Shown here: positions 1-50,147 of the stretch, in pieces
Position numbering within the stretch: position 1 is the first letter of the stretch
How the letters are laid out: every line of letters begins with the position of its first letter
Assembly: GCA_034722435.1 (NCBI GenBank)
Contig: JAYENX010000056.1
Span: 9,181-59,327, forward strand
Reading direction: 5' to 3'
DNA from: Nanobdellota archaeon
GTDB lineage: Archaea; Nanobdellota; Nanobdellia; Woesearchaeales; JAHWHD01
Length of the DNA: 50,147 bases
Notes under the pieces: model-generated
What the model was told of the DNA's origin: nothing
Seen by the model: only the letters and a program-made list of their open reading frames with translations
Databases searched by the model: none
Made by a program: the position numbers and the translations under genes

Positions 1-491
1 AAAAGTCCTGTTGAGAGTTTACTTCTACCATCTACAGCAATAAAATAATAAAAGTTGTCATCATAAGCAAACGCGCTTCGAGGGTTTTTTGAGGCGTTGA
101 TGTAGCAATCGAATAGATGCTCATTCCCCTTAAAATATGTAAAATCATAATTTGGAATTGAATCTTTCAAAAGTAATGGACCAGTCTGTAAAAAACTATT
201 TAGAGGTTTTTCAGAGATGGAAATAGAATCATCAGAAAAATTGATAACTGGTAATCCTGAAATGAAAGGAGATTCGTGTTCAGAGTTTTTGAAACCAAGA
301 AAAGGTTTGAGAGTGTCGATATTAAAAAAACCTGCATTGATACCAAAAATCGAGTCATGTTTAGCAACAGAATTGGTAAGTTTATCTTTTACAAGAACAA
401 GTTTAAGTTTGACAGAATCTTTTTTAACTTTAAGAACATGAATTATGGATTCTTTAAATGAATGTTCAGTATATGAAATATTTTCAATCAT
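1..491 (-). CDS. Phosphodiester glycosidase family protein (NAGPA-like), running off the window edge; not in ORF track
   Basis: Manual translation from the ATG at 491 is open to base 1: MIENISY...GINAGFF...QTGPLLL...NPRSAFAY...IAVDGRSKLSTG, matching NAGPA-family motifs. Confidence 0.8.
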   Translation of the reverse strand, partial: MIENISYTEHSFKESIIHVLKVKKDSVKLKLVLVKDKLTNSVAKHDSIFGINAGFFNIDTLKPFLGFKNSEHESPFISGLPVINFSDDSISISEKPLNSFLQTGPLLLKDSIPNYDFTYFKGNEHLFDCYINASKNPRSAFAYDDNFYYFIAVDGRSKLSTGL

Positions 492-500
492 TTTATGTGT

Positions 501-1652
501 TTATATATTTTTAACAAGGTGCACAAATCTTTTCGCAACACCTTCCCAGGAATACCCCGATCTTATAGAATAGGAATACTCTTTAAATGTTTGGGTGTCT
601 AGACAAAGAGCTTTATCAATTGAAGATTTTAAGTTATCAACAGAAGAATTGTTAAGACTGAAAACTTCGCCGCCATTAGGAGGGTCTATTAATTGTTTTA
701 AGATTCCTACATCGCTAGCCACAACAGGTGTACCGGATGCAATCGCTTCAAGCACAACCAATCCAAAAGATTCGTATGTTGAAGGCAGTACAAAGACGTC
801 TGCAGCAGACATTAACTGGGCCAATTCTTTCTGAGGTAATGCAGATATGAAATGTACATCTTTGTCACGCGCATAGGAAGATAAATCTCCAGACCTTGAA
901 CCTGAACCTACAATAACAAGTTGTTTATCTGACGAGAATTCAGTGTCGAAAGCGTCAACTAAAACATCAAGATTTTTTTCAGTAGTCAAACGTCCTGCGA
1001 AAAGAATCATCTTTTTATCAGGATTAAGAGAATATAATTGTTTGATCTTGGTTAAAGTATCATAAGGATGAAAAATATCCGTATCAATACCTCCTGAAAG
1101 CACTTCAACATCGCACCTTAAAACGTGTTGAAACATATCAAGAGCCATATCTTTCTGCTTTTCGCTCATTACAAGAACTTTTTTGCTTAAAGAAAGACCA
1201 TCATATACATCTTGCTTGATATATTCAGGAACGTGTTTGAAAGCTAACATCTCTGTACCGTGTAAATATGATACAACCGGCTGCTTTTTTCCTAGAATCT
1301 TAGCAATCGCGAATCCGTGATGAACAATCGCGAGGTCTTTAGGTTCAGATGCAAGTGCTTTGCTAAGATTGTTATAATATTCCCAGTATTCGGGTTGAGA
1401 AAGGTCAGCAAACCTTTTACCTGAACTTTTAGGGTGACTAAACAGTACTGGAAAAGTTCCATCAATATAAAGTCCTGAAGAATAGTCGCCAATAGCCCAT
1501 AATTTAGTGTTTGCATTCCTTGCAAGGTTCTCGGCAACAGTATAACTACCATTACCTTTTGGAAAATGTAAGTATTGTTTCATTTTAGAAGCATTATTGT
1601 GGGCCAAATAGTTCTTTAAATCTTTTTTGATAGTATAGAATTTTATTTTCAA
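501..1652 (-). CDS. Glycosyltransferase family 4 (GT-B)
   Basis: ILFAGRLTTEKN and DVFVLPSTYESFGLVVLEAIASGTPVVASDVG motifs; TTG start. Confidence 0.9.
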   Translation of the reverse strand: MKIKFYTIKKDLKNYLAHNNASKMKQYLHFPKGNGSYTVAENLARNANTKLWAIGDYSSGLYIDGTFPVLFSHPKSSGKRFADLSQPEYWEYYNNLSKALASEPKDLAIVHHGFAIAKILGKKQPVVSYLHGTEMLAFKHVPEYIKQDVYDGLSLSKKVLVMSEKQKDMALDMFQHVLRCDVEVLSGGIDTDIFHPYDTLTKIKQLYSLNPDKKMILFAGRLTTEKNLDVLVDAFDTEFSSDKQLVIVGSGSRSGDLSSYARDKDVHFISALPQKELAQLMSAADVFVLPSTYESFGLVVLEAIASGTPVVASDVGILKQLIDPPNGGEVFSLNNSSVDNLKSSIDKALCLDTQTFKEYSYSIRSGYSWEGVAKRFVHLVKNI

Positions 1653-1757
1653 TATAAACTTTTAAATTCAAAATTTAAAGTTTTAGTTATATAGTTTTCG
1701 AAAAGTTATTAAAAAGATTAAAAATAATCGAAAGGTTTATAAATGAGTTACGTGATA

Positions 1758-1786
1758 AATATATAAATATAGCGTAATCATTACGC
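1758..1786 (+). promoter_or_regulatory. TATA-like box plus perfect 7-1-7 palindrome upstream of tfb
   Basis: AATATATAAATA followed by GCGTAAT-C-ATTACGC (1772-1786). Confidence 0.45.
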
Positions 1787-1837
1787 AGTATAAGTAGGGG
1801 GTCAGATTATTATCATAATTCATATGTAGGTGGTATT

Positions 1838-2767
1838 ATGGCAAGTTTCGTTAAAAAATGTCCTGAATGTGGTGGTATAAACCTATTCTGGAATCGTGAA
1901 AAAGGAGAAGTTATCTGTAAAGATTGTGGTTTAGTTATCGAAGATAAGATGGTTGACTTTGGCCAAGAATGGCGAGAGTTTGAATCAGATGGTGCTGCTA
2001 AAAAAAGAAGAACTGGCGCACCTATGACATATACACAGTTTGATCAAGGTCTAGGTACCGAAGTTGGTCAAAAAGGCGATCTCTATAAATTAGGAAGTAA
2101 AAAAGATAGAAACAAATTCTTTAGATTAAGAAAATGGCAGTATAGAATTTCAACTGCTATTGAAAGGAATCTTAAACTAGCTCTTGCTGAACTGAAAAGG
2201 GTAAGTTCATATTTAAAACTGCCTAAAGCTGTTGAAGAGGAAGCTGCAAGGATTTATACTTTAGCTGTTCAACGTGGTCTTGTTAGAGGTAGAAGCATGG
2301 AATCAGTTGTAGCAGGTGCACTTTATGCAGCTTGTAGACGTCACGAAGTTCCTAGAACTCTTGATGAGTTATCCGAAGCTTCAGGTATTGAAAAGAAAGA
2401 GATTGGTAGAACTTATAGATTTGTAACAAGAGAGTTAGGTATTTCGATATTGCCTTCAAACCCTGCAGATTATATACCAAGGTTTAGTTCTGCATTAAAG
2501 TTAAGTGCAGAGACTCAAAGTCGAGCTATCGAAATTTTAGAAGCTGCACAGAAAGCTGAGCTTACATCTGGTAGAGGACCGACAGGTATAGCCGCGGCTG
2601 CTCTTTATGTTTCGGCGTTAATCCATGGCGAGAAAAGAACTCAACGTGAAGTAGCAGATGTTGCAGGTGTTACTGAAGTAACTATAAGGAACAGGTATAA
2701 AGAGTTGCTTGAAAAGCTTAAGCTCGAGAAAGAGATTAAGAAAACCAAGAAAAGAAAAAGAAAATAA
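1838..2767 (+). CDS. tfb: Transcription initiation factor IIB
   Basis: Zn ribbon CPECG...CKDCG, B-reader GQEWREF, cyclin repeats RGRSMESVVA and TQREVADVAGVTEVTIRNRY. Confidence 0.98.
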   Translation: MASFVKKCPECGGINLFWNREKGEVICKDCGLVIEDKMVDFGQEWREFESDGAAKKRRTGAPMTYTQFDQGLGTEVGQKGDLYKLGSKKDRNKFFRLRKWQYRISTAIERNLKLALAELKRVSSYLKLPKAVEEEAARIYTLAVQRGLVRGRSMESVVAGALYAACRRHEVPRTLDELSEASGIEKKEIGRTYRFVTRELGISILPSNPADYIPRFSSALKLSAETQSRAIEILEAAQKAELTSGRGPTGIAAAALYVSALIHGEKRTQREVADVAGVTEVTIRNRYKELLEKLKLEKEIKKTKKRKRK

Positions 2768-2796
2768 ATTTTTTATTTTTTCTAATAATTTTTATT

Positions 2797-3045
2797 CTAT
2801 TGTTTTAAAATCTTAGGAATGTTCTTGATAATGTACCAATGCAATGCTAAATGTATCACCATCAATCCTATAAATATAAAACCTGTCAAAGTATGCATTT
2901 TTGACCATGAGTGCAAGGTTAGACCTAAAACTTCTGTTCTACCCGGACTATCAGCAAAATGTAATACAAATGACGAGATTGCTACAGGTATAAAAATAAT
3001 AAACATAATAATGTCAACCATAATGTTTATTTTTAATTTATTCAT
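2797..3045 (-). CDS. DUF4405-like small membrane protein
   Basis: Two hydrophobic helices with W..MH and VIHLALHW histidines. Confidence 0.7.
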   Translation of the reverse strand: MNKLKINIMVDIIMFIIFIPVAISSFVLHFADSPGRTEVLGLTLHSWSKMHTLTGFIFIGLMVIHLALHWYIIKNIPKILKQ

Positions 3046-3049
3046 AGTA

Positions 3050-3406
3050 TCACCATTTTTTTAGTTCAGTATCTACTGTCTTAACCCAGTTATGTACAAT
3101 TTTCATGATAAGGTCACGTAAAGCTGGTTTAGGTTTTATTTTGTAAAGAAAAATATAACCGCCATTGTCAAGATTTTCTTGAGATCTGAGAACTACAGAT
3201 TTTTCGTAAAGTTTCTTAACTGAACGTTGAACAGTAGAAAGGCTCAATTCAAGACTTTCAGAAAGGTCGTCAGTAGTTAACCATTCATCTGCGTGGTCTA
3301 ACATATAATAAACTAGTTTAAAATCTGCTTTGGTCAAACCTAGACCGCATTTAATTACTTCTGTAAGTTGGAAACGTTTACATGCAAAATCTATCATTCT
3401 TATCAC
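3050..3406 (-). CDS. Winged-helix transcriptional regulator (TrmB/COG3355-like)
   Basis: LTTDDLSESLELSLSTVQRSVKKL HTH followed by GGYIFLY wing. Confidence 0.85.
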   Translation of the reverse strand: MIRMIDFACKRFQLTEVIKCGLGLTKADFKLVYYMLDHADEWLTTDDLSESLELSLSTVQRSVKKLYEKSVVLRSQENLDNGGYIFLYKIKPKPALRDLIMKIVHNWVKTVDTELKKW

Positions 3407-3445
3407 ACTCCATTCAGTTTTTCGAATATTTAATTGTATCGGTTT

Positions 3446-3634
3446 TTAATCTTTAACTCCTAAACGTCGAAGTATACTACTTAATAGACAAAAGTCTGTG
3501 AAAGCGTACTGGAAAAGGTTTAAACCAACGAACATGGTAAAAAAAAGCCAATAGGGTGAATGAAAATATCCAAGAACCGAGCTTATGAATACCATAAAGC
3601 CTATTAACATATTCAAATATTTTTGAAGGTTCAT
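3446..3634 (-). CDS. DUF2892 (YgaP-like) membrane protein
   Basis: Two TM helices ending VGLNLFQYAFTDFCLL. Confidence 0.8.
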   Translation of the reverse strand: MNLQKYLNMLIGFMVFISSVLGYFHSPYWLFFTMFVGLNLFQYAFTDFCLLSSILRRLGVKD

Positions 3635-4893
3635 TTTTTGTTCCTCCGTAGCACGATGAAAACTATAATAGCAATAATGAACGCGCCCAAGCCAAAATAA
3701 ATGAACATGTTAGGAGCTTTACCTTCAACAGTGTATTCAGCACGTCTATTATAAGTATAAATGTTGTCGTCACCTTCATCGCTATCGCCTTTAGATCTTA
3801 TCAAAAGTTTAAAGTTATAATCTTTGAACTCTGCATCAGAGTTAACATTTATGTCGAAAATAGCTAGACCTTCTTCTCCTGGTTCAAGCTCACCAATGTA
3901 ATCACTTCTTACATCTAAAGTGAAAGGTTGAGAATTTTCTTTCAAGATTCTTACGTCTACGGCTTCAGCGCTTTCAGCGCCCGTGTTCTTCACAGTAACA
4001 TAGAGTTTAGAAGAACTTCCTGCTAATCCTGTGCCTTCAGATTTGATAACTTCGATATAAGGTCGAGGTTTAACAAGAAAAGGTATAACCAAAGATTTTT
4101 GGTAACTGTTATCGTCTAAGTCCATGTAATCAAGACTGTAGTCAAGATCATAAACTTTATCAGATGCGGAATCTTCAACATCTACAAAAAAGATTACTTG
4201 TTTTTGTTCACCAGCGTTAACCCTGCCAATCCATAACCTATTGTTGTTAGTGTATGACGCTTCTAAGGAATCTGGCAAGTTTAGTTGAACTTCAACAGAT
4301 TTAGCATCTTTCTCTCCAACATTTTCAATGTTTGTTACAATCTTCACATAATTGTCGCCAGGTCGTACTTCAGAAGGAACTGTTTCAAGAGTTGTAATGT
4401 CGAGAATAATGCCTTCTTTCTTGACAGGCATCTTGAAACGTACATATTGTTCTGCTTGTTCAGGTTGGCCATTTAAGTACCATTTACCTATAAGCTTAAA
4501 CTCGTAGTTACCTGCAGGGGCGTCACTATTAATCTTAACCCTGAAACGTTTATTGTAATAATCTCCTGAAAAGATTGAACCGTGTAAATTGTCACCTTCT
4601 GCATCTTGAATAGTTACATATTTAGTTGTTAAAGTATCGTCAGGTTCAATCATAACTTTGAACTTATAATTCTCGTTACCTATCCTAGATTCTTCCTCTG
4701 CGATTATATCATGATGATATTGCATAACAATATCAATTTCGTCACCAGCAGCAATAATAGCAGGATCAAATTGTATGCTATCAAGTTTAAGTGCTGCACT
4801 TGCGTTTGAAACTAGCGACAGAAAGATTGTCACGGACAGTAATAAAGTAAACATGTGTTTTATATTTTTTAGATTTTCTATTGTTTTAACCAT
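3631..4893 (-). CDS. COG1361 S-layer-domain/CARDB protein
   Basis: Signal peptide, repeated N.G...A..V.V and LGEL.PGE Ig-like motifs, C-terminal TM anchor. Confidence 0.8.
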   Translation of the reverse strand: MVKTIENLKNIKHMFTLLLSVTIFLSLVSNASAALKLDSIQFDPAIIAAGDEIDIVMQYHHDIIAEEESRIGNENYKFKVMIEPDDTLTTKYVTIQDAEGDNLHGSIFSGDYYNKRFRVKINSDAPAGNYEFKLIGKWYLNGQPEQAEQYVRFKMPVKKEGIILDITTLETVPSEVRPGDNYVKIVTNIENVGEKDAKSVEVQLNLPDSLEASYTNNNRLWIGRVNAGEQKQVIFFVDVEDSASDKVYDLDYSLDYMDLDDNSYQKSLVIPFLVKPRPYIEVIKSEGTGLAGSSSKLYVTVKNTGAESAEAVDVRILKENSQPFTLDVRSDYIGELEPGEEGLAIFDINVNSDAEFKDYNFKLLIRSKGDSDEGDDNIYTYNRRAEYTVEGKAPNMFIYFGLGAFIIAIIVFIVLRRNKK

Positions 4894-6011
4894 TTTAATT
4901 TTCCTCCAAAAATTTGTTTTCCATCATATAAATAAATCAAGACAGGAAGTAGTACCACTGCGCCAACAAGTGTTGATAAGATGCCTATAGCGAGGACTAT
5001 CCCGAGAGTTTTCATTGCAGGAAGAACTCCAAAAAGTAAAGCAAGGAATCCTGCAACAGTTGTAAGAGAAGCTGCAATCATTGCACGTAAAAGTTCTCTC
5101 ATGATTTCTTTTAATGCGTTACGTGATGTACGAGACTTTCTTAATTCAAAGTAACCGTGAACAACATGGATACCGAAGTCGATACCTAGACCGAGAATCA
5201 TTGCTGCAGCAACCATTGTTACAACTGTGATTGTTAAGTTTAAGTAACCAATAATGCCCATTGTCCAAATTAAAGCGAACATTACAACAGTTAAAGGCAT
5301 AAAGCCCTTGATAAATGATTTAAATGTTAAAAGTACGACAATAGTTACAAGTAACATACTCAATAAAGTAATCTTTGTAAAATCCATCATCATAACTTCA
5401 AATGTTGCTTTATCAATCGCGTTAAAACCTGTTAATTGAATATTTGAACCAGGGTTAATAGTTTCTAAACTGTCAATATCCTCGTTAATTGAATCTATAA
5501 CTTTGGTGATTACTTCGGCAGATGCTCCTGTATCTGACCGTACCATGATAATAGAAAACTGGTAGTTAGGGTCAAAGTACTGTGATGATAAAGGGTTTAA
5601 TTTTATGATTTCTTTTGTCTGTAATGTTGAATCTGGCAAAATTCCTTGGTTTGATTGTTTTACAAGGTCAGCTGCATTGTTAACACTTACAATATTTTCG
5701 CGTAACCTTAACTTTTCTGATAAAATATCTATATAACCAAGAAAATTATGATTTCTTGCATCAAAAACTGGATTTTCAGTATGGACTAGTAAATATATCA
5801 TGTCCGCGCCAAACTGGCTACGCATATAGTTCATGGTTTGAATCTCTTGGATGTCCCCAGGTAAAACCTTTTCAAGTGATGGTTCAACATTATTAAAAAG
5901 TTTAAAAATTCCTGGAAGTAAAACAAGAGTTATAATTATAAATACTGCAATGTATAAATGTGGTTTTTTTATTTGAGAGTTTACAACTTTTTCTGCGAGA
6001 TTTTCAATCAT
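4878..6011 (-). CDS. MMPL/RND family transporter, half-size
   Basis: TM1, extracytoplasmic loop, then five TMs with LGLGIDFGIH. Confidence 0.9.
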   Translation of the reverse strand: MIENLAEKVVNSQIKKPHLYIAVFIIITLVLLPGIFKLFNNVEPSLEKVLPGDIQEIQTMNYMRSQFGADMIYLLVHTENPVFDARNHNFLGYIDILSEKLRLRENIVSVNNAADLVKQSNQGILPDSTLQTKEIIKLNPLSSQYFDPNYQFSIIMVRSDTGASAEVITKVIDSINEDIDSLETINPGSNIQLTGFNAIDKATFEVMMMDFTKITLLSMLLVTIVVLLTFKSFIKGFMPLTVVMFALIWTMGIIGYLNLTITVVTMVAAAMILGLGIDFGIHVVHGYFELRKSRTSRNALKEIMRELLRAMIAASLTTVAGFLALLFGVLPAMKTLGIVLAIGILSTLVGAVVLLPVLIYLYDGKQIFGGKLKWLKQ

Positions 6012-7333
6012 TTTTTTGTACCTCTGTACTTTTTAGGATCGTACTTCACTTTTGTTAAGGAATCTTTTTTGATAAGGACACGTTGACCTTTACGAAGATG
6101 TTTTACTTTTATCATACTATAACCTGCAGGACATTTTGCATGTTTTTCGGTTAGCATTAGTTCACCTTCAACACCAAAACGTAATAAAGGTTTAAGGAAC
6201 GCTATAATTCGTTCTTCAATAATTAATAAAGCGGGAAGACCGAACAACGAAAAGATAAGTGCGTACGTAATACCGATTGCCATAAGTAAACCGAACCTGC
6301 CCATCTCAGGCATTGCACCAATAAGGAATGCTAAAAATGCTGAAATGGTGGTTAAAGAAGTTGCAGTCAACGCAGTACCAGTATCGACAACTGCTTGTTC
6401 AATTGCTTGTTTAATCGAGAGACCGTTTTTACGTTCGTACTTGAACTTGTTCATGATATGAATTGAAAAATCTATACCTATACCGATGACCATAGCAGCT
6501 ACACCTCCTGCTAAAGTTGAAATTGGTAATCCTACATACCCCATAGTACCATAAAGCCAGTTTACGCCAATAGTTACGACAATAATTGGAACCAAGGCAC
6601 TCGTAAAAGTTCCAAATATGATCATAGTAATAATGAATACAAAAAACATTGCAATTAATTGAGTATTTTTTCGGTCCATACTAATTAACGAACCAAGACG
6701 TTGTTGAATTACGGGTGTTCCAGTAAGTTTAATATCTACACTTGAAGGATGTCCTATACTTTCTATATGTTGTTTAATCTTTGTTGTTAAAAGGTTCATT
6801 CTAGAATCGTCAGCTGCAATGTCAGTAGTAAATAATATAGTAGTAGTGGTTAAATCAGAGTTAATGTATTCTGAGCTTAGAGTTTTAACCAATTCAGATT
6901 TTAAAATAGTATCATAATCATTATCACCATATAATGATTTTGCATTGTTAATTACATCTGCGAAAGAGTATGAACTTATAATATCAGGTTCTTGGTTAAT
7001 TAAAGTCTGAAGAGAGTTCACGTAATCATAAACTCGTTCATCTCTGATATCTAATACACCATCAGGATCTGTACTTTCAGGGTTCAGGTTTATTACTACT
7101 GCTATAATGTCTTGACCAAGATTGTTATCCCTAAGAGTATTGAAAGCTTTAATCTCTTCAATATCTTGTGGCATCATCTGTTCAAGCGAAGCAACAGTCC
7201 TTACCTGAGAAACTCCACCGTAAATTGCGAGAGTTAAAGTTAACAAAATAACCAAAGTCATGAACGGGTGTTCGACCTGGAAATGTGCAATCTTCCTTAA
7301 AAATTTATGATATATTCCTTTCATAGTTATCAC
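6008..7333 (-). CDS. MMPL/RND family transporter, half-size
   Basis: Same architecture with IGIGIDFSIH; 4-nt overlap with the next half. Confidence 0.9.
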   Translation of the reverse strand: MITMKGIYHKFLRKIAHFQVEHPFMTLVILLTLTLAIYGGVSQVRTVASLEQMMPQDIEEIKAFNTLRDNNLGQDIIAVVINLNPESTDPDGVLDIRDERVYDYVNSLQTLINQEPDIISSYSFADVINNAKSLYGDNDYDTILKSELVKTLSSEYINSDLTTTTILFTTDIAADDSRMNLLTTKIKQHIESIGHPSSVDIKLTGTPVIQQRLGSLISMDRKNTQLIAMFFVFIITMIIFGTFTSALVPIIVVTIGVNWLYGTMGYVGLPISTLAGGVAAMVIGIGIDFSIHIMNKFKYERKNGLSIKQAIEQAVVDTGTALTATSLTTISAFLAFLIGAMPEMGRFGLLMAIGITYALIFSLFGLPALLIIEERIIAFLKPLLRFGVEGELMLTEKHAKCPAGYSMIKVKHLRKGQRVLIKKDSLTKVKYDPKKYRGTKK

Positions 7334-7383
7334 TACAGTTATCTAAATAGTATATTTTACAGTAAATAAAAAGAAGAAAAAAA

Positions 7384-7695
7384 TTATATGTTTTCTAACT
7401 TTTCCTTTAGAACATCCTTAGGCATGCCACCGATAATCCTGTCAGTTTCTTTACCGTCTTTCAAGATTATGAAGCAAGGGATGCTCATTACTGCGAATTT
7501 TTGTGCAAGGTTCTGATTGTCTTGAGTATTTACTTTTGCGAACTTTATACCTTCAACCTCTGAACTCAGCTCTTCAAAAATAGGAGCCATCATTTGACAA
7601 GGTCCACACCAAGGCGCGAAAAAGTCAATAATAACAGTTCCTTTACTGGTTTCTTCTTCAAAATTTGTATCGTTTAATTCTAACATTCGTATCAC
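7384..7695 (-). CDS. trxA: Thioredoxin
   Basis: DFFAPWCGPCQMM active site; 103 aa. Confidence 0.97.
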   Translation of the reverse strand: MIRMLELNDTNFEEETSKGTVIIDFFAPWCGPCQMMAPIFEELSSEVEGIKFAKVNTQDNQNLAQKFAVMSIPCFIILKDGKETDRIIGGMPKDVLKEKLENI

Positions 7696-7915
7696 CTTTG
7701 TTTGTTTTAATAAAATTGGGCCACTTATGGCGAACGAGCGACATAGTTTTTCATAATTAAGTAACTAAATACACTCACAGTACTGTCAAAGCGCAGATGC
7801 AGTATATAAATGTATTCAGGTACTGAATAAAATGAAGAGAAAATTGCAGTTTACATGTGAATAAGAGTTAATTGTGTGATGAATAAGATGAATTATTAGT
7901 AAATTACAATTCTAT

Positions 7916-8611
7916 TCAAGATAAAAACTCTCTTACGAAATCAAGTTCTCTCGCGATATCTTCTAAAGTAGGTTTCCAGAGTTCTATAATGACTGGAACT
8001 CCAAGATTTTTAATCTTTTTCAGTTTAGCAATCTTTGTTTTTTTTGCTTTATGAAGTGGTTTGTGTTCGTATTTTGGTGACCCTACACTAAGATGGACAT
8101 ATTTAATTCTTTTTTTGAAATTTTTAAAGAAAGAATCAAACTGGTTATAAGTTTGAGCATGGGCAGTGTCAAGGACCATGCCAAAATCGGGAGCTTTTTT
8201 CTTAAAAAGCCATTTCATTTTCCAAAGATCAAAACGTTTATTTGCAGGAAGATTTTCATAACAAAAATTCCAATCATGTGCACGTATTGGTTGAGATGAA
8301 TTAACACAGTTTGGATGAAAAACAATATAATTTGAGTCTGTACCAGTATAAACAGCATGTAATTTTTCAAGAAGTTTCTGAGTTTGAGCTGTTTCAGCGT
8401 ATCTTGTGCAAGGTGCATGAATTGATCTAAACTTGAATGTTGAAAGCATCTCGAGATGTTCCTGGTGGAGTGATTGACTAAGAGAGTCTACATTTATCAA
8501 AGAAAGTTCAATAGCGTCAAAACCTAATTCATATATTTTAGTTATTGAATCGCCAATATTAGGAGAAGATCCATCATAAAAACATCCTGTTGCGAGTCCG
8601 ACAGTAACCAT
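7916..8611 (-). CDS. Xylose isomerase-like/AP endonuclease 2 TIM-barrel protein
   Basis: SIHAP, VFHP, CYEN, LDTAH, YVHLS, IIE metal-ligand pattern. Confidence 0.75.
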   Translation of the reverse strand: MVTVGLATGCFYDGSSPNIGDSITKIYELGFDAIELSLINVDSLSQSLHQEHLEMLSTFKFRSIHAPCTRYAETAQTQKLLEKLHAVYTGTDSNYIVFHPNCVNSSQPIRAHDWNFCYENLPANKRFDLWKMKWLFKKKAPDFGMVLDTAHAQTYNQFDSFFKNFKKRIKYVHLSVGSPKYEHKPLHKAKKTKIAKLKKIKNLGVPVIIELWKPTLEDIARELDFVREFLS

Positions 8612-8668
8612 AATTATGTAAAAAAGAGAGTAATATAAAAAGATTTAGAAATTATTTGAAATGCCGAT

Positions 8669-8980
8669 TTATGAATACATTCTAAAATATTCGTCTCGAG
8701 CAAGAAATCTCAACTTAAGAAGTTCTAAAGCAATAGTTGTCGGATCTCTTCTCCCATAGAACATATCAGGATTAGATTTAAAATCGTTAATAAACTCTCT
8801 CTCTTTTTTAAAATATATAGCATCAACATATAAGTTTTTTTCAAAATGGGATGAAGATGAAATCATCATTTCTGCAAGAAGTTTTTTGGCTTCACATACA
8901 TTTTTATCTATAACCTCATCTAGAGATTCGACTCCGAAAAAAACAATAGGTGCGCCTTGTTCTTTAATAATAGGAAGCAT
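8669..8980 (-). CDS. Hypothetical protein
   Basis: 103-aa ORF, no recognised motif. Confidence 0.5.
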   Translation of the reverse strand: MLPIIKEQGAPIVFFGVESLDEVIDKNVCEAKKLLAEMMISSSSHFEKNLYVDAIYFKKEREFINDFKSNPDMFYGRRDPTTIALELLKLRFLARDEYFRMYS

Positions 8981-9131
8981 AAGTGATTATGAGTGAAGAT
9001 AGAATAAAAAGGTTTAGTATATACCATTTAAAAAAAGATTGAAAAATATAAACAAAACCTTTAAAAAGAATTAAGTTTGCTTGCTGATTAGGTCTGTTGA
9101 GACCGAGAGTAATAATTGGAGGATGAGTTAA

Positions 9132-9590
9132 ATGGAAGGAAAAGTAAAATGGTACAATAGGAATAAAGGCTACGGCTTTATTGAAGGAGATGATGGTGAA
9201 GAATATTTTGTTCACTATACAGCTCTAAAAGAAACAGGATTTATACGTGAAAATGATCGCGTTGCTTTCGAAGCAGCTGAAGGCGAGAAAGGTAAACAAG
9301 CACAGAATGTAACCTTGCTACAAAAAGGTAGCGAGATTGCTGCAGGAGAGGCACCAGCTGAGGAAGCAGCTCCTGAAGAAGTTACTGCTGAAGAGCCTGC
9401 TCAAGAAGAAGCGCCAGCTGAAGAAGCAACTCCAGAGGAAGCTCCTGCTGAAGAACCTGCTCAAGAAGAAGCACCAGCTGAAGAAGCAACTCCAGAAGAA
9501 GCTCCTGCTGAAGAACCTGCACAGGAAGAAGCAACCCCAGAGGAAGCACCTGTAGAGGAAACTTCAGAAGAAGAGAAAAAAGAAGAATAA
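9132..9590 (+). CDS. csp: Cold-shock domain protein with acidic Ala/Glu/Pro repeat tail
   Basis: GKVKWYN..KGYGFI (RNP1) and YFVHY (RNP2); tail of EEAPAEE repeats. Confidence 0.95.
   Translation: MEGKVKWYNRNKGYGFIEGDDGEEYFVHYTALKETGFIRENDRVAFEAAEGEKGKQAQNVTLLQKGSEIAAGEAPAEEAAPEEVTAEEPAQEEAPAEEATPEEAPAEEPAQEEAPAEEATPEEAPAEEPAQEEATPEEAPVEETSEEEKKEE
9361..9540 (+). repeat. About three tandem 60-bp (20-aa) coding repeats
   Basis: Lines 9361, 9421 and 9481 align with a 60-nt period; the last two are near-identical. Confidence 0.9.
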
Positions 9591-9626
9591 ATTTCTTCTA
9601 TTTTTTATTTATTTTTTTAATATTAT

Positions 9627-10067
9627 TTATTCTAGATCGTGAAAATCTGAATGTACTTTGTAAACCTTTAAACCATGGGCGGTTGCAATCTTTTCAAGTT
9701 CTTTAAATTCAGGATCTGATTCGGAGAGTTGACAAAATGGTCTTACTTCGATAAAAGAGTTCTCAATATCTGGCACGTGTAAAGGATAAACTCTACAGCC
9801 TTTGGGTCTTATATTGTGAATCTTACAAAGTCTTGTTGTTTTATCATACTGGGGGCAAATACCTTCATCAAACATATAATATTCCTTAGAAATTTTGTAT
9901 TTAGCAGAGTTATCAGGGACATTTCCGAGAAGGGTTACGAGTTCTTCAAAAGTAAGAAGCATTTCCATTAAACTTAAGTCGCAACAAGTATCTTTACATT
10001 TAGTTAGGCAATAAGGGCTTAGATATTCCTTTTTCCATTGTTCAATATCTTTAATTAAATCAGGCAT
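9627..10067 (-). CDS. YkgJ family Cys-cluster (Zn/Fe-chelating) protein
   Basis: C...C...CC ... CPQY...CKIH..RP.GCRVYP pattern. Confidence 0.85.
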   Translation of the reverse strand: MPDLIKDIEQWKKEYLSPYCLTKCKDTCCDLSLMEMLLTFEELVTLLGNVPDNSAKYKISKEYYMFDEGICPQYDKTTRLCKIHNIRPKGCRVYPLHVPDIENSFIEVRPFCQLSESDPEFKELEKIATAHGLKVYKVHSDFHDLE

Positions 10068-10106
10068 GATTAAAATAATAAAAAAAATAATGATTTATAC
10101 GGGTTA

Positions 10107-11333
10107 TTATTTTGTAGGGTCTGTAACTTTCCCCATGAAAAGTATATTACCAGTATCTTTCTGCTGTATCAAGAAAATAAATGGATGATCAGCTTTGAAT
10201 TCAGTTGGCATAGCCATAGATTTTTCTATCATAATAACTGCTGTAGCAGCTGCTGCTTCTGTACCTTCCTCGTTAACTTCAACAAATGCTTGATGAATAA
10301 CCTTATCAATCTTAAGTTTAAGTGTTCCATCCATCCCTGAAAAATCGGCATCATTTGAAAAGGCCGTAGGCATACCCATTCCTATCAGATCTTCGGCCAT
10401 ATAATTTTTAGTTTCGAATTTAAACTTTGGTAAGGAGACTCGAATGTTCTGTTCTTTTAACATAGCTCGCCATTGGTTAATATTTTCAATGCTTAGTTCA
10501 GATTCAAGGTTTGTTAGATCTCCCTTTGGAAGAAGTATAAGCATGGAAAGTTCTTCACCGGAATAAGGAAGTTCAAGTATTTGTAAATCTTGTATTCCAA
10601 GATAGTTGAAATTTGCCTCCTCTCCACCAAGAGTCATCATAGGGACTGTGACAGTTTTTTCATTATTAACTTTAAAATCCTGGTCACGAGTATTGGATTT
10701 TTTAAATTTTTTCAACCAAGTACCCTTAAAATAGATTGCATTAGTTAAGACAAGTCTGGTTGCCTCCTTGAGATCGCCCTTACCAATTAAATCTTTAATT
10801 TTGTCATTAGTTTGGTCTTCAATCCAGTTGTTAATGGTTACTCGAGATTTTTCAGTTTCAGTTTTAAAATTTAAGTTAGTAACCTCACCACCATAAAATT
10901 GGTTAATAGTTGAAAAATATTCTGGTAGAAAAGTATAATCTTCCTGAGCCCATAAAGCGTTTGCCGTACTTAACTTGTATTCTTTACCTTTCTTGTTAAT
11001 TTCATTATAGATATTTGCATAAGCAGGTCTCATTATATCAATGTCAGGGTAATGAAAAACAGATTTCATTTCGTCTGCTGTTTGTCCTTTCGCGCCTTCA
11101 TATGTCATAGCTAGAGCTGTAGAAATACTGTAAGGTGAAAAGAATATGTTAGTATCAGAAATTATCTTTGAATAATAGTCAAGTGCAAACTGATTGTTCG
11201 CGTCAACTACAGCTTTGACTGCTTCAGGTGTAACAGTAGAATCGTCAACTGTCTTTGGTTGCGTACAGCCAGCAATTAAGAAAGCTGATATAATTCCGAT
11301 GATTATTAATAGTTTTAGTTTCATAAATGTCAT
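10107..11333 (-). CDS. Serpin with lipoprotein signal peptide
   Basis: Lipobox IAGC; NIFFSPYSIS, LTNAIYFKGTW, hinge EEGTEAAAAT, FKADHPFIF. Confidence 0.97.
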   Translation of the reverse strand: MTFMKLKLLIIIGIISAFLIAGCTQPKTVDDSTVTPEAVKAVVDANNQFALDYYSKIISDTNIFFSPYSISTALAMTYEGAKGQTADEMKSVFHYPDIDIMRPAYANIYNEINKKGKEYKLSTANALWAQEDYTFLPEYFSTINQFYGGEVTNLNFKTETEKSRVTINNWIEDQTNDKIKDLIGKGDLKEATRLVLTNAIYFKGTWLKKFKKSNTRDQDFKVNNEKTVTVPMMTLGGEEANFNYLGIQDLQILELPYSGEELSMLILLPKGDLTNLESELSIENINQWRAMLKEQNIRVSLPKFKFETKNYMAEDLIGMGMPTAFSNDADFSGMDGTLKLKIDKVIHQAFVEVNEEGTEAAAATAVIMIEKSMAMPTEFKADHPFIFLIQQKDTGNILFMGKVTDPTK

Positions 11334-11548
11334 TAATATCTGTGAAATATATAAACGTGTTGATAAGTTTGAAATTGGTTGAAGTTAATGTTGATGGTTA
11401 AGGGTTTGTAAAGTATTCCGATACCTTTATAAATAACCCTCGTTCAAATCATAGTATTATATAGTTAAGCATGAAGAGAGAGCATTTGTTCACAAAAAAA
11501 TAACACTTCGCTTTTTCTTAAAAAATTGCTTTTTATGAGGTAAAAATA

Positions 11549-12745
11549 ATGGAATTTAAAGATTTAAAAATAAATAGCGAGCTATTGCGCGTTATAGAAA
11601 AATTAGGGTTTACTAATCCTACAGAAATTCAAGAAGTTGCAATCCCGCACATTGTTGCAGGAAAAGATGTAATAGGAGAATCTGCAACAGGTTCAGGTAA
11701 AACGTTAGCGTTTGGAGCTGGACTTTTACGAGATATCAAAAAAGGTGCAGGAATACAAGCACTAATAATGACACCTACACGAGAACTTGCTGAGCAGGTT
11801 AAAGGTGAACTTGTCAAACTTTCAGATAGAGCTGTAAAAATTACTTCCATATATGGCGGAGTGGCAATAAACCCGCAAATGGATGATCTTACCAGAGCAG
11901 AGGTAGTAGTAGCAACACCAGGAAGATTACTTGATCATATGCAAAGAGGAACTATTGACCTGTCAAAGGTTAAAGTTCTTGTACTTGATGAAGCAGATAG
12001 AATGCTTGATATGGGATTCATAGATGATGTTGAAATAATTATCAAAGAATGTCCAAAAAATAGGCAAACGTTATTCTTCTCAGCAACAATATCAGAAGAA
12101 ATATGGAAGCTAGCTCATAAGTACATGGTAGAACCTGTCAGAGTATCCGCGAAAAGGCATGTTGACCCTAAAAAACTTAAACAAGTATATTATGATGTTC
12201 CAAGGAATCTTAAGATAGCGTTGTTGATACATCTTCTTAAAGAAGAAAGAAAGGGTTTAGTAATGGTTTTCTGTAACTCAAGAAAAAATGTTGATTTTGT
12301 GGTTAAGAACCTTAAAGTTAACGGATTGAGTGCAATAGCTATACACGGCGGTTTTTCGCAAAACAAAAGAAGTAAAACAATGGAAATGTTCAATAATGCC
12401 AAAGTTGGCGTGCTCGTATGCACTGATGTAGCTGCGCGTGGGTTACATGTAAATAATGTTTCACACGTATACAACTACGATATTCCTAAAGATCCTAAAG
12501 ATTACGTACACAGGATTGGAAGAACTGCGCGTGCAGGTGAAGAAGGTAAAGCGATAAATCTTCTCTGTGATTTTGACCATGATAACATGTCAAGAATTTT
12601 TCGTGACTACGATTTTAATATACCGAAAGAGAAACGGCCTTATCTTGAAAGAGTTACAATAAAAACTGAAAGGTCAAGTTATCCTAGAAATAATAATGGT
12701 CCTAGATTAAAACTGGGCGCGGGAAGAAGACGAAGGTATAATTGA
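11549..12745 (+). CDS. DEAD-box RNA helicase (DeaD/CshA-like)
   Basis: Q motif, GSGKT, PTRELA, TPGR, DEAD, SAT, ARGL, HRIGRTARAG. Confidence 0.97.
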   Translation: MEFKDLKINSELLRVIEKLGFTNPTEIQEVAIPHIVAGKDVIGESATGSGKTLAFGAGLLRDIKKGAGIQALIMTPTRELAEQVKGELVKLSDRAVKITSIYGGVAINPQMDDLTRAEVVVATPGRLLDHMQRGTIDLSKVKVLVLDEADRMLDMGFIDDVEIIIKECPKNRQTLFFSATISEEIWKLAHKYMVEPVRVSAKRHVDPKKLKQVYYDVPRNLKIALLIHLLKEERKGLVMVFCNSRKNVDFVVKNLKVNGLSAIAIHGGFSQNKRSKTMEMFNNAKVGVLVCTDVAARGLHVNNVSHVYNYDIPKDPKDYVHRIGRTARAGEEGKAINLLCDFDHDNMSRIFRDYDFNIPKEKRPYLERVTIKTERSSYPRNNNGPRLKLGAGRRRRYN

Positions 12746-12764
12746 AACTGGGGAAATATTTACC

Positions 12765-13136
12765 ATGAAAACAATTATTTTTATTTTATTAATAATTACA
12801 ATATTTGTAATTGGATGTTCTGAAGAAGTTGTTCAAGAAGTTCCTAGTTCTGAAGTTGTCGCTAGTGAAGATGTTATAGTTGAAAGCAATACAGTTACTG
12901 AAACAATTGAAATTTGCGATTCTTTATGCGAAAGAGATGAAGATGCTTATTGTGACGAAAAAAGAACTATCATCTTGAACGGAGTCGAAGTTGTTGGGAC
13001 GTGTAGAGCATTTTCTAAAACTGGGCATGTTGAAGGGTTTAATAGATGTGAAAGATTCTGTAAATTTTACCCTAGAGAAGGTACAGAATGTGAAGTTGAT
13101 GGACAGCTCGATATAGGCTGCGATGGTATTTTATAA
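12765..13136 (+). CDS. Cys-rich lipoprotein, unknown function
   Basis: Lipobox VIGC; eight further Cys. Confidence 0.7.
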   Translation: MKTIIFILLIITIFVIGCSEEVVQEVPSSEVVASEDVIVESNTVTETIEICDSLCERDEDAYCDEKRTIILNGVEVVGTCRAFSKTGHVEGFNRCERFCKFYPREGTECEVDGQLDIGCDGIL

Positions 13137-13151
13137 AAAAAAGAAAAAAGA

Positions 13152-14501
13152 TTATTTTTTGTAAGTTCCTATCGTAATTACAACCAAAATTGCAATTATT
13201 GAAGAAGCAAATAAAAGTCCTGGAAAAGATATTTCGGTTATAGATGAAATAAAGTTACCAGTTATCTTATTACCTATCTTCTCTTTTCGGTCAGGGTTTG
13301 CGTTTAAACCAGTCCATTCTTCCATTAACGATGGTGAACAACCTTTTTTAACATGACCGTCTCCAGCATCAAGATTTTCTGCAATCTGTTTACAAGTGCA
13401 CCCTTTAGTTGTCTGCATGTCATAAACAATACTTTGGTCATTGTTAGGTCCTGATTCGAATCTACCGAAATCCAAATTCTGTGCATACTGGTTAGGTTTA
13501 AGCTCTATACTATCAGATACAGATCCAAGGCATAAATCTTCATTACAATCGTTAAGTTCGTCATTATCAGCATCAACATTGTCAACTATGCCGTTACAGT
13601 CATTGTCAAGACCGTCACAGGATTCAGGCACAGGTGTGCCAGGAATGCAAGTATCATATTGTTGGCCATTCTGACAAGTGTATAATCCAGATTCCGCACA
13701 TTCGCCTACACCACAAAAGGTAGGTTGGTTATACCAGGATTCAACTGATCCGTCAAAAGTTTCAGGATTACAATCGTTATCAATTCCATCACAAATTTCT
13801 AAAGCGCCAGGGTGAATAGTGGCATCGTTATCATTACAATCTACAGCTCCGCAACCAATTCCTCCAGAATTATAACCGTCTCCATCATTGTCAGTGCAAG
13901 GAGGTTTTGCGTCTCCAAATATGTTATCGATATAAACAGTAGAACCGCCACTCCAATAATCTTGTTTCGCACCTATTAAGATTGTCCTGTTTGTATCGGG
14001 ACGTCTATGGTATTTATTATAATAATCGTAATCAAAATTAAATCTATAATCTTTCCACTTATTTAGTACCATTACAAAATGTTTGCTAGGTGGAGAACCG
14101 TGAACATTTCTTCGGTTAGTACCTCTATATTCAACATAACCTTTACTGTCTCTGATTAATACTCTAATAAATGAATAATACCCTCCCATCGCTGTAAGTT
14201 TCATAGGTATATCATATATATCATAGTCATCATCGAATCTGTCAACAGGTTTAATATAGCTATATGACCAGTGATATGCGGGAGAGTTTGATAATTTTAA
14301 TCCGTAATTACCATAACGGGCATAGGCCGCACCTACTTCGGCAATTGCATTTGTACATGCGCCAGGTAAAGGCGTTCCGCCACAAAAAGTTTCCCAGTTA
14401 TCCAAGTTTCCAGTCTCGAAATCTGAATTAGGAATTGGACCATATGCATAAACCGAAGTGGCCATAATTACAAAAGTTAAAAGAATTAATATTTTTTTCA
14501 T
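13152..14501 (-). CDS. Secreted, membrane-anchored protein with MopE-like 'putative metal-binding' repeats
   Basis: Likely start at 14501 (AGGAGG SD, signal peptide); DCNDNDATIHPGALEICDGIDNDC and ESCDGLDNDCNG repeats; C-terminal TM. Confidence 0.8.
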   Translation of the reverse strand: MKKILILLTFVIMATSVYAYGPIPNSDFETGNLDNWETFCGGTPLPGACTNAIAEVGAAYARYGNYGLKLSNSPAYHWSYSYIKPVDRFDDDYDIYDIPMKLTAMGGYYSFIRVLIRDSKGYVEYRGTNRRNVHGSPPSKHFVMVLNKWKDYRFNFDYDYYNKYHRRPDTNRTILIGAKQDYWSGGSTVYIDNIFGDAKPPCTDNDGDGYNSGGIGCGAVDCNDNDATIHPGALEICDGIDNDCNPETFDGSVESWYNQPTFCGVGECAESGLYTCQNGQQYDTCIPGTPVPESCDGLDNDCNGIVDNVDADNDELNDCNEDLCLGSVSDSIELKPNQYAQNLDFGRFESGPNNDQSIVYDMQTTKGCTCKQIAENLDAGDGHVKKGCSPSLMEEWTGLNANPDRKEKIGNKITGNFISSITEISFPGLLFASSIIAILVVITIGTYKK

Positions 14502-14625
14502 TTGTATATACCTCCTTTTATCAGCAGTATATTGGAGCACTGATATATAAATGTTTTTTTAAATTTTCTCATTATTAACATCACTCTCAAAAAATTTAAA
14601 AACAAGAGTCGCTTTTTAGTGTTGT

Positions 14626-15241
14626 ATGGACAATTCAAAACAAGCAAGTTCAGTATATGATAAGATCGCAAAACAATATGCAGAAGCGTTCTCAGAATCT
14701 TCAGAATATATTGACAAATTTTTAGTTTTGCTTCCTAAAAATGCAAAAGTTCTGGATTTAGGTTGCGGGGCAGGTATTGATGCGGGTTATATGACGTCTA
14801 AAGGTTTTGAAGTGATTGGGATTGATCTTTCAAAAGAAATGTTAAGATTAGCAAAACAAAAATTTCCTAAGATAGATTTCCGACAACAAGATAGTAGAGA
14901 TATAGATTTTCATGCCAACACATTTGAAGGAATTTTAGCAGCTTGTTCGTTAATTCATATTACGAAAAAAGATGTTCCTGCACTGTTAAAAAAGTTGTAT
15001 CAAATTCTGAAAAAGGACGGAACAATATATGTGGGGTTACAGGAAGGAAAATCAGAGGAGATTTTTATTGATGAACCTTTCAAGCCAGATGAAAAACTTT
15101 TTTTAAACATTATGTCTTATGATGAAATTAAAGATTTACTTATTAAAACAGGGTTTACCATTATTGAAGAAGCACAGGCATGAACCAAAAATTAAAGAAG
15201 AGCTTAAGTATTCTAAGTTATACATCATAGCTAAAAAGTAA
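14626..15241 (+). pseudogene. Class I SAM methyltransferase with apparent frameshift near the C-terminus
   Basis: VLDLGCGAG motif I; frame stops at TGA 15181-15183, while another frame encodes ...HEPKIKEELKYSKLYIIAKK ending at TAA 15239-15241. Confidence 0.65.
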
Positions 15242-15310
15242 TAAATATTCTATAAAAGAGATGTGTTTAGTTTTAGTAAATTTTATAAAAATCAGAATAT
15301 ATTCAAGAAT

Positions 15311-15730
15311 ATGGATAAAATTGTTTTAATTTCGTGCGTTAGTAAAAAACTTAATCAGAAATCCAAAGCTCAAGAATTGTATATAAGCCCGCTTTTTAAA
15401 AAGAATTTAAAATATGCAAAATCTCTAAATCCTGATAAAATCTTTATTCTTTCAGCTAAATATGGTTTATTGAAGTTAGATGAAGAAATTGAACCTTATG
15501 AAAAAACTCTTAATAAAATGCGGGTTCATGAGATAAAAGAATGGGCAGATTCTGTGTTAAATCAATTGAAAAAGTCAGTAGATATAGAAAATGATGAACT
15601 TACATTTTTAGCGGGTAATAATTATAGAAAGTTTTTACTTCCGCACATTAAGCATTATAAAATACCCATGCAAGGTTTAGGTATTGGAAAACAACTTCAA
15701 TGGTTAACCAGGAGAATTAAAAATGAGTGA
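15311..15730 (+). CDS. DUF6884/YaaA-like protein
   Basis: LISCVSKK...AQELYISPLF and IFILSAKYGLL...IEPYEKTL; likely start is the ATG at 15311. Confidence 0.7.
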   Translation: MDKIVLISCVSKKLNQKSKAQELYISPLFKKNLKYAKSLNPDKIFILSAKYGLLKLDEEIEPYEKTLNKMRVHEIKEWADSVLNQLKKSVDIENDELTFLAGNNYRKFLLPHIKHYKIPMQGLGIGKQLQWLTRRIKNE

Positions 15731-16349
15731 AAATTGTAATATGCTTCATCAATGGTTAAATGGGATGAAAAGATTCACATTTCCATTTGATAAACAAGAA
15801 ATACCTGAAAACGGAATCTACATACTATTTGAGAAAGGTGAATTTGCTCATTCAAGGGATAGGATTGTAAGGGTAGGAACGCATACTGGAGATAATAATT
15901 TAAGGTCAAGATTGAAAGAACATTTCATTAATGAAGTTAAAGACAGGAGTATATTTAGAAAAAATATTGGAAGATGTTTATTGAAAAATGATCCATTCTT
16001 GAAAGATTGGAATTTAACCCCTTTAATACGTAGTGTTAGAGAAAACAATCCACACATTGATTTTAAAAGACAAGAAAAAATAGAGAAACAAGTTTCTAAG
16101 ATTATTAGAGATAAATTTTCTTTTTCTATAATCTCCATTAAAGACAAAGATAAAAGGTTGAAAATAGAATCAAGGATTATTTCTACAGTTTCTCTTTGTA
16201 ACGAATGTAAACCTTCTAAAAAATGGTTAGGGAACTTGTCACCAAAAGAAAAAATAAGGAAAAGCGGGCTTTGGCTAGTTAACGAACTCTGGAAAATTCC
16301 TTTATCTGATAAAGATATGATAAAATTGAAAAGATGTATTAATATGTAG
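15723..16349 (+). CDS. GIY-YIG-like nuclease
   Basis: GIYILF...RVG...LRSRLKEH and later KIESRII; 8-nt overlap with the upstream gene. Confidence 0.65.
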   Translation: MSENCNMLHQWLNGMKRFTFPFDKQEIPENGIYILFEKGEFAHSRDRIVRVGTHTGDNNLRSRLKEHFINEVKDRSIFRKNIGRCLLKNDPFLKDWNLTPLIRSVRENNPHIDFKRQEKIEKQVSKIIRDKFSFSIISIKDKDKRLKIESRIISTVSLCNECKPSKKWLGNLSPKEKIRKSGLWLVNELWKIPLSDKDMIKLKRCINM

Positions 16350-16375
16350 AATTTTTAAAAGATAAAATAAAAAAG

Positions 16376-18502
16376 TTATTTATTAGCTCTATGTAAATTC
16401 TGCCGAATTGCAAATCCTAATGTGTCAGAAACTTCAGGATAATCTACACCATAGGCATTCAATATATCTATATTTCCTTGTCCAAAATATCCTTCAATCC
16501 ACCCACTTGCAGAAAAGGCCATATTAGTTTTGTACGACATCTTTCCAACATTGGCGCCTCCTTTAGCAGTCCTAGTCCAGCCCATATAGTAGAATGGCTT
16601 TATAGGATAAGGGTCTGCATTACTCTTAATTAATTCCGCAGCAAAATGTCCATGCTGATCATCATACAGTGTTTGCATTTTATCTGTTCCAGAGTCAAGC
16701 CACTTACTATGCCACTTTTGTGAAATAGCAGTTGTCCAAAACCCTCTTTCAGGTGCATGTATTGGAAAGAACACAATAACCTTAGAACCATCAGATACAA
16801 TAGTAGATAAGTTCTTGTTATTTAAATCTGTAATACTGGCCCCAGAATCTTTGTACAAATAATCTCCAAGTTCAACTTCAAAAGCTTCCATCATTAAATC
16901 ATAACCAGCAGTTGAAAGGTCATCTTTAGCATCTCCATCCGCATTAATATGTTTGGGATTTTGGAAATAAATGATAACGATCTCCTTGTCATCTTTTACC
17001 TGATCCATAAAAGCCCTTAACTGCCTCAAGGCATAATTATCATGAAATCCACCATTAAACGCAGTTTTCTTACTAAAATTTCCTAAGCCAGTTGGCGCAG
17101 TTATCCCAGCACCTAACCAATTATGATAAAAATATACTCTATCTATAGCTCCATGATAAAGCGCTCTCCAATCTTGCATTCTTACACCATGTCTAAGTTG
17201 TTCATATATTGTCAATCCTTGAGTATACTTTGAATCAATTCCAAGAACACCGCTTTCAACCAGATATTGCGAAGATAACGTATAAGCACCAGTGTCGTGT
17301 GTACTTGGGAACAAGAACTCGCCAAACGTTAAATTAGTAAAATTATATTTGTAATCGGTCATCCACTTACTCACGTCAGCATTAGGAGTATGAGTAAACT
17401 TAAAATCACCCCAATCCTGTTTATTAACTGTCATCGAATACCCAGTATAATCTTTCTCTTTCTCAGAGCAAACAACTACATCACCTACACTATTGTAATA
17501 ACTTCTACAAAAATTAGGTTCATCATTATTATCTAAAGGTGAAGGTGTTGTATAATCAGTATGGTCAAATTTATTCATTGAAACATCATTACCGTCCCAT
17601 GTAACTTTTTCTACCACATTTTGCCAACTCAAAAACTTCAAACCCATAGCATCAAATTTATCTTCAAAGACTTTGTCATTAAACACAGCATCAGGTCCAT
17701 AAACCCAACTATCATTATTGGTTAACATCCTAAATGACATTTCGTCATCACTTACAAAATCAATATAGTAACTCCAATGACTAAAACTTTTATTGTAGGG
17801 ATTAATATTTTTAAAAACATAAAAGCCATTATGCTCTCCACCAAATCTATGTATTTGACCATACCACATACCCTTATTCCAAGTTGCATAATCAATATAT
17901 GTTTTTGTAGTTCCATCAGAATATTTTAAATTAAGAACTTCAGAATCGTAAGTAACATTACCCGCATTTAAACTATCAACAAAATCTTGAATAGCAGGTC
18001 CATCATTAACAAACGAATCAGTGTGATAAACTTTTTTATCAGCTCCATCATCATGTAATTTATATTTAACCGTATCTTGATTCAAAATATAATATCCGGA
18101 ATCATCCAACTCTATTAAATCTGAAACATCATCTCCATCTTCACTGATATTATGTAACTGTTTCAAAGAATCATCTACAACAGTATTCCCAGTAATTTCA
18201 TTCTCAGAGACTTCTTTCATATCATAATGGTGTAAGTAATGTGTGCCCAAATGAAAATATTCATCACCATCATGCAACCCATCACCATCTGCATCTATAT
18301 CCAAATAATTTGGCATACCATCATTATCAAAATCGCCATTTCCTTCTATAGTATTTAATATTCCATCTCCGTCTGAATCATCGTCTTGATAATCAGGAAT
18401 TCCGTCATTATCAAAATCACCAGTGTCTTTCTGAGAACATCCAACAATTAATAATAAAAATATTGAAAATATTATAAATAATTTATATTTCATGCGATTC
18501 AC
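16376..18502 (-). CDS. Lipoprotein with Ca-binding DxDxDG repeats and C-terminal PI-PLC-like domain
   Basis: Lipobox IVGC; [10 protein letters not shown] and DIDADGDG repeats; [29 protein letters not shown]. Confidence 0.8.
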
Positions 18503-18574
18503 CTCTTTAAATGAATTATTTTATGTTTAATATATATAAATCCTATTTAATAAATTTGAAAAATATAATAAAAA

Positions 18575-20950
18575 TTACTTTTTTAACCTTTTATCTAATT
18601 GTTCCATTCTTCTGTCAAACAACCTATTTCCATTTAAATGATTATAGGATTTCTCCATTGCTGTAAAGAATACTTTTCTATCTATACATAACTTACTGTG
18701 AGATTCACCACATTCTCTTTGTAAAACTAAATTCCCATAAGACGCCATTCGTGTAAATTTAGGATCATCCCTATAAGGGTCTTCAATAACTTCTTCTTTT
18801 GTCATTTCATGAATTTCTTCATCGCTTTTATCAGGGAAGTCTCTTTCAAAAGCTTCACGTCGTTTATTATAAGCTTTAATAAGTCCTGTATACATCATTT
18901 TCTCACTTTCGTCTTTCACTGCATCGATTGCTTGTTTTGCCATGCCTACAGTCATGAACGCGGGACCTGCGATATCTTCAGCGATACCTGTTGCTTCATC
19001 AGTTAATTTTGTAACTGCTTTACCTTTTGTTCTTGAAATAAAAGTATTAACTAGTCTATCTTTACGCGATGATTTTAAAAAATTGTTTTCTTCTTGTCTT
19101 TCAAGCATTGCCTTATACACTTTAAGTTGTTCATCAGCTTTATCTTGTTCAACCATAAAAGGAGTTTTTTTACCTTTCCAAAATTTAAGTTTGTCAAAAG
19201 AATCGCCCACTTTTTCAGTAAAACTTTTCTTCAATATATCTCCAGGTTTCATATTTTCAATATCCATAGAAGGATCATAAGAATCTACGAATATTTTTTT
19301 TATAGTCATCAAATCTTCATAAGTAGTTTGGGCAGTTTCCATGCCTGTCCCTGCTTTTTCTAGAAACTCTTTATATTTTTTAAGTCCTCTAATCTTGGCA
19401 GGGTCTGTTTGTTTACTAATCTCTTTATCTAAACCGTTCATGAACTTTTCACTAACTACATCTTTATAGTCTAATACGCTGGAATCACCACTTTTATCAC
19501 AAAACGGGTTATACCAAGGACATTTTTTTTCAACTAAACAACTATCTTTTTCACACCCAAACTCGCAAAAACCAGTATGAATTTTACCATCTAAACAAAA
19601 TTCAATTTTATTACCAGTTAAACATTTACCAAACTTTTCATCACAATTTGCCTTTTCTTCTGTTTCCTTGTCTAATTTTAATTTTTGTTTTTCAGTCATA
19701 CAATTAGCATCTTTACATCCGAACTCGCAAATTTCAGATTGAAGAGTTTCATCATCACAATAAATAAGTTGTTCTGATGAACCACAATATAAAGTTCCCT
19801 CAGTACATTCAGGAATTGAAACGCACTTTTCTTTTTTACATTCGAAATTAATTTCGCAATCGAAATCGTCTATACATTTTTCAGATTTGACACATTTATT
19901 TGATTCACAAAAATAACCTACACCACAATCATCTTCATCTTCACAACCTAAAATACATTTATTATCTTTACAAATTTCATCTACGTCACAATCATAAGTA
20001 TCTTCACATCCCAAAGTACATTCACCGGATTCGCAAACTTCATTTGTTTCACAGTCAGAATCTGTTTTACACTCGCTATCAATCACGCATTCAAAATCTA
20101 TGCAAGAATAGCCAGTATCACAATCTGAGTTGTAATCGCATTCGTTATCAGTTATGCATTCACCGGATTCACAAACTTCATTTGTTTCACAGTCAGAATC
20201 TGTTTTACACTCGCTATCAATCACGCATTCAAAATCTATGCAAGAATAGCCAGTATCACAATCTGAGTTGTAATCGCATTCGTTATCAGTTATGCATTCA
20301 CCGGATTCACAAACTTCATTAGAATCACAATATGAATCATCAACACATTCATTTTCTTTATCAGTTGGTCCTTTAGTGTCTCTACAAACAGCTTCAAAAC
20401 AGCCATACTCGCATCTTTCAATTCGGCTTTTTCCATCTTCACAGATAAGTACATCGTTTTTAGTAACGCATTTAGAATCGAATGTTGGATCAGCACACAC
20501 ATCTGATGAATCCGATGAATCTGGTGAACCCATACATGTGAACTTATAATCTTCCCCCCTTCCCCATGTTGTGCCTTTAGGACATTCTGTGTTACATTCT
20601 CCATCTGAACAACCTTTTAAACATCTTTCAGGATAAATTTGTCCTGTTTCTGTACAAGTTAATAAATCGCCATTTTCAGTACATTTTTGTACATATGTTG
20701 ATTTATCGCAACCGCATACTCCCTCTCCTTCACAACCAGCTTCACAATGAGTTTCATAATAATGTCCTGATTTGCAAAATGCAATAGTATGTTTGTCAAT
20801 ACAACGATATGATGTTCCTATTGACATAAGAAAATTATCTTCATTGCCACATTCACTTTTGAAAGATGCGTCAGTACAACCAACTATGAATAGTAATAAT
20901 AGTATAAGAGATATAATTAGTAATTTAGTTTTCATGAGTTTATTTTTCAA
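18575..20950 (-). CDS. Large Cys-rich repeat lipoprotein with helical C-terminal domain
   Basis: Lipobox IVGC; many C..D.DC.....C....C units; the last ~300 aa are nearly Cys-free. Confidence 0.85.
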   Translation of the reverse strand: MKNKLMKTKLLIISLILLLLFIVGCTDASFKSECGNEDNFLMSIGTSYRCIDKHTIAFCKSGHYYETHCEAGCEGEGVCGCDKSTYVQKCTENGDLLTCTETGQIYPERCLKGCSDGECNTECPKGTTWGRGEDYKFTCMGSPDSSDSSDVCADPTFDSKCVTKNDVLICEDGKSRIERCEYGCFEAVCRDTKGPTDKENECVDDSYCDSNEVCESGECITDNECDYNSDCDTGYSCIDFECVIDSECKTDSDCETNEVCESGECITDNECDYNSDCDTGYSCIDFECVIDSECKTDSDCETNEVCESGECTLGCEDTYDCDVDEICKDNKCILGCEDEDDCGVGYFCESNKCVKSEKCIDDFDCEINFECKKEKCVSIPECTEGTLYCGSSEQLIYCDDETLQSEICEFGCKDANCMTEKQKLKLDKETEEKANCDEKFGKCLTGNKIEFCLDGKIHTGFCEFGCEKDSCLVEKKCPWYNPFCDKSGDSSVLDYKDVVSEKFMNGLDKEISKQTDPAKIRGLKKYKEFLEKAGTGMETAQTTYEDLMTIKKIFVDSYDPSMDIENMKPGDILKKSFTEKVGDSFDKLKFWKGKKTPFMVEQDKADEQLKVYKAMLERQEENNFLKSSRKDRLVNTFISRTKGKAVTKLTDEATGIAEDIAGPAFMTVGMAKQAIDAVKDESEKMMYTGLIKAYNKRREAFERDFPDKSDEEIHEMTKEEVIEDPYRDDPKFTRMASYGNLVLQRECGESHSKLCIDRKVFFTAMEKSYNHLNGNRLFDRRMEQLDKRLKK
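20019..20320 (-). repeat. About 2.2 near-identical tandem copies of a 138-bp (46-aa) unit
   Basis: TTCACCGGAT recurs at 20021, 20159 and 20297. Confidence 0.95.
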
Positions 20951-21036
20951 ATTACTCTTTAAATACTTTCTGTTTCAAATGTTTTATAGATAAATTTACA
21001 AAAAGAATTAATAATAATAAACTATTGAAAAGGACA

Positions 21037-21198
21037 TTACATCTGTCCAGTTTCTATGTATTTTTTCATAAGTCTTTCAATTACAACATTTGGAGCGTAT
21101 CCTTTACGTGAACACGCTTTAACATACGCATCATAAGTTCCTCTATCAATATTATAATCAAGTTTCATTTTTTTTGCTGCTTTAGGAGTTGCTGCCAT
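21037..21198 (-). CDS. Small ribbon-helix-helix-like protein (53 aa); not in ORF track
   Basis: MAATPKAAKKMKLDYNIDRGTYDAYVKACSRKGYAPNVVIERLMKKYIETGQM; GGTGA SD upstream. Confidence 0.75.
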   Translation of the reverse strand: MAATPKAAKKMKLDYNIDRGTYDAYVKACSRKGYAPNVVIERLMKKYIETGQM

Positions 21199-21282
21199 AT
21201 TTTATCACCATGTAAATGGAAACAGTTATGGTTTATAAAATGTTTGAATGGTCGTGAGAAATAGGAATAAAACTATGATGTG

Positions 21283-21933
21283 TTAATCAAAAGGGATTAT
21301 TTCAAAGTTCATACTCTTTGCCTTTTGCAGCATTCGTTCATTTATAGAAATCCCTTTAACTTTTGCAACTTCTTTAGCAGCATGAACATTATGAACTTTA
21401 AATTTACGCGTTTTCAATGCTTCAACCCCTTCCTTTCCAATCAATTGTTCATTTTTAATATCAAAAGCAAGTGCTTGAATTGAGAAAGGAACTCCTGCCA
21501 AGAAATTAGTTATTGTTGGTTGTAGATTGTTCTTTTTAATATGTTCATGATCAGATAATGGAAATATATCAATTTCAAAGTTATCTTTTTTAAAAGTTGG
21601 ATTTCCAAATTTATGATAAGATACTTCCCAACCCTTAGGAACTGTTAATTCTTTGTTCAACGTATCAACAACAAAATCAAAGTCTTGGTTTTTTTGTGAA
21701 CCGCCATATATTTCGTTTGCTAATGTTCTACTTACAGTACCGCCAACTAAATATATATTACCTTGAGAATTATTCTTTACAATGGATATAATTTCTGTAT
21801 AATTATCTATTTTATTAAGTCGATCGAGCAATACTTTACCGAGTTCTTTTTCTGTAAATGAAATCATAGAGCTATGACTGTTTGAAACATATAAAAAGGT
21901 TTTGAAAGATTTATGAACTTGTTTTAACTCCAT
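21283..21933 (-). CDS. Standalone class II (CCA/poly(A) polymerase head-domain) nucleotidyltransferase
   Basis: YLVGGTVSRTL, DFDFVV, EIDIFP, PFSIQALAFD. Confidence 0.75.
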   Translation of the reverse strand: MELKQVHKSFKTFLYVSNSHSSMISFTEKELGKVLLDRLNKIDNYTEIISIVKNNSQGNIYLVGGTVSRTLANEIYGGSQKNQDFDFVVDTLNKELTVPKGWEVSYHKFGNPTFKKDNFEIDIFPLSDHEHIKKNNLQPTITNFLAGVPFSIQALAFDIKNEQLIGKEGVEALKTRKFKVHNVHAAKEVAKVKGISINERMLQKAKSMNFEIIPFD

Positions 21934-22304
21934 TCAGAAACTACAACAATGTTATTTCCTATATTTTCCATCTTTAAAATTATCTTGTTATTTTGTGGTT
22001 CTAAGCAAAAATCATTATTTACTTTCATTGAATAAATGGTGACAGACCGACTCTTACTATTTTCATAAATAGTAATAGCTTCGTTAGAAAAACAGGCTTC
22101 ATCAATATCAGTCAAAATTTCAAACGATTTCGAAGAACTATAATCATAACTTACTACTTCTAATCTACTTTCAAAATCCGCGATAAATAGGAGACTTGAT
22201 TTTTGAGGAACGGGCGCCGGGCGAATCATTAACAGATAAATAAATAACCCGGATAATGCAAGAACTACGATTGCTGAAAAAATGATTATTTTTTTACGTT
22301 TCAT
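21924..22304 (-). CDS. Membrane-anchored hypothetical protein
   Basis: Basic N-terminus plus one hydrophobic helix. Confidence 0.6.
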   Translation of the reverse strand: MKRKKIIIFSAIVVLALSGLFIYLLMIRPAPVPQKSSLLFIADFESRLEVVSYDYSSSKSFEILTDIDEACFSNEAITIYENSKSRSVTIYSMKVNNDFCLEPQNNKIILKMENIGNNIVVVSEWS

Positions 22305-22308
22305 TGGA

Positions 22309-22959
22309 TTAATTAAATTCCTCTTTTTCTAATTTCTGGACAGGTAAGGAAACTATTTCCCATGTAGTTTTGCCATCTCCCCATCGTTCAACAGCTTCAT
22401 ACGATTCATCATAGCTTATTAAAATTCCGTCTTTGAAGCATACTTTGTGTTCGTACTTTTTATTCCCTTGAACGCTAAAACCTTGATAACAATCATTTGA
22501 TTTCTTGATACTGTTCCAGTTATTTACTTCTGTTTTAAGTTTTGATATTAACTTTGACATTGTTAAAACTTCGTTAAAATTAATTTCATAATCATTACAA
22601 CCTTCAACTGTTTTGTTAATAACTAAATCCCCTGACTCGTTAATCTTTCGTTCATGTATTAATTGACAACTGCAATCATCTAAATCATCATTTTTATTTT
22701 GATAACAATAATAGCTTAGGCCAATTCCTGTACTTTTGCTTACAGAATTAAAATGTGATATTTCTTCGTTATTTATGGCGAACAGATACTCGCGACTTGT
22801 CGTTCCACGATAACTGGCCTCAGTATAATGATGTACTCCGTATTCTGAAGGGATAATATTTTGACTTAATAGAGAAGTTAATTTTGTGGGTTGAGTTGAA
22901 CAGCCAGCTATAAAAATAATGATTAAACACAGAATTATGAGTTTTTTAATCATATACAT
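22309..22959 (-). CDS. Lipoprotein, unknown function
   Basis: Lipobox IAGC. Confidence 0.7.
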   Translation of the reverse strand: MYMIKKLIILCLIIIFIAGCSTQPTKLTSLLSQNIIPSEYGVHHYTEASYRGTTSREYLFAINNEEISHFNSVSKSTGIGLSYYCYQNKNDDLDDCSCQLIHERKINESGDLVINKTVEGCNDYEINFNEVLTMSKLISKLKTEVNNWNSIKKSNDCYQGFSVQGNKKYEHKVCFKDGILISYDESYEAVERWGDGKTTWEIVSLPVQKLEKEEFN

Positions 22960-23021
22960 AGTATAATATTACTTCATATTTAAAACTATTTCTTATTTGT
23001 TCTTCAAATGGAATTTATAAG

Positions 23022-23055
23022 AAAACTTATATACTCTTTTTAATCTATTTGATAA
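23022..23055 (+). repeat. 34-bp promoter/leader repeat, copy 1
   Basis: AAAACTTATATACTCTTTTTAATCTATTTGATAA, identical to 23712-23745. Confidence 0.9.
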
Positions 23056-23056
23056 T

Positions 23057-23692
23057 ATGGGATTAAGAGAAGAACGAGAAAATAAATTTAAGAAACAATA
23101 TGGTTCTAAAAAAAAGGCAGAGAAATATGATTCTTGGACTGTTAAAGATAAAAAAGATTATAAAATAGAAGTCAAAAAAATAAGAAATCTAATAGCCGAA
23201 TATGGAAAATATAAATATAAAACATTATTAGATGTTGGATGCGGTACAGGTAGTCACTTAGAAATTCTGAAAAAATATTATGAATGTACTGGTATTGATA
23301 TTTATGCCAATATGTTGAAAATTGCAAAGAGAAAAGTTCAGGATGTTAAATTTATACAAGCCGATATGAGGCAGTTTAATCTAAATAAGAAATTTGATAT
23401 TATAATATCTTTATTTAGTGTCATTCTTTATTCAGGAACGTATTCTAATTTTAAAAAGACTATAAAAAATATGTACAATCATCTAAATGTAGGAGGAATA
23501 TTAATATTAGAACCATTCTATCAAAAAGAATTAGAGCTTAAAAAAGGAAAGAAATTAAATAAATATTATTTATACAACGAACCTGTAAAATGGATTAAAA
23601 TAATGTCAGATATAGGCTTCAAAACAATATATTTAAAAAATATCTTTTTAGATAATCCTGAAAAAGGTTTGTACATAGCGATTAAAAAATAG
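23057..23692 (+). CDS. Class I SAM-dependent methyltransferase
   Basis: LLDVGCGTGSH, GIDIY, IQADMR, HLNVGGILILE. Confidence 0.9.
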   Translation: MGLREERENKFKKQYGSKKKAEKYDSWTVKDKKDYKIEVKKIRNLIAEYGKYKYKTLLDVGCGTGSHLEILKKYYECTGIDIYANMLKIAKRKVQDVKFIQADMRQFNLNKKFDIIISLFSVILYSGTYSNFKKTIKNMYNHLNVGGILILEPFYQKELELKKGKKLNKYYLYNEPVKWIKIMSDIGFKTIYLKNIFLDNPEKGLYIAIKK

Positions 23693-23711
23693 AAGTTTTA
23701 TTTTTTATAAA

Positions 23712-23745
23712 AAAACTTATATACTCTTTTTAATCTATTTGATAA
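23712..23745 (+). repeat. 34-bp promoter/leader repeat, copy 2
   Basis: Identical to 23022-23055; ends 2 nt before the ATG at 23748. Confidence 0.9.
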
Positions 23746-23747
23746 GT

Positions 23748-24698
23748 ATGAACTATGATTTAACCATATCTAGAATTGTAAAAAACAGATGGAAGAATTC
23801 TCAAATTAAATCTATTAAAAGATTGGTTAAAGGATATAAATTCCCTGTTTTAGATGTTGTTATTGAAAATCCTAATAAAGAGATTATCATCAAGATTGTA
23901 GAAGATAAAGTTTTTGAGAAAAGAGGGTATTTAGAGATAAACGTAATAAAATTACTTTTGAAGAGATTCTCCGAGTTTCCAGTTCCTCGCATAATTAAAT
24001 TCGATGATTCAAAACAATTGATTGATTTCCCGTATATCATAGAAGAAAAGATTCAAGGGTATGACCTGGCAGATATAGATATTTCAAGTATTAAAAATAA
24101 AAAAGAGTTTGTTATTTCTTTTGCTAAATACGCTGGTCAAATGAATTCAATAACCTTTAAAGATTTTGGTTATTTTGATGAAGAATTAAAAATAAAAACA
24201 ATTTCTTGGTTTGATTTAATTATTGAAGAAATATCAAGGTACGTTGATAAAATCGAGAAAAACGAATTTCTTAATAAAAAAACTATTGAGAAAGTTAAAC
24301 AGTATATTGAAAAAAATAAATATTTAATGAAAATTAAAAACAAACCAAGATTTATTCATAACGATTATCATGGAAGTAATATCAAAGTAGGTTTAGTTGA
24401 TGGCCGATGTGAGATAACGGGAATCTTTGATTTTGAAATTTGTATGAGCGGGGACCCAGTCAGAGAATTGTATAAAGCGGAATGGGTTTTAAGTAAACTT
24501 CCTAGCTACAGGAAATACTTTTACCAAGAATATTCTAAATATGTTAAATTACCTAAAGATTACAAAAAAAGACTTGAATTTTATGAATTATTAGGTAGAT
24601 TGAAACATGTGCAGTATAGAAAGAAATTTGAAACTTCTTCTAAAGGGAAAAGAATCATTAAAGAGGGTGTTGAAATAATTAAGAGTATAGTTAAGTGA
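23748..24698 (+). CDS. Aminoglycoside phosphotransferase/choline kinase family protein
   Basis: FPVPRII, FIHNDYHGSNI, IFDFE, GDPVREL. Confidence 0.9.
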   Translation: MNYDLTISRIVKNRWKNSQIKSIKRLVKGYKFPVLDVVIENPNKEIIIKIVEDKVFEKRGYLEINVIKLLLKRFSEFPVPRIIKFDDSKQLIDFPYIIEEKIQGYDLADIDISSIKNKKEFVISFAKYAGQMNSITFKDFGYFDEELKIKTISWFDLIIEEISRYVDKIEKNEFLNKKTIEKVKQYIEKNKYLMKIKNKPRFIHNDYHGSNIKVGLVDGRCEITGIFDFEICMSGDPVRELYKAEWVLSKLPSYRKYFYQEYSKYVKLPKDYKKRLEFYELLGRLKHVQYRKKFETSSKGKRIIKEGVEIIKSIVK

Positions 24699-24769
24699 TT
24701 GACATATGAGCTTTAGAAAATTCCTTCATATGATAAAGATTATAATTTAAAAATGTAAAAGAATCACTA

Positions 24770-25231
24770 TTATTTGTTCATTTTATCTAAAATTAATTTT
24801 GCAAGAAGTATAAGAATGATACCTCCAATAATCCCCGCAAAAAATCCAGTGTCAAGCCACCATTCTTCAGTTTTATCAATTATATTTGAAATAACAAATA
24901 TAAGACCTCCTATAAAAGTTATTCCTGTAACAATAATTCCATTCCTTTGAGATTCTTTTGCCTGCGATTTTAACATTTTCGAATCAATTTCTTCATCTCT
25001 TATTATTTTTATTGCTCCATATCCTGACTTAAACATCAGTAATGCCATAATAAATAATAAAAATGATGAAAGTATCCCTGATCCAAAATAAATATCTCCC
25101 CACTGTTCATAATGATACCCTGCATAATACCATCCAGCAAAATCAGTTAATAATAATAACGCTCCAGAGATAATGCATATTAGTATTATACCCATTAATA
25201 TTCCTTGATAATCTGATGTTTTAAGTTTCAT
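24770..25231 (-). CDS. Membrane protein (about 4 TM)
   Basis: Four hydrophobic segments. Confidence 0.65.
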   Translation of the reverse strand: MKLKTSDYQGILMGIILICIISGALLLLTDFAGWYYAGYHYEQWGDIYFGSGILSSFLLFIMALLMFKSGYGAIKIIRDEEIDSKMLKSQAKESQRNGIIVTGITFIGGLIFVISNIIDKTEEWWLDTGFFAGIIGGIILILLAKLILDKMNK

Positions 25232-25446
25232 AATGATAAAATAATTTTAATATGCATATTTAAGAGTTTGCAAGTATTGCATTAAATTTAGACATAGTCC
25301 TTACTATTATAATAACTATCGATAAAACTTATGAATATTTCAACTCTTAGTCATCACCAATACTGCTTAAAATCATAAGTACTGTGCAGTTTACCAGATA
25401 TATTTATATAGTATATATAGTTGAAACTAGCATATAAACTAACAAG

Positions 25447-26688
25447 GTGATTGATATGGCTAATGCTTTTCTAAACGCACAAAAGCAGCTTGAGAAAGCT
25501 GCAAAGCTTATGAAGCTTGATAAAAATATATTTGAAATAATTAAAGAACCAAAACGTGTAGTTGAAGTTAATTTCCCAGTTGTAATGGATGACGATTCTG
25601 TAAAGACTTTTAAAGGTTATAGAAGTCAGCATAATAATAGCAGAGGGCCGTTCAAAGGTGGTATACGTTTTCATCCGGATGTTAACATTGATGAAGTAAA
25701 AGCTTTGTCAATGTGGATGACATGGAAATGTTCAGTAGTAGGAATTCCGTACGGCGGTGGCAAAGGCGGGGTTATTGTAGACCCTAGAAAACTTTCCGAG
25801 AAAGAGAAAGAAAGGTTGTCCAGAGCTTATATTGGAGCTATCAAACCGTTCATTGGACCGTTAAAAGATATACCTGCGCCTGATGTTTATACCACTCCGC
25901 AAATAATGGCGTGGATGGTTGATGAGTATTCTAAACTTGAAGGAAACTATACACCAGGAACTGTAACAGGAAAACCTTTAGAAGTAGGCGGTAGTAAAGG
26001 TAGAATGTATTCAACATCTAAAGGTGGAGAATATGTAATTCGTAAACTTGCTGAGAAACTTAAACTGAAGAAAGGAGCAACAGTAGCTGTACAAGGTTAT
26101 GGTAATGTTGGAAGTTTCATTGCAAAGTTTTTGTATGATTTAGATTATAAGATAATTGCAGTAAGTGATAGTAAAGGAGCTATTTATGATGAGAAAGGTT
26201 TAGATCCTTATGCAGTTAGCGAGACTAAGAAAGAGAAAGGTACAGTTTGTAAGCATAAAGGTAAATGTATTACAAATGAAGAACTTCTTGAGTTAGAGGT
26301 AGATATACTTGTGCCAAGTGCTCTAGAGAATGTAATTACAAAGGATAATGTTGACAAGATAAAAGCAAAAGCTATAGTTGAGATGGCAAACGGACCTCTT
26401 ACCCCAGAAGCTGATGAATATCTGTCAAAGAAAAAGGTACCTGTTGTACCAGACATTCTTGCGAATGCTGGCGGTGTAACTGTAAGTTATTTTGAATGGG
26501 TACAGAACCTTATGAATTTCTATTGGAGCGAGGAAGAAGTTTTAGAAAAATTAAAACCGTTAATGGATAATGCTTTTGATGATGTCTGGAAAGCTGCAGA
26601 TGAACATAAGACAACTCTTAGAATGGGTGCTTACATTGTAGCAGTGAAAAGAGTAGCAGACACGATTAAATTAAGAAAGGGGTTATAA
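25447..26688 (+). CDS. gdhA: Glutamate dehydrogenase (Glu/Leu/Phe/Val family)
   Basis: [47 protein letters not shown]. Confidence 0.95.
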
Positions 26689-26695
26689 GGAAAAA

Positions 26696-26872
26696 ATGGC
26701 AGAAGAAATAGGACAGGAACAAAAGTTTGTTAAGGATATGTTAGAACGTGCTCAAAAGAAAGATGAAGAGAAAAAGATTATCCTTATGAAAGATGTTGAC
26801 ATTAAAAAAGTTGAAGAACTTACCAAAGAGTTGCAGGAAAAAATTCAAAGAGGTAAAGAAACTAAATTTTAA
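26696..26872 (+). CDS. Small charged protein (58 aa); not in ORF track
   Basis: MAEEIGQEQKFVKDMLERAQKK...RGKETKF, starting 7 nt after the gdhA stop. Confidence 0.6.
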   Translation: MAEEIGQEQKFVKDMLERAQKKDEEKKIILMKDVDIKKVEELTKELQEKIQRGKETKF

Positions 26873-26911
26873 TTTTATTTTTTTCTTTGATTTTATAATA
26901 AACAAAATATT

Positions 26912-27691
26912 CTATTCAGATTTTGCGTAAGTATCTACTTTTATTTTTATCATACCAAAGTCTGCTTTCAATGTTCGGAAAAGTTTAGATTCTGATAAAT
27001 GTTCAGGAAGATGTTTCCAGAAATCGTAGCCAGTTAGTTTCCAGCTATCTTCACCACCTATACGAGTTACTTTGGTTAGCACGTCCAATGCTTCAACATA
27101 ATTATTTAGAGCATGAGCAAGATTAGTTTGTGCAAAGCTAGTGTGTGACGCTTTGAACATTGAATACTTGATAACAGCACTCTTCATAGTTTCAATGTTA
27201 GATTCTCCACCCCAAAGCAAAGGCATGATTTCAGTTTTAAGTTCTTTAAGTGAAGTTTGATGTATACGAGGATCAACTTTAGCGTTATGGGCATTTTTAT
27301 CTAAATCACGAGCTAAAGAAAGCTTAGCAAGTCCCAGATATGCTGAAGCTACCATGAAAGGGTCATAGCTAAAAGTATGTTTTCTTCGAAAAGCTTCAAT
27401 CAAACCAAGATAAAGTTGAGATTTTTGAATATTACGTTCATCAGGTTTAACATTTTCTAAAACATCTCTTTCAAGAATGTTAAAAGTTGATATTGAATAA
27501 TCTTCAAGTTTTTTATAAGAAGCTACAGGATCTTTGGTATATTCTACTTCGTTGTATAGTGCTTGAGCAAAAACTTCTAAATCTCCAATTACTAGATTTT
27601 TTGCTTGAGGTTGTAAACCAATAAAGAATTGGTCAATAGAATCGTCACTTCCTGAAATGTCCATTATCTGCGTTTTGCTAACGTCTCTCAT
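26912..27691 (-). CDS. Hypothetical helical protein
   Basis: 259-aa ORF, no recognised motif. Confidence 0.6.
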   Translation of the reverse strand: MRDVSKTQIMDISGSDDSIDQFFIGLQPQAKNLVIGDLEVFAQALYNEVEYTKDPVASYKKLEDYSISTFNILERDVLENVKPDERNIQKSQLYLGLIEAFRRKHTFSYDPFMVASAYLGLAKLSLARDLDKNAHNAKVDPRIHQTSLKELKTEIMPLLWGGESNIETMKSAVIKYSMFKASHTSFAQTNLAHALNNYVEALDVLTKVTRIGGEDSWKLTGYDFWKHLPEHLSESKLFRTLKADFGMIKIKVDTYAKSE

Positions 27692-27783
27692 AATATAGTA
27701 GAGTAACTAAGGAGATATTTAAAGATTCTTGGGCTGGAATGTCTACATAACATTTATATATACTATGCACTTATTGCATACAA

Positions 27784-28014
27784 ATGGTACAAGTGAAGCG
27801 TAAAGATACAAGAAAACGGTTAGGAAGGTATTCAGCAGTTAACTTACCAAAACCGTTATGTGACGAACTTGATTCTATAGTTAAAAAAGAAGGGATATAT
27901 GGTTCTAGGGCTAAGCTCGTGGTTAAGATTGTACAAGACTTTATAGAGAAATGGAGAAGAGATCAAGTATTGAAGCATCAAATTGAGAAAAAACTTAAAA
28001 AGAAGTTATATTAA
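27784..28014 (+). CDS. Ribbon-helix-helix (CopG-like) regulator
   Basis: AVNLPKPLCDELDSIV...SRAKLVVKIV. Confidence 0.75.
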   Translation: MVQVKRKDTRKRLGRYSAVNLPKPLCDELDSIVKKEGIYGSRAKLVVKIVQDFIEKWRRDQVLKHQIEKKLKKKLY

Positions 28015-28019
28015 ATAAT
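27987..28019 (+). repeat. 33-bp direct repeat, left copy (spans the RHH stop codon)
   Basis: GAAAAAACTTAAAAAGAAGTTATATTAAATAAT, identical to 28752-28784. Confidence 0.9.
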
Positions 28020-28155
28020 AAAATAAGTTATCGTAATTTTTTAAAATTTACAATGTAAATTATCAATTCTATTCCATATTCAACTTTAAATTTTCTAATT
28101 TTATTTTAATACTTATTTCAGTTTAAGATTTATACAATTCAAACCAAAACATTTA

Positions 28156-28179
28156 TATACTTAAGTATACTTAAGTATA
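28156..28179. promoter_or_regulatory. Perfect 24-bp palindromic operator of the toxin-antitoxin operon
   Basis: TATACTTAAGTATACTTAAGTATA overlaps the TTTATATA box and ends 3 nt before the antitoxin ATG. Confidence 0.8.
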
Positions 28180-28182
28180 CTT

Positions 28183-28422
28183 ATGACAACTACAACCATT
28201 AAATTACAAATTCCAACCAAATCTAAACTGGATTTATTTAGAGAGTATAAAAACGAAAGTTATGATGAAGTAATTAATAAATTAGTTTATATTGTAAAGA
28301 ATGTTAAAAAAAATCCAGAATTAAGTAAAGAAACCATTCTTGCTATTGAAAAAGCACGTGAGCGTATAAAAAAAGGTCATTTTTTATCTGAAGAACAAGC
28401 AATGAAACGCTTAGGAATGTAG
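28183..28422 (+). CDS. Antitoxin (archaeal RHH-type, RelB-like partner)
   Basis: TTIKL...KSKLDLFR...ESYDEVINKL; directly upstream of a RelE toxin. Confidence 0.8.
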   Translation: MTTTTIKLQIPTKSKLDLFREYKNESYDEVINKLVYIVKNVKKNPELSKETILAIEKARERIKKGHFLSEEQAMKRLGM

Positions 28423-28427
28423 TTAGA

Positions 28428-28679
28428 ATGTACGAATTGATTATAGATAATAAAGCTATTGAATTTTTAGAAAAACTTCCAAAAATTAATGCTCAAAGAA
28501 TTTTTAAGAAAATTCAACAAACAAAAGAGAATCCTCATCGATATTTTATCAGATTGACAAATAGAAATGAATACAAATTACGAGTCGGGGATTATAGAAT
28601 TATCGGAGATATTGAAGATAATAAACTAAAAATTCTTATCATTCATATAGGACATCGTAAAAATGTATATAAAAAATAA
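28428..28679 (+). CDS. relE: RelE/ParE family toxin
   Basis: YKLRVGDYRII...ILIIHIGHRKNVY. Confidence 0.92.
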   Translation: MYELIIDNKAIEFLEKLPKINAQRIFKKIQQTKENPHRYFIRLTNRNEYKLRVGDYRIIGDIEDNKLKILIIHIGHRKNVYKK

Positions 28680-28751
28680 TAATTAAAAATTATTAATAAT
28701 ATAATAAGAAAAAAATCAAATCAAGAACTTATTAATGAAAATATAAAAATT

Positions 28752-28784
28752 GAAAAAACTTAAAAAGAAGTTATATTAAATAAT
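28752..28784 (+). repeat. 33-bp direct repeat, right copy
   Basis: Identical to 27987-28019. Confidence 0.9.
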
Positions 28785-28821
28785 TATAAAGATTAGATAA
28801 TGACACAGAGAGGTTATAAAT

Positions 28822-29970
28822 ATGAAAAAGAAACATTTTGAGACAATTATAGTTGGTGGCGGTATTTCTGGTCTGTCTTGCGGTCGAAGGTTACAGGATG
28901 CTGGCAAGAATTTTATGCTTATAACTGAAGTTTTAGGTGGAAGAACTTTATCATCAGATTCGTTTGGTACAACGTACGGTGCAGATTATATTACTGAAGA
29001 TTATAAACATGTTTTAAAGTATGTTGGTAAAAAGAAATGGTTTTACAAGTTAAAAGATTATTATTTTTTTGATGATAAAAAGTATACTAATGTTTATAGT
29101 ATTAAAAATTTAAAATATTTACCAAGGATGATTAAGTTCTTTTTAATTGGTAACAAAGTTAGAAAAAGTTTTATAAAATATAGAAAATTAGCACCATATA
29201 AATCTATAAAAGAATGTTTTGAAAGAGATCCAATACTGTTAAAGTATTGGAGAATGTCTGCTAAAGAATTTATTAAAAAATACAGGCTTGAATATCTTGA
29301 TAAAGTATATGGAAACCCTGTTACAACTGCAACAATGTTTGCAGGTTCTGATAAAGTTAATGCAGCATATTTTATGGGTATGTTTTTACCAGTAGTTGTT
29401 AAAACATGGGGCGCGGATTTTACAAATACTGTAAAGAAACTTACAAAAGGGTATGAAAATAAAATTGTTACAGGAAAAGTTACCAAAGTTAAAAAGAAAG
29501 GTGAGGGATATGAAGTTCGAAGTAACAAAGGAACGTTTACTGCAGATAGTATAGTTTTAGCTGCCCCACAAGCGCATCTAGCAAAAGTGTATCCGGTACC
29601 TAAACCTTATATGCAAGCAGAAATTTATACGTTCCATATTAAAGGAGTAAGATTGAAGAAATATCAAGGTAAAAAAGTTATATTTTTTAGAAAGGGGATG
29701 GAACTTGCTCAAATTGGAAGAATGACTGATGGTACTGATAAAACGTATTCTAAAAGTGCAAAACCTGACTTTAAGAAGTTCTATAAATCATATAAAGTGA
29801 TTAAAAAGGTTCATTGGAAGCCTGCAACTATAATACCTAAGAAAGAACTTATTGAACAAAAACTTGATAAGAATCTTTATCTGGCATCAGATTATAATAT
29901 TTCGTCTTTAGAAGATAGTTTTTTGACAGGGTTATATGCAGCGAATCAAATAATAGGTGTTAAAAGATGA
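28822..29970 (+). CDS. FAD-dependent oxidoreductase (amine-oxidase-like)
   Basis: IIVGGGISGLSCG, GGR, ADSIVLAAP, YLASDY. Confidence 0.85.
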   Translation: MKKKHFETIIVGGGISGLSCGRRLQDAGKNFMLITEVLGGRTLSSDSFGTTYGADYITEDYKHVLKYVGKKKWFYKLKDYYFFDDKKYTNVYSIKNLKYLPRMIKFFLIGNKVRKSFIKYRKLAPYKSIKECFERDPILLKYWRMSAKEFIKKYRLEYLDKVYGNPVTTATMFAGSDKVNAAYFMGMFLPVVVKTWGADFTNTVKKLTKGYENKIVTGKVTKVKKKGEGYEVRSNKGTFTADSIVLAAPQAHLAKVYPVPKPYMQAEIYTFHIKGVRLKKYQGKKVIFFRKGMELAQIGRMTDGTDKTYSKSAKPDFKKFYKSYKVIKKVHWKPATIIPKKELIEQKLDKNLYLASDYNISSLEDSFLTGLYAANQIIGVKR

Positions 29971-30074
29971 CACTTATTGTGTAGTTAAGGAAGGTTTTGA
30001 TATATTTTTATTTTCTATTTTTAACAGAATCAATATTGAGATTATTTTTAAACAGAGTTAACAAAAATATTAAA

Positions 30075-31142
30075 ATGGAACTAAAGATACACGATAAAAG
30101 AAAGTTGCTTGTTCCAGTTATTTCTTTAGATGATGCCATTCTAAATGTATCGTTTCAGCTTAAGCATGGAAAATTTCAGCAAATATATCCAGTAACAGAA
30201 TTAATTAGAAGAGGGGATGTTAAAATAAGACATCTTGTTAATGCAAGAAAGTCGAGATCTCAAAAATTTGAACCAGGAACTTGTGCAGTTGTTAAAAAAA
30301 GAAAGCAAGAAGCGTCAATATCTTATAGAATAAAACTAAACCTTGATGATTTTGTTAATGATGTCATGGTTCCACAAAATATTGCCACATTAGCGGATAA
30401 ACTTGTGAAAGATGCTAAAAATGAAAAAGAAAAAGTTCATATCCTTTACGATTACATAAAAGATACTATAAAATATGGTCTTATACCGAAAAAAGTTGTA
30501 GAGGATTGTACAAAGTATCTCCAGAGAAATAAAAAAAAGAAAATTAAGGAAAGGTTGAAAGGGTACATAGGATATCTTAAAAGGAAAGTACGACATAATG
30601 CCATTAAAAATCCACATAATGGCGAATTAGAACGAATTGAAAAACAGTTTGATTCTAAAATGGCAAAGTGTCTAGATAATTTTATGAAATCTGGAAAAGC
30701 AAGGAAGAATTCAATTATGCGAACTCTTGCAAAGAATTTTCTTAACTATGTTGGAGATAATTATGAAGATTTCTTTCTTAATATATGGGACAAAAGCAAG
30801 CTCTATAATTTTAGACATCATGTTAATAATGGAGGGTATTGCGCAGTAATATCAAAGATATATCAGCAAATGCTTACGAGTCAGGGGATAGAAACGGTTT
30901 ATATCAAAGGTGTACACGTCACAGAACGGCATGGATGGCTTGCTGTAAAAGTTGATGAGCAGTGGAAGCATATGGATCCGACAAATACGAACGTCTCAGG
31001 AAGGTATCAAACAAGCGAAGATTATAGAGTTTTTTTAAGTTTCATGCCAATGAACGCCAAAATTAAAGAAGCACATTTACATTCTAAGAAAGATATTGAA
31101 AGAGGACAAAAGTACGGAGTGGTTAAACCCAATTTACAATAA
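30075..31142 (+). CDS. Transglutaminase-like domain protein
   Basis: GGYCAVIS, HGWLAV, WKHMDPT (Cys-His-Asp triad); likely start is the ATG at 30075. Confidence 0.8.
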   Translation: MELKIHDKRKLLVPVISLDDAILNVSFQLKHGKFQQIYPVTELIRRGDVKIRHLVNARKSRSQKFEPGTCAVVKKRKQEASISYRIKLNLDDFVNDVMVPQNIATLADKLVKDAKNEKEKVHILYDYIKDTIKYGLIPKKVVEDCTKYLQRNKKKKIKERLKGYIGYLKRKVRHNAIKNPHNGELERIEKQFDSKMAKCLDNFMKSGKARKNSIMRTLAKNFLNYVGDNYEDFFLNIWDKSKLYNFRHHVNNGGYCAVISKIYQQMLTSQGIETVYIKGVHVTERHGWLAVKVDEQWKHMDPTNTNVSGRYQTSEDYRVFLSFMPMNAKIKEAHLHSKKDIERGQKYGVVKPNLQ

Positions 31143-32118
31143 CGTCATCAGTTCGCCAGTAAGGATTTATTATTGTGTCAGTTGCAGGGTCTTGCCTTTT
31201 TCCTGCATTATATTCTAAGATACCTTGCCAGGCAATCATTGCCGCATTATCGATGTTATACTGGTTCTCTAAAGAATAACATTTAGCATCTCTTTCCTTG
31301 CACATTATGTTTGACATTTCTTGTAGTCGAGTATTACATGCCACACCTCCACCTAGTAAAAGTTCAGTTTTGTCACAGTGTGCCATCGCTCGCTCACTCA
31401 CTTCTAGAAGCATTGCGAAAACAGTTTCCTGGACAGAATAACAAATATCTTCTTTTGAATGTTCACCTTTTTTGATTAGTTGTTTTACAAAAGTTAATAT
31501 TCCTCCAAATGAAACGTCCATACCTTTTACGCAGTAAGGAATTTCAATATAATTTTTTCCTTGCTCTGCTAAAACTTGAATCTTTGGACCGCCCGGAAAA
31601 CCTAAGCCGAGTTCGCGGGCAACACAGTCTAAAAAGTTACCAACACCTATGTCTAAAGATTCGCCAAAGATTCTGAACTTACCCCCTTCATAGCCGATGA
31701 TTTGAGTGTTAGCGCCTGATGCGTAAAGTAAAACCGGATCTTTGGCTTCAGTTAAAAGTTGACCAATGGTTAAATGTGCAATACAATGGTTTACACCGAC
31801 TATAGGTTTATCATGGATTAATGCTAAGCATCGTGCAAAGAAAGCACCAATCCTTAAAGCGTTACCTAGACCAGGACCTTGCGAGAATGAAATAAGGTCA
31901 ATGTCTTTCATAGCGAGGTTAACTTTTTCTAAAGCTTGTTTTAATACAGTATCGCAAACCTTTACATGGTGGTCAGCAACCTTGTAAGGTATCATTCCGC
32001 CTTCGCCAGGTTTAGTTTTGTAGCTGTCAATTACATTAGAAAGGATTTTACCGTCAAAAGTAACAATAGAACAGCCAAAAGTGTGTGCAGTAGTTTCTAT
32101 TCCTAAACAATATTTCAT
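31123..32118 (-). CDS. kae1: tRNA N6-threonylcarbamoyltransferase Kae1/TsaD
   Basis: LGIETTAHT, GPGLG, VNHCIAH, YASGANTQ, GESLDIGVGN, GGVACN, IDNAAMIAW. Confidence 0.97.
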   Translation of the reverse strand: MKYCLGIETTAHTFGCSIVTFDGKILSNVIDSYKTKPGEGGMIPYKVADHHVKVCDTVLKQALEKVNLAMKDIDLISFSQGPGLGNALRIGAFFARCLALIHDKPIVGVNHCIAHLTIGQLLTEAKDPVLLYASGANTQIIGYEGGKFRIFGESLDIGVGNFLDCVARELGLGFPGGPKIQVLAEQGKNYIEIPYCVKGMDVSFGGILTFVKQLIKKGEHSKEDICYSVQETVFAMLLEVSERAMAHCDKTELLLGGGVACNTRLQEMSNIMCKERDAKCYSLENQYNIDNAAMIAWQGILEYNAGKRQDPATDTIINPYWRTDDVIVNWV

Positions 32119-32143
32119 AACCTAGAATTAATAGAGGTTTTAT

Positions 32144-32524
32144 TTAAAGTTTTTTAAATGAGTCAGGGTAATTGTCGGGGTTACTTAAATTTTCTCCTAA
32201 CTTATCCCAAAAATCATTTCTAGATATATCATCTCGAAATATGAATTCGCTTATAGCATCCCTAACTAATTTGTAAGCTTGTTCTCTTTCTTCTCTTTTT
32301 TGTTTCATCTTTTTATTGCGAATATCGCAGGCAATCATCCAGTCACAGTATTGTTCATCCAATGATGCAATGTAAGATGCTGCCCCGCCCAAAGTTGCAG
32401 TAGTAATATATGCAAGAGAAGGTTCACAATTAGCAACTAAAGCGGCCACGCTACCTGCGAATAAAACTGCGCTTGCTTTCTTTATCTTATTTACAATACT
32501 TTTTCGTTTTATGTAATCAGACAT
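32144..32524 (-). CDS. Hypothetical membrane-associated protein
   Basis: Two weakly hydrophobic helices plus charged coil. Confidence 0.55.
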   Translation of the reverse strand: MSDYIKRKSIVNKIKKASAVLFAGSVAALVANCEPSLAYITTATLGGAASYIASLDEQYCDWMIACDIRNKKMKQKREEREQAYKLVRDAISEFIFRDDISRNDFWDKLGENLSNPDNYPDSFKKL

Positions 32525-32622
32525 TGTCTTAATATTAAAAGTTCATTGTTTTAAACTATAAGAATATAAAGGACTATTTAAACTTATTGCTTGTTGTCAC
32601 TCTAAGGTGACTACAAAATAGA

Positions 32623-32745
32623 AAGATTTATATATTAGTTATCACATACTTATAGATATAATACTAATAAATTAATACCCGAGAGAAAAAAACTTCTCAT
32701 TGATCCCCTCATGAATCGTACACACTCTCGGGGTTGATTTTTTTT
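32623..32745 (+). other. BRE-TATA followed by stem-loop and T8 tract: candidate sRNA or attenuator leader
   Basis: TTTATATA at 32627-32634; CCCGAGAG (32678-85) pairs with CTCTCGGG (32725-32); T8 at 32738-45. Confidence 0.35.
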
Positions 32746-32813
32746 AATGTTAGGTTATAATCATTATTATAATATAATTAAAATGAAAGCAGATATAGTA
32801 TTCAACTTAAAAA

Positions 32814-33185
32814 TTGCAAAGTTCAAATGCGGAGTTAGAGAGTTGGGAGAATATAGTGAAGGTGAAAAAAATGAATAAAGAAGATATACAAAAATATGTA
32901 GATAATAGACCCGAGGGTGAAGCACCCATTTTACTAACTGAACCTGTTGAAGGTTGTTATGCAATTACAGTACCAAGAGGAATGAATGGTAAAATAACAG
33001 CCTCTATATATGGTAACAAAGTAGAAATAACAACAAAAGGAATGCGTTTATCTGATATAACTTATTTAACCAATCAAGGTTATGAGTTGGATGCACAAAT
33101 CGGAGACAGAGTAAAAGGAACTGTATCTTCAAAAGATGAACTAGCAAATCTTGTAGATGCACTTGTTAATATGCCGACCAAGTAA
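32814..33185 (+). CDS. Hypothetical protein (true start may be downstream, e.g. MNKEDIQ)
   Basis: ORF with plausible composition, no motif. Confidence 0.55.
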   Translation: MQSSNAELESWENIVKVKKMNKEDIQKYVDNRPEGEAPILLTEPVEGCYAITVPRGMNGKITASIYGNKVEITTKGMRLSDITYLTNQGYELDAQIGDRVKGTVSSKDELANLVDALVNMPTK

Positions 33186-33260
33186 TTTTAAAATTATTTT
33201 TTAATTATTTCCCTAAATTCTACCAAAAAGTATTTATAAACCTTCAAAATATTAATTATT

Positions 33261-35159
33261 ATGATATTAAAAGATTTGTTGGATGCTGTAAAAGAATATA
33301 ATCCGAACGCTAATCTTGAACTAATAGAGAAAGCTTATAATTTTTCTAAAGAAGCTCATAAAGGCCAAAAACGGGTCTCAGGAGAGTCTTATTTCACGCA
33401 TTGTGCAGACGTAGCAATGATTCTTACAGAGCTAAAACTTAACTCTGTGACCATAGCTGCAGGTCTGTTACATGACGTACTCGAAGATACAAAAGTAAGA
33501 CCTAAAAAACTTGAAGAAGAGTTTGGACATGAAATTTATAGCCTTGTAGAAGGTGTTACCAAGATTGAACGTATAAGTCTTGAGATGACTGAAGAAGAAA
33601 AAGCTCAGTACATACGTAAAATACTTCTGGCGACAATTAAAGATGTTAGAGTTATACTGATTAAGTTAGTAGATAGATTACATAATATGAAAACTTTGAA
33701 GCATCTTTCACAAGAAAAACAATTAAGGATTGCAAGAGAGACGTTAGAGATTTATGCACCTATAGCTCACAAACTTGGCATCTACAAAATAAAGTCTGAA
33801 CTTGAAGATCTTAGTCTAAGGTATATCGATCCAGAAGCGTACCAAGATTTGAAAAATAAAATTTCTGAGAAACGGCACACTAGAGAGAAAAAAATATCCA
33901 AAGTTGTTCAGGTTCTAAAAAAAATGATTAAAGAGCAGGGTATGGAAGCGACAGTATATGGTCGAGCAAAGACGTTCTATAGTATATACAAAAAGATTAA
34001 AGTGAGGAATAAACAATTTGATACAATATATGATATGTTTGCGTTTAGGATTATAACTAAAAGTGTTGAAGATTGTTATAAAATTCTTGGAAAGATACAT
34101 TCTACCTGGAGATACCTTCCCTCAATGTTCAATGATTATATCGCAAACCCGAAACCTAACGGATACCAATCAATACATACAAAAGTACTTTATCAAGAGA
34201 AGCCTATAGAGATTCAGATAAGGAATGAAGATATGCACCTTGAGGCTGAAGAAGGGATTGCTGCGCATTGGCGGTATAAAGGAACTGAACGAGATAAAAA
34301 GTTTGATAGAAAAATAGGGTGGTTAAGGCAGTTACTTGAATGGGAAAGAACGTCAAAGAATGCAACAGACCTTATAGAGACTTTGAAAATTGATTTGTTT
34401 AAAGATGAAATAATAGCGTTCACACCAAAAGGTGAACCAATTGCTCTTCCTGAAGGAAGCACCACAATAGATTTTGCTTATGAGATTCATACTAATATAG
34501 GTAATCAATGTATAAGAGCTAAGGTTAACAACCAGATAGTTCCACTTCATTATGTACTTAGTTCCGGAGATGTTGTAGAAATAATGACTTCAGCAAAAGG
34601 TAAACCGTCAAGGCAATGGCTTAACTTTACAAGAACTAATGTTGCAAGATCAAAAATAAGAAGCGAGCTAGGGATTGAAGGAGAAAGAATGAAAAAACGT
34701 GCAAAAGAGACTCAAGATGAACTTGATAACATTGAAGTTAAAGGTGTTAAAAATCCTGTTTTGAAATTTACAAAATGTTGTAACCCTACTAAAGATAAAG
34801 TTATACACGGTTTTAAAATGAAAGACGGAAAAATAGCAGTACATAGTGAAGATTGTCCTAACCTTAATTCGATGACAAGATTAAAAACTGTCGAGGTAAA
34901 GTGGAAAACTAAAAGTTCAAAAGTTCAAAAAAAGAAACTTAACATAGTAGTTAACGACAGGTTAGGATTGCTTGCAGAAATTATGAATCTCATTTCTACA
35001 AAAAATATAAATATCTCATCAATATTCAGTGAAGCAAGAAAAAAGCATGTTTTAGTATCAGTGGTATTAGAAATATTACCTAATGATAATTTAGAAAAGT
35101 TAATCGAAGATCTTCAAATAATAAAGGATGTTATAGATGTTGTAAGTCTTGATGTTTAA
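33261..35159 (+). CDS. rel: Long RelA/SpoT homologue: bifunctional (p)ppGpp synthetase/hydrolase
   Basis: HD domain LLHDVLEDT and KLVDRLHNM; synthetase GRAKTFYSI, KPNGYQSIHT, EIQIR; TGS FTPKG...DFAYEIHT; ZFD KCCNP...HSEDC; C-terminal ACT. Confidence 0.96.
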   Translation: MILKDLLDAVKEYNPNANLELIEKAYNFSKEAHKGQKRVSGESYFTHCADVAMILTELKLNSVTIAAGLLHDVLEDTKVRPKKLEEEFGHEIYSLVEGVTKIERISLEMTEEEKAQYIRKILLATIKDVRVILIKLVDRLHNMKTLKHLSQEKQLRIARETLEIYAPIAHKLGIYKIKSELEDLSLRYIDPEAYQDLKNKISEKRHTREKKISKVVQVLKKMIKEQGMEATVYGRAKTFYSIYKKIKVRNKQFDTIYDMFAFRIITKSVEDCYKILGKIHSTWRYLPSMFNDYIANPKPNGYQSIHTKVLYQEKPIEIQIRNEDMHLEAEEGIAAHWRYKGTERDKKFDRKIGWLRQLLEWERTSKNATDLIETLKIDLFKDEIIAFTPKGEPIALPEGSTTIDFAYEIHTNIGNQCIRAKVNNQIVPLHYVLSSGDVVEIMTSAKGKPSRQWLNFTRTNVARSKIRSELGIEGERMKKRAKETQDELDNIEVKGVKNPVLKFTKCCNPTKDKVIHGFKMKDGKIAVHSEDCPNLNSMTRLKTVEVKWKTKSSKVQKKKLNIVVNDRLGLLAEIMNLISTKNINISSIFSEARKKHVLVSVVLEILPNDNLEKLIEDLQIIKDVIDVVSLDV

Positions 35160-35335
35160 GTTGCTTAACATAGTTATCACTAGTTCTTCACATAAAAATG
35201 TATTATAAACAAATGCAAACAGTATAGAATATAGCGGAGCATAGCTTACGCTAGATTGTTTATTCTGATCATTATTTTAAAAAAATGTTTAAAGAAAAAT
35301 AAAAAAATGATACCGTGCAATTCGTGGATTTCCAA

Positions 35336-38272
35336 GATGAACGGTTGGAAACTGCATGCTGAACCACTCGCCGAAGCTTGAGGCTTACACACCAGTTCCA
35401 TTAAACCTGTGTTTTACAGGAGCTCTACAATGTCTCTTTTCAAGGCGGGTTTCGAGCTTAGATGCTTTCAGCTCTTATCCCTTAATGCGTAGCTGCCCGG
35501 CATACCTTATCAGATAACCGGTCGACCAGTGGCATCGATCCTTCGTTCCTCTCGTACTAGAAGATTCTTCCTTTCAGACATCAACAATTCCAGTAGATAT
35601 CAAACAAACTGTCTCACAACGTTCTGAACCCAGCTCACGATCCCTTTTGATGGGTGAACACCCCCACCCTTGGACGCTTCTGCACGTCCAGGATAGGAAG
35701 AGCCGACATCGATGTAGCAAGCCGCGCCGTCGATTTACTCAAAATTTTGACGTTTTTTTGTCGAAATTTTATGAGCTCTCGGGCGCGACAACTCTGTTAT
35801 CCCCGGAGTAACTTTTCAGTCATTTCAAGCCCCCAATAAGGAGGACATTGAAGTTCGCTAGGCCAAACTTTCGTTTTTGAATTTCTTTCGATAGGAAACT
35901 CAATCAGGCTGGCTTTTGCCCTTGCACTCTACTCTGGATTTCTGACCCAGATGAGCCAACCATTGGGCCCTACTGATATCTTTTCAGCAGGGTGCCACCC
36001 CAGCCAAACTGCCCACATACCGCTGTCCCAAGATTTTCTCTCAGTTAGCAACGTAATTTCAGAAGAGTGGTGTTTCATTGGTGTCTATTCACGAACTGGC
36101 GTTCGTAACGTAACAACTCCCACTTACACTGTACAACTAAAATCACGTTACAACGATAAGCTGCAGTAAAGTTTCACGGGGTCTTCGCTTCCCACTGGAA
36201 TTCTCCGGCTTTTGCACCGGAAAAGAGTTTTCGGTGGATTCTAACTAGGGACAGTGACGATCTCGTTACGCCATTCATGCAGGCCGTCATTCAAACGGCA
36301 AGGCATTTCGCTACCTTAAGAGAGTTATAGTTACCCCCGCCGTTTACCAGCTCTTAGCTCAGTTGAAACCAAGTTTCAAGTACTGGCACTGGGCAGACGT
36401 CACCACCTGTACACACCCTTACGGGCTAGCAGGCAGTTAAGTTTTTGTTAAACAGTCGGACCGTCTTAGTCACTGCGCCCTGCAATCGCATTCATAAGAA
36501 CACAAAAGCAGGGACCCCTTATACCGAAGGCACGGGGCTAATTTGCCGAATTCCCTTAGTTAGATTAATCCATCACGCTTTAGGTTTCTCACCTAGGGGC
36601 ACCTGTGCTGGTTCTGGGTATAGATACCTAAGATTTGTTTTGATTCCTTTTTCACGGGCTCCAGATATCAGCCACATACCTCATACGAGATACTATTCCC
36701 AGATTTGGTCCAGTTCTCGCCATTACAGCACTCCCTGGACATATTCTGGTTAACATGAACGATGGTTCATGGTGACCTATTCAGAAACGTCAGAAATCAA
36801 ACTTGTGTTGCCACACATACTTAGGCAGTAAAGGAATATTAACCTTTTTCCCTTTCCTGACACTCGAATTACGAGCTCAGTTAGGATTAACTAACCCTTG
36901 ACTGATTTTCATTGTCAAGGAACCCTTGCCCTTTCAGCGGTACTGATTCTCACAGTACTCTGTTCCTACTACCACCGGGATCCTCATTTCTACCAGGTCC
37001 ACATCCTCTCACAAAAATGCTTCTACCCTAGCAGAACGCCTATCTATCATTCACTTTTAAGTGATCTACAGTATCGGTTATCAACTTAGCCCCGTCCATT
37101 TTCAAGGCCTATAACCTTGACAAGTAAGCTGTTACGCACTTATTATAGGATGGCTGCTTCTAAGCCAACCTCCTCGCTGTCTGTGGCTATAGACGCTTTT
37201 CACCCTTTAACACTTAGTTGATAATTAGGGACCTTAACTGTAGTCTGGGTTGTTCCCCTTTCGAGACTCACCCTTACGACGAGCCTCCGTCTCCCGAGGT
37301 CTACGATGCTCAAATATTCGGAGTTGGACAAGAAACCGAGGGATTTCTCCCCCTAAATCTCCAATCCGTATCTCTACCTTCATGAGCTATCTCGCTCGAG
37401 ACTTGACTGCGGCCAACTTTGATAGGAACCAGCTATCGCCGAACTCGATTGGCTTTTCACCCCTAACCCCAAGTTAGAAGAACACTTGTCCGTAGCACCT
37501 CTTCAGGCCTCCACAATGTTTAACCATTGCTTCACCTTACTCAGGGTTAGATCGTTCGGCTTCGGGTCGTATCCAAGTGACTAATGGCACGTTAGTACCA
37601 CGCCCCTTGCAAGCTGCGGGCATATCGGTTTCCCTATGAGTACTTTTTTACAAATTACTCTTGCCACTTAAATACACTCCCCGGCACGTTATTCAAAACG
37701 AACGGCACAACTCCTAAGAGCCGTACCCCTCTATGTCTGTTAGGTTTCAGAGTCTTTTCGCTCCCTATCAAGGGTTCTTTTCAACTTTCCATCACTGTAC
37801 TTGTTCGCTATCGGACTTTAAACGTATTTAAAGTTAGAAGTTATTGCCTCCCAGATTCCTGCTCAATTTCCAATGAACAGTACTCAAGATACTACTAGAC
37901 CTTTCAACTTTCCCCTACGTGACTATCACACTTTATAGTGCCTCTTTCCAGAGGACTTCAGGTCAGATGACTAAGGCTGAAAAGTAGTCTTACAACACCA
38001 CATCTCCTAACTATTTCTAGCAGGATTCAGTTTGCTTTGGGCCGTGTTCAGTCGCTCTTACTAACGGCATCTCAATTGATTTCTTTTCCTACAGGTACTA
38101 AGACGTTTCAATTCCCTGTGTTCCCAATCCTTACGGATTTTCTCCTAAGAGAAGGGATTTCCCATTCGGGGACCTTTGGTTCAATGACTACATGCGTCTC
38201 GCCAAAGTATAGTGTCGCTTGTCACACCCTTCATCAGCGTTAAAGCCAAGTCATCCACCTAACAGATTACAA
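35336..38272 (-). rRNA. rrl: 23S rRNA (archaeal) containing one 36-nt intron; ends approximate
   Basis: PTC segments GGGAUAACAG and CUCGAUGUCGG-like UACAUCGAUGUCGG, SRL AGUACGAGAGGAAC, 5' GGUGGAUGACUUGG. Confidence 0.97.
35735..35770 (-). other. BHB-type intron in 23S helix 89 (E. coli 2477/2478)
   Basis: Removal restores GAGAGCUCAU|AUCGACGGC; central helix GCUC/GAGU with bulges AU|A and AA|A. Confidence 0.85.
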
Positions 38273-38422
38273 AATTTGGAATTCCACGAATTATGCACGG
38301 TTTCATAAATATCAACCTCAAATCCTGAAAATACAATCAGGATTTGGTAAATTAAATGTCTGTTAAGACGTGAACTCACGAAAAATCGTTAAATTTTTCT
38401 AAGTCCTTTTGCTTGCGCAAAA

Positions 38423-38531
38423 TGGACCCGCCGGGACTTTCATCCACTAACAGGTCATTATATTAGTGATTTTTGAACCCGAGGCCCCCGCTTTGCAAGA
38501 GCGATGCTCTACCAGGCTGAGCTACGGGCCC
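38423..38531 (-). tRNA. tRNA-Ala(UGC) in the 16S-23S spacer; 35-nt intron at 59/60 (38437-38471)
   Basis: GGGCCCG...CU-UGC-AA...GGG-UUCA-AA|A...UGAA-AG|U-CCCGG; G3-U70 pair. Confidence 0.95.
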
Positions 38532-39315
38532 ATAAAAAAAATGAGGTAGGTTTGATTAAAATAATTAAAATAAAAAAAGGAGGTGATCCATCCGCAGGTT
38601 CCCCTACGGATACCTTGTGACGACTTAGCCCTCCTCACAAAGCTTAGATTCGAACTACCCAAAAGGTGGTTCTCATCTAAACCCTGCTCGGGTGGCTTGA
38701 CGGGCGGTGTGTGCAAGGCACAGGGACATATTCACTGGACGCTGATGACGTCCAATTACTAGGGATTCCAGCGTCACGAGGATGAGTTTCAATCCTCGAT
38801 CCGAACTTGGGTAAGGTTTCGAGGCTTAACTTCCCCTTTCGGGGTCGTATCCCATTGTCCTTACCATTGTTGCGCGCGTGTAGCCCAGAGGATTCGGAGC
38901 ATACTGACCTACCGTAGCCTGCACCTTCCTCCACGTTTCCATGGCAGTCTCTACAATGTGCACGCCTTCTAAAGAAAACGTTAGCAATTGTAGACACAGG
39001 TCTCGCTCGTTGCCAGACTTAACTGGACACCTTGCGGCACGAGCTGACGGCGGCCATGCACTACCTCTCGGCTCGTCAAGTAAGGTCTTTAGCCTGACTT
39101 TCATCCTGCCGTCGCCCCTGGTGAGATTTTCTGTGTTGAATTAGATTAAACCGCACGCCGCACCCCTTGTGGTGTGCCCCCGCCAATTCCTTTAAGTTTC
39201 AGCCTTGCGACCGTACTTCCCAGGCGGCGAGCTTAACACCTTCGCTCCGACACCGCGCATGTATTAACATACGCGACACCTAGCTCGCAGAGTTTACAGC
39301 TGGGACTACTCGGGT

Positions 39316-39417
39316 AGTTAGCGAGTGAATCATCATATAGCAACTTCTTTCGTTCACTTGTAATAGATTTATGGAACAACTTACAAGTTATTCCAGAAGT
39401 CAGACATGATTCCTCGT
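39316..39417 (-). other. 102-nt BHB intron in the 16S helix 24 (790) loop (E. coli 793/794)
   Basis: Central helix UUAG/CUAA, bulges AU|A and CU|A; ligation gives GGAUUAGAU|ACCCGAGUAGUCC. Confidence 0.9.
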
Positions 39418-39793
39418 ATCTAATCCGGATTGCTCCCCCAGCTTTCGTCCCTCACCGTCGGATCCGTTCTGGTTAGACGCCTTCGCCACTGGCGGTCCTT
39501 CAGGGATTATAGCATTTTACCGCTCCCCCCGAAATACCTCTAACCCCTCTCCGGTCCCAAGTCTGACAGTCTCTTTTGCACGCTGTTGAGTTAAGCCCAA
39601 CAATTTCACAGAAGATTTACCAAACAGGCTACGGACGCTTTAGGCCCAATAAAACTGGTTGCTACTTGTGGCGCAGGTGTTACCGCGGCGGCTGGCACCC
39701 GTCTTTCCCACCACTTATTCGCCAAGATTTTTACTCTTAACAAAAGCCCATACAATGTATGAGCACTTGGGGTTCCCTTATCACACTTGCGTG

Positions 39794-39832
<39 letters not shown>

Positions 39833-39904
39833 AGGACCAGTGTCTCAGTGTCCTTCTCGGGGCTACCTCTCTCAAGGCCCCTATTGATCGTCGGCTTGGT
39901 GGGC

Positions 39905-39947
39905 ATATAATTTTTCAAAAAGAAATTATAAGATTTCCTTCGAAAAT
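39905..39947 (-). other. 43-nt BHB intron in the 16S helix 11 loop (E. coli about 265/266)
   Basis: Central helix GUAA/UUAU, bulges AG|A and AU|G; ligation gives GGUGGGGUAAAG|GCCCACC. Confidence 0.85.
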
Positions 39948-40383
39948 CTTTACCCCACCAACAACCTAATCAACCGCCGGCTCATCCTTGGGCATTACTT
40001 TTGAAAGAATGCATTTTCCAATTACGTTCTCTTATCCGGTATTAGCCTCAGTTTCCCAAGGTTATTCCAGACCCAAGGTTAGATTATCGACGTGTTACTG
40101 AGCAGTTTGCCTCTATTACTAGAAGACTTGCATGGCTTAGTCGAACCCCAATAGCAGCAACCTCCCGCAGGATCAACGGGATTTGTTTCTATGGTCGCAA
40201 TTTTTCTTAGCTTATTAGGAATTTTTAGGATTTGATCTTTAATCAAACCTACTCATTCATGCTTAATATATCTCAATTAAGCATACATTGGTAAATATTA
40301 ACCACCTATATGTGTTTTCAGAATACAAATATCTAAAATATAGGTAATGGTGGCGATTAGTGTCTTTTTGGAGAAAGTGCTTG

Positions 40384-40398
40384 TATTTAAATGTTTCG
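40384..40398 (-). promoter_or_regulatory. Probable BRE-TATA promoter of the rRNA operon
   Basis: CGAAACA-TTTAAATA on the minus strand about 200 nt upstream of 16S. Confidence 0.55.
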
Positions 40399-40489
40399 GA
40401 AGAAAAGGGTCGATAAAAAATGAGTTAATAAATACAAAAGTTTAGGTAGAAAAGAATTGATAAAAGAGTTAATAAAAAAATTAATATAA

Positions 40490-40591
40490 TTATTTCTTAG
40501 CACGCTTACGCTTCTCTTTCTTCATTCTCTTACGCTGCCATTTCCAGCGCATCTGTCCTTTTTTTTTCCAACGTCTTGAACTTCTTTTCAT
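40490..40591 (-). CDS. rpl41e: Ribosomal protein eL41, archaeal type (33 aa); not in ORF track
   Basis: MKRSSRRWKKKGQMRWKWQRKRMKKEKRKRAKK carries the MRWKW..KR signature. Confidence 0.9.
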   Translation of the reverse strand: MKRSSRRWKKKGQMRWKWQRKRMKKEKRKRAKK

Positions 40592-40628
40592 ATTTTTATT
40601 AAAAACCTCTAAGTTATATAAAAATGTA

Positions 40629-40732
40629 TGCCCCGGCCGGGAATTTCGTAGCTATTCAATTGAACAACGGTTTCGAACCCGGGTCCCAGCCTCGAAAGGG
40701 CTGGATGATTGGCCGGACTACACCACCGGGGC
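40629..40732 (-). tRNA. tRNA-Glu(UUC); 29-nt intron at 59/60 (40643-40671)
   Basis: CU-UUC-GA anticodon loop; UUCG/CGAA central helix with bulges AA|A and AU|U. Confidence 0.95.
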
Positions 40733-40747
40733 ATTGTGAACATGATA

Positions 40748-40885
40748 TGGGCCCGCGGGGACTTTCATGCAAGCTTTTAACTCGACAATTTGAACCCCGG
40801 ACCACCGGCTCTCTTAGAGCCAATGTCCTTTGAAAGGAACGAGGTCATATAAGACCGGCGCTCCACCAGACTAAGCTACGGGCCC
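40748..40885 (-). tRNA. tRNA-Ile(UAU); two introns: 37/38 (40811-40847, 37 nt) and 59/60 (40762-40788, 27 nt)
   Basis: C32-U33-U34-A35 pairs with intron UAAG (bulges UA|U and AG|A); second BHB UUCA/UGAA; A73. Confidence 0.9.
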
Positions 40886-41023
40886 AGTCTTATATGAGTT
40901 CGTAATAATCTATTTTTAAATCTTTCGTTGAATATGTGATTAGAATGCTTGGAATTTAGATAGTATTTTAAGTTAACTATTTTGAAAAGGTTGAAACATG
41001 ATTCTTGAATAGGGTTTCAGAAA

Positions 41024-41094
41024 TGCGGCGACCGAGAATCGAACTCGGGCCAAGCCCGTGGCAGGGGCCTATTGTACCACTCAACCATCGCCGC
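41024..41094 (-). tRNA. tRNA-Gly(GCC), intronless
   Basis: GCGGCGA...CU-GCC-AC...UUCGAUU...UCGCCGC-A cloverleaf. Confidence 0.97.
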
Positions 41095-41126
41095 GTAAAT
41101 AAAAATTAAATTAAAAATATGAAATA

Positions 41127-41256
41127 TGGGTCCGCCCGGATTTGAACCGGGGATTAACGCCTTTCTAATACGACGAAGAAAGACAAAAGTCTTTTTCGTT
41201 GCCTTGTAAGGGCGCTGTCATCTATGGCGAATCCGTAACCACTAGACCACGGACCC
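41127..41256 (-). tRNA. tRNA-Val(UAC); two introns: D-loop 20a/21 (41222-41236, 15 nt) and 37/38 (41163-41204, 42 nt)
   Basis: D-loop BHB GUGG/CCAU with bulges UU|A and AG|A; anticodon intron forms a long hairpin with relaxed helix CUUA/UUAG. Confidence 0.9.
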
Positions 41257-41304
41257 AATGAATTCTAAGATTTTAGTTTTGATATTTAAATCTTACTATG
41301 AATT

Positions 41305-41709
41305 CTATAAATTGTTCAAAGTCTTTGCGTCGAGAGTTTTAAAGCAATTTTTACAAATCTTTTTGTTATTAATAGTTGTCACGTTATCAGGATTTATCAA
41401 GAGGTTGCACAAAGGACATCGCACCCTGTCAGTTTTAAGGGTTTTATCTTTAAAAAAATCGGAAGTAGAGATACTTTTTTCAGTGAACCTCGATAAGGTG
41501 TTTTCAAATTTTTCAGTCTCAGGTTGTTTTAGTACAACATTAGATTCAGCAGAAGTGTTAAATTCTTTAATCTGTCTAATATATTCTCTCACAGTACTCT
41601 CACCTACGCCAAAATAATCTGCCAACTTCCTTATAGAAAAACCTTTATCCAAAAGTTGTTTGGTTAGATTAATTCTTTTCAATTTTTCTTTATGATGAAA
41701 TGAGTCCAT
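41305..41709 (-). CDS. HTH plus C-terminal Zn-ribbon protein
   Basis: SIRKLADYFGVGESTVREYI; CPLC...CKNC. Confidence 0.7.
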   Translation of the reverse strand: MDSFHHKEKLKRINLTKQLLDKGFSIRKLADYFGVGESTVREYIRQIKEFNTSAESNVVLKQPETEKFENTLSRFTEKSISTSDFFKDKTLKTDRVRCPLCNLLINPDNVTTINNKKICKNCFKTLDAKTLNNL

Positions 41710-41900
41710 GTTTAATTAGTAAGTTAGTTAGTTTTTATTTATCTTTTGATTAATGCGAAAAGACATTATAAGAGCATCATTTTGTTTTTATATGATTCTA
41801 ATTTAGTATCGTAAATTGTTTTGAATAGATTGTTGGAGAGGGTTTAATTAAATTTTATTTAAGACAAGATTTATAAATAATAATTGAAACATGAATAGTT

Positions 41901-42737
41901 ATGCAAGAAGAAATTTTTAACATGCTGATGAAAGAGGATGACATTACTTGGCATGAGATTCTTACAGATCTAGTTAAATCAGAAAAGATGGACCCGTGGG
42001 ATATTGATGTCTCGACTCTTACAAAGAAGTATATAGATATGTTGAAGAAGTTGAAAGAGCTTGACCTAAAAGTATCAGGCAAAGTTATACTATGCGCTGC
42101 TTTACTTCTAAAAATGAAAAGTACAAGGTTGGTGGGTAGCGATTTACAGCGACTTGATGAGCTATTCTATCCTCCAGAAGAAGATGACCTATATAGCGAT
42201 GACGATTACGATCAATGGGCGTATGCGAAGGATGTTGTGAAAGGGGGAAAGATTAAACTTCTACCCAGGACGCCGCAGCCACGAAAAAGGAAGGTTTCAA
42301 TCTATGATTTGATGGAAGCATTACAGAAAGCTATGGAAGTTAAGCGTAGAAGAGTTATGCGTAATGTGCCGGAAGAACTCGAGATACGTCTACCAGCTAA
42401 ACAAATAGATATTTCAGTCGTTATACGCGAAGTTTTTAGCAGAATAAAATCGTGGTTTTTTAAAAATAATAAAAAGATAAAATTTTCTCAGCTAATCCCT
42501 GGCTCGTCTAAAGAGGATAAAGTTTACACGTTTATTCCATTGTTACATTTATCTAACCAAAGGAAAATCGAGATTTCTCAAGAAGAACATTTTGGGGATA
42601 TAGATATCGAACTTTCTAAGAATCCGCCTAAGAAAGAAGTTGAAGATAATGTGAATGAAGATAGTTCTGAGAAGAGCGATGGAGAAAGTAAAGATGTTAT
42701 TAAAAATAAAGATGATAAAATTAATTTCAAAGATTAG
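41901..42737 (+). CDS. scpA: Segregation and condensation protein A (kleisin)
   Basis: MDPWDIDV, ALLLKMKS, FIPLLHL...EISQEEHFGDI. Confidence 0.92.
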   Translation: MQEEIFNMLMKEDDITWHEILTDLVKSEKMDPWDIDVSTLTKKYIDMLKKLKELDLKVSGKVILCAALLLKMKSTRLVGSDLQRLDELFYPPEEDDLYSDDDYDQWAYAKDVVKGGKIKLLPRTPQPRKRKVSIYDLMEALQKAMEVKRRRVMRNVPEELEIRLPAKQIDISVVIREVFSRIKSWFFKNNKKIKFSQLIPGSSKEDKVYTFIPLLHLSNQRKIEISQEEHFGDIDIELSKNPPKKEVEDNVNEDSSEKSDGESKDVIKNKDDKINFKD

Positions 42738-42792
42738 TGTTAATCACCATATTATGATAATCTATATAAATACCTCCTTAATCTATTGAGAT

Positions 42793-43473
42793 ATGGTACA
42801 TATATTACAAACAGCATTCCATGGAAATCCTAATGTGGGACTTTACGCGTTCTGTAATGATAAGTTCTGTTTAATCGGAAAAGAAGTTCAGGAGAAGACT
42901 GCAAAAGAGATTGAGAAAGTGCTCAAGGTTCCAGTACACAGGATTACAATAGCAGGTACTTCACTCATAGGAGTGTTTGTTGCGGGCAATAATAAGAGGA
43001 TTTTGTTACCAGAGATTGTTTTCGAGAAAGAGCTTAAAGTTCTTGATGATTTAGGAATTGATTATAAAATTATAAAAACTAAGTTGACTGCGTTAGGCAA
43101 TAATATACTTTGTAATGATACAGGCGCACTTGCGAATCCAGACTTTTCAGCAGAGACTAAGAAACGTATAAGAGAAGCACTTGAAGTGTCTCTTAAACCA
43201 GGGACAATCGCAGATATTGAGACAGTGGGAAGTGTAGGAATTACATGTAAAGGCAGATGTTTAATCCATAGAGATGCGAATCTTGACGATTTTGAATACA
43301 TAGAAAGTTTATTAAATGTGAAATGTTATACTGGAACTGTGAATCTAGGGAATCCGTATGTCAAGTCAGGCGCGTTTTGTAACTCGAACGGATTTGTCAT
43401 AAGTAAGATGACTGGAGGACCCGAGGTTAGCAATGTTGATGAGTCGCTAGGGTTCTTAGGCGAAGATTCATAA
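42793..43473 (+). CDS. eif6: Translation initiation factor 6 (aIF6)
   Basis: GNPNVG, IAGTSLIG, ALGNNILCND, GTVNLGNPYV, TGGPE. Confidence 0.96.
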   Translation: MVHILQTAFHGNPNVGLYAFCNDKFCLIGKEVQEKTAKEIEKVLKVPVHRITIAGTSLIGVFVAGNNKRILLPEIVFEKELKVLDDLGIDYKIIKTKLTALGNNILCNDTGALANPDFSAETKKRIREALEVSLKPGTIADIETVGSVGITCKGRCLIHRDANLDDFEYIESLLNVKCYTGTVNLGNPYVKSGAFCNSNGFVISKMTGGPEVSNVDESLGFLGEDS

Positions 43474-43517
43474 GTTAAGTATTAATCAAAATCAAGTTTA
43501 GTTAAAATTAAAGTTAG

Positions 43518-43700
43518 GTGAAAAAAATGGTTGAACTATCAAATAAGGAAAAAGAGTTAATTGTACATCTTTTAAAAAAAGAGCTTAAACAAGTTGATAC
43601 GCCTGATGAAGGTGTAAGGTATGATTCTGATATAGCATATACTGCAATGGAAGAAAAATATGAAATCGTACTTGAGAAATTGATAAAGAGATTGAAATAA
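43518..43700 (+). CDS. Small hypothetical protein
   Basis: 60-aa helical ORF with GTG start between eif6 and pfdA. Confidence 0.6.
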   Translation: MKKMVELSNKEKELIVHLLKKELKQVDTPDEGVRYDSDIAYTAMEEKYEIVLEKLIKRLK

Positions 43701-43717
43701 TACTAAGTTGATATAAT

Positions 43718-44146
43718 ATGACAGATAACGAGAAAGAAGGAAAAAATACTGAAGACCTGCAACAGAAATATATGCAGATGCAAATGTTTCAGCAACAAAT
43801 GGAACAAGTACAGAAACAGCTTCAGTTGATGGAGAAACAGTTAGTTGAACTTGATCTTGTGAAAAAAGCACTTGGAGACCTTAAAAATGTTAAAGAAGAT
43901 GCTGAGATTCTTGTACCGTTAAGCTCAGGCATATTTGTGAAAGCTGAGTTAAAGGATAACAAGAAAGTCACAGTGAATGTTGGGAGAGGGGTTGCTACCG
44001 AGAAAACAATTGAACAGGCGCAAGAGTTAATCTCGCAACAGGCTGATGAACTTACAAAAGTTAGAGCGCAGCTTACAGAAGATATGAGTAAAATGGGGGT
44101 GCAGGCTAATGGTCTGCAACAAGAACTACAAAAATTGGTGAATTAA
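43718..44146 (+). CDS. pfdA: Prefoldin subunit alpha
   Basis: Coiled coils flanking EILVPLSSGIFVKA...VTVNVGRGV. Confidence 0.95.
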   Translation: MTDNEKEGKNTEDLQQKYMQMQMFQQQMEQVQKQLQLMEKQLVELDLVKKALGDLKNVKEDAEILVPLSSGIFVKAELKDNKKVTVNVGRGVATEKTIEQAQELISQQADELTKVRAQLTEDMSKMGVQANGLQQELQKLVN

Positions 44147-45817
44147 ATGTTTAAATTTCTTAAAGATAAACTAAAAAAGAGCGTTAATAAATTATCAGAA
44201 GATATTGAAAAAGAAGCTAAAGAAGAAACTCTTACTGAAGAAGAAGTTGTACAGGAAGAGAAAAAGAAGCCAGGATTTTTTTCTAAACTTTTTAAGAAAA
44301 AGGAAAAGAAAGAAACAGTTCTAGAAGAGTATGAACCCGAAGAATTGTTTGATGATAAAAAAGTAGAAGAAGATATTAAAGAAGAATATGAAGAAGTTGT
44401 ACATGAAGCTCCTAAGCAAGAGGTTACTGCCGAGAAAGTTATAGAGAAAGTACAAGAGTTAAAGGAGAAGGAAGAGGCTGAAGAAGAGAAAGTTGTTGAA
44501 GAAAAAATAGAAAAGAAGAAAGTTAAGGAAGAAAGAGAAGAGAAGAAGAAAGTTAAGAAAGAAGAAAAAACAGAAAAGGAAGAGAAGAGAGAAATAAAAG
44601 AAGAGATAACTGAAGAAATAGAAAAACCTAAAGAGGTTGAAAAAAAACCTACTGCTGCTGAGCTTGTGGAAGAAGCTGAAAAGGAAGTTATTGTTAAAGA
44701 GTTAAAAAAAGATATTAAAGATGCTAAGAAAGAGATTAAAGAAGCGTATGTTGATCATTCTAAAGAACAGTTTGAAAAAGCTAAAGAAAAGATTGTCAAA
44801 GTAAAGGAAGAAATTAAAGATATTGTTGAAAAGGAAGAAAAAGATGTTGTTGTTGAAAAACTGCAAGAAAAAGCTGACGAAATTGAGAAAGATATTAAGA
44901 AGGATAAAAAGGTTATAAAAGATCTGGAGCCAGAAGAGGAAGGTAAAGGATTTTTTGGCAAGTTAAAGCAAAAGATTGTTACTAAAAAGATTAATGCGAA
45001 ACAGTTTGATGAACTGTTCTGGGACATGGAACTAGTACTTCTGGAAAATAATGTTGCAGTTGAAGTTATTGATAAGATTAAAAGTGATTTGAAAGAGTTC
45101 TTGGTTGATAGACCTATACGTAGAGGTAAAGTGGCTGATACGATTATGAGTTCGTTACGTCATTCGCTTGAAAGTTTGTTCGAGGTTGAAAAAGTTGATC
45201 TTCTGAAAAGAGTTAAAGCTAAAAAACCGTATGTAATATGTTTTGTAGGGATAAACGGATCAGGTAAGACAACCACTATAGGTAAGATGTGTCAACTGTT
45301 CAAGAACCAAGGTTTAAAATGTGTAATGGCTGCCGCCGACACGTTCAGGGCGGCTGCAATCCAGCAACTGGAAGAGCACGCTAATAACCTAGGCGTTAAA
45401 ATTATTAAGCACGATTACGGAAGCGATGCTGCGGCTGTTGCTTTTGATGCAGTAAAGTACGCGACAGCGCACCATATTGATGTTGTCCTTGTAGATACTG
45501 CCGGAAGAATGCATTCTAATGCTAACCTTGTAGATGAAATGAAGAAAATTATTAGAGTAGCTACTCCTGATTTGAAAATATTTGTTGGAGAAAGTATTAC
45601 TGGTAATGATTGTGTTGAACAAGCTTCAAAGTTTGATGCTGCGATTGGTATAGATGGAATCGTGTTATCTAAAGCTGATGTTGATGATAAAGGAGGTGCG
45701 GCTGTATCGGTATCGTACGTTACCAAGAAACCTATACTTTATCTAGGTACAGGTCAAAGGTATGAAGATCTGCAAGAGTTTGATAGTTCTGTATTGTTAG
45801 AAGGTTTGGATCTTTAG
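44147..45817 (+). CDS. ftsY: SRP receptor FtsY with long charged N-terminal region
   Basis: GINGSGKTTT, DTFRAAA, DTAGR, SKAD, GTGQ. Confidence 0.97.
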   Translation: MFKFLKDKLKKSVNKLSEDIEKEAKEETLTEEEVVQEEKKKPGFFSKLFKKKEKKETVLEEYEPEELFDDKKVEEDIKEEYEEVVHEAPKQEVTAEKVIEKVQELKEKEEAEEEKVVEEKIEKKKVKEEREEKKKVKKEEKTEKEEKREIKEEITEEIEKPKEVEKKPTAAELVEEAEKEVIVKELKKDIKDAKKEIKEAYVDHSKEQFEKAKEKIVKVKEEIKDIVEKEEKDVVVEKLQEKADEIEKDIKKDKKVIKDLEPEEEGKGFFGKLKQKIVTKKINAKQFDELFWDMELVLLENNVAVEVIDKIKSDLKEFLVDRPIRRGKVADTIMSSLRHSLESLFEVEKVDLLKRVKAKKPYVICFVGINGSGKTTTIGKMCQLFKNQGLKCVMAAADTFRAAAIQQLEEHANNLGVKIIKHDYGSDAAAVAFDAVKYATAHHIDVVLVDTAGRMHSNANLVDEMKKIIRVATPDLKIFVGESITGNDCVEQASKFDAAIGIDGIVLSKADVDDKGGAAVSVSYVTKKPILYLGTGQRYEDLQEFDSSVLLEGLDL

Positions 45818-45822
45818 GTTAT

Positions 45823-45924
45823 AAAATCATGAAATGATTTTCAAAACATTTAAACAATAGAAATTGAAAAGATTTCTAAGTTAAAATGTTTGAAAATTAT
45901 GAAATAATTTTCAAAACATTTAAA
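45823..45924. promoter_or_regulatory. Two 32-bp direct repeats (70-bp period), each containing an 8-3-8 palindrome
   Basis: AAAATCAT-GAA-ATGATTTT and AAAATTAT-GAA-ATAATTTT, each followed by CAAAACATTTAAA. Confidence 0.7.
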
Positions 45925-45974
45925 TAGTAGATTTCGTATTTTTCTTTAAAAAACATATAAAGGGGGTGTTTTAA

Positions 45975-46307
45975 TTGGGAGAAGTAGAAGAAGGAAAAAT
46001 TTTTGCATTTCTTGGAGTTTTCTTAACAATTATAGGATTTATAATCGTAATGTTAGTTAAGAAAGATAATAAGTATGCTATGTACTATGCTAAGCAAGGA
46101 CTAATGTTGTTCATTGCTGGAATTATAGTAGGTATAATTGGATGGATATTAGTGTTCATACCATTTATTGGAATTGCAATCACTTGGTTGCTAAACGTAG
46201 TATTGCTTGTACTCTGGATCCTTGGATGGGTTTATGCTCTACAAGGGGAAATGAAACCAATACCTTTAATCGGACATTATGCCGAAGAATGGTTTAAAGG
46301 GTTATAA
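45975..46307 (+). CDS. DUF4870-like membrane protein
   Basis: YYAKQGL, IPFIG, KPIPLIG; TTG start. Confidence 0.75.
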   Translation: MGEVEEGKIFAFLGVFLTIIGFIIVMLVKKDNKYAMYYAKQGLMLFIAGIIVGIIGWILVFIPFIGIAITWLLNVVLLVLWILGWVYALQGEMKPIPLIGHYAEEWFKGL

Positions 46308-46309
46308 GT

Positions 46310-46675
46310 ATGGCAGTTACTGCTTTGGGCTTATTGTACGTGGTGATAGGCATTATTGTTTCAGCCATTTTTTTATGGCTGTTCGCTAGCTACGTATACA
46401 AGTGCAAGGAGAAAAACTTTATCACAGCATTTCTGATTGCTGCGATTATTGGAATAGTTACTTATGTGCTCGGGCTTTTTAGAGCCGAGTTCATGATATG
46501 GGTTAACCTGGCTGTTACAGTTTTCCTAGGAATCTTTTTGATAAAGAAATGGTACAACTTAAAATTACAAAAAACTTTACTTATATGGCTTACATGGTTT
46601 ATTGTAATGGTTGTGATAAGTTATCTGCTTAACCTTTTGACTCCTATCAGTTTTGCGACAGGAGTTATTGGATGA
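46310..46675 (+). CDS. Membrane protein (about 4 TM)
   Basis: Four hydrophobic helices. Confidence 0.65.
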   Translation: MAVTALGLLYVVIGIIVSAIFLWLFASYVYKCKEKNFITAFLIAAIIGIVTYVLGLFRAEFMIWVNLAVTVFLGIFLIKKWYNLKLQKTLLIWLTWFIVMVVISYLLNLLTPISFATGVIG

Positions 46676-47025
46676 AAGTATTTAGCATTTTTTTTATTTT
46701 TTTATTGATTGTTTCTATTGCTATAATGGGTTGTTCTAAAGAGACGTCAGTAGGTTCTGCTGTTGATGTTTTAGATAAAAATTCAAAAGTTGTCAATGCT
46801 GGAGAATGGTGCGTTCCAGGAAGTGAATGGGGACTTGATTTTGAAAGAGAAGGTCTTGAACCGGGAGAAGTATTCGTTAAAGGTGTTGAAGTAACTGGAG
46901 AGTATAAAGGACTCTGTAATGTAAAATATAAGGGTAGCTTTGATAGTGTAGAGTACTGGTTTAACAAAGACGGCAAAACAGGATATTATCAAGTTGGTGT
47001 TTTTGTCAGAGAATGGAGTTCTTAA
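46672..47025 (+). CDS. Lipoprotein, unknown function
   Basis: Lipobox IMGC. Confidence 0.7.
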   Translation: MKVFSIFFIFLLIVSIAIMGCSKETSVGSAVDVLDKNSKVVNAGEWCVPGSEWGLDFEREGLEPGEVFVKGVEVTGEYKGLCNVKYKGSFDSVEYWFNKDGKTGYYQVGVFVREWSS

Positions 47026-47126
47026 GTCATTTTATTATTAGTTTTATTAATGATACTTTCTACCTAAATTTATTTTAACAAACTATTTAAGCTAGATGTT
47101 TTCTTTTCTGTGGTGAGGTGGTTATA

Positions 47127-47438
47127 ATGGAAGAATATCCTGAACAAAATACAAAAGTGGAAGCAGATTGCGGTTGTGGAAGTTGTTGTAGTGAACATGA
47201 AGAAGATTCTAGTGACGATGAAGAATGGACAACAGAAGATACTGCTTATGAAGCACATAACATGATAGATGGTCTGATTGAAGTGCTTGAGAAGAAAGGA
47301 ATAATTACAAGAAACGAAGTTGAAACAATGATTGATCAGATGCTTGATAATAATGAATGTGAAGATGAAAGTGACGACTCTGATGAAGAAGAAAGTAGTG
47401 AAAATAATAGTGAAGAACCAAAGGAAGAAAGTAATTAA
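47127..47438 (+). CDS. Acidic protein with CGCGSCC cluster
   Basis: GGTGAGGTG SD before the ATG at 47127; ADCGCGSCCSEHEE; LIEVLEKKGII helix. Confidence 0.65.
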   Translation: MEEYPEQNTKVEADCGCGSCCSEHEEDSSDDEEWTTEDTAYEAHNMIDGLIEVLEKKGIITRNEVETMIDQMLDNNECEDESDDSDEEESSENNSEEPKEESN

Positions 47439-47468
47439 GTTACAAAAAGGAGTTATAAGGTGAGAGGG

Positions 47469-48137
47469 TTAGGAGTCGAAAAACTCTATCTCTCCCTTAT
47501 GATATATTCCTTTTTTTAATTCTACAGGGCGCCAGGTGTCAAGGACAAGCTCTGATTTAAGCCATTGTGCAAGTTCTTCCGGATTACCTATAGTTGCTGA
47601 AAGGCCAATGTATTGAGCTCTTGGCAAAAGTTGTTTTAAGATAGTTAAAAGGATTTCTAGAGTTGGACCTCTACCAGGATCGTTAAGAAGGTGTATCTCG
47701 TCAACCACTATTGTAGCTACATCTTTAAGCCAGGGTGTATGATGACGTATAAGAGAATCTAACTTTTCTGAGGTTGTGATAATGAGATCGTAGTTAGCAA
47801 GGTATGTGTCTTTCTTATCCATATCACCAATTGACAAAGATATGTTTGCATGTTCGCTATACCTTTTCATAAAACTTCTGAACTTTTCAGTCGCTAGTGC
47901 TTTAAGCGGAACAATGTAAATAGCTTTACCAACCCTGTTAATAATGGATGAGAGCATTGCGAACTCCGCTATCAAAGTTTTACCTGAAGCAGTAGGTGTA
48001 CAGATAAGAAGACTTTTTCTTTCAAGAAGACCTGCATTGATTGCTTTCTCTTGGCTAGGTCTGAGTTCGTCAATATCAGGTTTAAGAATATCGTAAAGTT
48101 CTGCAGGAATCTTTGATTTTATATCTTCAAGTTTCAT
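47469..48137 (-). CDS. Hel308/Ski2-like DExH helicase, N-terminal RecA domain only (222 aa)
   Basis: LRPSQ, TPTASGKT, VPLKALA, TTSEK, DEIH, LSAT, WRPVEL, then stop. Confidence 0.9.
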   Translation of the reverse strand: MKLEDIKSKIPAELYDILKPDIDELRPSQEKAINAGLLERKSLLICTPTASGKTLIAEFAMLSSIINRVGKAIYIVPLKALATEKFRSFMKRYSEHANISLSIGDMDKKDTYLANYDLIITTSEKLDSLIRHHTPWLKDVATIVVDEIHLLNDPGRGPTLEILLTILKQLLPRAQYIGLSATIGNPEELAQWLKSELVLDTWRPVELKKGIYHKGEIEFFDS

Positions 48138-48228
48138 TTTAAAGTATAGTTGTAAGTTTGTAAGTTCATAAGTTTGTGTTAAAGTAAAGAGCGATTATAA
48201 TATATATGAATAGGTGGTTTAAATAGGT

Positions 48229-49779
48229 TTATGGTCTTTGATCAGGGTTAGTGTCTTCAGTTATTTCTATTCTATAATTAAAACGTAATGACAGTTGTAG
48301 TATATCATCAGATAGTTCTTTAACTCCGATAAGGCCGCGAGGTTGGCCAATACCTTGAGACTCATGTTTATGTTTCTGTGGCGCTGGTTTATTTTTTACG
48401 TTTCGCAAGTTAGTAGCGGTTTTCATGATTTGTTTTCGACGTTCAGGTGAAATTTCTTGATAATGCTCCAGTAAAAAATCGGATCTAGTAGGGTGTCTTA
48501 AACTTTTCAAAGCTTTAGCTTCAATCTGTCTAATACGTTCTCTAGTAACATCGAATTTTAAACCTACTTCTTCGAGCGTTAACCCTCCTTGATTGCGGTT
48601 TCCAATTCCGAATCTAAAACGAAGTACAGATGCTTCTCTTGGATCTAAAGTATCTAGAACTGTTTCAAGGTCTTGTTTCAGTGTCGAGTCTGTGGCTGCC
48701 TGTTCCACGTCAAGTGCATTAGAATCAGGCACGAAATCGCCCAAGTACGAATTATCTCCGTCAGATCCTAAAGGAGTTTCAAGAGAAATAGGATTTTGTG
48801 CGGTTTTAAGTACATCTTCAACCTTTTTAGGGGACATCTTCATAGCCTCAGCAACCTCTAGAGTGGTTGCAGGCCTACCTAATTGCTGCGTAAGGTATAT
48901 TTGATGAGTTCGGACTTTGTTAATCATCTCGTTCATATGTACAGGAACTCTAACAGTTCTTGACTGGTCAGCTATAGCTCTAGTGATTGACTGACGAATC
49001 CACCATATTGCGTAAGTAGAAAATTTGAAACCTTTCCTGTACTTAAACTTCTCAACAGCACGGATAAGGCCTTGGTTACCTTCCTGGATAACGTCTTGTA
49101 AAGAAAGTCCTCGCCCGGAATATTTTCTTGCAACATTAACCACCAGTTTAAGATTAGCATTTATCATAAGGTCTTTAGCTACTTTATCACCCTTTTCTAT
49201 TCGTTTTGCAAGTTCGGCCTCATCTTCTCGCGAAAGAAGAGCGGTTCTGGCAATCTCCGTAAGATATGATTGAACATTATCGCTAAGTACAGTCGCAGTT
49301 TTTTTATTCTTTTTACCAGATTTAGCAGTCTTAGATTCTTTAGGTTTTATTATGATAGAACCATCACCATTAACATTATCCTCTTCATCCCCATCAATCC
49401 CGTAATCATCATTAATCCGATTAATTGACATGATATAAGATTCGAAGCAAGTGTTGAAACTATAAATGGAAAGTTCAGAATAAGAAAAATTAATATCTTC
49501 TTTAGCAAGGTCAAGGTCTTCCAATAGGGATTCTAATTGTTCAGGTTGAATCACATTTTGTTGGAGGGCATCAGAAGAAATAATGTCATCAGTCAATGCT
49601 CTAGATTGTAAAGAGGCTGCAAGGAAGTAAGTATCCTCGTCAACCTTTCGCATAGTTGATTGCGATAAATATGTTATATACTCTTGGGTACATCCTACAC
49701 GTTCAAGTTCAACAGTATTTATCCAAGTAAGGGGTTCTGCGTTTGTTATAAGATTTAGATATTTTTTAGAGGGATTCAT
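48229..49779 (-). CDS. Primary-type (RpoD/SigA-like) sigma-70 family protein
   Basis: Region 1.2 [10 protein letters not shown]; 2.1-2.4 [43 protein letters not shown]; region 3 PISLETP; 4.2 [19 protein letters not shown]. Confidence 0.95.
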
Positions 49780-50147
49780 TTTTTAATGGGTTCAGTGTTT
49801 TCATATTGTTGGATTTTCGGAATTTTAGGCCTTATTGCTTTCAGTACTTTATAATGAACATAGAGTTTACCCCCGATCACCATACTTGTAGCGAGTAAAG
49901 GTTGAATTTTTTCTGATCGTCCATGTCTCCCCGTACGAATATGGCTAAATGTTACACCTAATGTTTTTTTTGTTGTATTTGCATGTTCAGCCATTTCGTC
50001 CATCGACATATACCCCGGAGGCACGTCTATTTTTTTATAGGGTGTGCGTTTACAAGAAGGCGCCTTTTGGTTATGTATAAATTCGCATAATTCTTCAAGG
50101 TCTTCTTGAGGATAGTACCTGTATCCAAATCTTCTTTCTAAACTTTT
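49776..50147 (-). CDS. MerR-like HTH protein, 5' end beyond the window
   Basis: Frame is open to the window edge: [20 protein letters not shown]...[21 protein letters not shown]; ATGA overlap with the sigma start. Confidence 0.6.

Follow-up and report, generated by a model that had tools for sequence, protein, structure and literature searches.

A long RelA/SpoT homologue with a trimmed Helical domain in an archaeon of the phylum Nanobdellota

The window analysed here, a stretch of 50,147 nucleotides that forms part of contig C56 of an archaeal genome of 1.30 Mb (60 contigs, 94.5% complete, 2% contamination), carries a gene, rel, and sequence comparisons support its reading as a genuine and apparently active long RelA/SpoT homologue (RSH) in an archaeal chromosome. 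The protein belongs to a single archaeal clade from which most of the Helical domain is missing. The explanation that we consider likely as a whole is that rel is an active, bifunctional and sole Rel, acquired once from Bacteria, trimmed in its Helical domain, still switched through its C-terminal half and acting on GTPases. The presence of the gene in these archaea is already published: RelA/SpoT was reported in 41.7% of Woesearchaeota, 69% of Diapherotrites, 21.3% of Pacearchaeota and 19% of Nanoarchaeota (Li et al. 2021, mSystems; PMC8407392), and rel is a further member of that DPANN group. The novelty that the earlier note saw in a Rel enzyme of an archaeon is weakened, since the Woesearchaeota were already covered in 2021 (PMC8407392). 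The same study inferred a bacterial origin for DPANN RelA/SpoT, in a treatment of one sentence without domain or residue analysis (PMC8407392); ten years before, no long RSH had been found in archaea (Atkinson 2011). In the literature that we searched, we found no description of a clade-wide Helical-domain deletion, of archaeal Rel monophyly or of synteny with kae1.

The rel protein and its domains

The rel open reading frame starts with ATG and encodes 632 amino acids. Its features and the parts of the window to which we refer below are the following.

1838-2767: TFB
31123..32118, minus strand: kae1 (TsaD/Kae1 family), divergent neighbour of rel, recurrent in other families of the order; context, and a sign of long residence
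33233..33238, plus strand: TTTATA box, 28 nt before the ATG, with an A-rich stretch before it; a consensus match only, weak in a genome of 33% GC
33261..35159, plus strand: rel, long RelA/SpoT homologue of the bifunctional Rel type (Pfam, TIGR00691, structure matches)
33333..33782, plus strand: HD (p)ppGpp hydrolase domain, aa 25-174 (R38, H47, H71-D72, E75-D76, D138, N142)
33960..34286, plus strand: SYNTH (p)ppGpp synthetase domain, aa 234-342 (R235, K237, K245, D258, Y302, H306, E317, Q319; RXKD motif MFND at aa 289-292)
34413..34589, plus strand: TGS domain, aa 385-443 (H410)
34596..34760, plus strand: remnant of the Helical (AH) domain, aa 446-500 (first-helix motif P449, W453, L454, A462, I466; about 80 aa deleted relative to bacterial Rel)
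34761..34904, plus strand: ZFD/RIS domain, aa 501-548 (C506, C507, H528, C532, K542, W548)
34923..35144, plus strand: ACT/RRM domain, aa 555-628 (Pfam, model)
35325..38286, minus strand: archaeal 23S rRNA, convergent with rel (rRNA annotation; context only)
38578..40183, minus strand: archaeal 16S rRNA (rRNA annotation)

In a single chain with the HD domain N-terminal, Pfam places HD_4 at residues 25-174 (5.9e-47) and RelA_SpoT at 234-342 (1.8e-38), followed in the C-terminal half by TGS at 385-443 (1.8e-21) and ACT_4 at 559-627 (4.1e-9); the zinc-finger domain (PF28438, RelA_RIS) is present for rel in the precomputed Pfam list. Against the NCBIfam model TIGR00691 (spoT_relA) the protein scored 662.8 bits, where the cut-off is 499.2, and a six-frame search of the genome gave 604.7 bits for rel. 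The best match among solved structures was B. subtilis Rel (6yxa, E 1.7e-143, residues 4-492). An AlphaFold2 model, computed from an alignment of 100 sequences, was confident (mean pLDDT 88.7), and its top, full-length Foldseek matches were ribosome-bound RelA, B. subtilis Rel and full-length SpoT, with E. coli RelA on the stalled ribosome (5iqr, 5kpv) as the top one. Together with the residue check given below, these results bear out the earlier description of a long RSH with the key residues of HD, SYNTH, TGS, ZFD and ACT domains. The RelA_SpoT and HD_4 domains each occur once in the whole genome, both in rel, and a search with the two profiles at E <= 1 found no second RSH gene; judged by these profiles, rel is most likely the only RSH enzyme of the genome.

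The bifunctional Rel of Bacillota (B. subtilis 6yxa, 6htq and 8acu; S. aureus 7oiw; RelSeq 1vj7) has the same order of domains, HD-SYNTH-TGS-(Helical)-ZFD-ACT, and is about 47% identical to rel across the catalytic half. Both have the hydrolase and synthetase residues, the TGS histidine (H420 in B. subtilis) and the Cys/His set of the ZFD, but rel is shorter (632 against about 730 aa), has a linker of 60 rather than about 130-150 aa and departs from Bacillota Rel in its RXKD motif, which reads MFND. With E. coli RelA it shares the CCA-stacking histidine (H432), the double-Cys motif (C602/C603) and the ACT/RRM domain; the hydrolase of E. coli RelA is dead and its motif is EXDD, whereas the hydrolase site of rel is intact. 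The SpoT of A. baumannii (7qpr), a bifunctional long RSH with the same domains and a full-length structural match, is 24-25% identical to rel.

Distribution of the archaeal clade and loss of the Helical domain

Full-length orthologues scoring over the cut-off were found in 18 of the 41 genomes of the order, including one single-contig assembly of 1.3 Mb and others of three and four contigs. An even sample of 301 high-quality genomes from across the phylum gave orthologues over the cut-off in 132. Presence follows families (33 of 36 genomes in f45, 6 of 6 in f40, 7 of 7 in f44, 8 of 8 in f54, 0 of 24 in f41), a pattern of vertical descent with losses. A tree was built from the 150 best cluster representatives of an exhaustive HMMER search together with named archaeal proteins, after removal of the linker columns. 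It returned one archaeal clade: all 26 representatives with a short linker make up one side of a branch that FastTree supports at 99 and IQ-TREE at an SH-aLRT of 98. Named members of the clade are Woesearchaeota or Nanoarchaeota, two deep members adjoin genes for class-I LysRS, Trm56 and TFIIE, which is an archaeal context, and the database protein nearest to rel (80% identical) carries the NCBI name 'RelA/SpoT family protein [Candidatus Woesearchaeota archaeon]'. The best-scoring long forms were those of a Deltaproteobacteria MAG and a Mitsuokella protein. We dropped the naming of a bacterial donor phylum, the archaeal clade being sister to all 133 other sampled representatives and not nested in any phylum.

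The feature that sets this clade apart lies between the TGS domain and the double-Cys motif. This linker measures 60 aa in rel and 59-70 aa in all 120 archaeal homologues, against 122-157 aa in nearly all bacterial representatives, so that the archaeal clade as a whole lacks about two thirds of the Helical domain. The earlier note had called the domain shortened, which is right and understated. In B. subtilis Rel the complete domain spans residues 470-583 (about 114 aa), and rel does not have it in this form. Mycobacterial Rel (8fr8) aligns with rel as two separate blocks, residues 2-473 of rel with 70-550 of the chain and residues 487-626 with 647-789, which leaves about 83 Helical-domain residues without a counterpart. 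In the AlphaFold model the region holds only the helices 451-455 and 460-470, followed by a low-confidence loop (471-484). What has been retained (P449, W453, L454, A462 and I466) is the most conserved helix of the domain.

Short linkers also occur outside the archaea. Eleven representatives of bacterial type have linkers of 76-98 aa, and one protein of 655 aa, P0215, has a linker of 43 aa; it is encoded on a bacterial contig of 4.19 Mb beside Mur ligase and FtsX-type genes. On the tree these bacterial forms are scattered singly among long forms, amounting to 9-10 separate changes. The same region was trimmed independently in bacteria, as scattered single cases, whereas the trimmed form makes up one large clade in archaea.

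The Helical domain touches the A/R-tRNA on the ribosome (PMC7797070), and it is this domain, lining the A/R-tRNA in E. coli RelA, that is largely missing in rel. In B. subtilis Rel both the Helical domain and TGS are required for stable and specific tRNA binding, as TGS alone fails to bind tRNA stably (PMC7797070). With about two thirds of the Helical domain deleted, activation that depends on the ribosome or on tRNA may be weakened or replaced.

Residue conservation, gene setting and alternative readings

The hydrolase site of rel is complete (all residues listed above for the HD domain), its Mn ligands H47, H71, D72 and D138 and the pair E75-D76 being equivalent to RelSeq H53, H77, D78, D144 and E81-D82. 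Complete as well is the synthetase site, which adds K298, N300 to the residues listed: D258, E317, R235, K237, K245, Y302, H306 and Q319 correspond to RelSeq D264, E323, R241, K243, K251, Y308, H312 and Q325. In the TGS domain H410 is equivalent to H420 of B. subtilis Rel and H432 of E. coli RelA, the histidine that stacks on the 3' CCA end of deacylated tRNA (PMC7797070). The zinc-finger set of rel comprises C506, C507, H528 and C532, and K542 is present too; the double-Cys motif docks in E. coli RelA (C602/C603) on the A-site finger of 23S rRNA (PMC7058999).

We tallied the same alignment columns in 120 archaeal homologues and in 121 long bacterial-type representatives. The catalytic, CCA-binding and zinc-ligand residues are invariant or nearly so in both sets, and every sequence of either set (120 archaeal, 121 bacterial) has the TGS histidine; some archaeal homologues carry substitutions at hydrolase positions, namely D72N (3 of 120) and a replacement of D76 (29 of 120). 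The residue that follows the ZFD histidine is Ser in rel and K/R in 59% of the archaeal clade. Identity within the archaeal clade matches that within the bacterial set domain by domain (TGS 0.55 in both; ZFD 0.36 against 0.45; ACT 0.26 against 0.23), which indicates that the regulatory half is under selection and not decaying. On these alignments, purifying selection acts across all domains of rel, as strongly as in bacteria. Conservation of the region connecting SYNTH and TGS (aa 343-384) reaches 0.46-0.64 in the archaeal clade, far above the value of 0.28 for bacteria. The RXKD motif, which is basic in bifunctional Rel and acidic (EXDD) in RelA, reads MFND in rel and is thus neither; close relatives also have degenerate forms (QFSD, MFSD, KFSD), and the commonest form in the archaeal clade is RFKD (43 of 120).

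The interpretation given in the earlier note is supported in part: rel is a genuine long RSH, and ribosome sensing is a candidate property of it. How the enzyme is switched can be read in more than one way. SpoT is regulated independently of the ribosome, and rel might likewise be an active enzyme that no longer senses ribosomes, its C-terminal domains setting the balance of hydrolase and synthetase through autoinhibition, a metabolite, a partner protein or free uncharged tRNA. We regard this reading as possible, though somewhat improbable. It would account for the loss of about 80 aa of the Helical domain in the entire clade, it fits the failure of TGS alone to bind tRNA stably in B. subtilis Rel (PMC7797070), and it agrees with an archaeal ribosome unlike that of the donor; the higher conservation of the SYNTH-TGS region in archaea hints at a regulatory surface specific to the clade. 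Yet all 120 archaeal sequences, or most of them, keep the CCA-stacking histidine, the double-Cys motif and the basic positions of the ZFD, the part of the Helical domain that remains is its best conserved helix, and the narrow range of linker lengths is what would be expected if a fixed distance must be spanned. Moreover, at least one bacterium has a 43-aa linker in a normal bacterial context, so a trimmed form can be tolerated in a cell that has bacterial ribosomes.

It is very unlikely, in our view, that rel is a relic lacking one or both activities (hydrolase-only, synthetase-only or purely regulatory). The D72N and D76 substitutions in some archaeal homologues and the degenerate RXKD motif in the lineage of rel would fit such a reading, but every catalytic residue of both sites is intact in rel, purifying selection extends over all domains, and rel is the only RSH found in the genome; in bacteria a synthetase is toxic unless a hydrolase accompanies it (Atkinson 2011).

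The setting of the gene speaks for a resident of an archaeal chromosome. The window is archaeal throughout, with 23S and 16S rRNA, TFB, kae1, eIF6, prefoldin alpha and FtsY, and rel lies inside the window distribution in GC (0.328) and GC3 (0.245), with a codon-usage score of 0.177 (window mean 0.186, sd 0.064). The TTTATA box at -28 and the lack of a Shine-Dalgarno sequence before the rel ATG imply a leaderless or near-leaderless promoter of archaeal style; similar boxes at -22 to -32 precede many other genes of the window. The TATA-like box, the host-like codon usage and the tail-to-tail arrangement with the rRNA operon, all pointed out in the earlier note, were thus found again, the last as a convergent pair with a spacer of 165 nt between the rel stop (35159) and the 3' end of 23S (35325). 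In two independent, unpublished assemblies, G001 (same genus) and G002 (same family), rel likewise converges on the 3' end of an archaeal 23S gene, the two being separated by a gene of 648 aa or of 216 aa. A functional link of rel with the rRNA operon was rejected: the adjacency has no functional meaning, as it is held only within the family and is interrupted by other genes in these two relatives, and no rRNA lies near rel in more distant ones. As for kae1, it adjoins rel in G001 and is its divergent neighbour in two further families, and in the single-contig genome of the order it lies 5 kb from rel.

Two other neighbours were considered and set aside. An ORF of 123 aa upstream of rel (32814-33185) has no Pfam match and no counterpart beside rel in 14 related loci, and was rejected as a conserved operon partner. 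The contig also carries a bacterial-type sigma-70 gene, but a link with rel was rejected, 41 relatives dividing into 9 with both genes, 9 with rel only, 9 with sigma only and 14 with neither.

The notion that rel is a bacterial contaminant, or that the contig was wrongly joined near the rRNA operon into a chimera, could appeal to rRNA operons as common misassembly points and to the sigma-70 gene on the same contig, but it is effectively refuted by the archaeal genes on both sides of rel (TFB, kae1, eIF6, prefoldin, 16S/23S), by orthologues across the order and the phylum, single-contig assemblies among them, by the shared neighbourhood in G001 and G002, by the conserved kae1 synteny and by host-like composition, codon use and promoter, and the rel-23S junction, which the earlier note had left exposed to this doubt, is not chimeric.

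Proposed mechanism, targets and significance

We hypothesise that the ancestor of this archaeal class acquired rel once from Bacteria, and that the gene would since have been inherited vertically, with lineage-specific losses. An early deletion in the archaeal clade would have removed most of the Helical domain, which lies between TGS and ZFD, and the first helix, the CCA-reading histidine of TGS, the zinc finger and the ACT/RRM domain would have been retained under a constraint like that in bacteria. In the present enzyme the SYNTH domain is predicted to move pyrophosphate from ATP to GDP or GTP, giving (p)ppGpp, and the HD domain to hydrolyse (p)ppGpp in a Mn-dependent manner. We infer that rel both makes and degrades the alarmone, since a lone synthetase without hydrolase is toxic in bacteria (Atkinson 2011). 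The C-terminal half would still switch the enzyme between hydrolase-on and synthetase-on states in response to uncharged tRNA, probably on the archaeal ribosome.

The host differs from Bacillota in having archaeal ribosomes, no bacterial RNA polymerase control and no HprT or Gmk targets, and control of a bacterial-type RNA polymerase is not expected in this archaeon. A search of the genome (94.5% complete) for classical bacterial targets, including those of purine salvage, and helpers turned up no HGPRTase, guanylate kinase, HflX or Ppx/GppA, which leaves the universal GTPases of translation and of the SRP pathway as the most plausible targets. It is a reasonable inference, by analogy, that the alarmone would compete with GTP and GDP on aIF5B, aEF2, aEF1A and SRP54/FtsY.

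Taken to its full extent, this proposal describes a true archaeal stringent response: the trimmed Rel would dock on the archaeal ribosome by way of TGS, ZFD and ACT and read uncharged A-site tRNA there, the fixed linker of 59-70 aa would be adapted to the archaeal intersubunit geometry, and (p)ppGpp would throttle translation and SRP GTPases in roughly 45% of the DPANN class. We put this forward tentatively and regard it, as a complete scheme, as unlikely. If true, it would mark the first case in the domain Archaea of growth being controlled by an alarmone. Reviews up to 2023 hold that (p)ppGpp has no important role in archaea and was never detected there (PMC10249747, PMC8646023); contrary to these reviews, nearly half of the sampled genomes of a large DPANN class keep a fully equipped Rel that is under strong purifying selection. 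The clade-wide Helical loss serves as a natural deletion experiment for the way in which long RSHs read tRNA and ribosome, and rel itself, with all its catalytic residues, as the sole RSH found and with no obvious targets of bacterial type, offers a clean test case for alarmone use in an archaeon.

Neighbourhood of rel in the window

Upstream of rel, a 290-nt gap separating divergent small ORFs holds an inverted repeat with arms of 8 bp; the window also contains the rRNA operon and a serpin gene:

32679-32748, plus strand: inverted repeat (arms cccgagag and ctctcggg, loop roughly 40 nt long), then eight T
38474-38531, minus strand: partial tRNA match of 58 nt (34.8 bits), in the 16S-23S spacer
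38578-40183, minus strand: 16S rRNA
9132-9590: cold-shock-domain protein gene, adjoining the serpin gene
10107-11333, minus strand: full-length serpin (Pfam Serpin, E 1e-123)

The repeat with its T run may serve as a terminator or represent a small RNA. The 16S gene carries insertions, since the match of 1606 nt exceeds the 1478 positions of the model. ARAGORN made no call for the partial tRNA match at 38474-38531, as expected for an intron-containing spacer tRNA. Separately, we observed that this DPANN genome of 1.3 Mb encodes a full-length serpin.

Sigma-70 and alarmone-related genes

The source genome encodes three sigma-70 proteins, one of them in the window:

48229-49779, minus strand: bacterial-type sigma-70, 515 aa, with regions 1.2, 2, 3 and 4 all present
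Contig C9, 16116-16934: sigma-70 paralogue
Contig C59, 2593-3447: sigma-70 paralogue

A complete bacterial-type sigma-70 and rel are found on one archaeal contig. Across the order, 18 of the 41 genomes have sigma-70 homologues, the one assembled as a single contig among them, and we found no association between sigma-70 and rel presence in these 41 genomes (both in 9, rel alone in 9, sigma-70 alone in 9, neither in 14). Among alarmone-related genes, searches of the 94.5%-complete source genome found no HGPRTase (TIGR01203), guanylate kinase (PF00625) or Ppx/GppA (PF02541), and no HflX (TIGR03156) beyond weak matches to the GTPase domain.

Rel protein regions and gene neighbours in relatives

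One segment of the window's Rel and one bacterial Rel stand out in comparison with other Rel proteins:

34287-34412: residues 343-384 of the window's Rel (P0001), the segment connecting SYNTH and TGS
L023, 6001-7968: bacterial Rel of 655 aa, on a 4.19-Mb contig, with Mur ligase and FtsX/MacB genes adjacent

Identity over residues 343-384 is 0.46-0.64 within the archaeal clade versus 0.28 among bacterial Rel proteins, and this segment may be a clade-specific regulatory surface. The TGS-to-ZFD linker of the L023 protein, at 43 aa, falls below the archaeal-clade length, and its shortening is independent of that clade. Two members that branch deeply within the archaeal clade (L020:2489-6869 and the P0201 contig) have rel directly beside, or one gene away from, a gene for class-I lysyl-tRNA synthetase, and in one of the two a second aminoacyl-tRNA synthetase and Trm56 are also encoded nearby. 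This gene neighbourhood in the deep members may connect rel thematically with tRNA charging.

Follow-up and report, generated by a model that had tools for sequence, protein, structure and literature searches.

An RpoD-derived sigma-70 gene with a lineage-specific N-terminal part and an upstream partner gene in the chromosome of a Woesearchaeota archaeon

A sigma-70 gene located at positions 48229 to 49779 (minus strand) of a 50,147-nucleotide stretch of archaeal DNA, hereafter the window, truly belongs to the chromosome of a Candidatus Woesearchaeota (DPANN) archaeon. Its 516-residue predicted product is a sigma-70 family protein derived from the bacterial housekeeping factor RpoD, flanked by a lineage-specific N-terminal part and a C-terminal extension, and its gene is coupled to an upstream partner gene. 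We tentatively propose, with a rough probability of 0.45, that it is an accessory, sigma-type DNA reader acting at a small number of targets together with its partner. Textbooks treat sigma factors as a hallmark of bacterial transcription; archaeal transcription initiation uses TBP, TFB and TFE. In the DPANN phylum studied here, some four out of ten genomes of high quality nevertheless keep sigma-70 genes, acquired in more than one entry and with no bacterial polymerase shown. Two explanations offer themselves: sigma domains now serve as DNA readers in their own right, or the archaeal polymerase is able to use a sigma factor. The window copy is useful for deciding between these alternatives, as it combines about 90% of the positions conserved in RpoD with a defined partner gene and orthologs for comparison.

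Architecture of the sigma factor and of its subfamily

Identification of the gene is based on Pfam, NCBIfam and PDB matches. Four Pfam regions are found in order in the predicted protein, each far over its cut-off, and all are encoded on the minus strand: region 1.2 (aa 167-199, positions 49183 to 49281; PF00140, Sigma70_r1_2, 46.5 bits), region 2 with the core-binding helix 2.2, the melting aromatics and the −10 readers (aa 205-275, positions 48955 to 49167; PF04542, 77.9 bits), region 3 including the region 3.2 finger/linker (aa 284-359, positions 48703 to 48930; PF04539, 67.9 bits) and region 4 with the −35 helix-turn-helix (aa 374-429, positions 48493 to 48660; PF04545, 61.7 bits). Regions 2 and 4, which define the sigma-70 family, thus score above the Pfam gathering thresholds, as do regions 1.2 and 3. 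RpoD models top the NCBIfam ranking (best score 395 bits), with the protein remaining under every RpoD equivalog cut-off (395 against 555 for NF004208, 376 against 572 for NF006666, 319 against 354 for TIGR02393). The nearest solved structures are primary SigA/RpoD factors, at 314 bits compared with 195 bits for RpoS. We also considered a group 2 (RpoS) identity and rejected it, the TIGR02394 score of 280 being below the cut-off of 378.7. The open reading frame is confirmed as a predicted complete sigma-70 factor running from region 1.2 to region 4.2. The ordered regions, the SigA best match and the placement in the RpoD clade described below all bear out the intact primary-type sigma-70 that an earlier note, made from the letters of the window, had recognised.

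When the window sigma was aligned to E. coli RpoD, whose numbering is used here, the core-binding residues D403, E407 and N409, the melting aromatics Y430, W433 and W434, the −10 readers Q437, T440 and R441 and the −35 readers R584, E585, R586, R588 and Q589 were all present, as that note had claimed. The same holds on a broader basis: of 119 sites conserved at 90% or more in 33 bacterial group-1 sigmas, 107 are retained, including every conserved position of regions 2.3, 4.1 and 4.2 (22 out of 22 for region 4.2) and 14 out of 15 in region 3.2. L402, a beta'-contact position that is invariant in the 33 bacterial sequences, is a Q in the window sigma. We then looked at the same residues in 42 archaeal sigmas. 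Helix 2.2 is largely preserved (D403 in 40 sequences, Q406 in 33, E407 in 37 and N409 in 36), and so are the melting aromatics (Y430 in 39, W433 in 36, W434 in 37) and the DNA-reading residues (34 to 39 sequences); overall, each tabulated core-binding, melting, −10 or −35 residue is found in 25 to 40 of the 42 sigmas, mostly in at least 33. In the more diverged archaeal paralogs, region 3.2 is the first to decay, with 20 to 73% of its conserved positions left; regions 2.2 and 4.2 hold out, as does region 2.3 in most of these proteins. Of the archaeal sigmas compared, that of the window has diverged least, and it would therefore be the best bench candidate for sigma-dependent archaeal transcription.

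The two ends of the protein were described from the start as atypical, and indeed neither the N-terminal 165 residues nor the C-terminal 80 residues match a Pfam family. The N-terminal part (aa 1-165, positions 49285 to 49779, minus strand) stands in place of region 1.1, for which no PF03979 match was found in the window sigma, nor in its nearest bacterial relatives P0001 to P0005. AF2 predicts a helical domain of about 100 residues (pLDDT of 55 to 86 for the helices of aa 1-100) followed by a disordered acidic/basic linker (pLDDT below 50 at aa 102-162); folded alone, the domain reaches a pLDDT of 47.5, too low for use. Its weak structural neighbours in the Atlas are winged helix-turn-helix domains of the AbiEi type (TM of about 0.4), which we take as a lead only. 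The C-terminal extension (aa 437-516, positions 48232 to 48471, minus strand), delimited by alignment, consists of a basic low-complexity linker followed by a strand-like motif.

The N-terminal domain has two relatives only. Among 301 genomes of the order it is confined to the genus of the window, where the match is the ortholog of a sister species, G001. A profile-free search of 1.84 billion representatives gave one further full-length carrier, P0127, and neither a search of genome contigs nor one of 5.8 billion clusters returned any relative. P0127 is a 577-aa sigma encoded on a 211-kb archaeal contig, at a locus other than that of the window sigma, in a neighbourhood of genes with RNA_pol_Rpb4 (Rpo4-type), L21e, SepF and TruD domains. 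The C-terminal strand-like motif is likewise common to the window sigma, G001 (FSFDLRVNFEISV) and P0127 (FSLSLNYTLRINL), and no paralogous C-terminal tail was found elsewhere in the window genome.

These three sigmas also share a gene lying directly upstream. In the window, the 3' end of this partner gene (positions 49776 to 50147, minus strand; 123 aa seen) runs off the contig end, and its stop codon overlaps the sigma start codon (ATGA). The same 4-nucleotide overlap is found in G001, where the partner is 579 aa long; in P0127 a 535-aa upstream gene is separated from the sigma gene by 6 nucleotides. The partner of G001 is homologous to that of P0127 (E = 2e-8) and has a weak match to the window fragment (E = 0.002 over 39 aa). 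The partners, window fragment included, matched nothing in Pfam, PHROG or PADLOC, and a database search for partner relatives returned the query only. We had considered that the partner might be a helix-turn-helix-like repeat array such as the one fused to the sigma paralog of contig C59 (a "Rosetta stone"). This proposal was abandoned, as an HMM of the five C59 repeats misses it (E = 5.9 for the window upstream reading frame, no match for the G001 partner). Taken together, these comparisons define a subfamily in which a core derived from RpoD is preceded by a lineage-specific N-terminal domain and followed by a basic linker and a conserved C-terminal motif; in all three members, a predicted gene of about 550 aa lies upstream of the sigma gene, coupled to it or closely abutting it.

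Chromosomal location of the sigma gene

The window genome (1.3 Mb, 94.5% complete, 2% contamination) is archaeal in its transcription machinery. The earlier note had suggested a search for rpoB and rpoC; this search showed that the sole polymerase of the genome is archaeal. Rpb1-type and Rpb2-type genes are present once each, arranged as in the archaeal rpoB-rpoA' cluster, and no gene for a bacterial RNA polymerase was found in this 94.5% complete assembly. The window itself carries archaeal 16S/23S rRNA genes (positions 35325 to 40183) and, as reported at the outset, a tfb gene (TFB, positions 1838 to 2767); ScpA, eIF-6, prefoldin and FtsY genes are also in the window, on the same contig as the sigma gene. 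Two further sigma paralogs are found mid-contig among archaeal genes of this genome, one on contig C9 flanked by tRNA/rRNA methyltransferase genes and the other, on contig C59, adjoining elp3. The GC3 of the window sigma gene is 0.266, compared with 0.237±0.046 for the genome, 0.288 for the neighbouring helicase gene and 0.43 to 0.86 for the nearest bacterial rpoD genes, and its codon fit is inside the genome range.

The co-oriented archaeal helicase gene noted downstream of the sigma gene proved to be the N-terminal (RecA1) half of Hel308 (Hel308-N; positions 47469 to 48137, minus strand, 222 aa), which covers positions 1-219 of about 720 in the NCBIfam Hel308 model. It is separated from the sigma stop codon by an AT-rich spacer of 91 nucleotides (positions 48138 to 48228), the suspected junction. 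The shortness of the helicase gene is not the sign of a break, because Hel308 is naturally split here: the RecA1 half ends at a stop codon and is followed by other genes, and the remainder has its own ATG, starting at the end of contig C31 and continuing on C20. Indeed, Hel308-N is a separate open reading frame of about 230 aa in 80 out of 80 Woesearchaeota loci.

We compared this locus with those of related genomes, a comparison that rests, like that of the orthologs, on G001 and G002, both flagged as unpublished; the G001 locus has a public counterpart in GenBank GCA_019323525.1. In G002 (same family, other genus) and in the public locus L075, Hel308-N stands beside an M50 protease gene in divergent orientation, an adjacency of the G002 type that is also seen in JAHWHG010000018.1. 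In the window genome, the order is Hel308-N, sigma, partner up to the end of contig C56, and the M50 ortholog lies 43 nucleotides into contig C23. In the sister species G001, Hel308-N begins 40 nucleotides into a contig, and another contig (G001:C59) joins M50, a 460-aa gene, the 579-aa partner, the sigma gene and one more gene. Finally, single Logan contigs from three independent runs (DRR851358, 21.6 kb; SRR11241199, 19.4 kb; DRR851359, 8.3 kb) represent the sister-species locus, and in them the sigma ortholog is framed by M50 and Hel308-N. The two longest show the order Nre, MazG, M50, 460-aa gene, partner, sigma, 476-aa gene, 531-aa gene, Hel308-N, then three small genes, a DUF4870/MamF-like gene, FtsY, prefoldin, eIF-6 and ScpA, and their right-hand part is collinear with window positions 41901 to 48137. 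Exact look-ups of the window sigma and Hel308-N proteins gave no other contig.

Since the M50 and Hel308-N flanks are shared, the sigma module is an island inserted between them in this genus, with Hel308-N as its conserved right flank; the gene content of the island differs between the two species of the genus. The idea, raised earlier, that the gene could be cargo of a mobile element is supported in a weak form: the gene sits in a variable island specific to its lineage, and this island yielded no integrase or other mobility gene, and no repeat or phage gene either. An assembly chimera or binning contamination, in which a bacterial fragment would have been misjoined at 48137-48229, could draw on the position of the gene 368 nucleotides from the end of its contig (where the window also ends), on an overall GC slightly over the window mean and on the bacterial nature of the best database matches, but it is almost certainly wrong: the orthologous module sits within the same two archaeal flanks on single contigs from three runs, a second assembly joins it to the opposite flank, the gene matches Hel308-N, its neighbour, in GC3 and codon use, and the two other sigma paralogs lie mid-contig among archaeal genes.

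Origin and evolution of the sigma gene

The closest database relatives of the window sigma are bacterial RpoD proteins from dnaG-rpoD operons, to which its core is 60 to 63% identical. In a maximum-likelihood tree it falls among housekeeping RpoD sequences, not with RpoS or group 3, which places it in group 1 (RpoD/SigA). More precisely, it belongs to a clade with 98/98 support that unites nine Woesearchaeota sigmas with 16 bacterial RpoD, these being from Muiri-, Rifle- and Wallbacteria-type lineages and from others without a name. Ten archaeal sigmas form a second group elsewhere in the tree. A single clade of all 21 archaeal sequences was rejected (AU test, p = 0.0005); sigma-70 therefore entered these archaea, or was exchanged with them, more than once. 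A single origin of the nine Woesearchaeota sigmas gave a borderline value (p = 0.043), for a group that was named after the tree had been seen. As to distribution, Sigma70_r2 is present in 156 out of 401 genomes of high quality from the phylum, frequently more than once per genome; the four archaeal genomes used as controls had none.

The end branch of the window sigma is long, with 1.02 changes per column compared with a tree median of 0.18 (about five times less) and with 0.02 to 0.23 for the nearest bacterial relatives. A clade of the window, G001 and P0127 sigmas was not rejected (AU test, p = 0.32), and in a quick tree the end branches of these three subfamily members are about 1.1, 1.6 and 3.95. 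A very recent transfer from bacteria was also considered, and this reading is weakened by the diverged P0127, which has the same N-terminal domain, C-terminal motif and partner. Because P0127 shares these three features and the clade of three is not rejected, the window copy would be a member of an older subfamily; it probably represents the slowest-evolving version of an archaeal module of sigma and partner rather than a recent import.

We then compared the window sigma with its G001 ortholog. The two are 45% identical overall and 54% identical in the core, when RpoA' and Hel308-N of the same genomes are 93% and 82% identical, respectively; as judged from these identities, the sigma gene evolves much faster than housekeeping genes. 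The changes are not evenly spread. Among sites that bacteria conserve at 90% or more, 79% are identical in the two proteins; this falls to 38% for sites of intermediate conservation and to 18% for variable ones. A bacterial sigma pair of similar overall divergence is slightly tighter, with 86% at conserved sites. This pattern indicates site-specific purifying selection on the sigma within archaea. Of the expectation that DPANN copies might form one clade under purifying selection, the second half thus stands (79% versus 18%) and the first does not, the single archaeal clade being rejected.

Possible functions and comparison with known systems

In the reading that we favour, an accessory DNA reader, the region 4.2 helix-turn-helix would read a −35-like element and regions 2.3 and 2.4 a −10-like element. 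In free E. coli sigma-70, DNA binding is masked by region 1.1; as a recognisable region 1.1 is absent, the window sigma probably binds DNA by itself. Together with its coupled partner, it would probably be an accessory regulator of a few targets and not a general initiation factor. Genome-wide counts of TTGACA-N16-18-TATAAT with 0, 1 and 2 mismatches (3, 94 and 1204) showed no excess over shuffled sequences (2.7, 80 and 1182). Local promoter scans gave values about 2 standard deviations over shuffles, in AT-rich spacers that also resemble archaeal TATA boxes, and we give them no weight. A purely polymerase-independent role fails to explain the kept helix 2.2, melting and region 3.2 residues, because in bacteria these features serve with RNA polymerase only. 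These residues lend docking on the archaeal clamp some probability.

Such docking is at the heart of the best-placed alternative, a true archaeal sigma factor that would contact, through its region 2.2, the clamp coiled coil of RpoA' (the homologue of the bacterial beta' clamp helices) and would direct or modulate initiation at a few −35/−10-type promoters, alongside TBP/TFB or in competition with them. The core-binding, melting and flap-contact residues found in most of the 42 archaeal sigmas, and nearly complete in the window copy, speak for it, as do the archaeal identity of the only polymerase in the genome and the persistence and expansion of these genes in 39% of the high-quality genomes of the phylum. 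However, the RpoA' coiled coil (residues about 231 to 263) is invariant in 28 Woesearchaeales, sigma carriers or not, and thus bears no sign of co-adaptation, no genome-wide excess of sigma-70-type promoters is seen, older paralogs are losing the region 3.2 finger, and the literature searched gives no report of a sigma bound to an archaeal polymerase. A co-fold of sigma aa 160-290 with RpoA' aa 1-340, run without controls, scored 0.26 (the mark being 0.32), which is evidence neither for nor against. Sigma-dependent transcription in Archaea, with a partner-helped sigma sitting on the RpoA' clamp at −35/−10-type promoters, is an unlikely but not negligible reading.

It is less probable still that the gene is a mere passenger of its island, with no function in the cell or a function for the island only, drifting away from a transferred bacterial rpoD. 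Its island position with gene content unlike between sister species, its very rapid evolution relative to housekeeping genes and its patchy distribution would fit such a passenger, and sigma (rpoS-like) genes have been described on DPANN viruses and prophages in a 2025 paper (PMC12647753). Against this, three diverged members all have uninterrupted reading frames, the archaeal orthologs are conserved in a strongly site-specific way, the N-terminal domain, C-terminal motif and partner have been conserved too, codon use has adapted completely to that of the genome, and the island lacks any detected integrase, repeat or phage gene. An effector that is sent into a neighbouring or host bacterium, or is expressed inside it, and reprograms its transcription by acting on the bacterial RNA polymerase would account for every bacterial core contact kept, in line with the 90% of RpoD-conserved positions retained, region 3.2 included, and with the core identity to housekeeping RpoD of dnaG-rpoD operons. 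We nonetheless regard it as very improbable: no export or delivery machinery lies beside the gene, whose neighbours match no Pfam, PHROG or PADLOC family, the beta'-contacting L402 is replaced by Q, region 3.2 is decayed in the other archaeal paralogs, and we know of no bacterial host of Woesearchaeota. The accessory DNA reader working with its partner, tentative as it is, is the reading that we retain.

Of the known systems, bacterial RpoD/SigA (B. subtilis SigA, PDB 7ckq; E. coli RpoD) is the closest in its ordered regions 1.2 to 4.2, canonical residues, core identity and shared 98/98 clade. The window sigma differs from it by the absence of region 1.1, of a dnaG-rpoD operon and of a bacterial core enzyme in the genome, and by its extra N- and C-terminal parts. 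MzaA of the MZA anti-phage system resembles the window sigma in having an unrelated extension ahead of its sigma-70 core and in being encoded in an accessory part of the genome. Membership of the MZA defence system was rejected, as the match (327 bits, cut-off 800) reflects the shared sigma core and the neighbouring genes match no PADLOC model. Sigmas of phages and mobile elements (PHROG 351) resemble it as accessory cargo, the window core matching phrog_351 at 308 bits; in contrast to them, the window island showed no phage genes and the host polymerase is archaeal.

Sigma-70 genes of DPANN archaea were reportedly noted by Rinke and colleagues in Nature in 2013. In the parts of their article available to us, Castelle et al. 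(2021, PMC8204110) describe such genes as family fam00359, "particularly prevalent in Woesearchaeota", exclude mis-binning, find no anti-sigma factors and leave the mechanism open. Like the genes in those parts of the article, which lie among archaeal marker genes with no anti-sigma factor or bacterial polymerase nearby, the window sigma shares its contig with archaeal rRNA, TFB, FtsY, eIF-6, prefoldin and Hel308. It is thus a member of an already published class of DPANN sigma-70 genes, unusually RpoD-like, and no new kind of thing. To the presence and prevalence covered there, the present locus adds the M50/Hel308-N island, the architecture of N-terminal domain, C-terminal motif and partner, the unusually high retention of RpoD-conserved positions and evidence against one common origin of the archaeal sigmas.

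Further sigma-70 genes in this genome and in other Woesearchaeota

The genome to which the window belongs (G000) carries two sigma paralogs besides the window copy. The first, of 434 aa (G000:C9:16116-16934; locus L002, 1498-2802; identity 40%), lies mid-contig, flanked by TrmI-like and NOL1/NOP2/Sun methyltransferase genes, and falls in the tree within the bacterial-archaeal clade that also contains the window copy. In the other, of 769-834 aa (G000:C59:2593-3447; locus L003, 55-2364), a tandem array of five units, each roughly 55 aa long, precedes the sigma core on its N-terminal side, and regions 2.1, 2.4 and 3 have strongly diverged. When a profile of these units was compared with the PDB, the top match was RacA, a MerR-like winged HTH protein, with weak significance (E 0.083).

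Another Woesearchaeote, G041, was seen to carry a tandem array of four sigma-70 genes (locus L156, G041:C3:16500-22700). Two of the four show 54-57% identity to the window core, and these same two are sister to Muiribacteriota RpoD (support 96/91). A Sigma70_r2 match of 87 bits was also found in the Woesearchaeote G114 (G114:C5:268794-268997), inside an open frame of 1763 aa that may encode a giant sigma fusion protein.

Sequences bordering the island and the split Hel308 gene

Both spacers bordering the island, the variable module that holds the sigma gene and its partner, contain a TTTAAA-N17/18-TATAAT sequence (window 48194-48223(-); L039 1774-1802(-)), which in this AT-rich DNA is indistinguishable from archaeal TATA boxes. 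Hel308 is a split gene: its RecA1 half (about 220-250 aa; window 47469-48137(-)) forms its own ORF in all 80 Woesearchaeota loci compared, and in none of them was the C-terminal half found within 4 kb of that ORF. The remainder in G000 has its own ATG start and lies away from the window's contig (C31:37439-37658 and the right end of C20).

The 16S-23S spacer and the TFB gene

The 16S-23S spacer contains a tRNA-like Rfam match of 58 nt (window 38474-38531(-); 34.8 bits); ARAGORN made no call for this element, possibly a spacer tRNA that is truncated or carries an intron. Finally, the second cyclin repeat of the archaeal initiation factor TFB (window 1838-2767(+)) scores above the Pfam gathering threshold of Sigma70_r4 (26.5 vs 24.1 bits), a match that recalls the faint HTH similarity already known between sigma factors and TFB.
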